A DNA stretch of 62,368 nucleotides from an uncultured Bacillota bacterium (GTDB taxonomy: Bacteria; Bacillota; Dehalobacteriia; UBA4068): NCBI GenBank assembly GCA_934271085.1, contig CAKQQU010000002.1:1-62368 (forward strand), in the 5' to 3' direction. Position 1 is the first letter of the stretch; the number at the start of each line of letters is the position of its first letter. The translations under genes were made by a program, and so were the position numbers. This document shows positions 1 through 62,368 of the stretch, piece after piece. The notes under the pieces were generated by a model. It saw only the letters and a list, made by a program, of their open reading frames with translations. It searched no databases and was not told where the DNA came from.

Positions 1-525
1 GAGCCGGGAGAGGTGAGCCGAGAGCAGGGCGAGCCGGGAGGAAGGGCGAGCCGGGATGGGCGAGCCGGGATGGGTGAGCCGGGAAGGGCGAGCCGGAGAG
101 AGTGAGCCGGAGAAAGGCGAGCCGAGAGAAGGGCGAGCCGGGAGAAGTGAGCCGGGAGAGGTGAGCCGGGAAGGGTAAGCCGGGAGGGGCAAGCCGGGAG
201 GAAGGGCGAGCCGGGAAGGGGGAGCCGAGGATGGGAGAGCCGGGAAGGGTGAGCCGGAAGAGGTAGCGAGAGGTGAGCCGGGAGAGGTGAGCCGGGAAGG
301 GCAAGCCGGGAGAGGTGAGCCGGGAAGGGCGAGCCGGGAGGGGCGAGCCGGGAGAGGTGAGCCGGGAGAGTGAGCCGGGAAGGGCGAGCCGGGAAGGCCG
401 AGCCGGGAAGGGTGAGCCGGAAGGGGTGAGCCGGGAGAGGTGAGCCGGGAGAGGTGAGCCGGAGAGAGTGAGCCGGGATGGGTGAGCCGGGAAGGGTGAG
501 CCGGGAAGGGTGAGCCGGGAAGGGC
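1..525. repeat. Degenerate tandem repeat of about 36 head-to-tail copies of a purine-rich unit GAGCCGGGARRGGY. The modal unit is 14 nt, with variants of 13, 15, 16, 17 and 24 nt. The array continues beyond the left edge of the window.
   Basis: I parsed the units one by one (1-14, 15-30, 31-47, 48-61 ... 512-525). The + strand is about 80 percent purine. Almost every unit carries TGA (…GGTGAGCC…) and the unit length is not a multiple of 3, so all three + frames are closed. No ORF in the track covers it. Confidence 0.95.
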
Positions 526-546
526 GAGCAAATAAAGAGAAAGGAT

Positions 547-567
547 GGCGCCGAAAGGCGTTTTTTT
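547..567 (+). terminator. Small intrinsic-terminator-like hairpin (GGCGCC GAAA GGCGTT) followed by a T-run, between the repeat array and terL
   Basis: Four G-C pairs plus two G-U wobble pairs, a GAAA tetraloop and 7 consecutive T (561-567). The stem is short, so this is only a candidate. Confidence 0.35.
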
Positions 568-576
568 ATTGGCAAA

Positions 577-2217
577 ATGGCTGGAAAACAAAGCGCGATA
601 AACTTCATTCAAAAGAACCTTCATATTCAGAATAAAGGGGGCAAGCTGGTACCTCTGCGCTTTAATTGGGCGCAGCAGCGGCTTTACCGCGAGATAGAAA
701 GGCAGCGGGCAGCAGGGAGGCCGGTGCGGATAATCATCCTTAAAGCCAGGCAGGTAGGTTTTTCCACAGCTGTGGCGGCGTTATTTTACGAACGCTCCGC
801 CCGGTATCCCAACATAAATTCTATGATAGTAGCCCATAAGGCGGAAGCTTCACAGAATATTTTTGCCAAGACCAAACTTTTTTACGAGACCAGCCCCGCT
901 GCAGCCCGTCCCATGAAAAAAGCCAGTAATTCCCGGGAGCTGATTTTTGAAAATCCCAGCAAGAACACGGCGGAAAAAGAGGCAAATCCCGGCCTGCGCA
1001 GCCGTATCCGCATTGAAACAGCAGGAGCCAGAGACGCGGGCCGCTCTGCTACCATTCATAATCTGCATCTTTCGGAACTGGCTTTTTGGCCCCATGCTGC
1101 AGAGACTATGCTTTCCCTGATGCAGGCTGTTCCTCATGATAAGAACAGCATGGTTATTATTGAAAGTACTGCGAGAGGGGTGGGTGGTGAATTCTATGAG
1201 CAATGGCAGCGGGCTGTGAGGGGGGAAAGCGAGTTTGTGCCGCTGTTTTTTCCCTGGTGGGAGCATGAGGAATATATGCTGCCAGACCAGGGGGAAGAAG
1301 AGGAATGGGATGATGAGGAATTGGCTCTGGCCGAGGAATACAAGCTCAGCCCCGAGCAACTGCGTTGGCGGCGCTGGTGTATATCAGCAAACTGCGGCGG
1401 TGATCCGGAACGGTTTTGTCAGGAGTATCCGGCCTGTGCCGACGAGGCATTCTGGGTAAGCGGACGGCCGGTTTTTGCCCCCAGGCCGCTGGCCGCCGCC
1501 TATGCCGCAGCAGAGCAGCCGGTTTTTTCCGGAGAGGTGGTGTGGAAACCGGGCAAGGAAGGGCAGCAGGTAGAGACAGAGGAGCGGCGGCAGGGAAATC
1601 TGCTCATATATCAGCAGCCGCGGCCGGGAGGGGATTACTGGATAGGGATAGATTCCAGTTCCGGGACAAGGGGAGGCGATTATTCGGCTATGGCGGTGGT
1701 AGACCGGGGACAGATGGAGCCGGTAGCCTATTGGCACGGGGCTATAGATCCGGATCTGCTGGGAGAAGTGGCAGTACGGCTGGCTATTTATTTTAACCGG
1801 GCCATGCTGGCTCCTGAGCTGAATAATCAAGGTATAGCGGTGATAAACGCGATACGCCGGCTGCATTATCCCCGCCTGTACCGGCGCCGCAGCGTTAACC
1901 GTACCGAGGAGCTGTTATCATGCGAATTTGGCTTTCACACCAACAGTCGTACCAAGCCGCTTATTATCAGCAATCTGGCCCGTTATATCAGGGAGAACGC
2001 CGGCAGGCTGCGGGACAGGGAGACCATTGGGGAATGTATCAGCTATATGTGGGACGACAAGGGGAGCACCAATGCGCGGGCGGGGTGTCATGACGACCGG
2101 GTGATGGCTTTGGCCATTGCCTTATGGACTGCGGGGGAAAACCGCCGCGAAGGCCCGGCATTTGTGGAGGCCAACTGGGCATCCTTATACGGAGCCAACA
2201 GCTCAACAGGGTATTAA
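577..2217 (+). CDS. terL: Phage terminase large subunit
   Basis: 546-aa ORF with an N-terminal ATPase-type segment (IIILKARQVGFSTAVAAL) and a C-terminal nuclease-type acidic motif (CHDDRVMALAIAL). It lies directly upstream of the portal gene. No Shine-Dalgarno sequence is visible before the ATG. Confidence 0.85.
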   Translation: MAGKQSAINFIQKNLHIQNKGGKLVPLRFNWAQQRLYREIERQRAAGRPVRIIILKARQVGFSTAVAALFYERSARYPNINSMIVAHKAEASQNIFAKTKLFYETSPAAARPMKKASNSRELIFENPSKNTAEKEANPGLRSRIRIETAGARDAGRSATIHNLHLSELAFWPHAAETMLSLMQAVPHDKNSMVIIESTARGVGGEFYEQWQRAVRGESEFVPLFFPWWEHEEYMLPDQGEEEEWDDEELALAEEYKLSPEQLRWRRWCISANCGGDPERFCQEYPACADEAFWVSGRPVFAPRPLAAAYAAAEQPVFSGEVVWKPGKEGQQVETEERRQGNLLIYQQPRPGGDYWIGIDSSSGTRGGDYSAMAVVDRGQMEPVAYWHGAIDPDLLGEVAVRLAIYFNRAMLAPELNNQGIAVINAIRRLHYPRLYRRRSVNRTEELLSCEFGFHTNSRTKPLIISNLARYIRENAGRLRDRETIGECISYMWDDKGSTNARAGCHDDRVMALAIALWTAGENRREGPAFVEANWASLYGANSSTGY

Positions 2218-2258
2218 GGTGCATTACAGCGGCCCAACAAAAGAAGAAAGGAGATAAT

Positions 2259-3956
2259 ATGGAGCAAGAAAGCAAAAAAGGGGCTGAACTGCTGGAAAGG
2301 ATAGAGTGGGCAGAAAAATGGCGCGACAATAATTTCGCTGAACTATGGCAGGACTGCTATCGCCGTTATCGTTCCCAGCCATTGCCCCGCAGCAGCGGCA
2401 GCAATATATTTGTGCCCCATACTTTTATGCAGTGCGAGGTCATCAAGGCCAGGATAAGGGAGACACTTTTTGCTCAGAGGCCCTATATAGCGGCTCTGCC
2501 GGTGGAAGACGGGGACCGGGAGCACGCCGCCAATATGCAGCTTTTGCTGGACTGGCAGATGAACGAGCGCATGGATCTCAGCCGGCTGATAGGCGAGGAA
2601 ATGGCCACATCATTGGTGGTTTACGGCAGTGCGGTAGCTTATACTGGCTGGCAGGTAAAAACGCGCCGCTGCACGGAAACTATCAGCGGCAGACAGCCTC
2701 TTTGTGACCGGCAGGGGCAGCCGCTGGCAGATAACAGCGGCACAGAGCTGCTGATGGACGGCGCTATAGCCAAGACAAGGGAAAAGATAGTTTATGATGA
2801 TCCGCTGGTGGCCAATGTGCCGTTGACGGATTTTTTTGTTGACCCGGAGGCTACCTCTATTGAGGACGCCCGTTTTTGCGGACACCGGGAATTTCAGACC
2901 AGGGAGGCCCTGGAAGAACTGGCAGAAGTGGGTAAATACCATATAGAGTGGCAGGAATTGAATGGCAACGGCAGCAGCGGGGATGAAATGAGCCGGGACA
3001 GCAGCAATCCCAAGGCACGCTTTGAAATCCATCACTACTGGGAGGATGGGCGACATGCGGTCATATTAGAACGCAAACTGCTTATTTGCGATGAAGAAAA
3101 CCCTTTCTGGCATGGGATGAAGCCTTATGACAAGTGCTGTTATATTTGTCTGCCAGGTGAATTTTACGGAGTGGGCATACCGGAGATACTGGCCGGACTG
3201 CAGGATGAACTTAATACGGCACGTAATCAGCGCATCGATTACAATTCCATGGCGCTGCGCCGTATGTGGAAGCTGCGCCGGGGATGCGGTCTGACCGCCC
3301 GTGATCTGGTATGGCGGCAAAACGGCGTTTTGCAGGTGGAGAATATGGATGATGTGATGGAGATAAACATTCAGGATATCCCGGCCACCGCTTTTGCCAA
3401 CGAATCTTCCATCAAGCAGGATATGCAGGACGCTACCGGCTGCCATGATATACTGATGGGCATGTCCTATGTCAAGGAGACAGCTACCACCACCATGACC
3501 AGGGATAATAATGCCTCGCTGCGTTTTAAAGCTATTATATCCGGCATAGTCCGTGATCTGCTGGTACCTATTGCCCGCAAGTGCGCATCCCTGGATCAGC
3601 AATTCCTTTCGGAAATGCGGTTGCTGCGGCTATTGGGGGAGGATGCTCAGATAAGCCCTGACCAGCGCAGTATAGGCCCATATGATCTTACCGGGGAGAT
3701 GGATATTATTTTTTGCGGCAGCGCAGTGGAACCTGCTGCCAGCAAGCAGCTTAATAAGGAGAAGACCCTGCAGGCTTATTCTCTGGCACTGGCTGATCCG
3801 GCTTATCAGCAGGATGACGCGGCCAGGCTGCGCCTATTCCGCCGGGTATTGGAGGTATTGGAGATAAAAGACGCTGATTCCCTTTTGCCCGGTGCTGCTT
3901 TGCCAGATGAAGACAAGATCAATGAGCAGGAACTGGTATCGGAGATAACAATATGA
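2259..3956 (+). CDS. Phage portal protein
   Basis: 565 aa counted from ATG 2259, which is preceded by AAAGGAG. The track ORF starts earlier, at 2124, and overlaps terL. Size, position after terL and the acidic C-terminus are typical of portals. Confidence 0.75.
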   Translation: MEQESKKGAELLERIEWAEKWRDNNFAELWQDCYRRYRSQPLPRSSGSNIFVPHTFMQCEVIKARIRETLFAQRPYIAALPVEDGDREHAANMQLLLDWQMNERMDLSRLIGEEMATSLVVYGSAVAYTGWQVKTRRCTETISGRQPLCDRQGQPLADNSGTELLMDGAIAKTREKIVYDDPLVANVPLTDFFVDPEATSIEDARFCGHREFQTREALEELAEVGKYHIEWQELNGNGSSGDEMSRDSSNPKARFEIHHYWEDGRHAVILERKLLICDEENPFWHGMKPYDKCCYICLPGEFYGVGIPEILAGLQDELNTARNQRIDYNSMALRRMWKLRRGCGLTARDLVWRQNGVLQVENMDDVMEINIQDIPATAFANESSIKQDMQDATGCHDILMGMSYVKETATTTMTRDNNASLRFKAIISGIVRDLLVPIARKCASLDQQFLSEMRLLRLLGEDAQISPDQRSIGPYDLTGEMDIIFCGSAVEPAASKQLNKEKTLQAYSLALADPAYQQDDAARLRLFRRVLEVLEIKDADSLLPGAALPDEDKINEQELVSEITI

Positions 3957-4177
3957 CAGAAGAGCAGAAGCTGGCAATAACAGAGAGTTGGCTAAGTCTG
4001 CAGGACAATGCGTTCTGGCAGCTTTTTTGGCAGGAATTGCTGCGCAAAAAGGATTATCTTTTGAACCGCCTGGCAGAGGCTGATTCCTGGGAGGAAATAT
4101 GCCGCATACAGGGCGGGCTTGCTGTATGCCGGCAGTTTATTATTTTGGCGGAAGATGCCGGGAAAGGAGCGAGATAA
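3953..4177 (+). CDS. Phage hypothetical protein (74 aa)
   Basis: ATGA start/stop overlap with the portal gene. Helical and Trp-rich. Co-oriented within the head module. Confidence 0.5.
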   Translation: MTEEQKLAITESWLSLQDNAFWQLFWQELLRKKDYLLNRLAEADSWEEICRIQGGLAVCRQFIILAEDAGKGAR

Positions 4178-4698
4178 TGAATTTCGGTCAAATGAGAGAC
4201 GCTTTTTTATCGTATACCGGTGTGGTAGATCCCCTGGATAATGCGGAACTTGCTTTCTGGTTTAATGAAGCTCAGTTGGATCTGGCCTGGGAGCTGGCTC
4301 CGGTGGAAGCATATGAACTGGCCGGGGCCCGCGGTACTGTTTTTACACCGCCTGATGACTGGCTGGTAATAATTGGCGGCAGCAAACAGTACCGTGTCAC
4401 TGGCGGCGGCGATATCGTTTTGGAAGAGGACGGGCCATGTGAGCTGTATTACCGGAAAATACCTGAAGATTTCAGCGGCCTGAACGATGAGCAGACTACA
4501 GTTCTTCATTTGGGGCTGCATTATCTGCTGCCTATTTTTGCTGCTGCCCGTTATTGGGAAAAAGAAGCTGAAGGCGACGGGGAAGAGCTGAACCAGGCAT
4601 CGCGCTGGCTCAGTTATTATTATCAGGGCAAGAGTCTGGCGAAATCCAGATTGTTTGGCATTAATGAACCTATAGACGTCTGGCAGATAAGGAGGTGA
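4177..4698 (+). CDS. Phage hypothetical protein (173 aa) in the head-completion/connector position
   Basis: ATG 4177 overlaps the preceding stop (TAATG) and follows GGAAAGGAG. The upstream part of track ORF 4099 overlaps the previous gene. Confidence 0.5.
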   Translation: MNFGQMRDAFLSYTGVVDPLDNAELAFWFNEAQLDLAWELAPVEAYELAGARGTVFTPPDDWLVIIGGSKQYRVTGGGDIVLEEDGPCELYYRKIPEDFSGLNDEQTTVLHLGLHYLLPIFAAARYWEKEAEGDGEELNQASRWLSYYYQGKSLAKSRLFGINEPIDVWQIRR

Positions 4699-4702
4699 GA
4701 TA

Positions 4703-5284
4703 ATGGGAATATTCCGGCATGACAATATAGACCTTTCCGATGAAGGTTTGGCAGCTGCCGCAGAGATAAACGAAGACGCCAAAGAGGAGTCTGCTGCCGG
4801 GAAGGGGCTTTTGGATGCTGAAACAGAAGAGCAGCAGAATACAGGTATGCCGGCAGCAGCCAGCCGGCAAGCTGATGCCAATGATAGGGAAAATGATGAA
4901 ATGCCTATAAAATGGAGACAGGCTGCGGAAAAAATAGCGGCTGCCTGGCCCCAGGCTAAGGGACAGGGAAAAGAGCTGATAGCCCGGATGATAGAAATAA
5001 GCAGACGTTACGGCGATCCCCAACTGTGGCAGAGAGAACCGGAAGGATTATTGCGGGAAGCGGCTATAGAGCTTTTTGGTATGCCTTTGACCCGGGATAA
5101 TAATTATGCGCTGGAAGCTGCGGAGGCCGCAAGAAAAGCAGCTATAAGCGATCTGGAGCGGCGGGAACAGAGCAAGCTGGGATTGGCCAAACGGAAGAGT
5201 AATATTGCGCCGCCACAAAAACCCAGCTATGAGCAGCAGATATGGAATGAGATAGCAGCTGCCAGAGACAGCAGTATTTTTTAA
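4703..5284 (+). CDS. Putative capsid scaffolding protein
   Basis: 193 aa, acidic, Ala/Glu-rich and predicted helical. It lies immediately upstream of the major capsid gene. Strong RBS (AGGAGGTGAG). Confidence 0.55.
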   Translation: MGIFRHDNIDLSDEGLAAAAEINEDAKEESAAGKGLLDAETEEQQNTGMPAAASRQADANDRENDEMPIKWRQAAEKIAAAWPQAKGQGKELIARMIEISRRYGDPQLWQREPEGLLREAAIELFGMPLTRDNNYALEAAEAARKAAISDLERREQSKLGLAKRKSNIAPPQKPSYEQQIWNEIAAARDSSIF

Positions 5285-5370
5285 TACTAAGGGCGGCCGG
5301 CGGCTTGAAGGACATGTTTTACATTAATGAAGTAGAGTAAAAAATAAGTAAAAATATCAGGAGGAAGACT

Positions 5371-6528
5371 ATGACTAACATCAATGAAACCCGCAACACC
5401 AATAACATTAATCAGAATCGCAGAGTAGTGGATATGGCCAAGCAGATAGCGCTGCTGGACCCCAATGAAGGGCCGTTGCTGAGCTTTTTGAAGCTGGCAA
5501 AGAAAAATACCCGCTGTGTATATAATCCCAAATTTGAGTGGCTGGAAGATGATCTGCTGGAGACCTGGGGCACTGTCAGCGAAGGGGCAACCGCAACGGC
5601 TACTTCCATATCGGTAAACAACGGCGATCTTTTCCGGGTAGGGGATATCCTTATGGTACCATCAACCGGAGAATCCATGCTGATCACCGCTGTTTCCGGC
5701 AACTCGCTTACTGTCGGCCGCGGCTATGGTTCTACAGAAGCCGCAGTTATCAAAGCTAATGATGATGTTTTGAATCTGGGCCCCGCTATGGAAGAAAACA
5801 GCTGCGGCAGGGCTGTAAAATCCACAAATGAGATAAATGGTTATAATTACACCCAGATATTCCGTACACCCATAGCTCTTTCCGGTACGGAGAATGCCAG
5901 CGCTCTTTATGGCGGAAGAGACCGGGCTTATCAGCGGCGAAAAGCATCTTTGGAGCATAAGAGGGATATTGCCCGCGCTTTCTATTTCGGGCAGCGCAAA
6001 GAAGATCTGAGCGGTAATGCTCCCAGACGTACTATGGGAGGCCTGATAGAGTTTTTGGAGCGGGCCAATGCATCCCAGAGCTTCAGCAGCACCGATAATC
6101 CTTTGACCTACAAAAACTTTGACTCCTCGGTAGCTGCAGCCGCTTTCCGTTACGGCAGCAAGGAAAAACTGCTGATAGCCGGACCGTATCTGGCTTCTGC
6201 CATCAATAGCTGGAGCGAATCCCGTTTGGTCAGTGAGGTATCTGAAGAAGCCACCTTCGGTATTCGCGTTAAAAACCTGATAACTACATACGGCGATCTG
6301 AAAGTAATTTATGATCCTCTGCTGGACGGCCCGTATAAAGGATATGGCTTTATAGTAGACACTGAGAATATCCGCTACGCTTATCTGGAAGGCCGCGATA
6401 CCAAGCTGCTTACGGATATACAAGCTAATGATGTTGATGGCGTAATGGATGAGTACCTGACTGAATGTTCCCTTGAGCTGCGTCTGCCCAAAACACATAT
6501 GCTGATCAAGGGTTGTTATATTTCTTAA
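5371..6528 (+). CDS. Major capsid protein (SU10/DUF5309-like family)
   Basis: 385 aa. The N-terminal pattern IALLDPNEGPLLSFLKLAKK...NPKFEWLEDDL recalls the DUF5309/SU10-type capsid family. RBS is CAGGAGGAAG. A strong terminator hairpin lies directly downstream. Confidence 0.8.
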   Translation: MTNINETRNTNNINQNRRVVDMAKQIALLDPNEGPLLSFLKLAKKNTRCVYNPKFEWLEDDLLETWGTVSEGATATATSISVNNGDLFRVGDILMVPSTGESMLITAVSGNSLTVGRGYGSTEAAVIKANDDVLNLGPAMEENSCGRAVKSTNEINGYNYTQIFRTPIALSGTENASALYGGRDRAYQRRKASLEHKRDIARAFYFGQRKEDLSGNAPRRTMGGLIEFLERANASQSFSSTDNPLTYKNFDSSVAAAAFRYGSKEKLLIAGPYLASAINSWSESRLVSEVSEEATFGIRVKNLITTYGDLKVIYDPLLDGPYKGYGFIVDTENIRYAYLEGRDTKLLTDIQANDVDGVMDEYLTECSLELRLPKTHMLIKGCYIS

Positions 6529-6541
6529 GGCGCGGCATGAG

Positions 6542-6578
6542 TTTTTCAGGGACGGCTTTTATTGCCGTCCCTGAAAAA
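6542..6578 (+). terminator. Intrinsic terminator/attenuator after the major capsid gene
   Basis: TTTTTCAGGGACGGC-TTTTATT-GCCGTCCCTGAAAAA, a perfect stem of 10 G/C-rich pairs extended by A/T flanks. Confidence 0.7.
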
Positions 6579-6596
6579 AGTATATATGGAGGTGCT

Positions 6597-8207
6597 ATGG
6601 GCAGGTTTTTACGTATATATCGCAATTTCAGCGGCGGCCTTTCGGAAGCTGCCAATGACAATATGGGGGACGACCAGCTGACTGAAGCCAGAAATATCGT
6701 TCCCGGAGACGGCTTTGGCATTGCCAAAGCCTGCGGCGTAGTACCCGCTTATCCCCGCATACCCGTTACCCAGGCAAACTCTAACAGGGTGGTGCGTCTT
6801 CTGGAATTTAAGCCTGTGGAAGGCGATGCCCAGCTGCTGGCTTTTGTCAGCGTACCTACTGTTTATGAAGATATTTATCGCTATCGTGCGGACAGTAACG
6901 ACTGGCTGCGTATAGCTGAGAACGAACGGGCGGTCAAAGACTGGTTTATTTTCGGGGGCAAACTGTATTATCTGAACGGCAGCAGTCTTCGTTGTTATGA
7001 CGGGACTGATTTCAGCGATGTGTCCATCAATCCCCAGGGAAGCACTGCTACTGCCGCGGAAAAGTCTGTTTGGAGCAAGGTGAAGAAAGCGATTGCCGTG
7101 GAGCAAAGAGGACATCGCTGGTTTTATGCTACTAAGGACAATGAGGTGATCTTCAGTGAGGTAGGCGATCCTGCTTCCATTGACCCCACCAGTATCATTA
7201 ATGTAAATACCAAAAACGGTGACAGCATTACTGCCCTGCATGAATTCAACGACGGATTGCTGATATTTAAAAAGCACAGCATCCATTATTTGCAGGGATG
7301 GGATATGGCAGGCGGCAGTGATGTGCGGCTGCAGCAGTTGAATGTCAGCAGCGGAACTGTTTTTCCCCGTTCTGTCTGCACTGTGGATAACGGGGTTATC
7401 TATTTGGGTTCCAACGGACTTTATCGCCTGACAGTTCCTGACAGCAGTACCATTGTAGCGGCTAAAAACATTTCCGAGGGCCGCATCTCCAAAAGGCTTT
7501 ATGCAAAGGGGCAGATCCTGGAGGCTGTGGCCGCGGTTTGGGAAAACACCTATTATCTGTCAGTACGTAAGCAGATCACCGATGAAAGCGGTCAGCTAAC
7601 AGGGACGGCTGATTATGAATACCGTTATCTGGTGGCTAAAAACAGTTTTTTTGGCGAATTTACCATGCCCACTTTTTCTTATGCCATTGACTTGGGAGGG
7701 CAGAGCGCTTTATTTATAGGCAGTAATAACGGATATGTGCTGCGTTATGACAGGAACAGCTATCATTATACTGATACCGATACCGGAGAGGCATTGCCAA
7801 TAGATGCCCGGGCCCGCAGTAAATGCTATGATGTGGCAGGCTCCATGGCTCAGGAAGTACGTCTTAACCGGGTAGAGATAGCTGCCCGTCAGTTTATGGA
7901 GGAAAGCTCGGATTTTTCCGTACAGTTGAAAGCTGATTACGGGGATTATTCCTGGGATGCTTCTTTGAAATGGGCGTCTGATACCGATGACGGACTGATT
8001 TACGGTGAAGGATTGTTGGGTATCGGGCTTTGGGGATGGCAGGATACTGTAACCAAGGAATTGCTGGTGCGGCGGCGCTGTACCAGACTGCAGTTTATTA
8101 TCAGCGACGAAAGCGATCAGCCCCTGCTGATCTACGGACTGGCTCTGCTTTATAGGAAGAAGAGACTGAAAGGCAGCAGGAGAGGGGTGGTGATGAGCAA
8201 TGAGTAA
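6597..8207 (+). CDS. Phage structural protein (putative tail/adaptor, beta-rich repeats)
   Basis: 536 aa counted from ATG 6597 (RBS GGAGGTG). Recurrent motifs of the type YYLNGSSLRCYDG and IYLGSNGLYRL suggest a propeller-like fold. It lies after the capsid gene. Confidence 0.5.
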   Translation: MGRFLRIYRNFSGGLSEAANDNMGDDQLTEARNIVPGDGFGIAKACGVVPAYPRIPVTQANSNRVVRLLEFKPVEGDAQLLAFVSVPTVYEDIYRYRADSNDWLRIAENERAVKDWFIFGGKLYYLNGSSLRCYDGTDFSDVSINPQGSTATAAEKSVWSKVKKAIAVEQRGHRWFYATKDNEVIFSEVGDPASIDPTSIINVNTKNGDSITALHEFNDGLLIFKKHSIHYLQGWDMAGGSDVRLQQLNVSSGTVFPRSVCTVDNGVIYLGSNGLYRLTVPDSSTIVAAKNISEGRISKRLYAKGQILEAVAAVWENTYYLSVRKQITDESGQLTGTADYEYRYLVAKNSFFGEFTMPTFSYAIDLGGQSALFIGSNNGYVLRYDRNSYHYTDTDTGEALPIDARARSKCYDVAGSMAQEVRLNRVEIAARQFMEESSDFSVQLKADYGDYSWDASLKWASDTDDGLIYGEGLLGIGLWGWQDTVTKELLVRRRCTRLQFIISDESDQPLLIYGLALLYRKKRLKGSRRGVVMSNE

Positions 8208-8814
8208 AGTAGTTCTGCCCTATTTGTTAAGGGAAGGACAGGTGGCATATGCTGCCAGAGTGATGGCAAACTTTAACGCGCTTTTGGACAGGATCAACAG
8301 CGTAACTTTGCCGGGAATGGCCGAGACTGATTTGGAAGACGCTGTGCAGCAGCTGAAATTATTGCTGGACAAGAACGCTGCTACCTTGCAGCAGACCCTG
8401 GCAGGATTCTTTTATGACGGCCAAAACCAGCAGTTGGTGATCTCCAGAAAAGACGGCGGCAAATTTACGGTAAATGTGGCTGATTTCTGTGAGAATTATC
8501 AGGGAGCGGACAGCAGTACCATCAGCGTTGACGTAGACGGGGACAGTAAGATAAGCGCTTCCATAAAGGAAGGGGCTGTAAACTATGGTATGCTGGACTC
8601 TGGGGTACAGGATATGATCAGCGGCAAGATCACCGCCAACAGCAGCGGTAATGCGGATCAGGTGCTTTTCAGCGACGGGGAAAGCTTTCAGAGCAAGCTG
8701 GACAGCGGCCAGCTGCGGGGATCTGACGCGGTGGTAGTACCCGCAGACAATATATACTATTTCCGCCTAGGCAGTGACGGGCATCTTTATATGGGTGTCC
8801 CGGATGACGCATAG
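8200..8814 (+). CDS. Phage tail-associated protein (204 aa)
   Basis: The start overlaps the stop of the preceding gene. The N-terminal ANFNALLDRIN-type segment resembles tail-fibre N-termini. It lies upstream of the fibre/spike gene. Confidence 0.45.
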   Translation: MSKVVLPYLLREGQVAYAARVMANFNALLDRINSVTLPGMAETDLEDAVQQLKLLLDKNAATLQQTLAGFFYDGQNQQLVISRKDGGKFTVNVADFCENYQGADSSTISVDVDGDSKISASIKEGAVNYGMLDSGVQDMISGKITANSSGNADQVLFSDGESFQSKLDSGQLRGSDAVVVPADNIYYFRLGSDGHLYMGVPDDA

Positions 8815-8852
8815 GAGACATCTGCTTAAGAATAAAGTTAAACAAGGAGGAA

Positions 8853-10121
8853 ATGCTGATGGCCAAAGAAATCGACCTGGGATATATAAGGGGAGAGGCA
8901 GGGCCCTCTGGTCCCGCAGGTCCTAAAGGAGATACGGGACCCGCAGGACCAATGCCCCATATAACCGTAGGTAAAACCACTACTCTTGCCGCCGGTCAAC
9001 CCGCTGAGGTGAGCATCAGGGAAGGAAGCAGCGAAGCAGCGCCGATACTGGATTTTGCTATTCCTGCCGGAGGCAGCGGCAACGGCGATATGAGTTCATC
9101 TGTATATGACAGCAATAACAGACATCAGGATATTTTCGGCTATGTGGACGAACGTACCGGCCTGCGTGATGCTACTATTGTGGTGGCTGCCGCGGATTCC
9201 CAGGATAAAAGCAGAGCTGATTTTGTCTGTGAAGGCGAGAGCGATCAAGTGACGCTGACGGAAGCCATAAATTCCCTGCCAGCTCAGGGCGGGCAGATCC
9301 TGCTGCTGGAAGGCACCTATATTCTGGATAGTTACGGGCTAGCCAACACTAACAACCGCTATAGAATTGTAAATATTTCGGTAGACCATGTTACCTTAAG
9401 AGGACAGGGAAGCAACACTGTTTTGAAATTGGCGGACAATGTCAGCGAGACAGACTTTAGTTATGAGTTGGTGTGGGTAACAGGTAAAGAATGCGCTATT
9501 CAGTCTTTGGCGGTAGACGGCAATAAAACCAATAATGCTGTCGGCACGGTGGAAGGCATACGTTTGCAGCATAGTGCTGATAATTGTCTGGTATGTGATT
9601 GCCATGTTTATAACTGTAACGGCTTTGGGATGGTAAGTTTTGCTACAGGGGCTGTAATAAGCCGCAATCATATGACTGATTGCGTATCCGGCTGTCGGGT
9701 TGCTTCCGGCCAGACTATGGTGGTTGATAATTTTATCAAAGGCATGTCTGCCAATGGCATCACTGTAGAAGGCGGAACACAGCATATCATAAATAATAAC
9801 AGCATACGCAACAGCGGCAGCAAAGGCATTGAATTTGACTCCTGCCGGCTCTGCCAATGCTGCAGCAATGTTTTGATAGATCAACCCATAGGTATATATG
9901 CATATCAGCTTAATGATTCAACTATTATCGCTAATATAATCAAAAGACAGGAGCTTTCAAACATTTATGCTGACAGTGAACATTCAATTTTCCTTGAGGA
10001 GTGCAGCACTAATATGGTTATACTTAACCATATCACAGGTAAAGCTTTGACAACCAACGGTTACTGTAATATTACAAAATATTTTGCTTCTTCGGAAACA
10101 GAATGGAATCTATTTACTTAG
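8853..10121 (+). CDS. Tail fibre/spike with a collagen-like Gly-X-Y stretch and a right-handed beta-helix (pectate-lyase-like) domain
   Basis: GEAGPSGPAGPKGDTGPAGP near the N-terminus. Repeated N-x-x-I/V-x-N/G beta-helix rungs (ISRNHMTDC, VDNFIKGMSANGITVEGG, INNNSIRNSGSKGIEF). ATG 8859 is equally possible given the spacing from the AAGGAGG RBS. Confidence 0.7.
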   Translation: MLMAKEIDLGYIRGEAGPSGPAGPKGDTGPAGPMPHITVGKTTTLAAGQPAEVSIREGSSEAAPILDFAIPAGGSGNGDMSSSVYDSNNRHQDIFGYVDERTGLRDATIVVAAADSQDKSRADFVCEGESDQVTLTEAINSLPAQGGQILLLEGTYILDSYGLANTNNRYRIVNISVDHVTLRGQGSNTVLKLADNVSETDFSYELVWVTGKECAIQSLAVDGNKTNNAVGTVEGIRLQHSADNCLVCDCHVYNCNGFGMVSFATGAVISRNHMTDCVSGCRVASGQTMVVDNFIKGMSANGITVEGGTQHIINNNSIRNSGSKGIEFDSCRLCQCCSNVLIDQPIGIYAYQLNDSTIIANIIKRQELSNIYADSEHSIFLEECSTNMVILNHITGKALTTNGYCNITKYFASSETEWNLFT

Positions 10122-10138
10122 GAAAGCGGGGGGAGAAT

Positions 10139-10339
10139 ATGTCAGGATTATTGATGGACGGAAGCATGATCATATATTTGTTGGGACTGGCTGCTACCTG
10201 GGGCGCTTTAATGTGGCGGATCAGTGCTTTGGAAAAGAAGATGGACAAGCATAACTGTCTGATGGAAAGGATGGCTGTTGCGGAAAACAATATCAAGGCT
10301 GCCGAGCACAGACTGGATCATATTGAGGGGGCGGAATAG
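10139..10339 (+). CDS. Small membrane/coiled-coil lysis-associated protein (XhlA-like)
   Basis: 66 aa counted from ATG 10139 (RBS GGGGGGAG). One N-terminal transmembrane segment (IIYLLGLAATWGALMW) followed by a coiled coil (ISALEKKMDKH...AEHRLDHIE). It lies directly before the holin/endolysin. Confidence 0.5.
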   Translation: MSGLLMDGSMIIYLLGLAATWGALMWRISALEKKMDKHNCLMERMAVAENNIKAAEHRLDHIEGAE

Positions 10340-10358
10340 CTGAAAGGAGAAAAGCAGG

Positions 10359-10526
10359 ATGCGGGAAGCATTTGTCAGATTGCTTAAGGTCAAATCGCTC
10401 ATTACTTTAATGGTAACGGCTGCGCTGCTTTATGGGTTTATCAGAGGACAGATAAATTCTGAACAGTTTATGCAGATCGGGGTAATGGTTTTTACTTTTT
10501 ATTTTGCCAAACAGCCTGGGGAATAG
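10359..10526 (+). CDS. Putative holin (55 aa, two transmembrane segments), absent from the ORF track because it is under 60 aa
   Basis: My own translation gives MREAFVRLLKVKSLITLMVTAALLYGFIRGQINSEQFMQIGVMVFTFYFAKQPGE. The RBS AAAGGAG lies 9 nt upstream. The stop is TAG at 10524-10526. It lies immediately upstream of the endolysin. Confidence 0.55.
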   Translation: MREAFVRLLKVKSLITLMVTAALLYGFIRGQINSEQFMQIGVMVFTFYFAKQPGE

Positions 10527-10536
10527 GAGATTTTTT

Positions 10537-11193
10537 ATGGATCAGAGAAAAAAGATGCTGGAGACGGCGGCAGCCCAAGTGGGCTATAAAGAAGGCAGGA
10601 ACAATGACAGCAAATTTGGGCTTTGGTACGGTATGAATAATCAGCCCTGGTGTATGATGTTTATCAGTTGGTGCGCGGAAAAGGCCGGCATTGGCCGGGA
10701 TATCATTCCCAAAATGGCTTATGTACCGTATGCTGCTGATTTTTTCCGCAAAAGAGGGCTTTGGCATAATAAAGAAAATTATATGCCTGTACCGGGAGAT
10801 CTTGTCTTTTACGGCGAGAATGACCACATCGGCATAGCGGAGAAGGTAGAAAAGGGCAGGTTGGAGACTATTGAGGGTAATACTTCCTGTAAAGGAAACA
10901 GCAGCAACGGTGACGGCGTATACCGCCGCAGCCGCTGGTTGACAGACAGCTGGATCAAGGGATTTGCCCACCCGGAATATAAGGAGGATAAAGTGAACAT
11001 AATCAAGATCACCATAACTGATATAGACAGGGGAATAGATCTGGAAACCGATGGATTTTACTGTGACGGCACTAATTATATTCGCCTGCGTGATGTGGAG
11101 AAGCTGGCTCCGGTTGCCATAGGCTATGATGAAAAGCGCCGGATGCCTACGGTAAGGATAAATTATCCCCAGGCGGCAGAAGATCTCGGATAG
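10537..11193 (+). CDS. Endolysin with an N-terminal CHAP (Cys-His amidase/peptidase) domain and a C-terminal putative wall-binding domain
   Basis: Catalytic-type motifs NQPWCMMFISW, DHIGIAEKV and IEGNTS. The C-terminal 70 aa (TNYIRLRDVEKLAPVAIGYDEKRR) resemble copper-amine-oxidase-N-like wall-binding modules. ATG 10537 follows TAGGAGA. Confidence 0.8.
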   Translation: MDQRKKMLETAAAQVGYKEGRNNDSKFGLWYGMNNQPWCMMFISWCAEKAGIGRDIIPKMAYVPYAADFFRKRGLWHNKENYMPVPGDLVFYGENDHIGIAEKVEKGRLETIEGNTSCKGNSSNGDGVYRRSRWLTDSWIKGFAHPEYKEDKVNIIKITITDIDRGIDLETDGFYCDGTNYIRLRDVEKLAPVAIGYDEKRRMPTVRINYPQAAEDLG

Positions 11194-11207
11194 AGGAAAG
11201 GAGGAAT

Positions 11208-11242
11208 GCCGGTGCGGCAAAAATGATATGAGCCGCACCGGC
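11208..11242 (+). terminator. Stem-loop after the endolysin (11-bp perfect stem GCCGGTGCGGC/GCCGCACCGGC, 13-nt loop)
   Basis: The perfect inverted repeat was read directly. No T-run follows, so it may be an RNA-processing or stability element rather than a terminator. Confidence 0.45.
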
Positions 11243-11252
11243 TGTAAATATA

Positions 11253-11972
11253 ATGGGAACATATAGAGTAAAGGCAGATGGCAACGCTCCGGCAGGGCTT
11301 TCGGTGGGGGATTTTGTGGTCACCGGAGGCGGAGTATATCTTATAACAGGTTTTAAAAGCAATGGCAGCTATAAAAGCCAGCTTATTGATTCATCCACCA
11401 CCACTTACAATTATAAGGGCAGCTACGACACGCCGCCTTCGGATATGGGCGGCATTGTTTCAGAAAATGATCGCAGCGGCAGAGGCGGTTCCGATAATAA
11501 AGACAGCGGCTCAGAAGATAGCGGTATAAAGAACAGTATTACCTGGGATAATCTGTTGGATCAACTGCAAAACCAGTTGGATTCTGCAGGCGATGACAGT
11601 TATAAACCAGTAAGGATGCCTGATATAGATGCTATGAGCTTTGAAGAGGCAATGGCATTGGCAGAAGACGTATTGAAACCCCAGTATAGTAATGCTTATC
11701 GGGATATAGCCCAGCAGGCGGATCAGAAGCTGGAAAAAGCAGGGCTATATGATACAGTATACGGACAGGCTTTGGCGGCAGACGCGCAAAGGGATATTGC
11801 CGCTGATCTGAGCGCGGCTGTGGTAGGCCTGGCCCTGGAGTTGTCAGACGCAAGTCAGGAGCAGGCGCAGAAGGTACTGGAAATGGCTGTTAAGGAAAGA
11901 CAGTTCGGAGCGAATTATGACGCTGATCAGAAGAAAACTGCCCTGAAATATCTGATGCAGCTTATTTCCTGA
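11253..11972 (+). CDS. Hypothetical protein (239 aa) in the post-lysis cargo position
   Basis: Complete ORF with no motif I recognise. Gly/Ser/Asp-rich low-complexity centre (SENDRSGRGGSDNKDSGSEDSG). Helical Ala/Gln-rich C-terminus. Confidence 0.5.
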   Translation: MGTYRVKADGNAPAGLSVGDFVVTGGGVYLITGFKSNGSYKSQLIDSSTTTYNYKGSYDTPPSDMGGIVSENDRSGRGGSDNKDSGSEDSGIKNSITWDNLLDQLQNQLDSAGDDSYKPVRMPDIDAMSFEEAMALAEDVLKPQYSNAYRDIAQQADQKLEKAGLYDTVYGQALAADAQRDIAADLSAAVVGLALELSDASQEQAQKVLEMAVKERQFGANYDADQKKTALKYLMQLIS

Positions 11973-12121
11973 TGATCTAGACGGCGGGGTCAGCCGGGGA
12001 AGCGAATGGCCTCGCCGGGGCAGCCCCTTATTTATATAAGCAGTTGTCGGTTATTGCAACATTTTTTACTACATGGTAAACTAAAAAGGCAAGACTTGCA
12101 TAAGACGAGGGGTTTGACAGC

Positions 12122-13312
12122 ATGAGAATACTCAGCATAAGCGCACAAAAACCCAATTCTACCGGCAGCGGGGTTTATCTGACCGAAACAGTACGGGGAT
12201 TTGCTTCCTTAGGCCATAACCAGGCAGTGCTGGCGGGTATATATGAGCAGGATCAGGTGAGCCTTCCGGATGGAGTAGCTTTTTATCCGGTATATTTTGA
12301 TACGCCGCAACTGCCCTTTCATATAGCGGGTATGTCTGATGAAATGCCTTATCCCAGCACTGTTTACAGCCGGATGACCCCTGAAATGACCGGGCAGTTC
12401 GCAGAATCTTTCAGCAAGGCCCTTATGACAGCAGTGGCGGAATTTAAACCGGATGTTCTGCTGTGCCATCATCTTTATCTGCTGACGGCAATTGTCCGAA
12501 AGCTTTTTCCTGATCTGTCTGTATGGGGCATATGCCACGGAACGGACCTGCGGCAAATGGCAAAAAATCCTTTGTGGAGAGATGAGATCAGGGAGCAGAT
12601 ATGTGGCTTGGACAAGGTATTCTGCCTGCATGAAGAACAAAGATCTCAGGCGATCGCTTGCTATAATCTGGATCCATGCCGGGTAACTGTTGTCGGCAAC
12701 GGCTATAACGAGCAGATATTTTATGACCGGGGCCAGCGAATGCCTCATGCTGAGCGGCGGCTGGTATTTGCCGGCAAAATATCGGAGAAAAAAGGGGTGT
12801 TCAGCCTGCTGCGGGCTTTGTCTCTGCTGGGTTGGGATAAGGATCAGTTCTCCCTGCTTATGGCCGGGGGATGGAGCAACGAATCCCAGAAACAGTATGT
12901 GGACAAATTGATAGAAAAGAGCGGCTACAATGTTTCTCTTTCGGGGAATCTGCGGCAGGAACAGCTGGCCGAGGAATTTAACCGGGGCGATATTTTTGTG
13001 CTGCCCAGTTTCTATGACGGATTGCCATTGGTATTGGCAGAATCCATGGCCTGCGGTATGCAGGTGGTTTGCAGCGATCTGCCGGGTATCCGCCCCTGGA
13101 TGGACGCTCATGTTCCTCATCATACTATACGTTTTGTAAAACCGCCGCGGATGCATGACGCGGATGTGCCGGATCCGGCTACCCTGCCTGGATTTGAGCA
13201 GGAGCTGGCTGAGGCTATACGGGAGGCGGCTGAGCATCCTTATCTGCAGCGGCCGGATCTCTCCTTAGTGAGCTGGCCGGGAGTATGCCGGCGGATATTG
13301 TCAGCAAGATAA
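12122..13312 (+). CDS. Glycosyltransferase family 4 (GT-B fold)
   Basis: 396 aa. C-terminal EX7E-type region (FVLPSFYDGLPLVLAESMACG) and an N-terminal MRILSIS...TGSGVY segment. Confidence 0.8.
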   Translation: MRILSISAQKPNSTGSGVYLTETVRGFASLGHNQAVLAGIYEQDQVSLPDGVAFYPVYFDTPQLPFHIAGMSDEMPYPSTVYSRMTPEMTGQFAESFSKALMTAVAEFKPDVLLCHHLYLLTAIVRKLFPDLSVWGICHGTDLRQMAKNPLWRDEIREQICGLDKVFCLHEEQRSQAIACYNLDPCRVTVVGNGYNEQIFYDRGQRMPHAERRLVFAGKISEKKGVFSLLRALSLLGWDKDQFSLLMAGGWSNESQKQYVDKLIEKSGYNVSLSGNLRQEQLAEEFNRGDIFVLPSFYDGLPLVLAESMACGMQVVCSDLPGIRPWMDAHVPHHTIRFVKPPRMHDADVPDPATLPGFEQELAEAIREAAEHPYLQRPDLSLVSWPGVCRRILSAR

Positions 13313-13350
13313 TAATTACCAGGCTGAGTACAAATTAGTGAGCTGAGTAC

Positions 13351-13389
13351 AAAAGGAAAAGAGCCGCAGTAAGCGGCTCTTTTCCTTTT
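13351..13389. terminator. Bidirectional intrinsic terminator between the GT gene and the convergent ABC substrate-binding gene
   Basis: AAAAGGAAAAGAGCCGC-AGTAA-GCGGCTCTTTTCCTTTT, with A-run and T-run flanks on both sides. Confidence 0.8.
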
Positions 13390-13426
13390 GGAGAATGAAG
13401 AAAATGAAATAGTTTTAATAATTCAT

Positions 13427-14506
13427 TTAAGCGTTAAGCAGCAGTTCCATCTGCTCATCGGTAAGATCGGTATGATAGAACAGCTGATAGAATTCGCGGA
13501 TGGTAGCATCCAGATCGAAATCGGCATAATCAGGATAAATGGTAGCGAAAGCCCAGTAGAGACCAATCAGGCGATTGGGTCCGGGGGGACGGTCTATCCA
13601 GCTGAAGGGAGCCTTGGGGCTGCCGTATACCTGGCCGTTCTTGACAGCGGTCACATTGGCAAAATCAGGATCGGCCATAAAAGATTCTACTGCCATATTG
13701 GCGGTGAAATCCTGTTTGGGCTCGCCGTTTAAGATAACTACCTGAGGATCCCAGGCCAGTATCTGCTCTTTGCTGATATCCATGCGGTTGCCGCTGCCTG
13801 CTTCCAGATCAGCAACATTGACAGCACCAACCATTTCCAGCACCTGGGAGCTGGTGGAACCGGCTGCCGCGGTGTTCAGGCTGTTCTCACCATTGCCGTA
13901 ATAAACGGTAACTTTAGCATCCTCGGGAATAGCGGCAACTGCTTCATCCAGCCAGGCAAAAGTCTTATCAGCATAATCTGCCAGGGCATTGCCTGCTTCT
14001 TCATTGCCGATGATCTGACCGAAGAGACGGAATGCTGCGGCGCTGTCCTGCAGATCTCCGCTGAGCATAAATACGGGTATGCCCAACTGCTCCTGGAGAG
14101 CATCAGCGTCAGCAATGGCGTTTTCATCCAGTTTGCCGGCAGTAACTACCAGCTGGGGGCCATCGGCTATAATAGCCTCATAATTTACAGAATCGCCCAT
14201 GCCATAGGCGGTGAGATTCTGATAGGACTCCAGAATAAAAGCCTTTTCCAGGTCATTAAGCTCATAGTTCCAGCCTAACAGCTTGTCAGGATCCAAACAA
14301 TAGAGCATAATGGTGGATACCTGGCCGGAAGTATAAACCTTTTCAATATTGGCGGGGACAGCTACTTCCCGGCCGGCCATATCGGTAATGGTAGTAACCT
14401 GGGCAATATCATTATCGTTATTGCCTTCCGTACTGCCGCAGGCGGTCAGAAGTGTGGCTGCAAGGATCATGATGATAGTCATGATCAGCAAAAAGTGTTT
14501 GCGCAT
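13427..14506 (-). CDS. ABC transporter substrate-binding lipoprotein (FecB/BtuF-type, iron-siderophore or corrinoid class)
   Basis: 359 aa. Lipobox LLTAC-GS after a signal peptide. Periplasmic-binding-protein class with divergent FecCD permease and ATPase genes. Confidence 0.8.
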   Translation of the reverse strand: MRKHFLLIMTIIMILAATLLTACGSTEGNNDNDIAQVTTITDMAGREVAVPANIEKVYTSGQVSTIMLYCLDPDKLLGWNYELNDLEKAFILESYQNLTAYGMGDSVNYEAIIADGPQLVVTAGKLDENAIADADALQEQLGIPVFMLSGDLQDSAAAFRLFGQIIGNEEAGNALADYADKTFAWLDEAVAAIPEDAKVTVYYGNGENSLNTAAAGSTSSQVLEMVGAVNVADLEAGSGNRMDISKEQILAWDPQVVILNGEPKQDFTANMAVESFMADPDFANVTAVKNGQVYGSPKAPFSWIDRPPGPNRLIGLYWAFATIYPDYADFDLDATIREFYQLFYHTDLTDEQMELLLNA

Positions 14507-14537
14507 TGTTCTCCTCCATAAGCTAATATTTTATTCT

Positions 14538-14566
14538 GCACAGTTGCATATCTATAATAACTGTGC
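14538..14566. promoter_or_regulatory. Perfect 8-bp inverted repeat GCACAGTT-N13-AACTGTGC in the divergent ABC promoter region
   Basis: Read directly from the sequence. It lies between the divergently transcribed transporter genes. Confidence 0.35.
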
Positions 14567-14587
14567 TAGAATTATATTCAATTTAAC

Positions 14588-14618
14588 ATAATTATTATTT
14601 TTAGTCAAGAATAATTAT
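14588..14618. promoter_or_regulatory. AT-rich inverted repeat ATAATTATT-N13-AATAATTAT (Fur/metalloregulator-box-like)
   Basis: Perfect 9-bp arms. The composition resembles Fur-type boxes, but I could not score it against a consensus. Confidence 0.3.
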
Positions 14619-14685
14619 TGCTTGAAATAATTTCAGAGTTTTAATAAAATATTCTATGTAAATATTCAGGCAAAACTGGAGAAAA

Positions 14686-15705
14686 ATGGAAAAAAACCGC
14701 GCTAACTTTTTTCATACTCACTGGAAAGCAGTATCTTTGGTATTAGCAGTTATTGTATTGGCTGCCAGCATTGTTTCTTTGGCAATAGGCTATTATACGC
14801 TTACTGCCAACGATGTTTTCTCATATATTTTTTCTTTGGGGAGCAGCGGTGATTATGCTGATATCACTCCTACCATCGTGGCCAATATACGCCTGCCCAG
14901 GGTGCTGGCAGCATTGCTTATAGGCAGCGCTTTGGCTGTTTCCGGTTGTGCTTATCAGGGAATGTTCCGCAACCCTCTGGTATCACCGGACATTCTGGGA
15001 GTCACCTCGGGAGCGGCAGTGGGCGCCTCCCTGGCCATAACTTTGGGATTATCCAATTTCTGGGTGCAGGTATGCGCTTTCGGTTCCGGTATACTGGTTG
15101 TACTGCTGACGGTTACCATATCCCGTCACAGCCGCCACAGCCAGACTTTATCTCTGGTGCTTACCGGTATGATGCTGGGCAGTCTTTGCTCAGCTATTAC
15201 TACCGGCCTTAAATATATTGCTGATCCTACGGATGCGCTGCCTGCCATTACATTCTGGCTGATGGGCAGTCTGACCAAAGTAAAGATGGATGGTGTGCTA
15301 TTGGCTCTGGCTCCCATGCTTATCGGTATGACAGTGATCTGGCTGCTGCGCTACCGTCTTAATCTGCTGGCTCTGGATGACGAGGAGGCAGCCAGCATGG
15401 GAGTTAATGTGAAAAGAGACCGGCTGCTGGTGATTTTTGCCGCGACCATGCTTTCCGCAGCTGCAGTATGTCTTGGCGGTATGATAGGCTGGGTGGGTCT
15501 GATGATGCCTCATATAGCCCGTTCGGTGGTAGGCGCTGATTATCGAAGGCTCCTGCCTGCTTCTGCCCTGTTCGGCGCATTGTTTTTGGTGCTTATTGAC
15601 AATGTGGCCAGGTCATTAATGGTGATGGAGATACCCATTGGCGTGCTTACCGCCTTTTTGGGCGCACCTTTCTTTGTGCTGTTGATCCTGCGTAAGAAAA
15701 AATAG
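14686..15705 (+). CDS. FecCD-family ABC permease
   Basis: 339 aa and polytopic. Typical FecCD segments (RLPRVLAALLIGSALAVSG, GMIGWVGLMMPHIAR). Confidence 0.85.
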   Translation: MEKNRANFFHTHWKAVSLVLAVIVLAASIVSLAIGYYTLTANDVFSYIFSLGSSGDYADITPTIVANIRLPRVLAALLIGSALAVSGCAYQGMFRNPLVSPDILGVTSGAAVGASLAITLGLSNFWVQVCAFGSGILVVLLTVTISRHSRHSQTLSLVLTGMMLGSLCSAITTGLKYIADPTDALPAITFWLMGSLTKVKMDGVLLALAPMLIGMTVIWLLRYRLNLLALDDEEAASMGVNVKRDRLLVIFAATMLSAAAVCLGGMIGWVGLMMPHIARSVVGADYRRLLPASALFGALFLVLIDNVARSLMVMEIPIGVLTAFLGAPFFVLLILRKKK

Positions 15706-15727
15706 ACCGTCCTTCAAGGAGAAAGAT

Positions 15728-16522
15728 ATGCTTCTGCAAGCTGAAAATATAAGCGGCGGCTATGGCCGCCGGATCATCTGCCATGATATCTGTTTTAGTG
15801 TGCGCGACGGCGAGATGCTTTGTGTGGCCGGACCAAACGGCAGCGGAAAATCTACTCTATTTAGGCTTTTGCTGCGCTTTAATCCTCTTTCCGGAGGCAG
15901 AGTAACTTTGGACGGAGAGGATATGGCGCAAATGACCCCATCTCAGTTGGCCGCTGCTTTGGCTTATATCCCCCAGACCCATAATCCGGTTTTTGCTTAT
16001 AGTGTGCTGGAATTGGTATTAATGGGGCGGGCAGGCCATTTTTCCGCTTTTTCTGTTCCCAAGGCGGTGGATGAGGAAAGGGCTATGGATTGTCTGGAGC
16101 GCCTGCGGATAGCCCAATTTGCTCAGCGCAATTATATGGAGCTTTCCGGGGGGCAACGCCAGCTGGTGCTGATAGCCAGGGCTCTGGCTCAGGAGGCCCA
16201 GGTGCTGATAATGGATGAACCTGCTTCGGCCCTAGACTATGCCAACAGCCAGCTTATTCTGGAGGCAGTCAATGACTTGCGGATGCAGGGATATGCAGTA
16301 ATAATGTCTACACACAGTATGGATACCCCGTTGGCCTGCGCTGACAGGATGCTGCTGTTGAAAGAGGGCCGGGTGCATTTTTACGGCACTCCTTTAGAGA
16401 CTCTGACCCCGGATAATCTGGAGGCTGTTTACGGTCTGCCTATGGATGTTTTGCCTGTAGTGGACCGCAACGGCTGTATACGCCATGTTTGTCTGCCGGT
16501 GCAGAGGGAGGGACTGGCTTGA
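15728..16522 (+). CDS. ABC transporter ATP-binding protein (FecE/BtuD type)
   Basis: Walker A GPNGSGKST, signature LSGGQRQ, Walker B VLIMDEP. Confidence 0.85.
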   Translation: MLLQAENISGGYGRRIICHDICFSVRDGEMLCVAGPNGSGKSTLFRLLLRFNPLSGGRVTLDGEDMAQMTPSQLAAALAYIPQTHNPVFAYSVLELVLMGRAGHFSAFSVPKAVDEERAMDCLERLRIAQFAQRNYMELSGGQRQLVLIARALAQEAQVLIMDEPASALDYANSQLILEAVNDLRMQGYAVIMSTHSMDTPLACADRMLLLKEGRVHFYGTPLETLTPDNLEAVYGLPMDVLPVVDRNGCIRHVCLPVQREGLA

Positions 16523-16608
16523 CGGCAATATTCCGGTAATATATTATAATAGGTAATAATATTTATAATAATAACCCTAAGCCGGTTTACCGGCAGAAAG
16601 GCAGAATC

Positions 16609-17016
16609 ATGGATAAAGAATTGCGGGAGAAGCTGATCTCTGCCGCCTGGCAGGCTCGGGAACAGGCTTATGTGCCGTATTCCGGTTTTGCGGTCGGTGC
16701 GGCGGCACTGGGCGGGGACGGCAGGATATACCGCGGCTGCAATATTGAGAATGCCAGTTATGGCCTGACCAACTGCGCTGAGCGTACTGCTGTTTTTAAT
16801 ATGGTATCTCAGGGCTGTCAGCATTTGACTGCCATAGCAGTCTGCGGCGGTGATGGCAAGCCGGTATGCTTTCCCTGCGGCGCTTGCCGTCAGGTGATAG
16901 CTGAGTTTGCCGTGAGCAAAGAAATACCGGTGCTGATCTGCGGTGCAGATGGGAGTTGGCTGGAGATGACAGCAGATGAACTGCTTCCTCATAGCTTTGA
17001 GCTGGCAGGCGAGTAA
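16609..17016 (+). CDS. cdd: Cytidine deaminase
   Basis: 135 aa. Zinc-site motifs CAERTA and PCGACRQ. Confidence 0.85.
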   Translation: MDKELREKLISAAWQAREQAYVPYSGFAVGAAALGGDGRIYRGCNIENASYGLTNCAERTAVFNMVSQGCQHLTAIAVCGGDGKPVCFPCGACRQVIAEFAVSKEIPVLICGADGSWLEMTADELLPHSFELAGE

Positions 17017-17031
17017 GTGCACAATGAAAAT

Positions 17032-17068
17032 AAAAAGAGCAGGCTGCTATAAGTAGCCTGCTCTTTTT
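17032..17068. terminator. Bidirectional terminator between cdd and pdxT
   Basis: AAAAAGAGCAGGCT-GCTATAAGT-AGCCTGCTCTTTTT. Confidence 0.8.
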
Positions 17069-17109
17069 ATTTAAGCTGTCGTTAAAAACGGCGGCCTTTG
17101 CGAAGCTTT

Positions 17110-17688
17110 TTATTTGCCGGTAAAGCTTTTAGCCATATCTAAAAAACGCTGATGCACTTTTGTATCCTGATCAAGCTCCGGATGGAAGGACATAGCCAGC
17201 TGATTGCCATAACTTACTGCTACGATATTGCCATCTACTCTGGCCAGAACCTCAACGCCATCGCTGACCTGTTCTATATAAGGAGCCCGGATAAAGGTCA
17301 TGGGGATAATCCCACAGCCGCTGAATTCGGCTTCGGTATAAAAACTGCCAAGCTGGCGGCCGTAAGCATTGCGCCTTACCTGAACCGGCAGAGTAGCCAG
17401 CCAGCGACGCTCGTCATTGACCGAGCCTTCGGCCAGCAGGATCAGCCCGGCGCAGGTAGCCAGCACCGGCAGACCTTCTGCTATCCGTTTTTGCAGGGGC
17501 TCGAACATTCCCAGATCATGCAGCAGTTTTCCCTGCACCGTGCTTTCTCCACCGGGCAGAATCAGGCCGTCCAGCGGCTGCTCCATATCCCTAAGCTGCC
17601 GCAATTCTACCCATTCAGCGCCCAGGCGGCTGAGCATCTGCTCATGCTCGGCAAAGGCTCCCTGTACTGCCAGTACGCCGATTTTCAT
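17110..17688 (-). CDS. pdxT: Pyridoxal 5-phosphate synthase glutaminase subunit
   Basis: 192 aa. MKIGVLAVQGAFAEH N-terminus, a catalytic Cys context (LATCAGLILL), and a position immediately downstream of pdxS. Confidence 0.9.
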   Translation of the reverse strand: MKIGVLAVQGAFAEHEQMLSRLGAEWVELRQLRDMEQPLDGLILPGGESTVQGKLLHDLGMFEPLQKRIAEGLPVLATCAGLILLAEGSVNDERRWLATLPVQVRRNAYGRQLGSFYTEAEFSGCGIIPMTFIRAPYIEQVSDGVEVLARVDGNIVAVSYGNQLAMSFHPELDQDTKVHQRFLDMAKSFTGK

Positions 17689-17689
17689 T

Positions 17690-18568
17690 TTATTTTCCCC
17701 TTTCCGCCATCAGCAGCTGTATCTCCTGCTCATTGATGCCTACCATGGCTTCTCCCAGATCCTCGGAAAGCTCGGCGATCAATTTGGCGTCAGTATAATT
17801 TGTTACAGCCTGTACGATGGCGGCAGCTCTTTTGGCCGGGTTGCCGGATTTGAAGATACCGGAGCCAACAAAAACGCCCTCCGCGCCTAACTGCATCATC
17901 AATGCTGCGTCTGCAGGAGTTGCTACGCCGCCTGCGGCAAAGTTCACTACCGGCAGCCTGCCATGCTCATGAACATAGGCCACCAGTTCATAGGGTACCT
18001 GCAGCTCTTTGGCTTCGTTGAACAGTTCATCCGGACGCATGGCGGTGATCTTGGCGATAGCTGCATTCATCATGCGCATATGCCGCACAGCCTGTACAAC
18101 GTCGCCGGTGCCGGGCTCGCCCTTGGTGCGGATCATGGATGCGCCCTCATTAATGCGGCGCAGAGCTTCTCCCAGATCACGGGCGCCGCAGACAAAGGGT
18201 ACTTTGAACTTGGTCTTATCAATATGATAGGTGTCGTCTGCCGGGGAAAGTACTTCGCTCTCATCGATGTAGTCGATCTCGATGGCTTCCAGTAACTGAG
18301 CCTCTACAAAATGGCCGATACGGCATTTAGCCATTACCGGGATGGAAACAGCCTGCTGGATTCCTTTGATCATCTTGGGATCGCTCATACGGGAGACGCC
18401 GCCGGCAGCCCGGATATCCGCAGGGATGCGTTCCAGAGCCATGACTGCGCAGGCGCCTGCTGCCTCAGCAATAGCAGCCTGCTCCGGCGTGGTTACATCC
18501 ATAATAACGCCGCCCTTGAGCATCTGCGCCAGCTCTTTATTTAATTCGTATTGTTTATTATTATCCAT
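17690..18568 (-). CDS. pdxS: Pyridoxal 5-phosphate synthase lyase subunit
   Basis: Highly conserved PdxS sequence ([19 protein letters not shown]-like, GEPGTG). ATG 18568 ([11 protein letters not shown]) is preferred over the longer track ORF start at 18619. Confidence 0.9.
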
Positions 18569-18598
18569 AATGCTTACCTCACTTATCTTTTTATTTGC

Positions 18599-18627
18599 TT
18601 GACAGTGCTGATGAACCATATTATAAT
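18599..18627 (+). promoter_or_regulatory. Consensus sigma-A-type promoter for pdxR (TTGACA-17 nt-TATAAT)
   Basis: Both hexamers match the consensus exactly and the spacer is 17 nt. It lies inside the pdxS-pdxR divergent region. Confidence 0.6.
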
Positions 18628-18708
18628 CATTTCTGACTATAAGGAAATATTCAAATCAAGCTTATTTAATATGGTCAGAGCGACCTGGAAAAGCGGTGAT
18701 AAAAAGTT

Positions 18709-20109
18709 ATGCTAACCTATTCTTTCAGTAATATAGGGTCAGAGCATTTGTACGAGCATTTGTATAAATGTCTGAAAAATGATATTTTAACAGGCGTTTT
18801 GCCAGCAGGCAGCAAGCTCCCTTCTAAACGTGGTTTTGCTGCAAATCTGGGTATAAGCCCCATAACTGTAGAGAATGCTTATGCCCAACTTTTGGTGGAA
18901 GGTTATATTTTTTCTCTTCCCAGAAAAGGCTTTTTTGTGTCAGAAAATATCGTTCCCTGCACCGTAACTGCCGAATCAGGCAACACTTCTGCTGAAAGCG
19001 GCTGCCAGCAGGAATGGTTTGCCGATTTTTGCAGCAATCAAACAGAGCCGGAACGCTTTCCCTTTTCCGTATGGACAAAATTACTGCGGGAGGTATGCGG
19101 GGACCGCAGCCGGCAGCTTATGACGAATTCTCCCGCCTCCGGTGTCTGGGAGCTGCGGCAGGCGATCGCCGGGTTTTTAAGGCAGTTCAGGGCTATGGAT
19201 ATTGCCCCGGAAAGGATAGTTGTAGGGGCAGGCACAGAGTATCTTTATGGCCTGCTTATACAGTTGCTGGGAAGAGATAAGGTTTACGGACTTGAGGATC
19301 CGGGATATCCCAAGCTGGGGCGTATCTATAACAGCTTTGGCGTGGAAAGGCGGTATATACCGCTTAATAACGGTGTGCCTGACCATTCTCTGATAAGCAG
19401 CGGCGTACAGGTCATGCATATTTCCCCGGCTCATCATTATCCTACCGGTTCGGTTATGCCGGTATCCGCCCGCTATGAATTGCTGGCCTGGGCTGCGGAG
19501 GAAGAAGGACGATATATAATCGAGGATGATTATGATTCGGAATTCCGTTTAAGCGGCCAGCCTATTCCCACCCTGCAAAGCATAGATGTTACCGGAAAGG
19601 TAATTTATTTAAATACTTTTGCCAAAAGCCTTAGCTCAACCCTGCGTATCAGCTATATGGTGCTGCCGCAGAAGCTGGCGGAACGCTTCCGGGACAGGCT
19701 TTCCTTTTACAGTTGTCCTGTTGGTAATTTTGAGCAGTACACATTAGCGCGTTTTATACGCGATGGATATTTTGAAAAACATATCAATCGGATGCGCAAT
19801 CATTACCGCCGTAAAAGGGATATCCTTCTGCAGGCTTTTACCAACAGCGGCCTGCCTGCCGACTCTGTATTGCAGCAGGATGCGGGATTGCATTTCCTGC
19901 TGAGCCCGCCGGCAGGCAGAAGTGATGAAGAGCTGGCGGCTGCTGCGGCGGCCGAAGGGATAAAAGTGTCTTTCTTATCCCAGTATTATCATGATCCTGC
20001 TGCAGCTCCAGCTCCTCAGTTAGCGGTAATTAATTATTCCTCTATAGACGGCGAAAAAACAGAAGAAGCGGTGCACAGACTGCTGAAAGCCTTTGGTTGC
20101 AAGCCGTAA
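18709..20109 (+). CDS. pdxR: MocR/PdxR-type regulator (GntR wHTH fused to an aminotransferase-fold PLP domain)
   Basis: 466 aa. N-terminal GntR HTH (LPSKRGFAANLGISPITVENAY). An aminotransferase-fold domain with the PLP-lysine context NTFAKSLS. Divergent from pdxST. Confidence 0.8.
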   Translation: MLTYSFSNIGSEHLYEHLYKCLKNDILTGVLPAGSKLPSKRGFAANLGISPITVENAYAQLLVEGYIFSLPRKGFFVSENIVPCTVTAESGNTSAESGCQQEWFADFCSNQTEPERFPFSVWTKLLREVCGDRSRQLMTNSPASGVWELRQAIAGFLRQFRAMDIAPERIVVGAGTEYLYGLLIQLLGRDKVYGLEDPGYPKLGRIYNSFGVERRYIPLNNGVPDHSLISSGVQVMHISPAHHYPTGSVMPVSARYELLAWAAEEEGRYIIEDDYDSEFRLSGQPIPTLQSIDVTGKVIYLNTFAKSLSSTLRISYMVLPQKLAERFRDRLSFYSCPVGNFEQYTLARFIRDGYFEKHINRMRNHYRRKRDILLQAFTNSGLPADSVLQQDAGLHFLLSPPAGRSDEELAAAAAAEGIKVSFLSQYYHDPAAAPAPQLAVINYSSIDGEKTEEAVHRLLKAFGCKP

Positions 20110-20176
20110 ATTAGATATCAGGCATTTTAAAGACTTAAGCAGCTTGGTAAATTGCGCGTGAATACCGGATATTAAA

Positions 20177-20225
20177 GAAAAGCCCGCAGCTTCCCTTAAT
20201 TTCAGGGAAACCGTGGGCTTTTTGT
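20177..20225. terminator. Terminator between the convergent pdxR and ABC-2 membrane genes
   Basis: AGCCCGCAGCTTCCCT-TAATTTC-AGGGAAACCGTGGGCT followed by TTTTTGTTTTT. Confidence 0.7.
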
Positions 20226-20258
20226 TTTTCGGTTGGAAAAGATGAAATTTTTATTTTG

Positions 20259-22625
20259 CTATTGGGCAATAAAATAAAAGGTCAGCCAGTTAACGCTGCC
20301 GTCCGCAGCCTGATAGCGGGTCTGGATCTGCTGGTCCGGCTTGGCGTCTATCATGCAGTTTTTCCAAAAGCTGTATTCGCTGTAACTGCGGCCCATTATG
20401 TCCAGAATGATATCCATATTGTTTTTGGGGTAATAGGTAATGCTTTCGGCAGTCTCGGTATAACAAGCATCGCCATAATATCTATTGTATGATGTCCTTT
20501 GAATATCCCCCTGTACTGAGGTATAAGTATCGGATGTTGTGTATGGTGCGGTAGCCGGAAACAGGTTTTGCTCCTCTGATGCTTCCTGGTTCAGGGGATC
20601 GTTGCTGCCAGCTTCCTGCAGCGAATAAGTGGTAAGCTGCAGGCTGATAATGCTGTCGTAATCAAGCTGCCAGGCTTCCTCTGTTATGCCAAGCTGCTCA
20701 AGCGCCGCCAGAGTGCCGCTGAATCTTTCGTATATAGGATACTCAAACTGCAAACATTCCTTTTTCTGCAATTCCTTATAAGTGCCTTCGGCGGGATATG
20801 CAAAGACGTCAAATACCAGATGGCCTATGGGCATTTCCTGGCTGATCACAGCAGAATCCATGGCAAGCAGTTCCCGGCAGTAGGTATTGAAAAGCTCGGT
20901 TACATCATAGTTCAGCAGATAATTGCCTGTCATAGTTTCATCGGAATCTGCTTTCGGGCTATAGCTGTAATAATTGCCTGTGGTGTAAAATTCCAGATAA
21001 TCTAACCGTACCTGCGAGGGATCAAACCCTGCAAGATAGTATTTTTGCTGGCGATATACAGGGTCGTCATATATGGCACATAATTCATCCCGTATATCCG
21101 CTATGGCCAGGTCGGTATTATAAATGCGGGAAACCTGTTTGCCGCTGCTTAGAGTATAGCGGATAATCATATTCGTACTCTGGGGATAGATGGCGGCAAT
21201 ATAATTACCGTAGCGGTCATATTGGCCGTAGCTGTTTTGTGATTCTGCAGGGGCGCAGTCGCAATCCAGATATCCTTCCTGAACCAGGAATTTTTCGGCT
21301 ATGCTTATGGCTGCTGCTATAGCTGCCGGATCTTCGCTGAAGCCTCTTTGCAGGCTTTGTTCTGCACCTAAATACTTTTGAAGCTGCTGGTTATCAGAGC
21401 TTTTCTCTCGGTAAGTATAATTGTATGAATAATCATTGATGTGAATAACAAAAGGCTCATAATCATTAAAGTTGTCGAAGCGTACTTCTACCGCAGTCAC
21501 ATCATCTTTGTCAGGCAGATAGCTGTTGAAACCGCCCACATCGCCTATGAGCAGCAGGCAGCATCCGGAGAAAGCCCCAAAGATAAAGGCCAATGGCAGT
21601 AATTTTTTGCCGATCGCCCGGAAATCAGCGTGAAAGATTATCTCAATAGTTTGGGCAATGATAAAGCTGCCCAGCAGCGCGCCGATAAAGAACCACGGCC
21701 AGCTGGTGTAGCCGTTGCTTACAGAATCCCCTATATCATGGAAGAAAAGGGCAAAAGCCGCAGCCGCCATAATGGTTATGGGGTACTTGAAAAAGGCGCG
21801 GCTTTTGGGAAATGCCAGGGCGTGTCCGGCAGCTTCGCTGGGACGGCGGCGGAAAAGCAGCACAGCTATCCAGGTTATCAGAGCGGTAAGGGCTATCATC
21901 AGAAGTATTTCCCACCAGGGTATGGGAGAGTTTACTACATAGCGGGCTATCGGCGAGCTGTGAGTCAGCAAGCCATCCCAATCAGTAAGCTGATCATACC
22001 AGGTAGGTTGGAATGCCCGGCGGAGATAGCGGTAAAGCAGGATAACTGCCGGCCCCACTGCCAGGAAAAATGCAGACATCAGTATTCCTATGCTGGTCTT
22101 TCCACAAAATACCGTAGCCAGGATCACAGTGGAGTATATAAGCAGGAAAAAAAGCAGATGTATCCCTGCGCCAACCAGGATCGTATTGGCGGAAAGAAAG
22201 GGGCCAAAGCCCATGACTGCAAGGATAATGATAGTAAGCAGCAGGTTAAAAAGATAGGGTATTGTTACCGAAAACAGGCCGCAGAGATAGTTTACGGCAA
22301 AAATATGGGTTTTGGTAAAGGGCAGGCTATTATAAAAATCAACCTGGCTGCCTTTATTCATATCCACAAAGTTCAGTATGCCTGCTGCAATGGCCAATAT
22401 ACTGAATATGCAGATCATGATGACATCTGATTGGCTGAAAAAGCCAGGCATATTACTTGTCAGTGATTCCAGGGTGACAACATCGGTGGCATAAATAAAG
22501 CTTTGATACTTAATTCCCGCCCGGATAGGCAGGGCAAAGAAAAAGGTAAGAAAGGCTATTGCCAGGAACCACAATCTTTTTTTGAGGGTAAAACGGATAT
22601 CAAAGCCCAAGGTCCGGAAGATCAT
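20259..22625 (-). CDS. Large ABC-2-type membrane protein (788 aa) with an extracytoplasmic C-terminal half of about 400 aa
   Basis: The N-terminal half has multiple hydrophobic helices. The C-terminal half is hydrophilic and Tyr/Asp-rich. It overlaps the upstream ABC ATPase gene by 26 nt, which suggests coupling. Confidence 0.65.
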   Translation of the reverse strand: MIFRTLGFDIRFTLKKRLWFLAIAFLTFFFALPIRAGIKYQSFIYATDVVTLESLTSNMPGFFSQSDVIMICIFSILAIAAGILNFVDMNKGSQVDFYNSLPFTKTHIFAVNYLCGLFSVTIPYLFNLLLTIIILAVMGFGPFLSANTILVGAGIHLLFFLLIYSTVILATVFCGKTSIGILMSAFFLAVGPAVILLYRYLRRAFQPTWYDQLTDWDGLLTHSSPIARYVVNSPIPWWEILLMIALTALITWIAVLLFRRRPSEAAGHALAFPKSRAFFKYPITIMAAAAFALFFHDIGDSVSNGYTSWPWFFIGALLGSFIIAQTIEIIFHADFRAIGKKLLPLAFIFGAFSGCCLLLIGDVGGFNSYLPDKDDVTAVEVRFDNFNDYEPFVIHINDYSYNYTYREKSSDNQQLQKYLGAEQSLQRGFSEDPAAIAAAISIAEKFLVQEGYLDCDCAPAESQNSYGQYDRYGNYIAAIYPQSTNMIIRYTLSSGKQVSRIYNTDLAIADIRDELCAIYDDPVYRQQKYYLAGFDPSQVRLDYLEFYTTGNYYSYSPKADSDETMTGNYLLNYDVTELFNTYCRELLAMDSAVISQEMPIGHLVFDVFAYPAEGTYKELQKKECLQFEYPIYERFSGTLAALEQLGITEEAWQLDYDSIISLQLTTYSLQEAGSNDPLNQEASEEQNLFPATAPYTTSDTYTSVQGDIQRTSYNRYYGDACYTETAESITYYPKNNMDIILDIMGRSYSEYSFWKNCMIDAKPDQQIQTRYQAADGSVNWLTFYFIAQ

Positions 22626-23499
22626 AGCCGACCACCTCCGTTTCTGTTATGAATACTTCTTCCAGGGTCAGGGGCAGTAATTCCATAAAAACAGGATTGG
22701 CGGAATTGATGCGGCGGGCGATCTCTTCTCTGTCACCCCTGATTATCATCGTCTGCAGCCTGCCGCGCTCTTTTTCGCTGATAATATCCATACCGGGAAA
22801 ATTTTTCTGATGAAGCGGCTTGTCAAAAACCACCTGCAGCTTATGTACTGTCAGACGCATTTCTTCCAGGTCTTTGGAAAGCAGCAGACCTCCCTTGTGC
22901 AGAAGCCCCACATGGTCGCATATATCTTCCAGCTCCCGCAGATTATGGGAAGCTATCACCGGAGTAAGCCCCCGTCCGGCCATAGCGTCCGCCATAAGGC
23001 TTTTTACCGCCTGGCGCATCACCGGATCAAGGCCGTCAAAAGTTTCGTCACAAAGCAGATAGGTGGTATTGGCGCATATGCCTGCCAGCAGGGAAAGCTG
23101 TTTTTTCATCCCTTTGGAAAAGGTGTTGACCTTACGCTGGGCAGGCAGGGCAAAGGCTTTCAGCAGTTTGCTGAAACCCTCCTTGTCAAATGCGGGATAA
23201 TGGGTGGAATAAAAAACGCCTTGCTCTGCCGGAGTTGTATTGGCAAAAAAATACTGGTTGTCGGCAATGTAAAATAACTGCTGTTTTGCTGCCGGGTTTT
23301 CGTAGATATTGCTGCCATCCAGGGTAAGGCTGCCGCTGTTTTGGCGCAGTATGCCGGCTATCATTCTCAGTAAGGTGGATTTACCTGCACCGTTAGTGCC
23401 CAGCAGCCCAAAAGCCGTGCCCTCGTGGATAGTCATATCCACATTATTGACTGCCATGATATCGCCAAAGCTTTTTGTTAAACCTGTGCTTTCGATCAT
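22600..23499 (-). CDS. ABC transporter ATP-binding protein
   Basis: Walker A GTNGAGKST, Walker B LLCDETFDGLD, and an ATGA overlap with the upstream GntR gene. Confidence 0.85.
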   Translation of the reverse strand: MIESTGLTKSFGDIMAVNNVDMTIHEGTAFGLLGTNGAGKSTLLRMIAGILRQNSGSLTLDGSNIYENPAAKQQLFYIADNQYFFANTTPAEQGVFYSTHYPAFDKEGFSKLLKAFALPAQRKVNTFSKGMKKQLSLLAGICANTTYLLCDETFDGLDPVMRQAVKSLMADAMAGRGLTPVIASHNLRELEDICDHVGLLHKGGLLLSKDLEEMRLTVHKLQVVFDKPLHQKNFPGMDIISEKERGRLQTMIIRGDREEIARRINSANPVFMELLPLTLEEVFITETEVVGYDLPDLGL

Positions 23500-23885
23500 T
23501 TCGCAGCCCCCTTTCCCGGCTTTTTATTCCAGGCTTTATCGCAAAGATCCATAAAATCTTCCTGTTCCATAACTATTTGATGTGCTTCTGCTGCGGCTTC
23601 TTCCAGCTTTTGGCTGAGAGTATCAATTATCTGCTGCCGCAAAGCGCAGCTGTTGCCGCAAAGAAAACTGCCTCTTCCGGGCAGAGAATAAATTATCCCC
23701 TTGGCTTCCAGCTCGCTGTAGGCTTTGGCGATAGTATTGGGATTTATGGAAAGTTCTACTGCCAGGGATCTTACTGATGGCAGTTGACCATCCGGCTGCA
23801 ATACACCTCTGGCCGCCAGGTTTTCCACATTGTCAATGATCTGTCTGTATATGGGGGTTCGCGATCTGTAATCAATAGAGAACAT
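23496..23885 (-). CDS. GntR-family regulator, YtrA subfamily (short effector domain)
   Basis: 129 aa. HTH LPSVRSLAVELSINPNTIAKAY. First gene of a regulator-ATPase-permease operon. Confidence 0.8.
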   Translation of the reverse strand: MFSIDYRSRTPIYRQIIDNVENLAARGVLQPDGQLPSVRSLAVELSINPNTIAKAYSELEAKGIIYSLPGRGSFLCGNSCALRQQIIDTLSQKLEEAAAEAHQIVMEQEDFMDLCDKAWNKKPGKGAAK

Positions 23886-23963
23886 GGCAGTATCCTTTCT
23901 GAAAATTAGGCGGCGATTATCCGGTTTCCATGCCGGGTTTGCCGTTAAAAATTTGTATGTTTC

Positions 23964-24002
23964 TATACTGACTGTATTAATAGAACTAATACAGTTAGTA
24001 TA
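23964..24002. promoter_or_regulatory. Candidate YtrA-type operator: 16-bp inverted repeat TATACTGACTGTATTA-N7-TAATACAGTTAGTATA
   Basis: The arms match at 15 of 16 positions. It lies 80-117 nt upstream of the GntR start codon. Confidence 0.6.
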
Positions 24003-24355
24003 GAATGGCGCTGTTTATATGTCAAGAGCATAAAGCAAATATTTCAACAAATCCCGGTTTTTTTTGTATCAAAGGGGTAAAAATGAAAAATTTTCGATAT
24101 ATTATAATTAGAATATTTAATTTTTTTTAAATATTTTTTTATCTACATATTGTATTATTCTCGGAAAATTGCGAAAATTTTTAGCAAATAGGCATATTTT
24201 TGCGCCCTCCTGTCGAAAGAAATATCAATAAGACGATATGTTTAGCTGCAGTTTTAGCAGGAAAATAAAAATCACAGACGAAATATTATTCATCAATAAA
24301 TATTAGAACATATAGATTGCGTCATCATATCTTTCTTGTGAAAGGATTGGATAAA

Positions 24356-25102
24356 ATGTACGCTGATTTGCATAAACTGACTGCTGTGGAAGCTGAGCCC
24401 CTGTCGGATACTGTCTTGTTTCAGGAGGACGGTCTGCGCAATATAGGAGAACATGCTGCCGCTATCGTTCATGAACTGCGCTCTCCGCTGGTGGGCCTCC
24501 ATGCGCAGCTTCAGATGCTCCGCCGTCGTTTGGCTGCCGACGATATCTGTCTGCAGCAACGTTTTGACATGATAACCGGCGAACTGAACCGGCTGAGCCG
24601 TCTTTGCGATCAGGTTATGAGTCTTGCCAACGGCAGGGAAGACGCGCCCCAGATGCTGGATCTTGCTGTTATTTGCAAGGAGACGGAAGACATTTTGCGG
24701 GCCATGGCTATTTCCCGCGGCTGTCAGCTAAAACTTGAGCTGGCGGAGCGTTTGCCCCGCATAATCGGTCAGGAGGAATTGCTGCGCCGTCTGCTCATAA
24801 ATCTCGTAAGCAATGCCATTCAGGCTACCTCCTCTTTCCGTGAGGATGGTAAGATAACTATACGATTAGTGGGCAACAGCAAAGAGCTGCAGCTTTCTGT
24901 TCGGGATAATGGGCCGGGCATGGATGCTTTGACTATCAAACATATCTTTGATCCTTATTTTACCACCAGGGATAAGGGCTGTGGTATGGGACTTGCCATA
25001 TGTACCGACATTGCCCATCGTCATAACGGCAATCTGCAGGTATTCAGCAGCCGCGGAAACGGCGCCACCTTTGTGCTGACTTTGCCTGTACAGCAAAGTT
25101 AG
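24356..25102 (+). CDS. Orphan cytoplasmic histidine kinase (HisKA + HATPase_c only)
   Basis: H-box VHELRSPL, N-box NLVSNAIQA, G1 DNGPGM, G2 GCGMGL. There are no transmembrane segments and only about 40 aa precede the H-box. ATG 24356 follows AAAGGATTGG, whereas the track ORF starts at TTG 24317. Confidence 0.8.
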   Translation: MYADLHKLTAVEAEPLSDTVLFQEDGLRNIGEHAAAIVHELRSPLVGLHAQLQMLRRRLAADDICLQQRFDMITGELNRLSRLCDQVMSLANGREDAPQMLDLAVICKETEDILRAMAISRGCQLKLELAERLPRIIGQEELLRRLLINLVSNAIQATSSFREDGKITIRLVGNSKELQLSVRDNGPGMDALTIKHIFDPYFTTRDKGCGMGLAICTDIAHRHNGNLQVFSSRGNGATFVLTLPVQQS

Positions 25103-25282
25103 CGTATCGGATAAAGGTAATTTAGTTGTCAGCAGTCTGGGCAATAGGCCTGAGGTTTATCTAAAACAAATAAAGGCTTTGTATCCTGCGGCATTGTAAA
25201 TAAAACGGATTTGGCTTATAATAATAAAGATATGGCTGCTTTGGCCATGCTTTATCGCTAACTCACTTAAGGAGAGTGGATT

Positions 25283-26653
25283 ATGAGCCGAATCCGTTTT
25301 TTGTGCGCCCTTTGGGCAGCCCGTTTTACCCGTTTTGTTATCAGTATTGTGGCTCCCGGCAGGGGTACCAGTATGCCGGGCAGTATAGCTTTAAAGATCG
25401 ATCCGGGTTTTATCGGCCATTTTCGGGATGTGGATCCCCACAAAGTGATCTTTATCACAGGCACCAACGGTAAATCGACTACAACTAATCTGTTGGCGGC
25501 CATTATGCGTCAGTCCGGCAAAAAGGCTGCAGTTAACCTGGAAGGAGCCAATTTGGCTGCGGGCGTTGCCGTTACCCTTTTGAGTCACGCTACTTTGGGC
25601 GGCCGTTTCCGTGAGGAATATATCATTATGGAAACGGATGAGCGCTTTTTGCCCATTATCAGCCGTCAGCTTCCTCCTGCCTGGCTTTGCGTTACCAATA
25701 TCCAGAAGGATCAGGTTCAGCGCAACGGCGAACCTGATATAATCTACCGTAAAATAGCTTCTTCACTTCGTTCTGATACAGTACTTTTCCTTAATAACGA
25801 GGAGCCTATTTCTCATTCTTTTGCTTCCATGGTGGATAAGGCTGTGTATTACGGGGTGGCAGAAAACGCCAAAAGCTTTGTTAAACAGGGATTTTTTACT
25901 ACTACAGTGCCTTGTCCTCATTGCGGGGCGCCTATACGTTTTCTGCGGTACAATATTGATAATATCGGCTCTTTTGCCTGTTCCCGCTGTGATTATGCCA
26001 GCGATAAAGCCCCCGCGTATTTTATTCACAGTGTGGATTATAAAAACCGCAGTTTTATGATGGGAAACCGCGTTTATCCCCTGCCTTATGACGCGCCCTA
26101 TTTCCTTTACTGTTATGCGGCGGCTATTGCCATGGCCAGGGAAGCGGGTGTATCTGAGGATGACTGCGTTGCCGCTTTAAGTAAATTTGTCAATATCGGC
26201 GGCCGTCTGGAAAGCCTGCATTTCGGCACCAAGACTATTAATTATATCCGCATGAAACAGGAAAACCCCGAAACTCTCCAAAGCGCGCTGGACTATATCG
26301 CCACTGACAAAAAGAAAAAAATATTTATGCTGGGTCTGGATGAGCTTGTGGATTTCCATCCCCATTATACCAATACCTTTTATGCCTTTGACTGCGATTT
26401 TGATAAGCTTATCGATTCAAATGTCTGCCGCTATATCTGTTTTTCCGGCACTGTGGCTTATGATGCAGCCAACCGCCTGGTTTATGCAGGAGTGCCGAAA
26501 GATAAGATAAGCGTGCTGCCCACCAATGACGATAAGACCATTCTGGACGAGCTGGCAGCCTGTGACTGCGATAATGTTTATCTGATAACCTGGCTTCATA
26601 AATACGAGTCTTTGGAAAAATATATCAAAAATCACGGGGAGGCGAATAAATGA
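25283..26653 (+). CDS. murT: Lipid II isoglutaminyl synthase, Mur-ligase-like subunit
   Basis: Mur ligase P-loop ITGTNGKSTT. Cys4 ribbon CPHCGAPIRF...CSRCDY. Followed by gatD with an overlapping stop/start. Confidence 0.85.
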   Translation: MSRIRFLCALWAARFTRFVISIVAPGRGTSMPGSIALKIDPGFIGHFRDVDPHKVIFITGTNGKSTTTNLLAAIMRQSGKKAAVNLEGANLAAGVAVTLLSHATLGGRFREEYIIMETDERFLPIISRQLPPAWLCVTNIQKDQVQRNGEPDIIYRKIASSLRSDTVLFLNNEEPISHSFASMVDKAVYYGVAENAKSFVKQGFFTTTVPCPHCGAPIRFLRYNIDNIGSFACSRCDYASDKAPAYFIHSVDYKNRSFMMGNRVYPLPYDAPYFLYCYAAAIAMAREAGVSEDDCVAALSKFVNIGGRLESLHFGTKTINYIRMKQENPETLQSALDYIATDKKKKIFMLGLDELVDFHPHYTNTFYAFDCDFDKLIDSNVCRYICFSGTVAYDAANRLVYAGVPKDKISVLPTNDDKTILDELAACDCDNVYLITWLHKYESLEKYIKNHGEANK

Positions 26654-27390
26654 TGTCTTCCATCAAAATACTCTGGCTTTATCCTTCTGTGCTTAATCTT
26701 CACGGCGACAGGGGCAATATTATGGCTCTGCAGCGTATCGGAGGTATGATGGGGCTGCCTGTGGAAATAGTGAGGGTAGAATCCCCCGGGGATGAATTGC
26801 CCCTGGATGATTGCTGTCTGATATATGCCGGCGCAGGCCAGGTGCGGGATATGGAAAATATTGCCAGGTCCCTCAGCAGCGACAGGGACAGGCTGGACAG
26901 TTGTATATCCCGGGGAGGGTATATCCTGGCTACAGGCAGCAGCGGCTGCCTGTTGGCCCATCATACCAGGCGGGCGGATGGCAGCGTTATCCCCGGCCTG
27001 GGGCTGCTGCCCATGATCTGTACTGAGCGGGAAACAGTTTACGGCGATGATATCTGGTTTGATACCGCCTCCGGCATAGAGATAATCGGCAATCAGATCC
27101 AGGTGGTAGATACCCAGTTGGAGCAGGGGGCCGAGGTTTTCGGCCATTTGCTTTACGGATACGGTAATAACGGCAAAGAGGATGAGGGCTGCCGCCGGGG
27201 CAATATTATATTCACCAATACTTTAGGTCCTTTGCTGGTGAAAAATCCCCGGTTTACCCAGGATCTGCTGGAAAGGCTGGCTGTTATGGCAGGCTGCGAA
27301 GGTTACCATATGCTGAATTCCGCAGACATGGATTATGAAGATAAGTCGGCAGAGCTTATCCGGGCTTTTATTAAAAAGAAAATGGCTTAA
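26650..27390 (+). CDS. gatD: Lipid II isoglutaminyl synthase, glutaminase subunit (CobQ/GATase-like)
   Basis: 246 aa. N-terminus ILWLYPSVLNLHGDRGN is typical of GatD. Translationally coupled to murT. Confidence 0.8.
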   Translation: MMSSIKILWLYPSVLNLHGDRGNIMALQRIGGMMGLPVEIVRVESPGDELPLDDCCLIYAGAGQVRDMENIARSLSSDRDRLDSCISRGGYILATGSSGCLLAHHTRRADGSVIPGLGLLPMICTERETVYGDDIWFDTASGIEIIGNQIQVVDTQLEQGAEVFGHLLYGYGNNGKEDEGCRRGNIIFTNTLGPLLVKNPRFTQDLLERLAVMAGCEGYHMLNSADMDYEDKSAELIRAFIKKKMA

Positions 27391-27420
27391 GGGCAAAAAG
27401 GTGCGAAAGAGAGGACAAAG

Positions 27421-28482
27421 ATGTATCCCAGAATAGTTATTGAAAAGGATAAGGTTCTCAGCAATGCCATTGCGCTAAAGAATTTAGCTGCTTCCCGTCA
27501 GATAGAACTGACCCCGGTGGTCAAGGCACTGGCCGGTTATGCGCCGCTTATTCGGGATATGGCTGATTTGGGCTTCAAGCGCTTTGGCGACGCTACTTTG
27601 CCTCATTTTCGGGCTTACCAGGATGTTTCGGCAGAAAAATGGCTGTTGCGCAATCCTATGACCTGCGAGATCCCGGAGCTGGTGCGCCTTACCGACGGCA
27701 GCTTGGTATCGGAGGCCAGGGTATTGCTGGCCCTGGAAGAGGAAGCCAGGTCTATCCGCCGGGAATACCAGGTTTTGCTCATGGCTGAGCTGGGCGATCT
27801 TAGGGAAGGCTGCGAGGAGGCGGAACTGTTGGCTTTGGTAGAGCTGGCCGAGAGTTTGCCCCATATCCGCCTGATGGGCCTGGGAGCAAATTTAAGCTGC
27901 TTTGGCAATATTTTGCCCGGGCATGATAATATGGCCGAGCTGTCCCGGCTTTTTGATTTGGCCCAGGAGCGTGCCGGGCGGCCGCTGGAGCGGCTTTCCG
28001 GCGGCAATTCCAGCTCTTATCTCATGCTTGAACAGGGAACTTTGCCTGCTGCTGTAAATGACCTGCGCCTGGGGGAATCTGTTTTGCTGGGGCGCCTGCC
28101 TTGCTATGACCGCCCTATAGAAGGCCTGCAGCAACAGGCTTTTTGCATTGAGGCCAAGATCGTGGAGCTTAAGGAAAAGCCATCCATGCCCTGGGGTGAA
28201 TGCGGAGCCACAGACAGCTTTGGCGGCAAGGTGGCTTTCGCCGATAGGGGCCGGCGTTTGCGGGCTCTGGCAGCCTTGGGAAAGCAGGAGATATATATCA
28301 ACGGGCTGGTGCCTCTGGATAGCGGCGTGGAAATATTGGGAGGCTGCAGCGATTATCTGGTTCTGGATCTGACGGAGAGCCAACAAAAGTATCAGTTGGA
28401 CGACGTACTTAGTTTTGCCTGCGATTATGCGGCTTTGGCTACCGGTATGAGCTCCGTATATCTTGATAAAGAATATCTGTAA
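27421..28482 (+). CDS. PLP-dependent amino-acid racemase of the alanine-racemase-fold, YhfX/ornithine-lysine racemase-like group
   Basis: 353 aa with a TIM-barrel N-terminal pattern. Candidate PLP lysine in TPVVKALAGY. Substrate unknown. Confidence 0.6.
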   Translation: MYPRIVIEKDKVLSNAIALKNLAASRQIELTPVVKALAGYAPLIRDMADLGFKRFGDATLPHFRAYQDVSAEKWLLRNPMTCEIPELVRLTDGSLVSEARVLLALEEEARSIRREYQVLLMAELGDLREGCEEAELLALVELAESLPHIRLMGLGANLSCFGNILPGHDNMAELSRLFDLAQERAGRPLERLSGGNSSSYLMLEQGTLPAAVNDLRLGESVLLGRLPCYDRPIEGLQQQAFCIEAKIVELKEKPSMPWGECGATDSFGGKVAFADRGRRLRALAALGKQEIYINGLVPLDSGVEILGGCSDYLVLDLTESQQKYQLDDVLSFACDYAALATGMSSVYLDKEYL

Positions 28483-28520
28483 AAGCCGGATGGCAGAAAA
28501 ATTTAGCTGCCGGCTTGTTT
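28483..28520 (+). terminator. Terminator after the racemase gene
   Basis: AAGCCGG...CCGGCTT stem with an inner CAG/CTG extension, followed by GTTTT. Confidence 0.6.
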
Positions 28521-28613
28521 TGGGGAAGTAAATATTGTATTATTAGTAATAGCTACTGATAATATCCGCTGCAAGGCCGCAGCTATGAATAAGCTCAAAC
28601 AGGAGGAAGCAAG

Positions 28614-30410
28614 ATGGAGATCACCAAAGATATAATCTATGTAGGGGTCAACGATCATCAGGTGGATCTGTTCGAGGGGCAGTATGCGGTGCCCGCGGGG
28701 ATGTCCTACAATTCCTATGTTATAAATGATGAAAAGCTGGCAGTTATGGATACGGTGGATGCGCATTTTGCCCATGAGTGGCTGGATAATCTGGATGCAG
28801 CCTTTTCCGGCCGCCAGCCCGATTACCTGATAGTGCAGCATATGGAGCCGGATCATTCCGCCAATATCATGCGCTTTATCCAAAGCTACCCTCGGGCCGT
28901 TATCGTCAGCAATGCCAAGGCCTTTGCCATGATGGATAAATTTTTTGATACGGTTATTCCGGAAAGCCGGAAGCTGGTGGTGGATAACGGCGATACTCTG
29001 ATGCTGGGCAGGCATCAGCTGCATTTTGTTTTTGCTCCCATGGTGCATTGGCCGGAGGTAATGGTCACTTATGACAGCACAGATAAGGTGCTGTTTTCTG
29101 CAGACGGCTTCGGCAAATTCGGCGCATTGGATGTGGAAGAACCCTGGGATGATGAATCCCGCCGTTATTATATCGGTATAGTTGGCAAATACGGCACCCA
29201 GGTACAGGCTTTGCTTAAAAAGGCCGCTGCTCTGGATATCAGTATTATCTGCCCCCTGCACGGCCCGGTGCTCAAAGAGGATCTGGGCCATTATCTGGAT
29301 CTATATAATACCTGGTCCAGTTATGGAGTTGAAAGCGACGGCATCGTGATAGCCTATACTTCTGTTTACGGCCATACCAAAAAGGCTGTGGAGCTGCTGG
29401 CTGATAAACTGCGGCAAAAGGGCTGCCCCCAGGTGGTCATCTACGATCTGGCCCGCTGCGATATGTCACAGGCTGTGGCAGACGCCTTCCGCTATGGCAA
29501 GCTGGTGCTGGCCACCACTACTTATAATGCGGATATTTATCCTTTTATGCATCATTTCATCCACGGTCTTACCGAGCGCAATTTTCAGAACCGTACCATA
29601 GGTCTTATAGAAAACGGCAGTTGGGCTCCGCTGGCTGCCAAAGTTATGAAAGATATGCTCAGTGGCTCCAAAAATATCAACTGGCTGGACACCACGGTCA
29701 GGATAAAATCAGCCCTTTCCGATGAGAGCCGCAGCCAGGTGGAAGCTATGGCTGATGAGCTGTGCCGGGATTATATTGCCCGCTCCGGTGATATGGCAAA
29801 TAAAAACGACCTGACTGCTTTGTTTAAGATCGGCTACGGGCTTTATGTGGTAACCTCCAATGACGGCAAAAAGGATAACGGTCTGATAGTCAATACCATC
29901 AGCCAGCTCACTGACAGCCCTAACAGGGTGGCTGTTACTATCAATAAGGCCAATTATTCCCATCATATCATCAGACAAACAGGCATCATGAATGTAAACT
30001 GTCTTTCTCAGGACGCGCCTTTTAAAGTGTTTGAAAATTTCGGATTCCAAAGCGGACGAAATACCGATAAGTTTGCCGGTTGGGAGGATCTTTGCCGCTC
30101 TGATAACGGGCTGATCTTTTTGCCGCATTATATCAATGCTTTCATGTCCCTTAAGGTTGAGCAGTATGTGGATCTGGATACCCACGGCATGTTCATCTGC
30201 AGCGTTACCGAGGCGCGGGTGATGAGCGACCGTCCCACCATTACTTATGATTATTATCAAAGTAATGTAAAACCCAAAGCAGATGTGGAGGGCAAAAAGG
30301 GCTTTGTCTGCCGTATATGCGGTTATGTTTATGAAGGCGATGAGCTGCCGGATGATTTTATTTGCCCTCTGTGCAAGCATGGGGCGGCGGATTTTGAGCC
30401 TATTGGTTGA
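28614..30410 (+). CDS. Multidomain flavodiiron protein: metallo-beta-lactamase-like diiron domain + flavodoxin + flavin-reductase-like domain + rubredoxin
   Basis: 598 aa. Diiron motif HMEPDHS. Flavodoxin segment IAYTSVYGHTKK. Flavin-reductase-like segment GLYVVTSNDGKKDNGLIVNT. C-terminal rubredoxin CRICGYVY...CPLCKHG. Confidence 0.85.
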   Translation: MEITKDIIYVGVNDHQVDLFEGQYAVPAGMSYNSYVINDEKLAVMDTVDAHFAHEWLDNLDAAFSGRQPDYLIVQHMEPDHSANIMRFIQSYPRAVIVSNAKAFAMMDKFFDTVIPESRKLVVDNGDTLMLGRHQLHFVFAPMVHWPEVMVTYDSTDKVLFSADGFGKFGALDVEEPWDDESRRYYIGIVGKYGTQVQALLKKAAALDISIICPLHGPVLKEDLGHYLDLYNTWSSYGVESDGIVIAYTSVYGHTKKAVELLADKLRQKGCPQVVIYDLARCDMSQAVADAFRYGKLVLATTTYNADIYPFMHHFIHGLTERNFQNRTIGLIENGSWAPLAAKVMKDMLSGSKNINWLDTTVRIKSALSDESRSQVEAMADELCRDYIARSGDMANKNDLTALFKIGYGLYVVTSNDGKKDNGLIVNTISQLTDSPNRVAVTINKANYSHHIIRQTGIMNVNCLSQDAPFKVFENFGFQSGRNTDKFAGWEDLCRSDNGLIFLPHYINAFMSLKVEQYVDLDTHGMFICSVTEARVMSDRPTITYDYYQSNVKPKADVEGKKGFVCRICGYVYEGDELPDDFICPLCKHGAADFEPIG

Positions 30411-30435
30411 TTTAGACGAGATGTATTTGATTTAT

Positions 30436-30469
30436 AAAAAAACCGTTTCCTTTGGGGAAACGGTTTTTT
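30436..30469. terminator. Bidirectional terminator between the FDP gene and the convergent PNPOx-like gene
   Basis: AAAAAACCGTTTCC-TTTGG-GGAAACGGTTTTTT. Confidence 0.8.
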
Positions 30470-30497
30470 ATCGTCCTTTATAGATACAAATGGGGAT

Positions 30498-30896
30498 TTA
30501 GAATTTGATTACCTGGGGCGCGGCGGTAAAAGAAGAAAAGGTGGCGGTAGCGTCCTTAAGGTACCATACTTCGTTATTGCCGTCGCCGGGCTTGTACATG
30601 CTCTGCAGGCTGGGATAATCTGCCAGCAGCGCCTTCTGGGGCTCCAGCCGGTCATCCGGCACAGCCGTTGCCGCTATGCGCAGCCAGGTCTGGCCGTCAA
30701 AGGCGCACAGCTCCACTTTAGGATCAGCATGCATCTGCCGGGACACGTCTTTGGATTTGCCGGTCTGAATATAGAGCTTGCCCTCATAGAGCTTACATGT
30801 GCCAAAAGGCCGCACTCTGGCCTGATCCCCGTCTACGGTAGCCAGATAATAGGTATCGCATTTTTTCAGAAAATCGTTAATATCCTGAATGTTCAT
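30498..30896 (-). CDS. Pyridoxamine 5-phosphate oxidase-fold (FMN-binding split barrel) family protein
   Basis: 132 aa. The pattern YYLATVDGDQARVRPFG...LYIQTGKSK is typical of this small flavoprotein family. Confidence 0.7.
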   Translation of the reverse strand: MNIQDINDFLKKCDTYYLATVDGDQARVRPFGTCKLYEGKLYIQTGKSKDVSRQMHADPKVELCAFDGQTWLRIAATAVPDDRLEPQKALLADYPSLQSMYKPGDGNNEVWYLKDATATFSSFTAAPQVIKF

Positions 30897-31000
30897 AGCC
30901 TGCCTCCTTTTAAGATTACTATCAACAACTTGTTATTTTAAGCATATCGCTTTAATCCCAAAATGCAAGGGACAATAGTAGCTATCCAGTCCCCTTTGTA

Positions 31001-31633
31001 TCAGCGGGGAAGCTGCATTTTCAGGTGAGCCAGCGAAAGAGCCATATTCTCATACTGGATTATGGCGTCCGGAGGCACGTTAAGGCGGCAGGGGGCAAAG
31101 CACCAGACAGCCCGGATGCCGCTGGCATATATCATATCAAAGGCTTCCTGGGCAGCTTTTGCAGGCACAGTTATGATAGCCAGCCTGACCTGGTTTTTGC
31201 TGCAAAAGGATGGGAATTCCTCTACCGGCAGTATCGGTTTCCCGTTGGGGGAGGTCTGCATCTCCCTTGCTTTAGGATCAAAGGCTGCCAATATTTCCAA
31301 TCCATATTCTTTAAAGCCGCCGTAATCCAGCAGAGCCCGGCCCAGTTTGCCGCCGCCTACGATCACGGTATTGCCGTTTTCGCTGCTGAGATAACTTTTC
31401 AGGCAGCGGATAAGCTCTGTTGTAAGATAGCCTATTTTAGGCTTGCCGGAACCGCAAAGCGCACCCATGTCTTTTCTGACCTGTACTTCTCCCAAACCCA
31501 GATTTCTGGCAATGGCAGCAGCGGAGATATAATTATCCTGAAGCGTCAGCGAACGCAAATAATTAAGATATGTTGGTATTCTGCTTAGGGTAGCCCGGGA
31601 AATTTTGTTTTCCAAAACAAACACCTCCTGCAT
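31001..31633 (-). CDS. rex: Redox-sensing repressor Rex (copy 1)
   Basis: wHTH N-terminus (KISRATLSRIPTYLNYLRSL) and Rossmann motif VIVGGGKLGRALL. The true start may be TTG at 31615 (MENKISRAT...), 7 nt after an internal AGGAGG. Confidence 0.85.
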   Translation of the reverse strand: MQEVFVLENKISRATLSRIPTYLNYLRSLTLQDNYISAAAIARNLGLGEVQVRKDMGALCGSGKPKIGYLTTELIRCLKSYLSSENGNTVIVGGGKLGRALLDYGGFKEYGLEILAAFDPKAREMQTSPNGKPILPVEEFPSFCSKNQVRLAIITVPAKAAQEAFDMIYASGIRAVWCFAPCRLNVPPDAIIQYENMALSLAHLKMQLPR

Positions 31634-31686
31634 TATAAGCCAGCGGCAGCAGGGCGTTGGCAGGTCGCCCTGCCGGGCATGGCGTT

Positions 31687-33381
31687 TTATATGTTTTTGG
31701 CGGTGTAATCTACATGCAGCAGTTCATGGGCCCTGTCGCCTATGATATCTTTGTATACTGATTTGATCAGGGGGTTCTCCTCGGAACGGCGGATACTCAA
31801 TAACCTGTCTGATTCATAAATGCCCTTTACCCGCTGGTTCTGATCGTTGGTGGCGGCAAAAGGCTGTCCGCCGCCGCAAACGCAGCCGCCTGGGCAGGCC
31901 ATTATTTCGATAAAATCGAATTTTTCTCCGGCCTTTACCCTTTGCAGCAGCTTTTCCGTATTATTCAGGCCGCTGGCTACAGCGATATGCAGCTTGCGGT
32001 CACCGTATTCCAGGTCAAATTCCTTGATACCCTCCATGCCCCGCTGGCCTGAGGTAGCAATTTTCAGCAGGGCGTTGCGGGATTTGTTGGCGACTACCCG
32101 GCGCAGCACAGCCTCGGTAACGCCGCCGGTAACGCCGAATATCAGACCTGCGCCGGAGACGGTGCCGAAGGGCATATCGATGGCTTCCGGTTCCAGATCG
32201 CTGAAAACGATGCTGGATTCTTCTATCATACGGATAAGCTCCTGAGTGGTGATGACCGCGTCCACATTAGGTTGGCCGTTATTCCTGAATTCATCCCTGG
32301 CAGCCTCAAATTTCTTGGCGGTGCAGGGCATAACCGCTACATGGAACATCCTGCGGGTGTCAGGCGCGGCATGGTCCTTAAGCAGGGCTGCCATCATTTG
32401 CATGGGAGAACGGCAGCTTGAGATGTTGGACAGCAGCTCCGGATGCTTTTTCTCGCAGTATTGCACCCAGCCGGGACAGCAGGATGTGATGAGAGGCAGA
32501 TCCTGGCCGGAATCCAGCCTGGAGAGAAATTCGGCGGACTCCTCTATAACCGTCAGATCAGCCCCCAGCGAGGTATCATATATTTCATCAAAGCCCATAC
32601 GGCGCAGGGCAGCCACGATCTTACCCATGGCGTTTTCACCGCTTTTCATGCCAAGTTCCCGTCCCAGCGCTACCCGGACTGCCGGAGCTATCTGCACGGT
32701 GGTGCGGATATTGGGGTCCTCTATAGCCTGCCAGACCTCTTTCATATTTTTGCGTACCACGATGGCGCCGGTGGGGCAGACTACGGAGCATTGTCCGCAG
32801 CCTACGCAGGGGGATTCGGCCAGGGGTTTGTTAAAGGCGGTGCTTATCCGCATTTTGGAGCCGCGGAAGGCAAAGTTGATAGCGCCTACATTCTGCACCT
32901 CATTGCACATACGTACACAGTCGCCGCAGAGAATGCATTTGCCCTCGTCCCGGGAAATGCACAGGGAAGAGGTGTCCTCGCCCTTGGTGGAATGGGCATT
33001 GTTGGGAAAACGCACACTGGAAATATTAAAGCGCATGGCCAGATCCTGCAATTTGCAGTTGCCGTTGTTCTCGCAGACTGTGCAGTCCCGGCAATGATTG
33101 GCCAGGATCAGCTCCAGGATATTTTTGCGGTAGCGGCGCAGGCGCTGGGTATTGGTCTTGATATTCATTCCCGCCTTGGGAGGGGTAGAGCAGGCTGCGT
33201 CCAGGCCGCCCCATTCGTTTTCCACCATGCACATGCGGCAGGCGCCATAAATGGAGAGCTCGGAATGATAGCAGAATGTGGGCAGATTGATACCCATTTT
33301 CCGCAGTACTTCCAGAATATTTTTTTCGCCTTCTATTTCCACGGGGATACCGTCAACTGTCATATACTGTTTTTCAGCCAT
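31687..33381 (-). CDS. hydA: [FeFe]-hydrogenase catalytic subunit, HydABC (group A3, bifurcating-type), copy 1
   Basis: 564 aa. N-terminal 2Fe-2S and 4Fe-4S cysteine clusters. H-cluster motifs TSCCPGW, MPCTAKKFE, EIMACPGGCVCGGGQP. Confidence 0.9.
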   Translation of the reverse strand: MAEKQYMTVDGIPVEIEGEKNILEVLRKMGINLPTFCYHSELSIYGACRMCMVENEWGGLDAACSTPPKAGMNIKTNTQRLRRYRKNILELILANHCRDCTVCENNGNCKLQDLAMRFNISSVRFPNNAHSTKGEDTSSLCISRDEGKCILCGDCVRMCNEVQNVGAINFAFRGSKMRISTAFNKPLAESPCVGCGQCSVVCPTGAIVVRKNMKEVWQAIEDPNIRTTVQIAPAVRVALGRELGMKSGENAMGKIVAALRRMGFDEIYDTSLGADLTVIEESAEFLSRLDSGQDLPLITSCCPGWVQYCEKKHPELLSNISSCRSPMQMMAALLKDHAAPDTRRMFHVAVMPCTAKKFEAARDEFRNNGQPNVDAVITTQELIRMIEESSIVFSDLEPEAIDMPFGTVSGAGLIFGVTGGVTEAVLRRVVANKSRNALLKIATSGQRGMEGIKEFDLEYGDRKLHIAVASGLNNTEKLLQRVKAGEKFDFIEIMACPGGCVCGGGQPFAATNDQNQRVKGIYESDRLLSIRRSEENPLIKSVYKDIIGDRAHELLHVDYTAKNI

Positions 33382-33384
33382 TGT

Positions 33385-35259
33385 TTAACCCTCCTTGATG
33401 GCATGGAAAGCGCAGGCTCCCACGCAGCTTCCGCAGCGGATGCATTTATCCAGATCGATAACGAAAGGCTCCTTGATCTTGCCGCTGATAGCGTTCACCG
33501 GGCAGATGCGGGCGCATTTGCTGCAGCCCTTGCACAGCTCGGGTATTATCTCTATCCGCTTCAGCTTCTGGCAGGCCCCGGCAGGGCAGCGCTTATCGTA
33601 GATATGGGCCTCGTATTCATCCCGGAAATTGCGTATGGTGCTGACCACCGGCGAGGGAGCTGATTTGCCCAGACCGCACAGGGCAGTGGATGAAATGGTA
33701 TCTGCCAGCTCCAGCAAAAGCTCAATATCGCCGTCTTTTCCCTGGCCTGCCACTATCCTCTCCAGTATTTCCAGCATCCTTTTGGTGCCTTCCCTGCAGG
33801 GTACGCATTTGCCGCAGGATTCATTTTGGGTAAAATTCATGAAAAAGCGGGCTACCTCCACCATGCAGGTGTGAGAATCCATTACTACCAGGCCGCCGGA
33901 GCCGATCATAGCCCCTACCTTGCTCAGAGTATCAAAATCCAGGGGCAGATCCAGATGCTCACCGGTGAGGCAGGCGCCGGAGGGGCCGCCTATCTGCACC
34001 GCCTTGAATTCGCCGTCTCCCCGCATACCGCCGCCGATATCAAAGATGATCTTCCGCAGGGTAGTACCCATAGGTACTTCGATCAGGCCGGTATTATTGA
34101 TATTGCCGGTTAGGGCAAAGGCTTTGGTGCCCGGGCTTTTTTCTGTGCCAAAGCCCAGATACCAGTCGGCGCCATTATTGATAATAGAGGTGATATTGGC
34201 ATAGGTTTCGACATTATTCAGTACGGTAGGCTTGTCAAACAATCCGTGCTCTACGGTTCTGGGTGGCTTTACTCTGGGAAAACCCCGCTTGCCCTCGATA
34301 GAGGCGGTCAGGGCGCTGCCCTCGCCGCAGACAAAAGCGCCTGCACCCCGGTTTATATGCAGCTTAAAGGAAAAATCAGTGCCAAGTATATGTTCTCCCA
34401 GCAGGCCCAGCTCCTCCGCCTGGGCAATAGCGTTGCGCAGCCGCTGTACCGCCAGGGGATACTCGGCGCGCACATAGATGTATCCCTCGCTGGCGCCGCA
34501 GGCAATGCCTGCTATTATCATGCCTTCCAGCATCCGGTGGGGGTCACCCTCCATGATGCTTCTGTCCATGAATGCGCCGGGGTCGCCTTCGTCGCCATTG
34601 CAGACTACATATTTCTGCGTCTCTTTCTGCCGCCGCACCTGAGCCCATTTACGGCCGGCGGGGAAGCCGCCGCCGCCACGACCCCGTAATGCGGATCTGG
34701 AAACTTCGTCGATGATCTCATCGCCGGTCATATCAAAGAGGGCTTTTTCAAGAGCCGTATAGCCGCCCACCGCCAGGTATTCGGTGATGGATTCGGCGTC
34801 GATGCGGCCGCAATGCTCCAATACCAGCCGGGTCTGCTGCTTGTAGAAGGGGATATCCTCCTGCTTTTTGTAGAGGCAGCCATCCTTGCAATAGCCCAGC
34901 CTTTCAATGTATTCTCCGCCTTTAACGGTCTTTTCCACTATTTCTTCGCAGTCGCTGACTTTGACTTTGGTATAGAGCCAACCCTGGGGATCGATGCGCA
35001 GCAGCGGGCCCATCTCGCAAAAGCCGTGGCAGCCGCTTTTTTTCATACCCACCGGGTTGCCATGGGGCTCAGCTTCCAGCGCTACAGCTACCGGGATATC
35101 CTGCTCCTCCATTAGCTCCCTTAGACGGTCGAAGACCTTAAGTGAACCGCCGGCTACGCAGCCGGTGCCTGCGCAGATGATGATCTTTTCGGTCTGGGCT
35201 TTATAGGCGGCTTTGGCCTTTTCTCTGGCTGCCATCAGTTCCTGTCTGCTTTTAAGCAT
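33385..35259 (-). CDS. hydB: HydB, NuoF-like NADH/FMN-binding subunit, copy 1
   Basis: 624 aa. GRGGGGFPAGRKW and CNGDEGDPGAF motifs, SCGKCVPCREG, and two C-terminal ferredoxin-type 4Fe-4S motifs. Confidence 0.9.
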   Translation of the reverse strand: MLKSRQELMAAREKAKAAYKAQTEKIIICAGTGCVAGGSLKVFDRLRELMEEQDIPVAVALEAEPHGNPVGMKKSGCHGFCEMGPLLRIDPQGWLYTKVKVSDCEEIVEKTVKGGEYIERLGYCKDGCLYKKQEDIPFYKQQTRLVLEHCGRIDAESITEYLAVGGYTALEKALFDMTGDEIIDEVSRSALRGRGGGGFPAGRKWAQVRRQKETQKYVVCNGDEGDPGAFMDRSIMEGDPHRMLEGMIIAGIACGASEGYIYVRAEYPLAVQRLRNAIAQAEELGLLGEHILGTDFSFKLHINRGAGAFVCGEGSALTASIEGKRGFPRVKPPRTVEHGLFDKPTVLNNVETYANITSIINNGADWYLGFGTEKSPGTKAFALTGNINNTGLIEVPMGTTLRKIIFDIGGGMRGDGEFKAVQIGGPSGACLTGEHLDLPLDFDTLSKVGAMIGSGGLVVMDSHTCMVEVARFFMNFTQNESCGKCVPCREGTKRMLEILERIVAGQGKDGDIELLLELADTISSTALCGLGKSAPSPVVSTIRNFRDEYEAHIYDKRCPAGACQKLKRIEIIPELCKGCSKCARICPVNAISGKIKEPFVIDLDKCIRCGSCVGACAFHAIKEG

Positions 35260-35737
35260 TTTTCTCCGCCTCCTTCAGTTCCTGCAAAAGTTCAGAAGCC
35301 TTGTCCGGGGTCATGGCCGGATGTACTTCGTCATTTACCATAAGTACAGGCGCCAGCCCGCAGGCGCCCAGACAGGATACGGTCTCTACCGTAAAGAGCA
35401 GGTCGTCGGTGGTCTTCTTTTTGTCGGTAAGCTGCAGTTCGCCTCTGAGCCTTTCCAGAATGGGGATGGAGCGGCGGACATGGCAGGCGGTGCCGTCGCA
35501 GATCTTGATAACATATTTGCCTTTGGGCTCCAGAGAAAAATTTTCGTAAAAGGTAGCCACGCTGTAAATGCGGGCTTCGCTCATCTGCAATTTGCCCGCC
35601 AGATAGGGGAAAACTTCCCGTGGCAGATAATGATAGTGTTCCTGTATTTCCTGTAAGATAGCAATGATAGCCTGTTCCTGGGATTCATGGGCGGACAGTA
35701 TCTTATCAACTACAGCAAAATCAAAGGGTTGGTTCAT
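35252..35737 (-). CDS. hydC: HydC, NuoE-like 2Fe-2S subunit, copy 1
   Basis: Motifs ICDGTACHV and VSCLGACGLAP. ATG 35737 lies 8 nt after GAGGAG. The track ORF begins one codon earlier, at TTG. Confidence 0.9.
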   Translation of the reverse strand: MNQPFDFAVVDKILSAHESQEQAIIAILQEIQEHYHYLPREVFPYLAGKLQMSEARIYSVATFYENFSLEPKGKYVIKICDGTACHVRRSIPILERLRGELQLTDKKKTTDDLLFTVETVSCLGACGLAPVLMVNDEVHPAMTPDKASELLQELKEAEKNA

Positions 35738-35791
35738 CAATATGGCTCCTCTCGTTTTGTTGGATTTTGACGGATATTGGGCCTTTTTTAT

Positions 35792-35820
35792 ATTGTAACA
35801 ACCGGTAATTGATTTGGCAA
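35792..35820 (-). promoter_or_regulatory. Candidate sigma-A promoter of hydCBA-rex operon 1 (TTGCCA-17 nt-TACAAT on the minus strand)
   Basis: Hexamers read on the reverse complement with a 17-nt spacer, about 55 nt upstream of the hydC start. Confidence 0.45.
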
Positions 35821-35845
35821 TTGCCTAAATTACATATGGGTAATA

Positions 35846-35861
35846 TATATATCGATATATA
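35846..35861. promoter_or_regulatory. 16-bp perfect palindrome TATATATCGATATATA upstream of the hyd operon 1 promoter
   Basis: Read directly. It contains the same ATATCGATAT decamer found twice at 47300-47323. Confidence 0.4.
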
Positions 35862-35925
35862 AGATATATAATACGGCCCTGGCCGGTAAGCGGTATTTTT
35901 ACGGTAACTGCGCTTAAAATATTTG

Positions 35926-35965
35926 GAGCCGGGAAAATACGATCATCAGCTCGTTTTCCCGGCTC
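35926..35965 (-). terminator. Strong stem-loop after the radical SAM gene (12-bp perfect stem GAGCCGGGAAAA/TTTTCCCGGCTC)
   Basis: The perfect inverted repeat has a 16-nt loop. It separates the arsR-radical SAM unit from hyd operon 1. Confidence 0.55.
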
Positions 35966-36026
35966 CGGGAGCCTGTCAGATTTTTGATTTAAGTTTAGGG
36001 GGCTCCTTTGTCAATCAGCTTATACT

Positions 36027-37070
36027 TCAGCAATTTGCTTCGCATTGGCTTATATATTGACGGGTAAGTTTAATGCGTTTTCCATCGCCACGGGCAAGCT
36101 GTGAAAATCCTGCCTGCCAAAGCATTTTTCTGCAGGCGCTTACATCCAGGCCCCGGCCTTGGGATGTGTCGGCGGCAATATCCCTTGGATTTACTCCGGT
36201 TTCCGCGCAAATAGCGTTGGCTCCGCTGGCAAGGCTTATGGGATCCGCCTCATGTACAGGGATCCAGGGATAGGGATCTATAGCTATGCAGGCCAGAGCA
36301 TTGACAGCCGCTATTTGGGCCAAGCGGGCATTGGTGATTTCGTCGGTAAAAATTGTGCCCGGTACGGGAGTGCGCTTCATCACTCCCGCAGTATCAAATT
36401 TGCCTTCTATTGTTTTAAAGATATGATCCACAAGTTCTTTGGGCGTATGCTCCGTCCCTATGGGTTCAAGGCAGTCCTGCAGCATCAGGCCCGCCCGACG
36501 GGCATTATCGATGGTTTCCTGTCTTTTTTTCGGATCGATAGTCGTATAAGTGCCTTCTCCGAGGCGTATTACATGGTAAACGCCGTCTGCTCCAGCCTCT
36601 TTCAGTTTTACGAAAGTTTCATAATCCGTATCGCCGATATTTGTATACAGCAATGTTTGTGGCGGTGAAACCTCCCTGGCTATTTTCAGGGCGCCGATAT
36701 AATAATCAAGATCGTATTTATCCATTGTCATAAGCCACAGGCAATAGAGGTCGCCGTCCTTGGTAAAATCGTGAACTTTTTGCCTTATAGTTGCTTCGTC
36801 AAGGGTGATCTTTTGGGTAAAGCTGGTATGGGATTTCCCGAAAGAGCAAAATTTGCAGTCAGCCTCGCAGGGGTATAATTCAAGCCCGATCTGACCAAAG
36901 AGAACGCCGGTATTTTGTGTTTTATGTCTCACTATATCATTGGCAACGCCCCGTGTAAGCGTGGCCTCCGGCGTCGCTTCGCCAAAGCCAAGCAGGTATT
37001 CGCAGTCCCTGGCTGTGGGAGGCGTGCTGTCAAGTGCGCTTATCAGTATTTTTAATACCTTATCATCCAT
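36027..37070 (-). CDS. Radical SAM protein, BioB/CofH-like fold, function unknown
   Basis: 347 aa. CX3CX2C motif in YPCEADCKFCSF. BioB-like segment VKLKEAGADGVYHVIRL. Cys-containing C-terminus (ISQCEANC). Confidence 0.7.
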   Translation of the reverse strand: MDDKVLKILISALDSTPPTARDCEYLLGFGEATPEATLTRGVANDIVRHKTQNTGVLFGQIGLELYPCEADCKFCSFGKSHTSFTQKITLDEATIRQKVHDFTKDGDLYCLWLMTMDKYDLDYYIGALKIAREVSPPQTLLYTNIGDTDYETFVKLKEAGADGVYHVIRLGEGTYTTIDPKKRQETIDNARRAGLMLQDCLEPIGTEHTPKELVDHIFKTIEGKFDTAGVMKRTPVPGTIFTDEITNARLAQIAAVNALACIAIDPYPWIPVHEADPISLASGANAICAETGVNPRDIAADTSQGRGLDVSACRKMLWQAGFSQLARGDGKRIKLTRQYISQCEANC

Positions 37071-37093
37071 TTTGTTTACTTCCTTTTATAAAT

Positions 37094-37480
37094 TTATTTG
37101 GCGCAGCACAGTTGGTTTGCGCTGCCGTTTTTTATATCATGGCCCGGGCTGCGCCTGCCCAGTTTGCCAAAACTGTAGATGAAACCAAGAAATTTAAGGG
37201 TAGTATGGAGCTTTTTATGGGCGACTGTTTCCAGAAGATGGCTGGCATATGTGCAGCCATCTGCATTTATGGAGTAATAATTCCATGAACCGACTTTCCG
37301 TTTTTTTACAATACCCGACTGGCAAAGAATTTTCATATGATGGGATAATGTCGGCTGGCTGATGTTTAAATCTTTCAGCAGTACACAGGCGCACAGCTCT
37401 CCCTGACAAAGTAATTGCAGTATGCGGAAACGGTTTTCATCAGTAAAGGCCCGGAAAACCCGCATATATTCGTTTTGCAT
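37094..37480 (-). CDS. ArsR/SmtB-family regulator with an alpha3-type Cys pair and a Cys-Cys C-terminal tail
   Basis: wHTH (ISQPTLSHHMKIL). ELCACVLL matches the As/Cd-type ELCVCDL position. A 45-aa C-terminal extension ends in QLCCAK. It lies 23 nt upstream of the radical SAM gene. Confidence 0.75.
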   Translation of the reverse strand: MQNEYMRVFRAFTDENRFRILQLLCQGELCACVLLKDLNISQPTLSHHMKILCQSGIVKKRKVGSWNYYSINADGCTYASHLLETVAHKKLHTTLKFLGFIYSFGKLGRRSPGHDIKNGSANQLCCAK

Positions 37481-37595
37481 TTTAGACCTCCTTTTTATAA
37501 TAATAGCACTATAATAACAATAATATCGAAAAATATCAATATCTTTATCGCGTATTTCCCAATACGCAGCGAATATATTTTTTGTCAGAACGCTT

Positions 37596-39569
37596 TTACT
37601 TTTGCCTTAAGGCATTAAGTATGGCCAGAACAGCTACGCCCACATCGGCTATTACTGCCAGCCAGAGATTGGCTATACCGCAGACAGAGAGAATAAGCAC
37701 TGCCAGCTTTACGCCTAAAGAGAATATAATGTTTTCCCTAACCAGCTTCATGGTTCGGCGGGATAAAAGGACGGCCTGCGGCAGGGAGCCGAGCCTATCT
37801 TCCATAAGCACTATATCAGCAGCCTCGATAGCCGCGTCTGATCCCAGGGCTCCCATGGCTATGCCTATATCTGCCCGCGCCAGTACCGGCGCATCATTAA
37901 TGCCGTCTCCCACAAAGGCCAGTTTGCCCCCTCCGGGTTCTGCCAATATCTCTTCCAGTTTAGTGACTTTATCTCCCGGCAGAAGGGAAGCATAATAGCT
38001 GTCCAGCCCCAGTTCCTCGGCTACGGCGGCGGCTGCGCCGGGATTATCTCCGCTGAGCATGATCTGCTTTCTGATACCCAGGCTTCGCAGGGCAGCTATG
38101 GCCTGGGCCGCGCCCTCCTTTGTCTGATCGCTGAAAATTATGCACCCTGCGTAAGTATTGTTTATGGCCAGATAGGATATGGCGCCTGCTGCTTCAATTT
38201 CCGGGAAGTCTACGCCGTTTTCCGCCATAAGTCTGCTGTTGCCCACAATTATCTGTTTTTCTGCCAGCTGTGCCCTGAGGCCGCGTCCTGCCAGCTCCCT
38301 GATACCCTGTACCTGGGGCAGTTTTTGCCCTGCCACTGCTCTTTGCAGCGCTTTTGCCAGAGGATGATCGGAACAGCTTTCTACTGCGGCGGCTAATGGG
38401 AGGATTTCTTCCCGGCTGTATCCTTCCGCGGGCAGTACATCTTTTACCTGAGGTTTTCCTATGGTAAGAGTGCCTGTTTTATCATAAACCAGAGTGTCAA
38501 GATGAGAAAGCGCTTCCAGATAATTACTGCCCTTTATCAGGATACCATGCCTGCTGGCAGCTCCCAGGCCTGCGTAAAAGCTCAGCGGCACAGATATCAC
38601 CAAGGCGCAGGGGCAGGAAACCACCAGGAAAACCAGGGCACGGTGCAGCCAACTGCTGAAAGGCTGCTGCAGGAGCAGGGGCGGCAAAACAGCCAGCAGC
38701 ACTGCCAGCCCTACTACTACGGGAGTATATACCCGGGCGAATTTGCTGATAAAGGCCTCCGCATGGCTTTTGCGGCCGGCAGCGTTTTCTACAAGCTCCA
38801 GAATCCGGCTGGCTGTGGATTCTTTATAGGGCTTGCTTACTTCAGCTATCAGAGGAGATGTAAGATTGATACAGCCGCTCAGCAATTCCTGCCCTTCTTC
38901 CACAGGCTGGGGCAGGCTTTCGCCGGTCAGGGCGGAGCTGTCCAGCAGGGAGCTGCCCTGGCGTACCAGGCAGTCTAGCGGCACCCGCTGCCCGGGGCGT
39001 ACCATGATAAGCTGGCCTACCTGCACCTCTTCGGGATCCACCTGCAGGGTGGTCTGCCCGTCAGCCTGCAGCAATTCCGCATGGTCTGGGCGGATATCGG
39101 TGAGAGCGGCAATGGCGCGGCGGGAATTATCTACCGCCCTATCTTCGAAAAGCTCGCCCACTTGATAGAAAAGCATGACCGCCGAGCCTTCCGGATATTC
39201 GCCGATGGCAAAGGCGCCCATAGCGGCTATGGTCATCAGCAGATTTTCGTCAAATATCCGGCCATGGATGATATTGCGTCCGGCCTGCAGAAACACCGGA
39301 CCGCCGCAAACCAGCAGAGAAACTATGTACAGCGCCAGCTTCAGCCAGTCAGCATGTAGCAGCAGCGCCGCTATGAGCAGCCCTGCGCCGATAGCCAGCC
39401 GCAATATGGTAATGGTACGCTGGTGGCGCGCATCATTGTCTGCCCCTTTGTGATCATGGTCATTATGACAGCAGCAACTGCAACCGCAGTTGTTTTTGGA
39501 AAGCTGCTGCCCGGAAATTCGCTGTTCGGTTCCTGCCGCGGTTTTTTTTATGGATTCCGAATCATTCAT
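37596..39569 (-). CDS. P1B-type heavy-metal-translocating ATPase (Zn/Cd/Co class likely)
   Basis: Motifs CPC (VVSCPCAL), DKTGTLT and GDGINDAP. A Cys/His-rich N-terminus (CGCSCCCHNDHDHKGADND) takes the place of a classical HMA domain. Confidence 0.85.
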   Translation of the reverse strand: MNDSESIKKTAAGTEQRISGQQLSKNNCGCSCCCHNDHDHKGADNDARHQRTITILRLAIGAGLLIAALLLHADWLKLALYIVSLLVCGGPVFLQAGRNIIHGRIFDENLLMTIAAMGAFAIGEYPEGSAVMLFYQVGELFEDRAVDNSRRAIAALTDIRPDHAELLQADGQTTLQVDPEEVQVGQLIMVRPGQRVPLDCLVRQGSSLLDSSALTGESLPQPVEEGQELLSGCINLTSPLIAEVSKPYKESTASRILELVENAAGRKSHAEAFISKFARVYTPVVVGLAVLLAVLPPLLLQQPFSSWLHRALVFLVVSCPCALVISVPLSFYAGLGAASRHGILIKGSNYLEALSHLDTLVYDKTGTLTIGKPQVKDVLPAEGYSREEILPLAAAVESCSDHPLAKALQRAVAGQKLPQVQGIRELAGRGLRAQLAEKQIIVGNSRLMAENGVDFPEIEAAGAISYLAINNTYAGCIIFSDQTKEGAAQAIAALRSLGIRKQIMLSGDNPGAAAAVAEELGLDSYYASLLPGDKVTKLEEILAEPGGGKLAFVGDGINDAPVLARADIGIAMGALGSDAAIEAADIVLMEDRLGSLPQAVLLSRRTMKLVRENIIFSLGVKLAVLILSVCGIANLWLAVIADVGVAVLAILNALRQK

Positions 39570-39594
39570 GTGGCATACCTCTGTATTTATTAAT

Positions 39595-39614
39595 AGTTGA
39601 ACAATAATTCAACT
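39595..39614. promoter_or_regulatory. Candidate ArsR/SmtB operator AGTTGAA-N6-TTCAACT just upstream of the ATPase start
   Basis: Perfect 7-bp arms located 26-45 nt upstream of the ATPase ATG. TGAACA/TTCA-type half sites are typical of the family. A second TTGA...TTCAA repeat lies at 39631-39646. Confidence 0.5.
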
Positions 39615-39814
39615 GTTGAAATAATTATAATTGAGTATTTGTTCAAATGTCAATAGTTTTGTTAAAAAAATATCCGCTCCAAGGCGGAACAGTAAGAAAT
39701 TATTTTGAAAAAACTTATATAATAAAAGAGCAGTGCTTCGGAAAAACAGGCGCATTTTGCTGCCAGCCCGTTAGGCTGACCCGCTGCCTTCCGGGATATC
39801 CGTTCAGCGGACGG

Positions 39815-40165
39815 CTATTCTGCCAGATGGCTGCGGGCCAAGGCGATAGTTTGGGCTACATGGTCGTCATCAAGGCTATAATATATATTTTTCCCCTCAC
39901 GGCGGTATTTGACCAATCTGCCGCTGCGCAGTGTATTAAGCTGATGAGATACGGCGGAAATACTCATATTAAGCAGGGCGCATAAATCGCATACGCATAG
40001 TTCAGCCTTGGCCAGTGCCAGCAATATTTTCAGACGGGTAGGGTCGCTCAGCAGTTTAAACCATGCTGCCAGGGACTGGGCCTCCCGGTCGCTTTGATCT
40101 GACCTTGCTTTTTCCACCGCTTCGGCATGAACTACATTGTTTTCACATACAGGAGCGTTTTCCAT
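39815..40165 (-). CDS. ArsR/SmtB-family metal sensor (CadC/CzrA-like)
   Basis: 116 aa. Canonical ELCVCDL alpha3 motif plus an alpha5-type DDDHV...HLAE ligand set. Upstream of the ATPase on the same strand. Confidence 0.8.
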   Translation of the reverse strand: MENAPVCENNVVHAEAVEKARSDQSDREAQSLAAWFKLLSDPTRLKILLALAKAELCVCDLCALLNMSISAVSHQLNTLRSGRLVKYRREGKNIYYSLDDDHVAQTIALARSHLAE

Positions 40166-40271
40166 AGCTTTTCTCCCACATATTTTGCTATAAAATATTA
40201 TTATTAATTATATAACAAATTATTTTTTATTTCAAATGTTTGGGCTGGTATTTATATAGGCATAATTCTAC

Positions 40272-40281
40272 TTATCGATAA
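40272..40281. promoter_or_regulatory. 10-bp palindrome TTATCGATAA, 17 nt upstream of the dfx -35 element
   Basis: It shares the TATCGATA core with the palindromes at 35846 and 47295. Confidence 0.3.
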
Positions 40282-40297
40282 TAATTCTCAGCAATCA

Positions 40298-40325
40298 TTG
40301 ACAAGTGGGCCATTTCTGCTACAAT
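40298..40325 (+). promoter_or_regulatory. Candidate sigma-A promoter of dfx (TTGACA-16 nt-TACAAT)
   Basis: Hexamers read directly, about 95 nt upstream of the ATG. Confidence 0.55.
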
Positions 40326-40420
40326 ATGGATATAGACGGCAGTGGCTATCGGGCTTTTACAACATATTCTGCACGTCGATGTAGATGTATAAAACATATG
40401 ATAATTGGGGAGGTATTGTT

Positions 40421-40807
40421 ATGGCTTGTGGAAATCGTTTTCATGTATGCGAAAAATGCGGTAATATGATCGGCGTTATCAAATGCAGCGGCCAGCCTAT
40501 CAGCTGCTGCGGCCAACCTATGAAAGAGCTGGTTGCCAATACCACTGATGCTGCCAAAGAAAAGCATGTTCCGGTTGTCAGCAAAAAATGCGGCCGCATC
40601 ACTGTGGAAGTTGGTTCTGTAGCTCATCCCATGGAAGATGCCCATTATATCGAATGGATCTATTTGCAGACAGAAAAGGGCGGTCAGCGCAAGTCCCTGA
40701 AGCCCGGCGAAGAACCCAAGGCTGTTTTTGCCATGTGCGCAGATGACAAGCCGGTAGCGGTTTACGCTTACTGCAATCTTCACGGTCTGTGGGTTGCCCA
40801 ACTGTAA
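40421..40807 (+). CDS. dfx: Desulfoferrodoxin (class I superoxide reductase)
   Basis: 128 aa counted from ATG 40421 (RBS GGGGAGG). Desulforedoxin-like CEKCG...SCCG centre I. Centre II ligand contexts EKHVPVV, HPMEDAHYIEW and YCNLHGLW. Confidence 0.9.
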   Translation: MACGNRFHVCEKCGNMIGVIKCSGQPISCCGQPMKELVANTTDAAKEKHVPVVSKKCGRITVEVGSVAHPMEDAHYIEWIYLQTEKGGQRKSLKPGEEPKAVFAMCADDKPVAVYAYCNLHGLWVAQL

Positions 40808-40854
40808 AACTGTGTAAGCGCCAGCTTAAATAATTCTTAATCGAATCCTAAACG

Positions 40855-40884
40855 AATGCAGAGGAATTTTTCCTCTGCATTTTG
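40855..40884 (+). terminator. Intrinsic terminator after dfx
   Basis: AATGCAGAGGA-ATTTT-TCCTCTGCATT followed by TTGTT. Confidence 0.8.
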
Positions 40885-40940
40885 TTATAATTACCTTGGT
40901 TAATAAAAGCGTGCAAGCGCTGTTGCGGAGGTAATAATAT

Positions 40941-41717
40941 ATGACCATGCTTGAAGTGCGCTCTTTGCAGAAAGTATACACCACCCGTTTCGGCGGAGCT
41001 TCTGTGCAGGCGCTGAATAATGTGAGTTTCAGCGTAGATGCCGGGGAATTCCTGGTGATAATGGGCGAAAGCGGCAGTGGTAAGACTACATTACTTAATA
41101 TTTTGGCAGCCCTGGATAAGCCCACCGCCGGGCAGGTATTGCTTGAGGGGCAGGATATGACCGCTATCCCCGATGGCAGCCTGGCTGCTTTCCGCCGGGA
41201 TAACCTTGGCTTCATTTTTCAGGATTTCAATCTGCTGGATAATTTCAGCGTACGGGATAATATTTTGCTGCCGCTGGTGCTGGCGGGTAAAAACTATCAG
41301 CAGATGGAGCCAGCCTTGACTACCGTAGCGGCCAGACTGGGTATCAGCGAACTGCTGGATAAATTCCCCTATGAGATCAGCGGCGGGCAGAAACAGCGTA
41401 CTGCCTGCGCCCGTGCTATCATCACCAATCCCCGGCTGGTGCTGGCAGACGAGCCTACCGGAGCTTTGGATTCCCGCTCGGCTGCTTCCCTGATGAGTCT
41501 GTTTGGGGAGATCAATCTGAGCGGCCAGACCATTATTATGGTCACACACAGTGTGGAGGCGGCCAGCCACGGCAGCCGGGTGCTGTTTATCCGGGACGGC
41601 AGCATTTATCATCAGCTTTATCGGGGGCACAGCGGCAAGGATGGCCTGTATCAGGATATTACTGCTACCCTGGCCCGGCTGGCGGCAGAACGGGAGGCAG
41701 CCTATGGACAAGCGTAA
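40941..41717 (+). CDS. ABC ATP-binding protein, MacB/BceA type
   Basis: Walker A GESGSGKTT, signature ISGGQKQR, Walker B LVLADEPTGALD. Confidence 0.85.
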   Translation: MTMLEVRSLQKVYTTRFGGASVQALNNVSFSVDAGEFLVIMGESGSGKTTLLNILAALDKPTAGQVLLEGQDMTAIPDGSLAAFRRDNLGFIFQDFNLLDNFSVRDNILLPLVLAGKNYQQMEPALTTVAARLGISELLDKFPYEISGGQKQRTACARAIITNPRLVLADEPTGALDSRSAASLMSLFGEINLSGQTIIMVTHSVEAASHGSRVLFIRDGSIYHQLYRGHSGKDGLYQDITATLARLAAEREAAYGQA

Positions 41718-43698
41718 ACGCAGTTTTTACCTGCGGCTGGCCGGCAGCAATATCCGCAAGAACAGCCGGTTTTATCTGCCCTATTTGCTTACCGGCGCCG
41801 CAGTTACCGCCATGTTTTATATCATGATGTTTCTCAGCCAGCACCCTTGCCTGGGGGAGATCTTCGGCGGCGATACCCTGCGCATTTTTCTGCGCTTCGG
41901 CATTATTATCATCGGTCTTTTCGCTACGGTGATCCTTTTTTATACCAATAGCTTCCTGATGAAACGTCGTCGTCGGGAACTGGGGCTTTTTTGCGTACTG
42001 GGCATGGAAAAGCGCCATCTGGCCCGTATCCAGTGGTGGGAGACCGTTATTTCCTATATTTTGACCCTGGCAGGCGGCTTGGTCTTAGGCGTGCTGTTTT
42101 CCGGAGCAGTTATGAAGCTGCTGGGCCGCATAGCCGGTTTTGACGCGCCCTTTTCTTTCAGTTTCGATATCGGCGGCGCTTTGCTTACCGCTATCGTTTT
42201 TGCCCTGATCTATTTGTTGATCCTCCTGGCCAATCTGCTGCGGGTAGGCCGGGCTAAGCCTATCGCGCTGCTGCACAGTGAACAGGTGGGTCAAAAGGAG
42301 CCCCGCACCCGCCATTTCTTGGCGGTGCTGGGTTTCCTGACCCTGGCCGGCGGCTATGCCATTGCTTTGCTGGTGGAATCTCCCATTCAGGCTGTGTTTC
42401 TTTTCTTCATAGCAGTGCTGCTGGTGATCATCGGCACCTATTGCCTGTTCACCGCCGGCAGCATCGCTATTCTAAAGACACTGCGCCGTAATAAGAAATA
42501 CTATTACCATCCCCGTCATTTCACCAATGTTTCCGGCATGCTTTACCGGATGAAACAAAACGCTGTGGGATTGGCAAATATCTGCATTCTTTCCACTATG
42601 GTGTTGGTAACGGTTTCTACCACAGTCTCTTTATACGCGGGTATAGAGGGAACTTTGCAGAATATGACGCCTCATGAGATAATGGCCCAAATGAACAGGG
42701 AGGAGGGCGGCTCTTTGGAAGAGCTGCCGCAAAAGGCACAGTTGGCCGCTGATCTGGCTGCTGATGAAAATCTGCCTCTAAAGGCTTACGGCTATTATCA
42801 GACTCTGGAATTCAACTGCTACGAGGAGGACGGCAATTTTGTTCCCGCGGAAAGCCTTTATGATTATAAAGGCGTGACCATGTGCTTCGTAACTGCTGCG
42901 GATTACAACAAGGAAAGCGGAAGCCAACTGCAGCTGGCTTCCGGCGAAGTAGCTATCAGCGGCTGGAATGGCGGCAGCAGCGTCCAGATACTGGGACGCA
43001 GCTATCCGGTGGCCGGTGCGCTGGACAGCGCCCTGTCTATGGGCCGGGCCTATGCTGACAGCACTGCCCGGGTATATCTGGTAGCAGTAGCAGATACCTC
43101 TATGCTGGATCAGCTGGCAGCAGATGCAAGTGCAGCTTATGATATGTTTTCCGATATAGGCTCTTATATCTGGCTGGATACGGACGGCGCTTCCGCAGCG
43201 GAACAGGCTGCCTTTGCCCAAAAGCTGGATGAGGTTTTGTGTGACATTGATAACAACTCCTGGGCCTGGACTTACTGCCGGGCAGATCTGGCCGGCGATG
43301 CCTATGCCCTTTACGGAGGCTTCCTCTTCCTGGGCGTTTTCCTGGGGCTGCTTTTCCTGCTGGCAACTATTCTTATCATGTACTATAAGCAGATCACCGA
43401 GGGCTATGAGGATGCCAGACGCTTCCATATCATGCAGCAGGTGGGTATGAGCAAGGCCGAGGTAAAGGCTACTATCCGCAGCCAGGTGCTGACTGTGTTC
43501 TTCCTGCCCCTGCTGCTTGCCGCCATCCATGTGGCCTTTGCCTTCAGCATCATCACCAAGCTGCTGGCGGCACTTTATCTTACTGATGTAGGCCTGTTCG
43601 CTTTGGTGACAGTGATAACTTTTGCAGTCTTTGCCCTGGTATATATCATAGTTTACAGTTTGACTGCCCGCACCTATTACCGTATAGTAAGTCAATAG
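41704..43698 (+). CDS. FtsX-family permease, BceB-like (about 10 transmembrane segments with a large extracellular domain)
   Basis: 664 aa counted from ATG 41704, overlapping the ATPase stop. A hydrophilic insertion of about 220 aa (MNREEGG...ALYGG) lies between the hydrophobic blocks, as in BceB-type permeases. Confidence 0.8.
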   Translation: MDKRKRSFYLRLAGSNIRKNSRFYLPYLLTGAAVTAMFYIMMFLSQHPCLGEIFGGDTLRIFLRFGIIIIGLFATVILFYTNSFLMKRRRRELGLFCVLGMEKRHLARIQWWETVISYILTLAGGLVLGVLFSGAVMKLLGRIAGFDAPFSFSFDIGGALLTAIVFALIYLLILLANLLRVGRAKPIALLHSEQVGQKEPRTRHFLAVLGFLTLAGGYAIALLVESPIQAVFLFFIAVLLVIIGTYCLFTAGSIAILKTLRRNKKYYYHPRHFTNVSGMLYRMKQNAVGLANICILSTMVLVTVSTTVSLYAGIEGTLQNMTPHEIMAQMNREEGGSLEELPQKAQLAADLAADENLPLKAYGYYQTLEFNCYEEDGNFVPAESLYDYKGVTMCFVTAADYNKESGSQLQLASGEVAISGWNGGSSVQILGRSYPVAGALDSALSMGRAYADSTARVYLVAVADTSMLDQLAADASAAYDMFSDIGSYIWLDTDGASAAEQAAFAQKLDEVLCDIDNNSWAWTYCRADLAGDAYALYGGFLFLGVFLGLLFLLATILIMYYKQITEGYEDARRFHIMQQVGMSKAEVKATIRSQVLTVFFLPLLLAAIHVAFAFSIITKLLAALYLTDVGLFALVTVITFAVFALVYIIVYSLTARTYYRIVSQ

Positions 43699-43792
43699 CC
43701 TCAATGTTTACAAATGCGCTGCTCTTGTGCTAAGATATTTTTTGTCATAAGCTGCAGGGGCAGCGCATATTTTTGTGGAAGGGAGGAGGCGG

Positions 43793-44638
43793 ATGACTGA
43801 ATATATGCCGCAGGATAAACCAGCTACATTTATTAAGAAAATATTCCAGGGTATACTTATCGGCTTTGGCTGCATTTTGCCTGGGGTCAGCGGCGGCGTT
43901 ATTGCAGTCAGCTTTGGCCTTTACCGTTCCATTTTGGATGGCCTGGCCGGTCTGCGCCGGGCTTTCTTTCGTAATTTTCTCTGGCTGCTGCCTTTAGGTT
44001 TGGGCGGGGTGGCCGGGCTGCTGGCAGGTGCTTTTCTCCTTAATGAGCTGCTGGCCCTTTATACAGTGCCGCTGCTGGCTCTTTTTATCGGCCTGATTTT
44101 AGGGGGTGTACCGGCTTTTATCAGGGAGGCCAACAGCGAAGGATTCCGTCCCCGCTATCTGCTGGCTACCCTGCTGCTGGCGCTGCTTGTCTGCAGCCTG
44201 CTGCTGCTGGATAAAGACGGCGCGGCTTCCAGGCCTTTGGTAATGGCGGCTTCCTGCCAGCTTAATTATTTGCAATGCCTGCTGGCCGGGGCAGTTATAG
44301 CTATCGGTACCATTGTGCCTGGTATTTCCACCTCTTTTATTCTGATTTATCTGGGCTGGTACGCTCAGGTTTTGGCTGCTTTGAGCAAATTGCAGATATT
44401 GCCATGTCTGCTGATACTTGCAGGCGCCCTTATCTGCGGCTTGCTGCTGCTTAAGCTTATCCGTTGGCTTTTTGACCGTTATCACGGCTGGGCTTATTAT
44501 GCGGTGTTTGGCTTTTTGCTGGGCTCGGTAGCTCTGGTATGTCCTCAGCTTGCCAGCGGCCGGCCTTTGCTGCTGGCGGTAATGATAGCTATAGGCTTGG
44601 CATCAGGTTATCTGCTTACTGCCAAAAAGAAAAACTGA
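43793..44638 (+). CDS. DUF368-family membrane protein (family recently linked to undecaprenyl-phosphate translocation)
   Basis: 281 aa counted from ATG 43793 (RBS GGGAGGAGG). The LPGVSGG and VPGISTSF repeats are hallmarks of DUF368. Confidence 0.75.
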   Translation: MTEYMPQDKPATFIKKIFQGILIGFGCILPGVSGGVIAVSFGLYRSILDGLAGLRRAFFRNFLWLLPLGLGGVAGLLAGAFLLNELLALYTVPLLALFIGLILGGVPAFIREANSEGFRPRYLLATLLLALLVCSLLLLDKDGAASRPLVMAASCQLNYLQCLLAGAVIAIGTIVPGISTSFILIYLGWYAQVLAALSKLQILPCLLILAGALICGLLLLKLIRWLFDRYHGWAYYAVFGFLLGSVALVCPQLASGRPLLLAVMIAIGLASGYLLTAKKKN

Positions 44639-44702
44639 AATATTGTTTGCGGTTTAATTTGTGTTATCAAGTAACATATCTGCTAAAAAGCTTTTTATGC
44701 AG

Positions 44703-44742
44703 AAGACGGTGTAACCCTGGATGGGCTGCACCGTCTTTTTTT
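44703..44742 (+). terminator. Intrinsic terminator after the DUF368 gene
   Basis: AAGACGGTG-17 nt loop-CACCGTCTT followed by TTTTT. Confidence 0.8.
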
Positions 44743-44817
44743 GCTTCGCTGTATAATTCAAGCCGCGGGGTATTTGCGGGGTAATGAGTTCCCTGCCTGC
44801 CGCTGCGGGGATAAGGA

Positions 44818-45483
44818 TTATCCCCAAATAAAATTTTCTTTTCCTGCGCCGAGCTCAAAATGGTATTTTACAATGCCAAGATCAATTTTCGTATATGGTC
44901 CCTTGCCTGCCTTCATGGTGATTTTGCCTTCAACATAAATGATCTTGAACTTTTGCTGATTCATGGCGGTAGGGGCCAGGAGGGCTGCTGCCGCTCCTGC
45001 TTGCAGCCATTGGGGATCATTGGCAGTTATATTGCTGACCTGTTGGATAGTCTTGCTTTTATGGGGCGTGCCCTGCGTTTTGCCGTAACCGAGGGAAATC
45101 ACAACCGTCAGTTTTTCGCCCTTATCTACCTTAAATGCACCGGGAATCTTTTTGTAGCTCATAGCTACCCAGCAGGTATTAAGCCCAAGTTGCTGCGCTT
45201 TTAATACAAGGCGTTCTCCGTAATAGCCGCATTTTTCTTCAAGGCCTTCGCATTTTTTGCCAATAAGAGCTATATAATTAGTCACGCCGCTGAATTTGCC
45301 GTAGCGGGCCATAAAGCTGTCAAAAGCCTTCGGCTCATCTGTTACAAGCTGAATATGAAGTGAGCCTTCTTTATTACAAGTATCAATTTCAGCCTGCAAT
45401 GCCTTTATAATATCTTCATCAATGGTTTTATTTGTGTACTGCCGAACGCTGTGCCGGCTTTTTATTGCTTCCAAAAGTTCCAT
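44818..45483 (-). CDS. Nitroreductase-family flavoprotein
   Basis: 221 aa. The N-terminus LEAIKSRHSVRQYTNK is typical of the family. Confidence 0.8.
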   Translation of the reverse strand: MELLEAIKSRHSVRQYTNKTIDEDIIKALQAEIDTCNKEGSLHIQLVTDEPKAFDSFMARYGKFSGVTNYIALIGKKCEGLEEKCGYYGERLVLKAQQLGLNTCWVAMSYKKIPGAFKVDKGEKLTVVISLGYGKTQGTPHKSKTIQQVSNITANDPQWLQAGAAAALLAPTAMNQQKFKIIYVEGKITMKAGKGPYTKIDLGIVKYHFELGAGKENFIWG

Positions 45484-45501
45484 TATGCATTGCCTCCTGT
45501 T

Positions 45502-45852
45502 TTATATGTTTTCTCCGTTTCGGTCAGGCAGAAGTTCCGTAATTTCCTTTGCATGGGTAAACATTAGCAAAAGATTATCCATTGCCCGGGTGTCGGCGTC
45601 AAAGTAATAATAGTTTTTGGTACCTTCCCGGCGCATTTTTATCAGTCCCGCCTCTTTCAGTATTTTCAGATGATGAGATACGGCGGGGCGTGAAAGATTT
45701 GTCCTTTCGGTAATCGCCCCTACGCGTACCCCGCCACACTGGCCCATCTGCATCATTTCCAAAATAAGATGCTGCCGGTTTTCATCGCCAAGGGCCAGCA
45801 ACATTTTCTGACACTCTTTGAATTCATCTGCCAATATCTTGATTTTTTGCAA
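45502..45852 (-). CDS. ArsR-family regulator lacking the canonical metal-site cysteines
   Basis: 116 aa. wHTH LSRPAVSHHLKILKEAGLI. 18 nt upstream of the nitroreductase gene. Confidence 0.75.
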   Translation of the reverse strand: MQKIKILADEFKECQKMLLALGDENRQHLILEMMQMGQCGGVRVGAITERTNLSRPAVSHHLKILKEAGLIKMRREGTKNYYYFDADTRAMDNLLLMFTHAKEITELLPDRNGENI

Positions 45853-45988
45853 ATTATCACAGCCTTCGGTTTGTTTGCTTAAACCATTATACCATAAGTT
45901 TTTCTAAATATTATATCGGTAAAGAAAACGTACTAATGAAAAGGCAGAACTATTATTTAATAAATGTGCGGTTTTGGTTTCTGAAGTA

Positions 45989-46024
45989 AAAAAGACAGCG
46001 AAAGACTCTTTGCGCTGTCTTTTG
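45989..46024 (+). terminator. Orphan terminator-like hairpin in a 440-bp AT-rich intergenic region
   Basis: AAAAAAGACAGCG-AAAGACTCTTTG-CGCTGTCTTTT. No annotated gene ends here on either strand. Confidence 0.55.
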
Positions 46025-46134
46025 GGGAAAACCATTATAATGAGGTGCGGGGATAATAACTATGGATATCAGCATATTATAAATACATAAACATTGTTGG
46101 CCGGCCTGGATAACTTGGTATCCGTCATAAAATT

Positions 46135-46156
46135 TTGGGTTATATTTGGGTTATAA
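46135..46156. repeat. Tandem direct repeat TTGGGTTATAT / TTGGGTTATAA upstream of the LysR gene
   Basis: Two adjacent 11-nt units read directly from the sequence. Confidence 0.6.
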
Positions 46157-46306
46157 ATATGGAATTATCTTATTTAAGATGATATAATTTATTATGTATA
46201 AATATTATATGCTGCTGTATTGTTTTTTTATGGCAGATATTTGCGATAATAAAAGCAGTTGCAAAAGCATATGGGCTGCTGATTTTCCAGTCATGTGGAG
46301 GATGAT

Positions 46307-47236
46307 ATGAATATCCAGCATTTAAAATATGTAATAGAAGTAGAGCGCACCGGTTCCATTACCCAGGCGGCGGATAATCTTTTTATGAATCAGCCCAATT
46401 TGAGCAAGGTCATCCGCGAGCTGGAAGATGAAATGGGTTTTACCATATTCAAAAGATCCAGCCGGGGCATTGAGCTGACCGCCAGGGGAGCTACCTTTCT
46501 GGATTATGCCAAGCAGATAGTTTCCCTTATGTCAGAGCTGGAATCCCTTAATAAACCTCATGATGCCGCTGCTCAGCGTTTTGCCATAGCAACGCCTATA
46601 GACGGCTGTATTGCCGAGGCTTTTATCCGTTTTTGCGCTTCGCTGGATCACAGCAAGGAGATGGAACTGAATTTTATCGAGGCCGGACTTATGGATACCA
46701 TTGACTGCGTGCTGAGCGGCAGAACTTCCTTGGGCATAATCAGGTACAAGGAAATAAATGAACCCCAGATCCTCCGTCATATCGAAGAAAAAGATCTTAA
46801 ATTCAGCCTGATCAATGATTTCGCCAGATGCCTGCTTTTTTCGTCCGACAGCCCTTTGGCGGCCAAGGAACAGCTTAGCGTGGATGATCTGGAAGATTAT
46901 GTGGAAGTGGCGCAAACTGATGTTACCATTCCTCATATAAAGAAAGCGGGTTCCGGCAGCAAAGGGGTAAAGAAGCGCATCTGGGTCTACGACAGGGCCA
47001 GTCAGCTTTCTTTATTGGCCAGGGATAAAAATTCCTATATGTGGACCCATCCGCTGCCTGCTTATCTGCTGCGCCGTTATGATCTGGTTCAGAGTCCATG
47101 CTCTTCTTCGGGAAACCGCTATAAGGATATGGTCATCTGTGAAAAGAGGCATCGGGTGACAGATCTGGAACAGAGTTTCCTGGATCAGCTTGCCCATGTG
47201 CTTGAAAAGGCGCGAAAAGAATTCGCCCAGGGTTAA
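46307..47236 (+). CDS. LysR-family transcriptional regulator
   Basis: N-terminal HTH (LKYVIEVERTGSITQAADNLFMNQPNLSKVIRELE) and a C-terminal substrate-binding domain. ATG 46307 is preferred over GTG 46295. Confidence 0.8.
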   Translation: MNIQHLKYVIEVERTGSITQAADNLFMNQPNLSKVIRELEDEMGFTIFKRSSRGIELTARGATFLDYAKQIVSLMSELESLNKPHDAAAQRFAIATPIDGCIAEAFIRFCASLDHSKEMELNFIEAGLMDTIDCVLSGRTSLGIIRYKEINEPQILRHIEEKDLKFSLINDFARCLLFSSDSPLAAKEQLSVDDLEDYVEVAQTDVTIPHIKKAGSGSKGVKKRIWVYDRASQLSLLARDKNSYMWTHPLPAYLLRRYDLVQSPCSSSGNRYKDMVICEKRHRVTDLEQSFLDQLAHVLEKARKEFAQG

Positions 47237-47294
47237 TGTAGTTTATGTGCAGGTAACCCGCCAATTATTTTTTTAAAAATATAATTTTGTTATA

Positions 47295-47328
47295 TTGGCA
47301 TATCGATATTTATATATCGATATGCCAA
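47295..47328. promoter_or_regulatory. 34-bp perfect palindrome TTGGCATATCGATAT-TTAT-ATATCGATATGCCAA upstream of rex2-hydCBA2
   Basis: The 15-bp arms are perfectly complementary. It contains two ATATCGATAT decamers, ends about 20 nt before a TATAAT at 47349-47354, and lies 64 nt before the rex2 ATG. Confidence 0.55.
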
Positions 47329-47391
47329 TTTTATATGACCGGGAAATATATAATATTGATATGAATTTTGATGGAAAGTGGGTATACTTGT

Positions 47392-48030
47392 ATGCAGCGC
47401 AAAAGCATTTCCCGTCAGGCTTTGGAAAGACTGACTACATATCTTAATTATCTGCATGGTTTGCCCGATGATTCCAAGGAGACTATCTCGGCTACCAATA
47501 TCGCGGATGCCCTGGGGATCAATCAGGTGGTTGTCCGCAAGGATCTGGCAGAGGTCAGCAGCGGCGGCCGGCCCAAAGTGGGCTATGTCAGGCATGATCT
47601 TATCCGTGATATAGAGCACAGTCTGGGATGGGACGATGTATGCAGCGCAGTACTGGTAGGTGTGGGAAACCTGGGCCGCGCCCTTCTTTCGTATAAGGGG
47701 TTTGACCAGTACGGGCTGGAAATTGTAGTTGCTTTTGACAGCAGCCGGGCGTTGCAGGGGCACACTTTCGGCCGTACCAAAGTACTTTCTCCGGCCAGGA
47801 TGGCTGATTTGTGCCGCAGGATGCGGCTGCATATCGGTATCATCACAGTCCCGGCAGAAGAGGCACAGGCTGTTTGCGATACTCTGGTCGATTGCGGTAT
47901 CCGGGCCATCTGGAACTTTGCGCCTACTCATTTATGTGTTCCGGATCATGTTATAGTTAAGAACGAGAATATGGCCGCTTCCCTTTGCGAGCTCAGCCAT
48001 GGGCTGGCAGCTCAGGATAATACAGATTAG
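47392..48030 (+). CDS. rex: Redox-sensing repressor Rex (copy 2)
   Basis: MQRKSISRQALERLTTYLNYL wHTH N-terminus. Rossmann motif VLVGVGNLGRALL. The longer track ORF starts at TTG 47368. Confidence 0.85.
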   Translation: MQRKSISRQALERLTTYLNYLHGLPDDSKETISATNIADALGINQVVVRKDLAEVSSGGRPKVGYVRHDLIRDIEHSLGWDDVCSAVLVGVGNLGRALLSYKGFDQYGLEIVVAFDSSRALQGHTFGRTKVLSPARMADLCRRMRLHIGIITVPAEEAQAVCDTLVDCGIRAIWNFAPTHLCVPDHVIVKNENMAASLCELSHGLAAQDNTD

Positions 48031-48120
48031 CGGCAATTTTATTGTGGTTTTAATGTTTTATTATTTATAGATATAAGCAATACAGAAGTTATTCGATGTA
48101 AAAATCAGGAGGGAAAAAAA

Positions 48121-48612
48121 TTGGCAACAGAAATGCTCCACAAGTTTGACAGTGTCTGCCAGATACTGGATAAGTACGACAAAGATTCCAGAAAACTGAT
48201 CCCGATACTCCAGGAAGTGCAGGAAGAGTATGGGTACCTGCCGGAAGAAGTTATGAATTACGTAGCTTCCGCTTTGGGCATCACCACAGCCAAGATCCAT
48301 GGCGTAGCTACTTTTTATGCTCATTTTACCCTGCAGCATAAAGGTAAACATATAATCAAAATCTGCGACGGAACCGCCTGCCATGTTAAGAAATCCACCG
48401 ATATTCTGGAGCGCATCCAGAATGAGCTGGGGCTGAGCAAGGATAAGGATATTACCGACGACAGATTGTTCAGTCTGGAAACTGTGGCTTGCCTGGGCGC
48501 CTGCGGCCTGGCTCCTGCTGTGGTTATCGACGATAAAGTCCACGGTCTGATGACCCCCGATTCTACTATGGAAATAATCAATGCCATAAAGGAGGCCGAG
48601 CTGAATGACTAA
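48121..48612 (+). CDS. hydC: HydC, NuoE-like 2Fe-2S subunit, copy 2
   Basis: Motifs ICDGTACHV and VACLGACGLAP. The TTG start lies 7 nt after AGGAGGG. Confidence 0.9.
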   Translation: MATEMLHKFDSVCQILDKYDKDSRKLIPILQEVQEEYGYLPEEVMNYVASALGITTAKIHGVATFYAHFTLQHKGKHIIKICDGTACHVKKSTDILERIQNELGLSKDKDITDDRLFSLETVACLGACGLAPAVVIDDKVHGLMTPDSTMEIINAIKEAELND

Positions 48613-50491
48613 TTTTGATCTGGAAGCCCACAGAAAACAATTCAGAGAAGTAATGGAACAATACAAAGCCCGTGTGGTCGTCTGCGGCGGCACCGGTTGT
48701 ATGGCCAACGGCTCCGGCGAGATCATCGAGGAGTTTCATCGCGTAATGAAGGAAAAGGGCTTAAGCTATGCCGTAGCCGAAGCCAAAGAAAAAGCAGATT
48801 GCTATATGGCCAAATCCGGTTGCCAGGGATTTTGCCAGATGGGCCCGCTGGTCACCATCTATCCTCAAGAAATGCTTTACGTTAAAGTTCGTCCCGAGGA
48901 TGTAGCCGAGATCGTTGAGACCACCCTTATCGGCGGCAAACCTGTTGAGCGCCTGCTTTACCGTGATCACGAGGGCGCTGATTCGGTAGTAAAGATCCAT
49001 GACATCCCTTTCTATGCCAAGCAGCAGCGCACCACCCTGCGTCTGTGCGGCATGATCGATGCCGAAGATATCGAGGAATACATCGGCAACGGCGGTTATA
49101 AGGCTGCCAAAAAAGCCGTTCTTTCCATGACCGACGAGGAGATCTGCCAGGATATGCTGAAATCCGGCCTGCGCGGCCGTGGCGGCGGCGGTTTCCCCAC
49201 CGGCCGTAAATGGGAATTTGCCCGGGTGCAGAACAGCGATATCAAATATGTTGTCTGCAACGGCGACGAGGGCGACCCCGGCGCATTCATGGATCGCTGC
49301 GTTATGGAAGGTACTCCCCATGCCGTTATCGAGGGCATGATCATTGCCGCCAAGGCCATCAGCGCCACTGACGGTTACATCTATGTGCGTACCGAGTATC
49401 CTCTGGCTGTTGAGCGTCTGCGCATCGCCATTGACCATGCCAGAAAAGCCGGCTTCCTGGGGGATAATGTTTTCGGTTCTGATATGCATTTTGATATCAA
49501 TATCATGGAAGGCGCCGGCGCTTTCGTCTGCGGCGAAGAGACCGCTCTGCTCCATTCCATAGAAGGCAAGCGCGGCATGCCCAGCCCCAAGCCTCCGTTC
49601 CCCGCTATCAAAGGTCTGTTCGGCAAACCTACCATCATTAATAATGTTGAGACCCTGGCTACCGTACCGGTAATCCTTAATATGGGCGCTGAAAAATATG
49701 CCTCTATGGGTACTGAAAAAGCCAACGGCACCAAGACCTTCGCCCTTACCGGCAATGTTGCTCATACCGGCCTGATCGAAGTTCCTTTCGGCGCTACCCT
49801 GCGGGATATTGTTCTGGATATCGGCGGCGGCGTTATTGATGATTTCGGCAATAATGTTGGCACTGATTTCAAAGCCGTGCAGATGGGCGGCCCCTCCGGC
49901 GGCTGCCTGACTCAGGAGCATCTGGATCTGCCCCTGGATTATGATAATCTGCTTTCCGTAGGCGCTATGGTGGGTTCCGGCGGTATGGTCGTTATCAACC
50001 AGCAGGCCTGCATAGTGCAGATAGCCCGTTTCTTCATGCAGTTCACCCAAAACGAATCCTGCGGTAAATGCGTTGTCTGCCGCGAAGGCACCCGGCAGAT
50101 GCTGGCATTGCTGGATGATATAATCGAAGGCCGCGCTACAATGGAAACTCTTGATATTCTGGAAGAGCTGGCTAAAGCCGTTAAAGTGGGCGCTCTCTGC
50201 GGTCTGGGCAAAACTGCCCCCAACCCCGTACTCTCCACTTTGAAATATTTCCGTGAAGAATACGAAGATCATATTCTCCGCGGCAAATGCCCCGCCGGCC
50301 GCTGCAAAGCTTACAGTAAGTACAGGATCAATGCTGAAAAATGCAAGAGCTGCGGTCTTTGCGCCAGAAAATGCCCTGTCAACGCCATCAGCGGCGCTAA
50401 AGGCGTTCCTTATGAAATTGATGCCGAAACCTGCATCAAGTGCGGCGCCTGCCAGGCTGCCTGCAAGTTCGGCGCAGTTCATCTGGGCTAA
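48605..50491 (+). CDS. hydB: HydB, NuoF-like subunit, copy 2
   Basis: 628 aa. Same motif set as copy 1 (GRGGGGFPTGRKW, CNGDEGDPGAF, SCGKCVVCREG, two C-terminal 4Fe-4S motifs). Confidence 0.9.
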   Translation: MTNFDLEAHRKQFREVMEQYKARVVVCGGTGCMANGSGEIIEEFHRVMKEKGLSYAVAEAKEKADCYMAKSGCQGFCQMGPLVTIYPQEMLYVKVRPEDVAEIVETTLIGGKPVERLLYRDHEGADSVVKIHDIPFYAKQQRTTLRLCGMIDAEDIEEYIGNGGYKAAKKAVLSMTDEEICQDMLKSGLRGRGGGGFPTGRKWEFARVQNSDIKYVVCNGDEGDPGAFMDRCVMEGTPHAVIEGMIIAAKAISATDGYIYVRTEYPLAVERLRIAIDHARKAGFLGDNVFGSDMHFDINIMEGAGAFVCGEETALLHSIEGKRGMPSPKPPFPAIKGLFGKPTIINNVETLATVPVILNMGAEKYASMGTEKANGTKTFALTGNVAHTGLIEVPFGATLRDIVLDIGGGVIDDFGNNVGTDFKAVQMGGPSGGCLTQEHLDLPLDYDNLLSVGAMVGSGGMVVINQQACIVQIARFFMQFTQNESCGKCVVCREGTRQMLALLDDIIEGRATMETLDILEELAKAVKVGALCGLGKTAPNPVLSTLKYFREEYEDHILRGKCPAGRCKAYSKYRINAEKCKSCGLCARKCPVNAISGAKGVPYEIDAETCIKCGACQAACKFGAVHLG

Positions 50492-50509
50492 AATCGAAAG
50501 GAGAGAGCC

Positions 50510-52492
50510 ATGACTAAATTTATTACTGTTGATAATATCAAGGTTCCCGTGGAAGGCGAGAGAAACCTTTTGGAAGTTATCCGCAAGGCCAATGTGGATC
50601 TGCCTACTTTCTGCTATCATTCCGAGCTGAGCATTTACGGTTCCTGCCGTATGTGCCTGGTGGAGATCGAAGGCCGCGGTATACAGCCGGCCTGCTCCAC
50701 TCCTCCCGATGATGGTCTGGTAGTGCATACCAATACCAAGCAGATCCGCGATCTGCGTAAGATCGTGGTAGAGCTGACTTTGGCCGATCACGAAGAAAAC
50801 TGCACCACCTGCCCTAAGAGCTGGGATTGCCGCCTGCGCAAGGTAGCTTCCTCCCTGGGCATCGAGAAAAACCGCTTCCGTAAAGTCAATGAGATCAAAC
50901 CTGTTGACTATTCCTCTCCCGCTGTAGTCCGTAATCCCAATAAATGCATCCTTTGCGGCGGCTGCACCCGTATCTGCGAAGAAGTTCAGGGAGTTGGTAT
51001 CCTGGAATTCGCCAACCGCGGAACCAAATCAAACGTTATTGCCGGTTTTGATAAACCCATGGGCGAAGTTGAGTGCGTAAACTGCGGCCAGTGCATCAAA
51101 GCCTGCCCCGTAGGCGCCCTTTCTCCCAAATATCAGATCAATGAGGTATGGGACGCAGTACTTGATAAATCCAAGACTGTGGTAGTGCAGATAGCTCCGG
51201 CCGTCCGGGTAGCCATAGGCGAATATTTTGACTATGCCCCCGGTGAGACCACTACCGGTCAAATGGTCACCGCTTTGCGGATGATGGGCTTTGATAAGGT
51301 ATATGATACCTCCTTCGGCGCTGACCTTACTGTTGTGGAAGAAGGCAAAGAGTTCCTTAAACGCTATAAGGAAGGCCGCAATCTGCCTCAGTTTACTTCC
51401 TGCTGCCCCGCCTGGGTCAAATTCGCAGAACAATATTATCCTGATATGCTGGACAATCTTTCCACCTGCAAATCTCCCCAGCAGATGTTCGGCTCTATCT
51501 GCAAAGATCAGCTCACTAAGATCCTGGGCATCGATCGCAAAGATCTGGTAGTAGTTTCCATCATGCCCTGCACCGCGAAAAAATTCGAGGCCCAGCGTCC
51601 GGAATTTTCCGTGGACGGCAATCCTGATGTTGACTATGTTATCACCACTAATGAGCTGGGCAAGATGATAAAAGGCCAGGGTATAGATTTCCGTCACCTT
51701 GAACCTTCTTCCTTTGACGTACCCTTTGGTTTCAAGACCGGCGCAGGCGTTATTTTCGGCACCAGCGGCGGCGTCAGCGAGGCTGTTCTGCGCTATGCAG
51801 CTTCTGTACTGGGAGCCAACGCCAATCCGGAAGTCACCCATGTTAAAGGCGGAGACGGCATCAATATCACCGAGACCGAGCTGGGCGATATCAAGCTTCG
51901 TCTGGCAACCGTAAGCGGTCTGGCCAGCGCCCGCAAAGTGCTGGAAATGGTCAAGAACGGCGAAGAGCATTTTGATCTGATCGAAGTTATGGCCTGCTGC
52001 GGCGGCTGCATCAACGGCGGCGGTCAGCCTGCCAGCTATATCAATGACCGGGTCAAGGCTGAACGTACTGCCGGTCTGTATAAAAACGGCAAGCAGCAGT
52101 TGCTCAGCTCTTCCGAGCAGAATCCTTATGTAAATAAGCTTTACAGCGAAGATCTCAGCGATGAGCATAAGGCCCATGAATTGTTCCATACCGGTTATGG
52201 CAGCCGTCGCCGTATGAAAGCTGATTCTCTTGTCCTTAATGAGGCCGAGAACAAGAAGGTGGAGATCAGCATCTGCTTTGGCACAAGCTGCCTGGTCCAC
52301 GGCGCCGAGGCCCTTTACGACCGCATCTGCAAATATCTGGAAGGTAACGACATCGCGGCAAAGACCGAGGTAAAAGCTCACTTCTGCACCGAGCGCTGCA
52401 CCCGCGGCCCTGTGGTCATCGTCAATGGTGAAGTTATCGAACATGCTACCTATGAATTGGTAACTGCTGCTATAGAGAAGGCTCTTGCTTAG
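50510..52492 (+). CDS. hydA: [FeFe]-hydrogenase catalytic subunit, copy 2, with an extra C-terminal thioredoxin-like 2Fe-2S domain
   Basis: 660 aa. H-cluster motifs TSCCPAW, MPCTAKKFE, EVMACCGGCINGGGQP. About 95 extra C-terminal residues with Cys contexts ISICFGTSCLV and HFCTERCTRGP. Confidence 0.9.
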   Translation: MTKFITVDNIKVPVEGERNLLEVIRKANVDLPTFCYHSELSIYGSCRMCLVEIEGRGIQPACSTPPDDGLVVHTNTKQIRDLRKIVVELTLADHEENCTTCPKSWDCRLRKVASSLGIEKNRFRKVNEIKPVDYSSPAVVRNPNKCILCGGCTRICEEVQGVGILEFANRGTKSNVIAGFDKPMGEVECVNCGQCIKACPVGALSPKYQINEVWDAVLDKSKTVVVQIAPAVRVAIGEYFDYAPGETTTGQMVTALRMMGFDKVYDTSFGADLTVVEEGKEFLKRYKEGRNLPQFTSCCPAWVKFAEQYYPDMLDNLSTCKSPQQMFGSICKDQLTKILGIDRKDLVVVSIMPCTAKKFEAQRPEFSVDGNPDVDYVITTNELGKMIKGQGIDFRHLEPSSFDVPFGFKTGAGVIFGTSGGVSEAVLRYAASVLGANANPEVTHVKGGDGINITETELGDIKLRLATVSGLASARKVLEMVKNGEEHFDLIEVMACCGGCINGGGQPASYINDRVKAERTAGLYKNGKQQLLSSSEQNPYVNKLYSEDLSDEHKAHELFHTGYGSRRRMKADSLVLNEAENKKVEISICFGTSCLVHGAEALYDRICKYLEGNDIAAKTEVKAHFCTERCTRGPVVIVNGEVIEHATYELVTAAIEKALA

Positions 52493-52516
52493 TTATCGAT
52501 CTATCTGTTATACTGA

Positions 52517-52551
52517 GGGCGAAGACAGTTATTGTCTTCGCCCTTTTCTTT
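52517..52551 (+). terminator. Strong intrinsic terminator after hydA copy 2
   Basis: GGGCGAAGACA-GTTAT-TGTCTTCGCCC followed by TTTTCTTTTT. Confidence 0.85.
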
Positions 52552-52600
52552 TTGTATATTATTTGTTCCCAAAATAGCGCTTGATTCGGGGGAGCTGTTT

Positions 52601-54325
52601 ATGACCAATATCATTGAATCAATTTCTACCAACTGTCAGGATTGTTACAGATGCGTCCGCGCCTGTCCGGTAAAGGCCATCCGTATTTCCCATGCTCAGG
52701 CTAAAATAGTAGACAGTTTGTGCGTTCATTGCGGTGTTTGCGTCAGAGAATGTCCCAAAAAGGCCAAGATCACAATATCCCAGCTGGCTGAAGTAAGAGA
52801 GCTGCTCCATAGCGGCGCTATGGTAGCGGCTTCGGTAGATCCTGCTTTTGCCGCCCGCTTCCCCGGCTGGAAACAGTTGCGTTTGCCTTCTGCCCTGCGC
52901 TTGCTGGGCTTTGCCCATGTGGCGGAAACTGCGGAAGGCGTTCAGTTGGTGGCCAAGGAAGCGGCTCGCCTGCAAGGCAGTGGCCATTGTCTCAGTACCG
53001 CCTGTCCGGTAGTGGTGGAATATGTGGAAAAATATCGCCCTGAATATCTGGATATGCTTTTGCCGCTGGTATCGCCTATGATAGCTCATGGCCGCCTGCT
53101 AAAGCAGCGTTACGGCGCGGCTTGCAGAGTGGTGTTCATTGGCCCCTGTACAGCCAGAAAGCAGGAAGCCCGGAGAGCGGAATATAAGGGTGTCATCGAT
53201 AATGTGCTGACCTTCGACGAGTTGGCAGATTGGCTGGATGAGGAAAATATTGATTTGGCTCATTGTGAAGAAAGCGGTTTTGAAAGCTATGGCGATCTGG
53301 CCAAGGCCCGGCTTTTCCCTATCAGCGGAGGTTTGCTGAAAATCAGTTGCGGATATGCTGATGCTACCGATACACAGCAACTGCTTATCAGCGGTAATGA
53401 AGATATGCAGGAGCTGCTGGATATGCCTGCCAGTCAATGGGGCTGCTCTTTGGCGGAGGCTTTGTTCTGCCGGGAAGGCTGTATAAACGGCCCCTATTTC
53501 AGCCCGTCAGGGGAATGTGGTAATATTTTCAGCCGGCGGCAGCAGATACTGGATTACAGTTCCAGCGCAGGGTCTTTGCCGGCTTTGCCTGACAGCCAGC
53601 CTCATCTGGAAGCAGTGTTTCATGCTGACCCGGTTTGGGGCGATGAAGTGGCGGAAAGAGATATAGACCGGGTGTTCGAGCAGACTGATAAAAGCAATCC
53701 TGAGCTGCAGCTCAACTGCGGCGCCTGTGGCTATGACAGCTGCCGGGATAAGGCGGTGGCAGTGCTGCGGGGCATGGCCGAGCCCCAGATGTGCATGCCT
53801 TTTATGCGGCGGCAGGCTGTAAAGAGGGCGGATAAGATCATTGAGGCCAGCCCCAGCGCCTTTGTACTGCTGGATAATGAGCTTAAGCTGCTTCATTTCA
53901 ATCCGGCCTTTGCCAGAATGTTTCATTGCGGAAAGGAGATGCTGGGCCGCCGTCTTTCCTCTATTCTGGATGATTCCGGCTTTGAGGAATTGGTTGCCGG
54001 TTCCGCCGCCCGCTGTGAGGCAGTCAAGGAAAAAAATGGCTTCCATTATCAGGAGCTGCTTTATTCTTTGCCGGAGGATGGGCAGTATGTGGGAGTTTAC
54101 ACGGATCTTTCCCAGAACAAGTATGATGAAAAACAACTGGATCACTTTAAGCAGCAGGCGGTAAAACAGGCCCAGGAACTGTTAGATCATCAGATTCGTT
54201 TTGCTCAGGAAATGGCTAATTTTCTGGGTCGCAGCACAGCCCAGAATGAAGAGATGGTGCGCCAGCTTATCGAGATCTGCGACTTTGACAGCGCTCAGGC
54301 AGAGGACGGAGGCGGTCAGCAGTGA
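52601..54325 (+). CDS. hydS: Sensory [FeFe]-hydrogenase-like protein (HydS/HfsB type, group C) with a C-terminal PAS domain
   Basis: 574 aa counted from ATG 52601 (RBS GGGGGAG). Two N-terminal ferredoxin motifs. Degenerate H-cluster motifs STACP (instead of TSCCP), GPCTARKQE (instead of MPC) and FCREGCINGP. A CGACGYDSC four-Cys motif followed by a PAS-like segment. Confidence 0.8.
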   Translation: MTNIIESISTNCQDCYRCVRACPVKAIRISHAQAKIVDSLCVHCGVCVRECPKKAKITISQLAEVRELLHSGAMVAASVDPAFAARFPGWKQLRLPSALRLLGFAHVAETAEGVQLVAKEAARLQGSGHCLSTACPVVVEYVEKYRPEYLDMLLPLVSPMIAHGRLLKQRYGAACRVVFIGPCTARKQEARRAEYKGVIDNVLTFDELADWLDEENIDLAHCEESGFESYGDLAKARLFPISGGLLKISCGYADATDTQQLLISGNEDMQELLDMPASQWGCSLAEALFCREGCINGPYFSPSGECGNIFSRRQQILDYSSSAGSLPALPDSQPHLEAVFHADPVWGDEVAERDIDRVFEQTDKSNPELQLNCGACGYDSCRDKAVAVLRGMAEPQMCMPFMRRQAVKRADKIIEASPSAFVLLDNELKLLHFNPAFARMFHCGKEMLGRRLSSILDDSGFEELVAGSAARCEAVKEKNGFHYQELLYSLPEDGQYVGVYTDLSQNKYDEKQLDHFKQQAVKQAQELLDHQIRFAQEMANFLGRSTAQNEEMVRQLIEICDFDSAQAEDGGGQQ

Positions 54326-55467
54326 AATATTTTGCCAGCCTGATTCGCCAGTATAGCAAGGAAGGCGAGCGGGTCTGCGGCGATTGCGTGCGCTGCCTGC
54401 GTACAGGTTCTGCTACTTATATGGTGCTTTGCGACGGCATCGGCAGCGGTATTTATGCCAATATAGCTGCTATAACCTGCGCAGAAAGATTATGCCAGCT
54501 TTTTCGCAGCGGACGCGGCTTTCGCAGCGCCTGCGCAACTGTAGCTGATTCCATGCATCGCGCTCACAGTGAAAATATTCCTTATTCCGCTTTTACCGCA
54601 GTAAAAATACTGCCGGATGGCAATTTCACTGCTTATGGCTTTCAGTCCCCCAGCCCGCTGCTTTTAAGGCAGCAGGGGGCAGAAGCGCTGCAGCCAGTAT
54701 ATTTCCCCGCAGGTATGGAAGTAATAGCAGCTTATTTCGGTATGCTTGATATAGGCCAGCATTTACTGCTGCTTTCCGACGGCATAACCGAATCAGGTAT
54801 GGGCAGGGGTTATAGCTACGGCATAGGCTCCCAGGGCGTTGCTCAGTATCTTACTGTTTTCCTTCGGCGGGAGCATGATGCGGCAGTAATAGCCGATAAA
54901 TTATTGGCGCTTTCCCGGGAACTCAGCGGAGGAATATGCGAGGATGACAGTACTGTAGCCGTATTGACTGCTGCTGAGCCGGAGCGTCTTGCCATAGCCA
55001 GCGGGCCTCCCGCCGATCGGCAGTTGGATGATCAGTTTGTTCGGGATTTTATGAAATCCCCCGGCAGTCATATTGTCTGCGGCTCCACTACTACCGATAT
55101 TGTCAGCCGGGTACTGGGGCGTTCGGTCTACTTTCTTAACAGGAATACTGCCGGATTTGTAGCGCCGCCGGAATACCGCATAGAAGGTATCGAAATGGTG
55201 ACTGAAGGAGCTATGATGCTTAACCAGGTATGTAATATACTTGATGAGCCCTGGGATAATTTGCAGGGAGGCTCTGCTGTGGTGCGTCTGGCACGCTTTT
55301 TGCGCAAAGCCGATGTTATAACCTTTTTCCACGGGCAGGCGCTTAACGACGCTCATGAAGATATGCTTTTTAAGCAGGTAGGCGTCCGCTCCCGCAGAGC
55401 TGTTATCGATCTGCTGCGGCAAAAACTGGAAGCTTTGGATAAGCTGGTAATTATTCTTAATTATTAG
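54322..55467 (+). CDS. PP2C/SpoIIE-family serine phosphatase with a C-terminal domain of unknown function
   Basis: Start overlaps the hydS stop. Metal-binding acidic motifs VLCDGIGSG, LLLSDGITESG and EDDSTVAVL. About 165 aa of uncharacterised C-terminal sequence. Confidence 0.75.
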   Translation: MKYFASLIRQYSKEGERVCGDCVRCLRTGSATYMVLCDGIGSGIYANIAAITCAERLCQLFRSGRGFRSACATVADSMHRAHSENIPYSAFTAVKILPDGNFTAYGFQSPSPLLLRQQGAEALQPVYFPAGMEVIAAYFGMLDIGQHLLLLSDGITESGMGRGYSYGIGSQGVAQYLTVFLRREHDAAVIADKLLALSRELSGGICEDDSTVAVLTAAEPERLAIASGPPADRQLDDQFVRDFMKSPGSHIVCGSTTTDIVSRVLGRSVYFLNRNTAGFVAPPEYRIEGIEMVTEGAMMLNQVCNILDEPWDNLQGGSAVVRLARFLRKADVITFFHGQALNDAHEDMLFKQVGVRSRRAVIDLLRQKLEALDKLVIILNY

Positions 55468-55475
55468 CAGTTGAT

Positions 55476-55511
55476 AAAAATTCCCCCTTCTCCTGGGAAG
55501 GGGGAATTTTT
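55476..55511. terminator. Bidirectional terminator between the phosphatase gene and azlD
   Basis: AAAAATTCCCCCTT-CTCCTGGG-AAGGGGGAATTTTT. Confidence 0.8.
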
Positions 55512-55517
55512 ATCGGT

Positions 55518-55832
55518 TTAAATCAGCAGCTCCAGAATAAAGACTATTACACAGCAGGCTACTGCCACCTGGAACAGGCTGGCGCCGATCCAGGCCAGTA
55601 CTATACCGCCTATCAGCGCGGCCAGCCCTGCCCAGATGCTGCCGGTGGCGTCCATTATGGCGGGGAAGGTCATCACTGCCAGAGTAACATAGGGAACGTA
55701 GTAGAGGAATGACCGGAGAAAAACATTGGTTATTTCCTTGCGTATAAGAGTCAGCGGTAAAACCCGGATAAGGTAGGTTACTGCAGCCATTACCAGTATG
55801 TATATATAGGCATTATGCTCCATTGGCGGCAT
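55518..55832 (-). CDS. azlD: Branched-chain amino-acid exporter small subunit AzlD
   Basis: 104 aa with 3-4 transmembrane segments. Overlaps the azlC stop. Confidence 0.75.
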   Translation of the reverse strand: MPPMEHNAYIYILVMAAVTYLIRVLPLTLIRKEITNVFLRSFLYYVPYVTLAVMTFPAIMDATGSIWAGLAALIGGIVLAWIGASLFQVAVACCVIVFILELLI

Positions 55833-56559
55833 CCTCCTTTACCTTTTGCTTGTCCGTATGCTCCTTTACCGGGAAAAGCAGGGAAGCGGCAGCCGATATG
55901 ACCACAGTAAGAATAATGGTCTTTAGGCCATCGTTAATATCAGCAAACCAGCTTAGCTTGCGGAATGCCAGGCTCAGCCCCATGGAGATGGCTATCAGTC
56001 CTGCCAGAACCTTATTTTTCCTTGCAGGCGGAATGATTATCCACAAGAACATGCCGAAAAGGGCTACTCCCAGCGCATTGACTACTATATCCGGCAGTAT
56101 CTGGCCCATGACCGCGCCAAGGAAGGTGCCGCTGGACCAGCCGGGCATTGCTACTGTCATGGCTCCGAATACATAATAGGGATTCAGCTTGCCATCTACT
56201 GCTATGGAAATGCCGAATATCTCGTCAGTAACTATAAATCCCACCAGCAGCCGGTGGCGCAGAGGTGTGTCGGGGGCCAGTTTCTGGCTGAGAGAGCAGG
56301 ACATCAGGATATAGCGGGCGTTTGCTATGAGGACCATTATCGCTGTTTCCAGATAAGTGGCGCCTGCTGCTATCATAGTAAAGCCTGCATACTGTCCGGC
56401 AGAGGCATTATTGAGAAAACTTGCCAGGGTAGCCTGAAAAGCCGTAAGGCCTATCTGCTTGGCGGCTATGCCCAGGGCAAAAGCTACCGCAAAATAACCA
56501 AGCATAATAGGTATACCGTCTTTCATACCCTTTTTGAACCAGAAAAAATTGTTGTTCAT
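55813..56559 (-). CDS. azlC: Branched-chain amino-acid exporter AzlC
   Basis: AzlC-type polytopic protein (FKKGMKDGIPIMLGYFAVAFALG). ATG 56559 is preferred over the longer track ORF start at 56580. Confidence 0.75.
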   Translation of the reverse strand: MNNNFFWFKKGMKDGIPIMLGYFAVAFALGIAAKQIGLTAFQATLASFLNNASAGQYAGFTMIAAGATYLETAIMVLIANARYILMSCSLSQKLAPDTPLRHRLLVGFIVTDEIFGISIAVDGKLNPYYVFGAMTVAMPGWSSGTFLGAVMGQILPDIVVNALGVALFGMFLWIIIPPARKNKVLAGLIAISMGLSLAFRKLSWFADINDGLKTIILTVVISAAASLLFPVKEHTDKQKVKEDAANGA

Positions 56560-56665
56560 TTTTCTGCTCCTTGGAGTCATTGATCAGATTATTATACATC
56601 TTTTTGTAACAATATGTAAAGGGGCGACAATGTCTGCCACCCTTTTTCTGCCGGGAAATAAATGA

Positions 56666-57310
56666 CTAAATATAATCGGCAGGTTCCATTTCTTCGCCAT
56701 CCAGATACATTTCAAAATGCAGGTGAGCCTCCTGGGCAGATTCTTTGGGAGCAGCCTCCAGAATATGTCCCAATAAGGCTCCTTCCTGTATTTTTTCTCC
56801 TGATTGGGTGCGGGGCTCCAGACAGCGGTAAACGCTTTGCCAGCCTCCTCCGTGCTCCACAGTGACTATGCCTCCCCACTGATCGTCATTGCGGCATACC
56901 GTGACTGTGCCGGCAGCGGCAGCATATACCGGCGTACCTGGCTCGGCTGTAATATCCAGCCCATGATGATAGCGGTAATCACCGAAAGTATCGTCATAGC
57001 CGTAACCGCAGCTCCGGCCGTTTTTACCGGCTATGGGACGCTGCCAGCTTTCCGGAGCCTGATTTTGCTCCTCTTCCTTTGAATCCTCATTTTCATTGCC
57101 CTCGGCAGGCAGTGGATTGTTATCATGGCCGGATACGGCTATAACCTGTTCCTCTTGCTGAGAAGTATTTTCGGCAGCGGTGTTTTCTTCATTTTCCTGC
57201 TGAATGCTGGGGCGGGCGGGCATGGCTGCCACAAAAAGCAATGCCAATATCAGCAGGCTGGACAGCAGCCAGCTTCCTTTTTCACTTTTAATAAAATCCT
57301 GCAGCTTCAT
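56666..57310 (-). CDS. M23-family metallopeptidase with an N-terminal membrane anchor and an acidic linker
   Basis: Motifs HHGLDI and HLHFEMYLDG. ATG 57310 is preceded by GAGGAGG. The track ORF extends to 57382. Confidence 0.8.
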   Translation of the reverse strand: MKLQDFIKSEKGSWLLSSLLILALLFVAAMPARPSIQQENEENTAAENTSQQEEQVIAVSGHDNNPLPAEGNENEDSKEEEQNQAPESWQRPIAGKNGRSCGYGYDDTFGDYRYHHGLDITAEPGTPVYAAAAGTVTVCRNDDQWGGIVTVEHGGGWQSVYRCLEPRTQSGEKIQEGALLGHILEAAPKESAQEAHLHFEMYLDGEEMEPADYI

Positions 57311-57492
57311 TTTGCGCCTCCTCTGTCTTCTTGATTTGTATTTTGGCTGCGGATTGCCAATTTTATACATCGGCATATGCAAATAATACCGATAAAGATA
57401 GCGGCCGCATTATTGCCAGAAAATAGCTGCAGTGATATAATAATTAAGTATATACAAATGCTAGGGTTGCCCAAACCCATAAGGAGGATATT

Positions 57493-58887
57493 ATGGTCAT
57501 CAGATTGTATAACACCATGCATGCCCGCAAAGAAGATTTTGTTCCCAGAGAAGAAGGGAAAGTGGGTATATATTGCTGCGGTCCAACAGTATACAATTAT
57601 ATACATTTGGGTAATGCCCGTCCGCTGGTGGTTTTTGATACTATCCGCCGTTTTTTCCTCTGGATGGGCTGGGATGTTACCTATGTGCAGAATTTTACTG
57701 ATGTTGATGATAAGATAATCCGCCGCGCCGCGGAGGAGAATACAGATGCCCAGAGCATCGCCAAAAAATATATAGACGCTTACTTTGAGGATACCAAAGC
57801 GCTGAATATCATGGAAGCAGATGCTCACCCTCAGGTAACTACTCATATTAAAGATATTATCAGTCTGGTTCAGAGCATTATCGACCATGGCCATGCCTAT
57901 GAGGCTGGCGGCGACGTTTATTTTGATGTCCGTTCTCTGCCCAGCTATGGAGAGCTTTCAGGCCGCGATATCGATGACCTGCGTTCAGGCGCCAGGGTAG
58001 AGGTAGGAGATGTTAAACATGATCCTCTGGACTTTGCCCTGTGGAAAGCTGCCAAGGAAGGCGAGATCTGCTGGGATAGCCCCTGGGGAAAGGGCCGTCC
58101 GGGCTGGCATATCGAATGCTCAGCCATGAGCTGCAAGTATCTTGGACCGGAATTTGATATTCATGGCGGAGGCGCTGATCTTATTTTCCCCCATCATGAA
58201 AACGAGCTGGCCCAATCCAAGGCTGCTGGCTGCAATTTCGCCAAATACTGGGTGCATAACGGCTTTATAACTGTTAATGAAGAAAAAATGAGCAAATCTC
58301 TGGGTAATTTCTTTTTACTTAGGGATATATTGGCCAAGTTCCCCGGTGATGTGGTTCGTTATTATCTGCTGGCAACCCATTACCGCAGCCCCATCGATTT
58401 TTCTGATGATAAATTGGCCTCTGCTGCCCGCAGCCTTAACCGCATCCGCAACAGCTATGCTCTGCTGTTGGACGGCGAAAAGAAAGCTGCGGAAGGGGAA
58501 CCCCGCTTTACCGGTGTAGTGGATAAATGCCGTCAGGCTTTTATTGATGCCATGTCCGACGATTTCAATACTGCTTTGGCTATTTCTGTGGTCTTTGATT
58601 TCTGCCATGAATTAAACAGCTATCTGGCCGAGGATAAGCCGGTCAAAGCTGATATTACGGCTGCGAAAAAGCTTTTTGCAGATTTTGACGCTGTTTTGGG
58701 TATGATAATTCCGCAGGCCAGGGAAAGCGCCGGGCTGGAGGAACAGCTTATACAGCTGATACTGAAGATCAGGGAAGATGCCCGCGCCAAAAAGGACTGG
58801 AGTACGGCAGATGCCATTCGCGACGGTCTGAAGGATATGGGGCTGACCATCGAAGATACTCTCGACGGCGCCCGGGTACGCCGCTAG
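57493..58887 (+). CDS. cysS: Cysteine--tRNA ligase
   Basis: HIGH-type motif HLGNARP and the KMSKS motif. 464 aa. Confidence 0.95.
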   Translation: MVIRLYNTMHARKEDFVPREEGKVGIYCCGPTVYNYIHLGNARPLVVFDTIRRFFLWMGWDVTYVQNFTDVDDKIIRRAAEENTDAQSIAKKYIDAYFEDTKALNIMEADAHPQVTTHIKDIISLVQSIIDHGHAYEAGGDVYFDVRSLPSYGELSGRDIDDLRSGARVEVGDVKHDPLDFALWKAAKEGEICWDSPWGKGRPGWHIECSAMSCKYLGPEFDIHGGGADLIFPHHENELAQSKAAGCNFAKYWVHNGFITVNEEKMSKSLGNFFLLRDILAKFPGDVVRYYLLATHYRSPIDFSDDKLASAARSLNRIRNSYALLLDGEKKAAEGEPRFTGVVDKCRQAFIDAMSDDFNTALAISVVFDFCHELNSYLAEDKPVKADITAAKKLFADFDAVLGMIIPQARESAGLEEQLIQLILKIREDARAKKDWSTADAIRDGLKDMGLTIEDTLDGARVRR

Positions 58888-58890
58888 CCT

Positions 58891-59292
58891 ATGAATTATT
58901 GTACATCTGCAATACCCCGGGCAGAAAAACTGTCACCTCTGGCTTTGGCCTATATAGGCGACGCTGTTTATGAGCTGGCGGTGCGTCAGTATCTGCTGGC
59001 AAAAGACGGCGTATATAATAAGCATCTGCATCAGCAAACAGTAGAGCTGGTGCGGGCTTTACGCCAAAGCAGGCTTTATGATGAAATAGAAGATATGCTG
59101 ACCTTTGAGGAAAAGGATATTCTAAGAAGAGGTCGCAATGCTAAAAGCGGCCATCAGCCGCCAAAAGTCACTGTAGGCGATTATCGAAGGGCGACCGGAG
59201 TGGAGGCGTTGATAGGTTGGCTGTATCTGCAGGGTGAAAATGAAAAACTTATCAGAATATTTGACCGTCTTTTTGAGCAAAGGAGCGAATGA
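58891..59292 (+). CDS. mrnC: Mini-ribonuclease III
   Basis: 133 aa. LALAYIGDAVYEL motif. Canonical position after cysS. Confidence 0.85.
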   Translation: MNYCTSAIPRAEKLSPLALAYIGDAVYELAVRQYLLAKDGVYNKHLHQQTVELVRALRQSRLYDEIEDMLTFEEKDILRRGRNAKSGHQPPKVTVGDYRRATGVEALIGWLYLQGENEKLIRIFDRLFEQRSE

Positions 59293-60122
59293 GAATGACT
59301 AGGAATACTGTGGCGGCCCTTAACAGAAAAGTGGCGAACGGCGAGAAACTGGTTATGGTCACTGCCTATGACTATCCTTCCGCTGTTCTGGCTGAGCAGG
59401 CCGGAGTAGATATGATTCTGGTTGGGGACAGCGTAGGCAATGTGGTTTTGGGTTATGAAGATACGGTGCCCGTATCCATGGATGAGATGATATATCATAC
59501 TTCCGCTGTCAGCCGCGGTGTGAAAAACGCCATGCTGGTGGCTGATATGCCTTATGGCTCATATCAGGCAGGTACTGAGCAGGCTATAGCCAATGCTATC
59601 AGGCTTATTAAGGAAGGCGGCGCCCAGGCTGTAAAACTGGAAGGCAGCCAGTGGTCATCTCTGGTTCATGAGATGAGCAGAAGAGGTATACCGGTAATGG
59701 CTCATCTGGGACTGGAACCGCAGATAGCAGGTCTTTGGGAGGGATATAAGACCCATGGCAGAGATGAAGACACTGCCTGGGCGCTGGTAGACGCAGCCCA
59801 GGAAATGGAAGAAGCCGGCGCTTTTTCAGTACTGCTGGAATGTGTGGCGGTAGAGGCTTCCAGGCTGATCTCGGCAAAAATAGATATTCCTACTATTGGC
59901 ATTGGTTCGGGGGCAGATTGCGACGGGCAGGTTTTGGTACTTCATGATTTATTGGGCATAAATACAGGTCATGTGCCAAAATTCGTTAAGCAATATGCCC
60001 ATATTGGAGAAGATATAGTATCTGCTATCAGGAATTATGCTGCCGAAGTGCGCGAAGGAGTTTTCCCGGATGCGGAACACAGCGTTAATATGGAGGCAGG
60101 AGAAGCCCAGCGCATATATTAG
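59289..60122 (+). CDS. panB: 3-methyl-2-oxobutanoate hydroxymethyltransferase
   Basis: Motifs LVMVTAYDYPSA and LVGDSVGNVVLGY. ATGA overlap with mrnC. ATG 59295 is an alternative start. Confidence 0.9.
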   Translation: MRMTRNTVAALNRKVANGEKLVMVTAYDYPSAVLAEQAGVDMILVGDSVGNVVLGYEDTVPVSMDEMIYHTSAVSRGVKNAMLVADMPYGSYQAGTEQAIANAIRLIKEGGAQAVKLEGSQWSSLVHEMSRRGIPVMAHLGLEPQIAGLWEGYKTHGRDEDTAWALVDAAQEMEEAGAFSVLLECVAVEASRLISAKIDIPTIGIGSGADCDGQVLVLHDLLGINTGHVPKFVKQYAHIGEDIVSAIRNYAAEVREGVFPDAEHSVNMEAGEAQRIY

Positions 60123-60140
60123 ATTCCGGAAACCCGGTAA

Positions 60141-61073
60141 ATGACAATGAAAATATTGGTTTTTGGAGCAGGAGCCATAGGCTGCTTTTACGGAGCGACT
60201 ATGGCTCTTGCCGGTTCTGAAGTAACTTTATATTTAAGAAATGCTAAAAGGGCGGATATGATTGGTAAAAACGGGTTGGGTCTTGCTTATCTGGATGGGC
60301 GCAGTGAACGAAGAGCCCATCCGGAAGTATGCGGCGATCTGGCGGCTCTTGGCGGTTATGATCTTGCCCTTTTGGCAGTAAAGGCTTATGATACAGAGCA
60401 AGCAGCCGCCCAATTATCCTCTGTACCGGGAGATTTTCCTGTGCTTATTCTGCAGAATGGTTTGGCGGACGGCAAAAGGTTATCGGCTTATTTTGCAAGC
60501 CGGCGCTTGCTCCCCACCGTTATCTATGAGGGTGCGCGGCTGGCAAACGATAATACGGTTATTTGCTCCGGTCCGGGATCGACCATTGTTACTGCAGCCG
60601 CTGAAGAAGGGGTATTGACAGCCTGTAAAACAGTGGAATTTATGAAAAATTGCGGCTTGGAGGCATGCTTTGCGGCGAGATCTGATTTTCCCCGGTTTTT
60701 ATGGGAAAAACTGATCATTAATTCGGTCATCAACCCGCTTACTGCTGTTAATAATGTGGTCAATGGCCGGGTGCTGGTTGATAAAAAATTAAGCTGCCAG
60801 GCCAGGAAGCTGGCGGAGGAAGGCGTCGCCGTTGCCAATTCCCTGGGTATCAGTCTTGACATTGATCGTATCTGGCAGGCGCTGCAGGATACATGTAAGC
60901 ACAGCTTCGGCAACCGCTCATCCATGCTGGAGGATATCACCCATGGCAGACCTACCGAGATCCGGCAGATCAACGGTGCTATAGTGGATGCTGGCCGCCA
61001 AAAAGGAATAGCCACACCTTTAAATGAAGAAATGCGGCGGAAAATTATAGAAATGTCAGTCATTGCCGGGTAA
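60141..61073 (+). CDS. panE: 2-dehydropantoate 2-reductase
   Basis: Rossmann N-terminus ILVFGAGAIG and an ApbA/PanE C-terminal domain (SSMLEDI, EIRQINGAIV). Confidence 0.85.
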   Translation: MTMKILVFGAGAIGCFYGATMALAGSEVTLYLRNAKRADMIGKNGLGLAYLDGRSERRAHPEVCGDLAALGGYDLALLAVKAYDTEQAAAQLSSVPGDFPVLILQNGLADGKRLSAYFASRRLLPTVIYEGARLANDNTVICSGPGSTIVTAAAEEGVLTACKTVEFMKNCGLEACFAARSDFPRFLWEKLIINSVINPLTAVNNVVNGRVLVDKKLSCQARKLAEEGVAVANSLGISLDIDRIWQALQDTCKHSFGNRSSMLEDITHGRPTEIRQINGAIVDAGRQKGIATPLNEEMRRKIIEMSVIAG

Positions 61074-61087
61074 AAATAAAAAAACTC

Positions 61088-61116
61088 TTGCATTATTGCC
61101 ATTGTTTTTGTATAAT
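61088..61116 (+). promoter_or_regulatory. Sigma-A-type promoter of tRNA-Ser (TTGCAT-17 nt-TATAAT)
   Basis: Near-consensus hexamers with a 17-nt spacer, 55 nt upstream of the tRNA 5-prime end. Confidence 0.6.
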
Positions 61117-61170
61117 GGATAAGCGGTTTGATTTTGGATAAAATAGATTTGGCAATTTAAAACAGTTTAT

Positions 61171-61259
61171 GGAGTGGTATCGAAGTGGTCATAACGAGCT
61201 GCACTGGAAATGCAGTGTACCTCCGGGTACCGCGAGTTCGAATCTCGCCCACTCCGCCA
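61171..61259 (+). tRNA. tRNA-Ser (anticodon GGA), class II with a long variable arm and an encoded CCA
   Basis: Hand-folded. Acceptor stem GGAGTGG/CCACTCC. Anticodon stem CTGCA/TGCAG with loop CTGGAAA. Variable-arm stem GTACC/GGTAC. T-arm GCGAG-TTCGAAT-CTCGC. Discriminator G followed by CCA. Confidence 0.93.
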
Positions 61260-61261
61260 GA

Positions 61262-61298
61262 AAAGGAGATGCTTTATTAATAAGCTATCTCCTTTTTT
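61262..61298 (+). terminator. Intrinsic terminator after tRNA-Ser
   Basis: AAAGGAGATGCT...AGCTATCTCCTTTTTT. Confidence 0.8.
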
Positions 61299-61507
61299 CA
61301 TGTCTTTCTTATCGGTGATAAAAGCAATAGCCAATTTATTGGCAAAAAGGAGATGTCAGATAAGACATTCCTTTTTTTGCGGGTATTCAGCAGCATAATA
61401 AAAATTTCTGCAAAATATGTATTTTTTCGGCAGGGAAAAGTATCCGTCTGGTTAAATCTTATAGTAACACAATGTCCATAGGGTTTAATCATAACGGAGA
61501 AACTGCT

Positions 61508-62368
61508 TATGAAGACTGCATGCCGTATTGTTTTTACTGCGCTGTTTTGTCTGTCGATTTTATTTATGATGCCCTGTCCCGCTCTGGCCAGTCCATCGCT
61601 GATCCAGTATCTTACCATTACTGACAGCAGCGGCAGGATGTTGCCCGGATATTCTTTTGATACTAATTGCGATACCTATTATCTTTATTTTGATCATCCA
61701 CAGACCTTGAACTTTTGGGCCCGCGCTTATCCGGATGCCTATATGATCGACTCTGACCATAGCAAGGTAAAGGAGATCGGTTTTCAGCAGCAGATAAGCA
61801 AAGAGCATACTGTGGTATATATTTCGGCAGTGGCCGAGGAATCCCAGACGGTAGTCTTTCATCTGTGCCTTGAGGAGCTTTCTGACGAGGATGAAAGTTC
61901 GCAGCAGAACAGCGCTATCGGCAGCGATATCAGCGGAGAACAGCCGGATGATACCCTGGACAAGTATGCTGGAGATTTGGCCGATATTAGCTGCCGCGAA
62001 AGCTTTTTCGAAGAAGAATATGCCGAGGACAGCTATGGTTACGATGATTATTATGCCGGGGACAGCAACTGTGCGGCTGCCCAGGATCCTTTATATATAG
62101 TACTGCAAATCGGCAGTTCTACCGCTCTCGTTGATGAGCATGAATATTTGCTTGATGCAGCCCCTTATCTGGTATCGCCGGGTTATACTTATGTACCGCT
62201 GCGCTTTGTGGCGGAAGCCATGGGCGCTCAGGTTAGTTGGGATGGCAGCCAGCAGCGGGTGGATATTTCCCTGAATGAACGGAGCTTCTCCCTGTTTATC
62301 GGGCAGACTATCGCCGGAACTTCGGCAAGCGCCAGGATAACCAATAGCCGTACTTTTGTCCCCCTGCG
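61508..62368 (+). CDS. Secreted protein, 3-prime-truncated by the window end: signal peptide, cadherin-like beta-sandwich-type N-domain, acidic linker, copper-amine-oxidase-N-like wall-associated domain
   Basis: My own translation from ATG 61508 stays open to the window end (287 codons), so it is absent from the ORF track. Signal peptide ...PCPALA-SP. Acidic linker (EELSDEDESS...YGYDDYY). C-terminal YTYVPLRFVAEAMGAQVSWDG is typical of the Cu_amine_oxidN1-type domain. Confidence 0.7.

Follow-up and report, generated by a model that had tools for sequence, protein, structure and literature searches.

What is the purine-rich repeat array that stands directly in front of terL at the left end of a 62,368-nt stretch of DNA from an uncultured Bacillota bacterium (the window)? 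An earlier note, made from the bare sequence, had proposed (a) a packaging-recognition or genome-terminus repeat region, (b) a transcribed repeat RNA acting as a sponge or (c) a recombination-prone satellite that also broke the assembly, in a place where a small-terminase gene (terS) was expected. We analyzed the array itself, its counterparts in other metagenome assemblies and the genes on both sides of it.

The tandem array is real. Tandem Repeats Finder returned a single array (period 14, 37.3 copies, 79% matches; Table 1), and this copy number is a lower bound (at least 37 units), the window's left edge falling inside the array. With at most one mismatch, GAGCCGGGARRGG matched the + strand 28 times within 1-524 and once elsewhere in the window, compared with an expectation of 0.36 per shuffle; the observed count was reached in 0 of 100 shuffles. 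A recount of unit lengths (27 of 14 nt, one of 13, two each of 15, 16 and 17, and one of 24) agreed with the mixture previously described, and the purine content of the + strand, put earlier at about 80 percent, was measured at 78% (G 55%, C 17%, T 5%). TGA stops do close all three + frames, as had been stated, but TGA is confined to units ending in T, about 60% of them, and not to be found in almost every unit. The core AGCCG was constant in 45 of 45 14-nt units. Variation among units amounted to 78 transitions versus 5 transversions, a ratio that is inflated because the units are copies of one another.

Two further properties of the array were considered and set aside. Canonical G-quadruplex motifs, to which the earlier note drew attention, are present (7 non-overlapping, including 475-496 and 503-524), but composition-matched shuffles of the array averaged 4.1 and reached 8, so that the observed number is not above chance; G-quadruplex formation was therefore rejected as the array's defining property, the motifs following from 55% G. 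A TGA-recoded coding sequence on the + strand was also dropped, as a 14-nt period with 13-17-nt variants holds no frame; terL and the other cassette genes read normally in the standard code.

Table 1. Features at the left end of the window, in window coordinates
Feature	Position	Strand	Remarks
Purine-rich tandem array, 14-nt unit, consensus GAGCCGGGAAGGGT	1..529	+	Tandem Repeats Finder; comparison with L031
Internal copy of the leader's first 20 nt, CGGAAGAGGT[A/G]GCGAGAGGT	255..274	+	19/20 nt match
A-rich linker (AGCAAATAAAGAGAAAGGAT)	530..546	+	Joins array to hairpin; can pair with the U-tract
Intrinsic-terminator-like hairpin, GGCGCC GAAA GGCGTT, plus T7 run	547..567	+	Arms and loop 547-562, T7 run 561-567; ends 9 nt before terL ATG
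terL, first cassette gene, without Shine-Dalgarno (SD) sequence	577..2217	+	546 aa
SU10-type portal protein	2259..3956	+
SU10-adaptor-like protein	4177..4698	+	Weak match
SU10-type major capsid protein	5371..6528	+
Remaining cassette genes	6513..11972	+	Include an internal-virion or tail-like protein (PF11134 on record), a 204-aa protein and a 239-aa protein
Beta-helix tail-spike-like protein	8853-10121	+	Among the remaining cassette genes
CHAP lysin	about 10504-11193	+	Among the remaining cassette genes

To see how the array behaves among strains, we compared ten contigs from several metagenome samples in which it precedes a 97-100% identical terL. Nine of the ten terminate inside the array. 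At least six array haplotypes were found among strains whose flanking genes are 97-100% identical, and a 14-nt array indel is the sole difference between the window and contig L001 over 12.2 kb. Possibility (c) is thus strongly supported. Head-to-tail units beyond chance, polymorphism among strains and the absence of coding are the marks of a minisatellite, and we conclude that the array is a real, non-coding and hypervariable one.

Relatives whose TerL is 58-79% identical gave a different picture: none carries the array next to its terL, where the earlier note had suggested looking for it, although the promoter is kept in them and a hairpin plus T-run before terL mostly so. Searches further afield yielded little. 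When JGI metagenome contigs were scanned for a pair of consecutive units, 17 matches came up, none informative; these are chance or independent G-rich repeats of 1-5 units in unrelated, mostly high-GC contigs (one, L011, lies behind a tRNA gene and another, L003, at a contig end). IMG/VR contained no match to the unit dimer or the promoter box, and its TerL relatives are only 35-38% identical. Among INPHARED phage records, the best TerL match was 38% and the best capsid match 33% identical; hence no cultured phage there is a close relative. A scan of genome collections found only one related species genome.

Only one of the ten contigs, the 210-kb scaffold L031 (99.9% identical to the window), spans the whole array, in an allele of 15 units that could be an assembly collapse. 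From left to right, it carries a host S-layer-type (SLH) gene with its terminator, an A/T-rich tract, a GTGGCAGTTTTT box, 16 nt, TATAAT, the leader start ATCGGAAGAGGTGGCGAGAGGT and the array, which begins at about +4 to +20; the array is followed by the A-rich linker, the GNRA hairpin with U7, 9 nt and the AUG of terL. The box starts exactly 28 nt before TATAAT, and the same 28-nt distance to the -10 hexamer was found in eight of nine homologous loci. A sigma-54 reading of the TGGCA in this box was rejected because the GG-N10-GC spacing fits only two of the nine loci and TATAAT stands at a fixed 28-nt offset. By comparison with L031, the array of the window is the predicted 5' leader of the terL operon.

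The GAAA-loop hairpin with its T7 run, described previously, was confirmed and is the cleanest intrinsic-terminator-like site within 1-12,500. Variants in contigs L037 and L038 retain both the stem (G.U to A-U) and the GNRA loop, and six of nine homologous loci (L031 and five of eight array-less relatives) have a hairpin plus T-run 9-30 nt ahead of terL. The space between T-run and terL ATG is too short for another promoter. A predicted promoter, an untranslated leader, a G+C stem with a U-run and then the first gene constitute the anatomy of a terminator-bearing leader. A leader ORF running through the hairpin (510-635 or 545-601) was entertained as a translation-coupled antiterminator, and is not conserved in relatives. 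The lack of an SD sequence at terL, also noticed before, was borne out by a predicted duplex with the 16S rRNA tail of -2.0 kcal/mol, compared with -10 to -18.7 kcal/mol for eight other cassette genes. The expected small-terminase gene, on the other hand, is not to be looked for here: terL always comes first behind the promoter in this family, and none of the relatives has terS at the array's position, so nothing is "missing" before terL.

The genes behind the array make up neither a linear phage genome nor a full prophage. The supposed prophage is an 11.4-kb head, tail and lysis cassette set in conserved host synteny, with the SLH gene on its left (in L031) and host genes from 12122 on its right, where glycosyltransferase and transporter genes lie. 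All its recognized functions are structural, packaging or lysis; neither an integrase nor any gene for replication or lysogeny was found in it or nearby, and no terS was recognized among its genes. The same genes lie upstream of the cassette in L028, L030 and L031. Identity among loci is 54-69% for the proteins of the host flank and 60-75% for those of the cassette core (TerL, portal, capsid and g7). Between the window and L023 we counted 107 synonymous and 27 non-synonymous differences (pN/pS 0.074), and cassette pN/pS across comparisons was 0.07-0.24, which indicates purifying selection and not decay. Particle genes only, vertical inheritance, a fixed chromosomal site and purifying selection are traits of gene transfer agents (GTAs), and the cassette, chromosomally fixed and of podovirus type, resembles a GTA. 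Judged from these gene comparisons, it is inherited vertically next to the SLH gene.

What, then, might the array do? Since it is bracketed by a conserved promoter and a terminator hairpin and precedes a fixed cassette, it most likely tunes expression. Our best explanation, to which we give about even weight, is that the array is a hypervariable leader satellite, most likely tuning particle-cassette expression in cis, and not a packaging site. It would act on the amount of transcript that reaches terL. The array would place 0.2 to >0.5 kb of G-rich non-template DNA, favoring RNA:DNA hybrids, a few bases past the transcription start, and would line up dozens of sites able to pair with the 16S rRNA tail before a terminator that polymerase has to read through if the lethal particle and lysis operon is to be expressed. 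Slippage or unequal recombination would shift the copy number, so that operon output would differ from strain to strain and possibly from cell to cell. That the box promoter is transcribed, that transcripts end at 567 and that copy number has any effect are all three inferred.

Two sequence properties are consistent with this explanation. Array unit junctions pair with the 16S tail at predicted energies of -8.6 to -16.2 kcal/mol, and the array has 43 sites per kb that reach -10 kcal/mol or lower, versus 2.9 per kb elsewhere; the tail was assumed to be of Bacillota type, an assumption backed by the cassette genes' strong SD sequences. In Bacillota, SD-like 5' stabilizers without a start codon are established (STAB-SD, PMC4113751). 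The array is also the window's most extreme 200-nt stretch for hybrid-minus-duplex energy, that is, the most R-loop-prone (-0.35 kcal/mol per step versus -0.06 for the background; GC skew 0.53). A G-rich homopurine tract 9 bp from a promoter causes a >10-fold loss of transcription in vitro through R-loops (PMC5499740). The direction of any effect is nevertheless uncertain, because non-template G-rich tracts have been reported both to lower (PMC5499740) and to raise (PMC7341879) transcription. A more ambitious version, which we regard as rather unlikely, makes the array a contingency locus: an SD-like, R-loop-prone stack of variable copy number, standing between promoter and read-through terminator, that would set the fraction of cells firing the GTA-like cassette. 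It could act through 30S loading, mRNA protection or R-loop stalling, and might also compensate for the lost SD sequence of terL.

The most serious alternative, possible though less probable than tuning in cis, is that the array is a neutral satellite, generated from a purine-rich leader motif by slippage or unequal recombination, which has no selected function and persists because it is harmless. Indeed, the array is lineage-specific, and its absence from every relative at or below 79% TerL identity means that it is not needed for the cassette to work; slippage may have left it as a by-product that is tolerated. Its units change very fast in both order and number, and G-quadruplex motifs do not exceed composition. 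No defined RNA structure was predicted (minimum-free-energy frequency 0.0001, centroid nearly unpaired), and an Rfam search of the spanning locus in L031 placed no family over the array, giving only sub-threshold matches to the SLH-gene terminator. Against neutrality, the array is kept in ten of ten sampled contigs of the lineage at a synonymous divergence of about 0.05, with the cassette under purifying selection; its AGCCG core is invariant and its variation purine-for-purine only. A G-rich insert of 0.2 to >0.5 kb between promoter and first gene is, moreover, unlikely to be free of effect (PMC5499740).

Whether selected or not, the array appears to have arisen in a single lineage by tandem amplification of a purine-rich SD-like AGAGGTGAGC that is single-copy at the leader start of relatives. 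The motif AAGAGGTG-GAGCAGAG is common to the leader starts of L028, L030, L002 and L031, a strong SD-like motif at this place being clear in only three to four of eight relatives. The internal copy of the leader start, found in the aberrant unit of 24 nt, points to a duplication of higher order that would have taken in the leader start.

Reading (b) is supported as to the anatomy, as the array of L031 does lie between promoter and hairpin, but its trans-acting part fared worse. An RNA that ends at the hairpin and titrates a CsrA-type or dedicated regulator, or the 30S subunit, is improbable. The bracketing by promoter and terminator and the density of SD-like sites speak for it, and each unit is predicted to be able to form a 3-bp GCC/GGY stem showing GGGAAG or GGGAGA in its loop. 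Yet stems of just 3 bp in a diffuse structural ensemble, the lack of a CsrB/Rsm-type or any other Rfam match and relatives that do without the array all argue against a sponge, and a dosage-tuned one would require a more stable copy number and sequence.

Some pac sites hold repeated short motifs, for example the hexamer repeats of phage P1. Reading (a), a pac or terminus repeat region bound by terminase, could draw on this background, on the position of the array beside terL and on the lack of a recognized terS in the cassette; we nonetheless consider it still less probable than a sponge. A pac site is expected in or next to terS and conserved with related terminases, whereas relatives with the same cassette lack the array; repeats of T7 type stand at the ends of a linear phage genome, whereas this locus is a chromosomal cassette with host genes on both sides. 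The array lies, in addition, in the predicted transcribed 5' leader of the operon, and packaging of the GTA type is typically not sequence-specific (PMC12946183).

The remaining possibilities are very improbable. A minus-strand gene for a proline-rich repeat protein (PGSPFPAHPSRLTL) is suggested by three minus frames that are open throughout the array, overlooked in the earlier note, and by L031 ORFs of 146 and 105 aa that cover it, but this openness is compositional (on the minus strand, T is hardly ever followed by a purine), no frame stays constant through the units of 13-17 and 24 nt or the 14-nt steps in copy number that separate near-identical strains, the ORFs would start antisense inside terL and cross terminator and promoter without an SD sequence, and there is no Pfam match. 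An assembly or chimera artefact might be suspected, as short-read assemblers are unable to resolve such arrays, most contigs stop inside this one and the array of L036 has a higher-order period of 141 nt, perhaps an assembly loop; however, the same type of array occupies the same place in all ten contigs, which come from MEGAHIT-style (k141_), SPAdes-style (NODE_) and Logan assemblies, with identical stretches of 183 nt in the window and L031 and of 128 nt in L023 and L024.

If the array does modulate expression, gut Bacillota would have in it a simple, mutable dial on a gene-transfer or particle operon that is costly and kills the cell, and it would also be a naturally occurring multi-copy leader of the SD-like or R-loop-prone kind. 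It accounts in any case for assembly breaks in this organism, and the locus should not be read as a prophage end or a pac site. The cassette may be worth more than the array: the comparison defines a conserved, 11.4-kb, terS-less cassette of podovirus type with a rigidly spaced promoter box and a pre-terL terminator (both predicted), which gives the podovirus-like, GTA-like elements a second candidate family, one whose regulation offers a clear handle.

Among known systems, bacterial VNTR or minisatellite ("contingency") repeats share with the array the short head-to-tail units, the strain-variable number and sequence and the broken short-read assemblies. The array is unusually long (>0.5 kb) and G-rich compared with these, and its place is past the predicted transcription start, neither among promoter elements nor in a coding frame; it would therefore not work as a classic on/off switch of frame or spacer. 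The STAB-SD of B. thuringiensis cry3A (PMC4113751) is likewise SD-like and close to the 5' end of a long Bacillota leader, complementary to the 16S 3' tail and not used for starting the downstream gene. With the 16S tail assumed here, the array has these same properties near the predicted 5' end of its transcript, except that its motif is amplified 15 to >37 times and that the leader-start motif is strong in only some relatives. Stabilization of the downstream mRNA by bound 30S, with protection from RNase J1, would be the candidate mode of action of such a stabilizer here. In promoter-proximal G-rich homopurine tracts, which block transcription by way of R-loops (PMC5499740, PMC3561996), too, the G-rich purine strand is the non-template one, and the array begins within about 4-20 nt of the predicted transcription start; those papers used T7 RNA polymerase in vitro and not the polymerase of this host, and PMC7341879 finds the opposite effect.

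CsrB/RsmZ sponge RNAs belong to a described family with GGA in stable loops. The array resembles them in its many GGA motifs able to sit in small loops and in its promoter/terminator bracketing, and differs in its missing Rfam match, its 3-bp stems, a context that is not ANGGA-like, its cis linkage and its hypervariability. Closer in layout are the read-through leaders of lambda (PR'-tR' with Q) and of the Caulobacter GTA (GafZ, PMC11150451), which also consist of promoter, leader and terminator; here an intrinsic-terminator-like hairpin directly precedes the first packaging gene, a layout found in the six of nine homologous loci mentioned above. The lambda leader has no repeat array, the studied terminator of the Caulobacter GTA follows the first gene (PMC11150451), and no candidate antiterminator gene or binding site was identified for the terL leader. 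For the cassette, as distinct from the array, the closest known kind by description is the podovirus-like FpGTA of Faecalibacterium (PMC12946183). FpGTA I has a candidate TerS and keeps its lysis genes in a second locus, whereas the putative particle cassette described here has no recognizable TerS and includes a CHAP lysin. Both are operons of about 10-11 kb in the chromosome of gut Bacillota that encode TerL, portal, scaffold or capsid and short-tail proteins and carry no replication or integration genes.

The earlier note had described the start of the window as a tandem array with a modal 14-nt unit and variants of 13, 15, 16, 17 and 24 nt, about 80 percent purine and closed in all three + frames, and this description was borne out. 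Twenty-seven units are exactly 14 nt long and the remainder show the listed variants; purines make up 78% of the + strand (G 55%, C 17%, T 5%), whose three frames are closed by TGA codons. With at most one mismatch allowed, the degenerate unit GAGCCGGGARRGG matched the + strand 28 times within positions 1-524, with a single further match in the rest of the 62 kb (expected, 0.36). The left edge of the window truncates the array.

Using the exact TerL sequence and the 90% cluster to which it belongs, we found nine further array-bearing contigs, from several metagenome samples and including MEGAHIT-style (k141_), SPAdes-style (NODE_) and Logan contigs. The window and eight of these nine end inside the array; the exception is the scaffold L031. 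When identical sequence was counted leftwards from the linker, the ten contigs fell into at least six haplotypes (window/L001/L031; L036; L023/L024/L025; L037; L038; L039), with flanking genes 97-100% identical across them. Over 12.2 kb, the sole difference between the window and L001 is one 14-nt unit, and the L036 array has a higher-order period of ~141 nt. The suggestion of a variable satellite that also broke the assembly is strongly supported by these contig ends (9/10) and haplotypes. No array was found in relatives with TerL 58-79% identical, whose leaders are 58-252 nt long and in most cases purine-rich. The leaders of the terL cassette family change by duplication even without the 14-nt array. 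Scanning of JGI metagenome contigs recovered 2-5 near-identical 14-mers (GAGCCGGGARGGGC) in two unrelated contigs, after a tRNA gene in L011 and at the contig end in L003; these are probably independent G-rich micro-expansions.

The left flank was provided by L031, a 210-kb scaffold that spans the entire array and shows six mismatches to the window over 11.9 kb. Its order is: stop codon of an SLH gene and its terminator, an A/T-rich tract, AAAAAGTGGCAGTTTTT, 16 nt, TATAAT, AGCATCATCGGAAGAGGTGGCGAGAGGT, 14 units, linker, hairpin and terL ATG; the final 183 nt of its array are identical to the window. Given this promoter-array-hairpin order, the array lies in the 5' leader and begins ~4-20 nt past the predicted transcription start. 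In 8/9 homologous loci (TerL identity 58-100%, differing genomic contexts), a GTGGCA[G/C]NTTT box has its first base exactly 28 nt upstream of the -10 hexamer. This box is unlike a sigma-A -35 element and is likely used by an activator or an alternative sigma factor.

At the other end of the leader, the GAAA hairpin and T7 run reported earlier form the cleanest intrinsic-terminator-like site (547-567) within the first 12.5 kb. Six of nine homologous loci have a stable hairpin and T-run 9-30 nt upstream of the terL start, and the hairpin sequences of these six are mutually unrelated. In the array-bearing contigs L037 and L038 the hairpin differs from that of the window by G548A (G.U to A-U) and by a GCAA instead of a GAAA loop, stem and GNRA loop being kept. 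With just 9 nt between T-run and ATG, terL would be expressed only via read-through of the hairpin. The lack of a Shine-Dalgarno (SD) sequence before terL was likewise confirmed: predicted pairing with the 16S tail, assumed to be Bacillota-type, is -2.0 kcal/mol, compared with -10 to -18.7 for eight other cassette genes. In L023-type strains a 1-nt difference brings the GTG of the last unit in frame with terL, which is why gene callers give TerL as 568-621 aa.

The array is non-coding and belongs to no known RNA family. All three minus-strand frames are open across it, since a pyrimidine-rich strand cannot form stop codons. A minus-strand gene, the reading that the earlier note had set against its own, fails: no frame is kept through the unit-length variants and 14-nt copy-number changes, and the array ORFs have no Pfam match. 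The minus-strand ORFs of L031 would have to start antisense inside terL and traverse terminator and promoter without an SD sequence. No Rfam match was found across the leader. The array RNA folds into a diffuse ensemble of 3-bp GCC/GGY stems, the terminator hairpin alone being stable in the centroid structure of the leader. Canonical G-quadruplex motifs are present, as proposed, but their number (7) is no excess over composition-matched shuffles (mean 4.1, maximum 8). T-ending units form overlapping GTGA start/stop junctions on the + strand, giving a chain of 5-codon mini-ORFs (MSREG*) through the array, each preceded by ~10 nt by the SD-like motif of the previous unit.

Leader starts in the family share a moderately conserved consensus, ATCG-AAGAGGTG-G-GGAGA. 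Across its junction the unit reads GAGAGGTGAGCC, which is this leader-start motif, and positions 255-274, embedded within the array, match the first 20 leader nucleotides at 19/20. It follows that the array arose by tandem amplification of the native leader-start motif. At the leader start, L031, L028 and L030 have a strong SD-like motif, L002 a moderate one, and L026, L027, L029 and L034 a weak one. Against the assumed 16S tail, the unit junctions give pairing energies of -8.6 to -16.2 kcal/mol; sites reaching -10 kcal/mol or lower occur at a density of 43 per kb within the array versus 2.9 per kb in the remaining window.

Features of the window and of related contigs
Feature	Contig	Position	Strand	Details
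Tandem array	window	1-529	+	sole array; period 14, 37.3 copies, 79% matches, consensus GAGCCGGGAAGGGT (Tandem Repeats Finder)
Short ORFs	window	510-635, 545-601	+	41 and 18 aa; traverse terminator hairpin and terL ATG
Hairpin	window	547-562		6 bp, GAAA loop; T7 run ends at 567
terL start	window	577		no SD sequence
Cassette	window	577-11972	+	TerL, SU10-type portal, adaptor-like protein, SU10-type major capsid protein, internal-virion or tail-like protein, beta-helix spike, CHAP lysin, few small proteins
tRNA-Ser(GGA)	window	61171-61259		followed by terminator-like hairpin
Secreted protein	window	61510-62368		C-terminal part like copper-amine-oxidase N-terminal-like repeats; cut by right edge
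Leader start	L028			CAAGAGGTGAGCAGAGGGG
Leader start	L030			AAAGGAGGTGGGAGCAGAG
Leader start	L031			GGAAGAGGTGGCGAGAGGTGAGCC
Broken portal ORF	L023	1982-3678		in two; frameshift or sequencing error
Broken portal ORF	L030	11790-13549		in two; frameshift or sequencing error
TerL N-terminal extension	L034 (also L035; proteins P0005-P0010, P0018)	about 10001-10780		in-frame 99-nt (33-aa) repeats, K, R, E, A-rich
Orphan terL	L032 (also L033)	3610-5311		60% identical; shared promoter box; between recG and peptidase M23 gene
Duplicated leader segment	L029 (TerL 77% identical)	100-300		hairpin-rich, ~50 nt, direct copies ~140 nt apart
14-mer copies	L003	1000-1033
14-mer copies	L011	5988-6050

Ordinary host genes follow the cassette from 12122 (glycosyltransferase, iron ABC transporter, PdxS, GntR-aminotransferase and others), and 61171-61259 and 61510-62368 are ordinary host sequence. 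Neither the cassette nor the surrounding genes yielded an integrase, repressor, replication gene or terS. The absence of terS thus stood, but not the idea that the array occupies its expected place: homologous 11-kb cassettes in other uncultured Bacillota or Clostridia genomes (L002, L026, L027, L028, L030, L034) begin with terL every time, with host genes on both sides. Upstream of the cassettes of L028, L030 and L031 lie AMP-binding, Nitro_FeMo-Co, NTP_transf_3 and S-layer-type (SLH) genes. Between genomes these host proteins are 54-69% identical and TerL, portal, capsid and g7 60-75%, so that the cassette has diverged in step with the chromosome. The pN/pS ratio is 0.24 against array-less L026 and 0.074 against array-bearing L023 (107 synonymous, 27 non-synonymous), and the best matches among sequenced phages reach 38% identity for TerL and 33% for the capsid protein. 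The cassette is not a prophage; it bears the hallmarks of a domesticated, GTA-like particle cassette.

The candidate GTA-like family is an 11.4-kb terS-less podovirus-type cassette that keeps its place in host synteny beside an SLH gene, is under purifying selection and has a promoter box of its own (GTGGCAGTTTTT, 16 nt, TATAAT). The portal ORF is whole in the window, L001, L024, L031 and L036. The TerL N-terminal extension, shorter and basic in other relatives, may serve as an integral DNA-binding arm where the cassette lacks TerS. No portal or capsid gene was found near the orphan terL of L032 and L033, which represents a cassette that has either been split or decayed.

The array occupies the promoter-terminator interval, is hypervariable, derives from a leader motif and coexists with a cassette under purifying selection. 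We infer that it would act in cis on operon output, and two established mechanisms fit its sequence. First, the G-rich non-template array could stall transcription through R-loops, as promoter-near G-rich homopurine non-template tracts do (PMC5499740, PMC3561996). With the nearest-neighbour values of Sugimoto 1995 and SantaLucia 1998, no other 200-nt stretch of the window favours an RNA:DNA hybrid as strongly as the array (hybrid minus duplex, -0.35 kcal/mol per step vs -0.06 background, ~6 SD off the mean), and its GC skew is 0.53. Second, its SD-like sequences near the 5' end might protect the mRNA, as in Bacillota STAB-SD, where such sequences bind 30S and shield mRNAs from RNase J1 (PMC4113751). 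The sign of the net effect on the operon cannot be predicted (cf. PMC7341879). Alternatively, the array may be selectively neutral. The proposal of a transcribed repeat ending at the hairpin is supported by the promoter-array-hairpin anatomy; for a role as a sponge there is no support. A packaging or genome-terminus repeat is not supported, given the chromosomal locus, the array-less relatives and the position of the array inside a leader.

Intergenic VNTRs, 5' stabilisers, R-loop-prone tracts and terminator-gated late operons are each already known. To our knowledge, and within the databases and literature covered, their combination is undescribed: a motif present in at least 15 to 37 amplified copies right where the leader of a GTA-like operon starts, in a lineage where the SD sequence of terL was lost as well. 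A more useful by-product than the array is the conserved cassette, which lacks terS and has a promoter box and a leader terminator.

In Faecalibacterium, a podovirus-like GTA-like operon about as large as this cassette was recently shown to be active (PMC12946183). The terminator before terL suggests control via read-through, by analogy with lambda PR'-tR' and with anti-termination by GafZ in the Caulobacter GTA cluster (PMC11150451).
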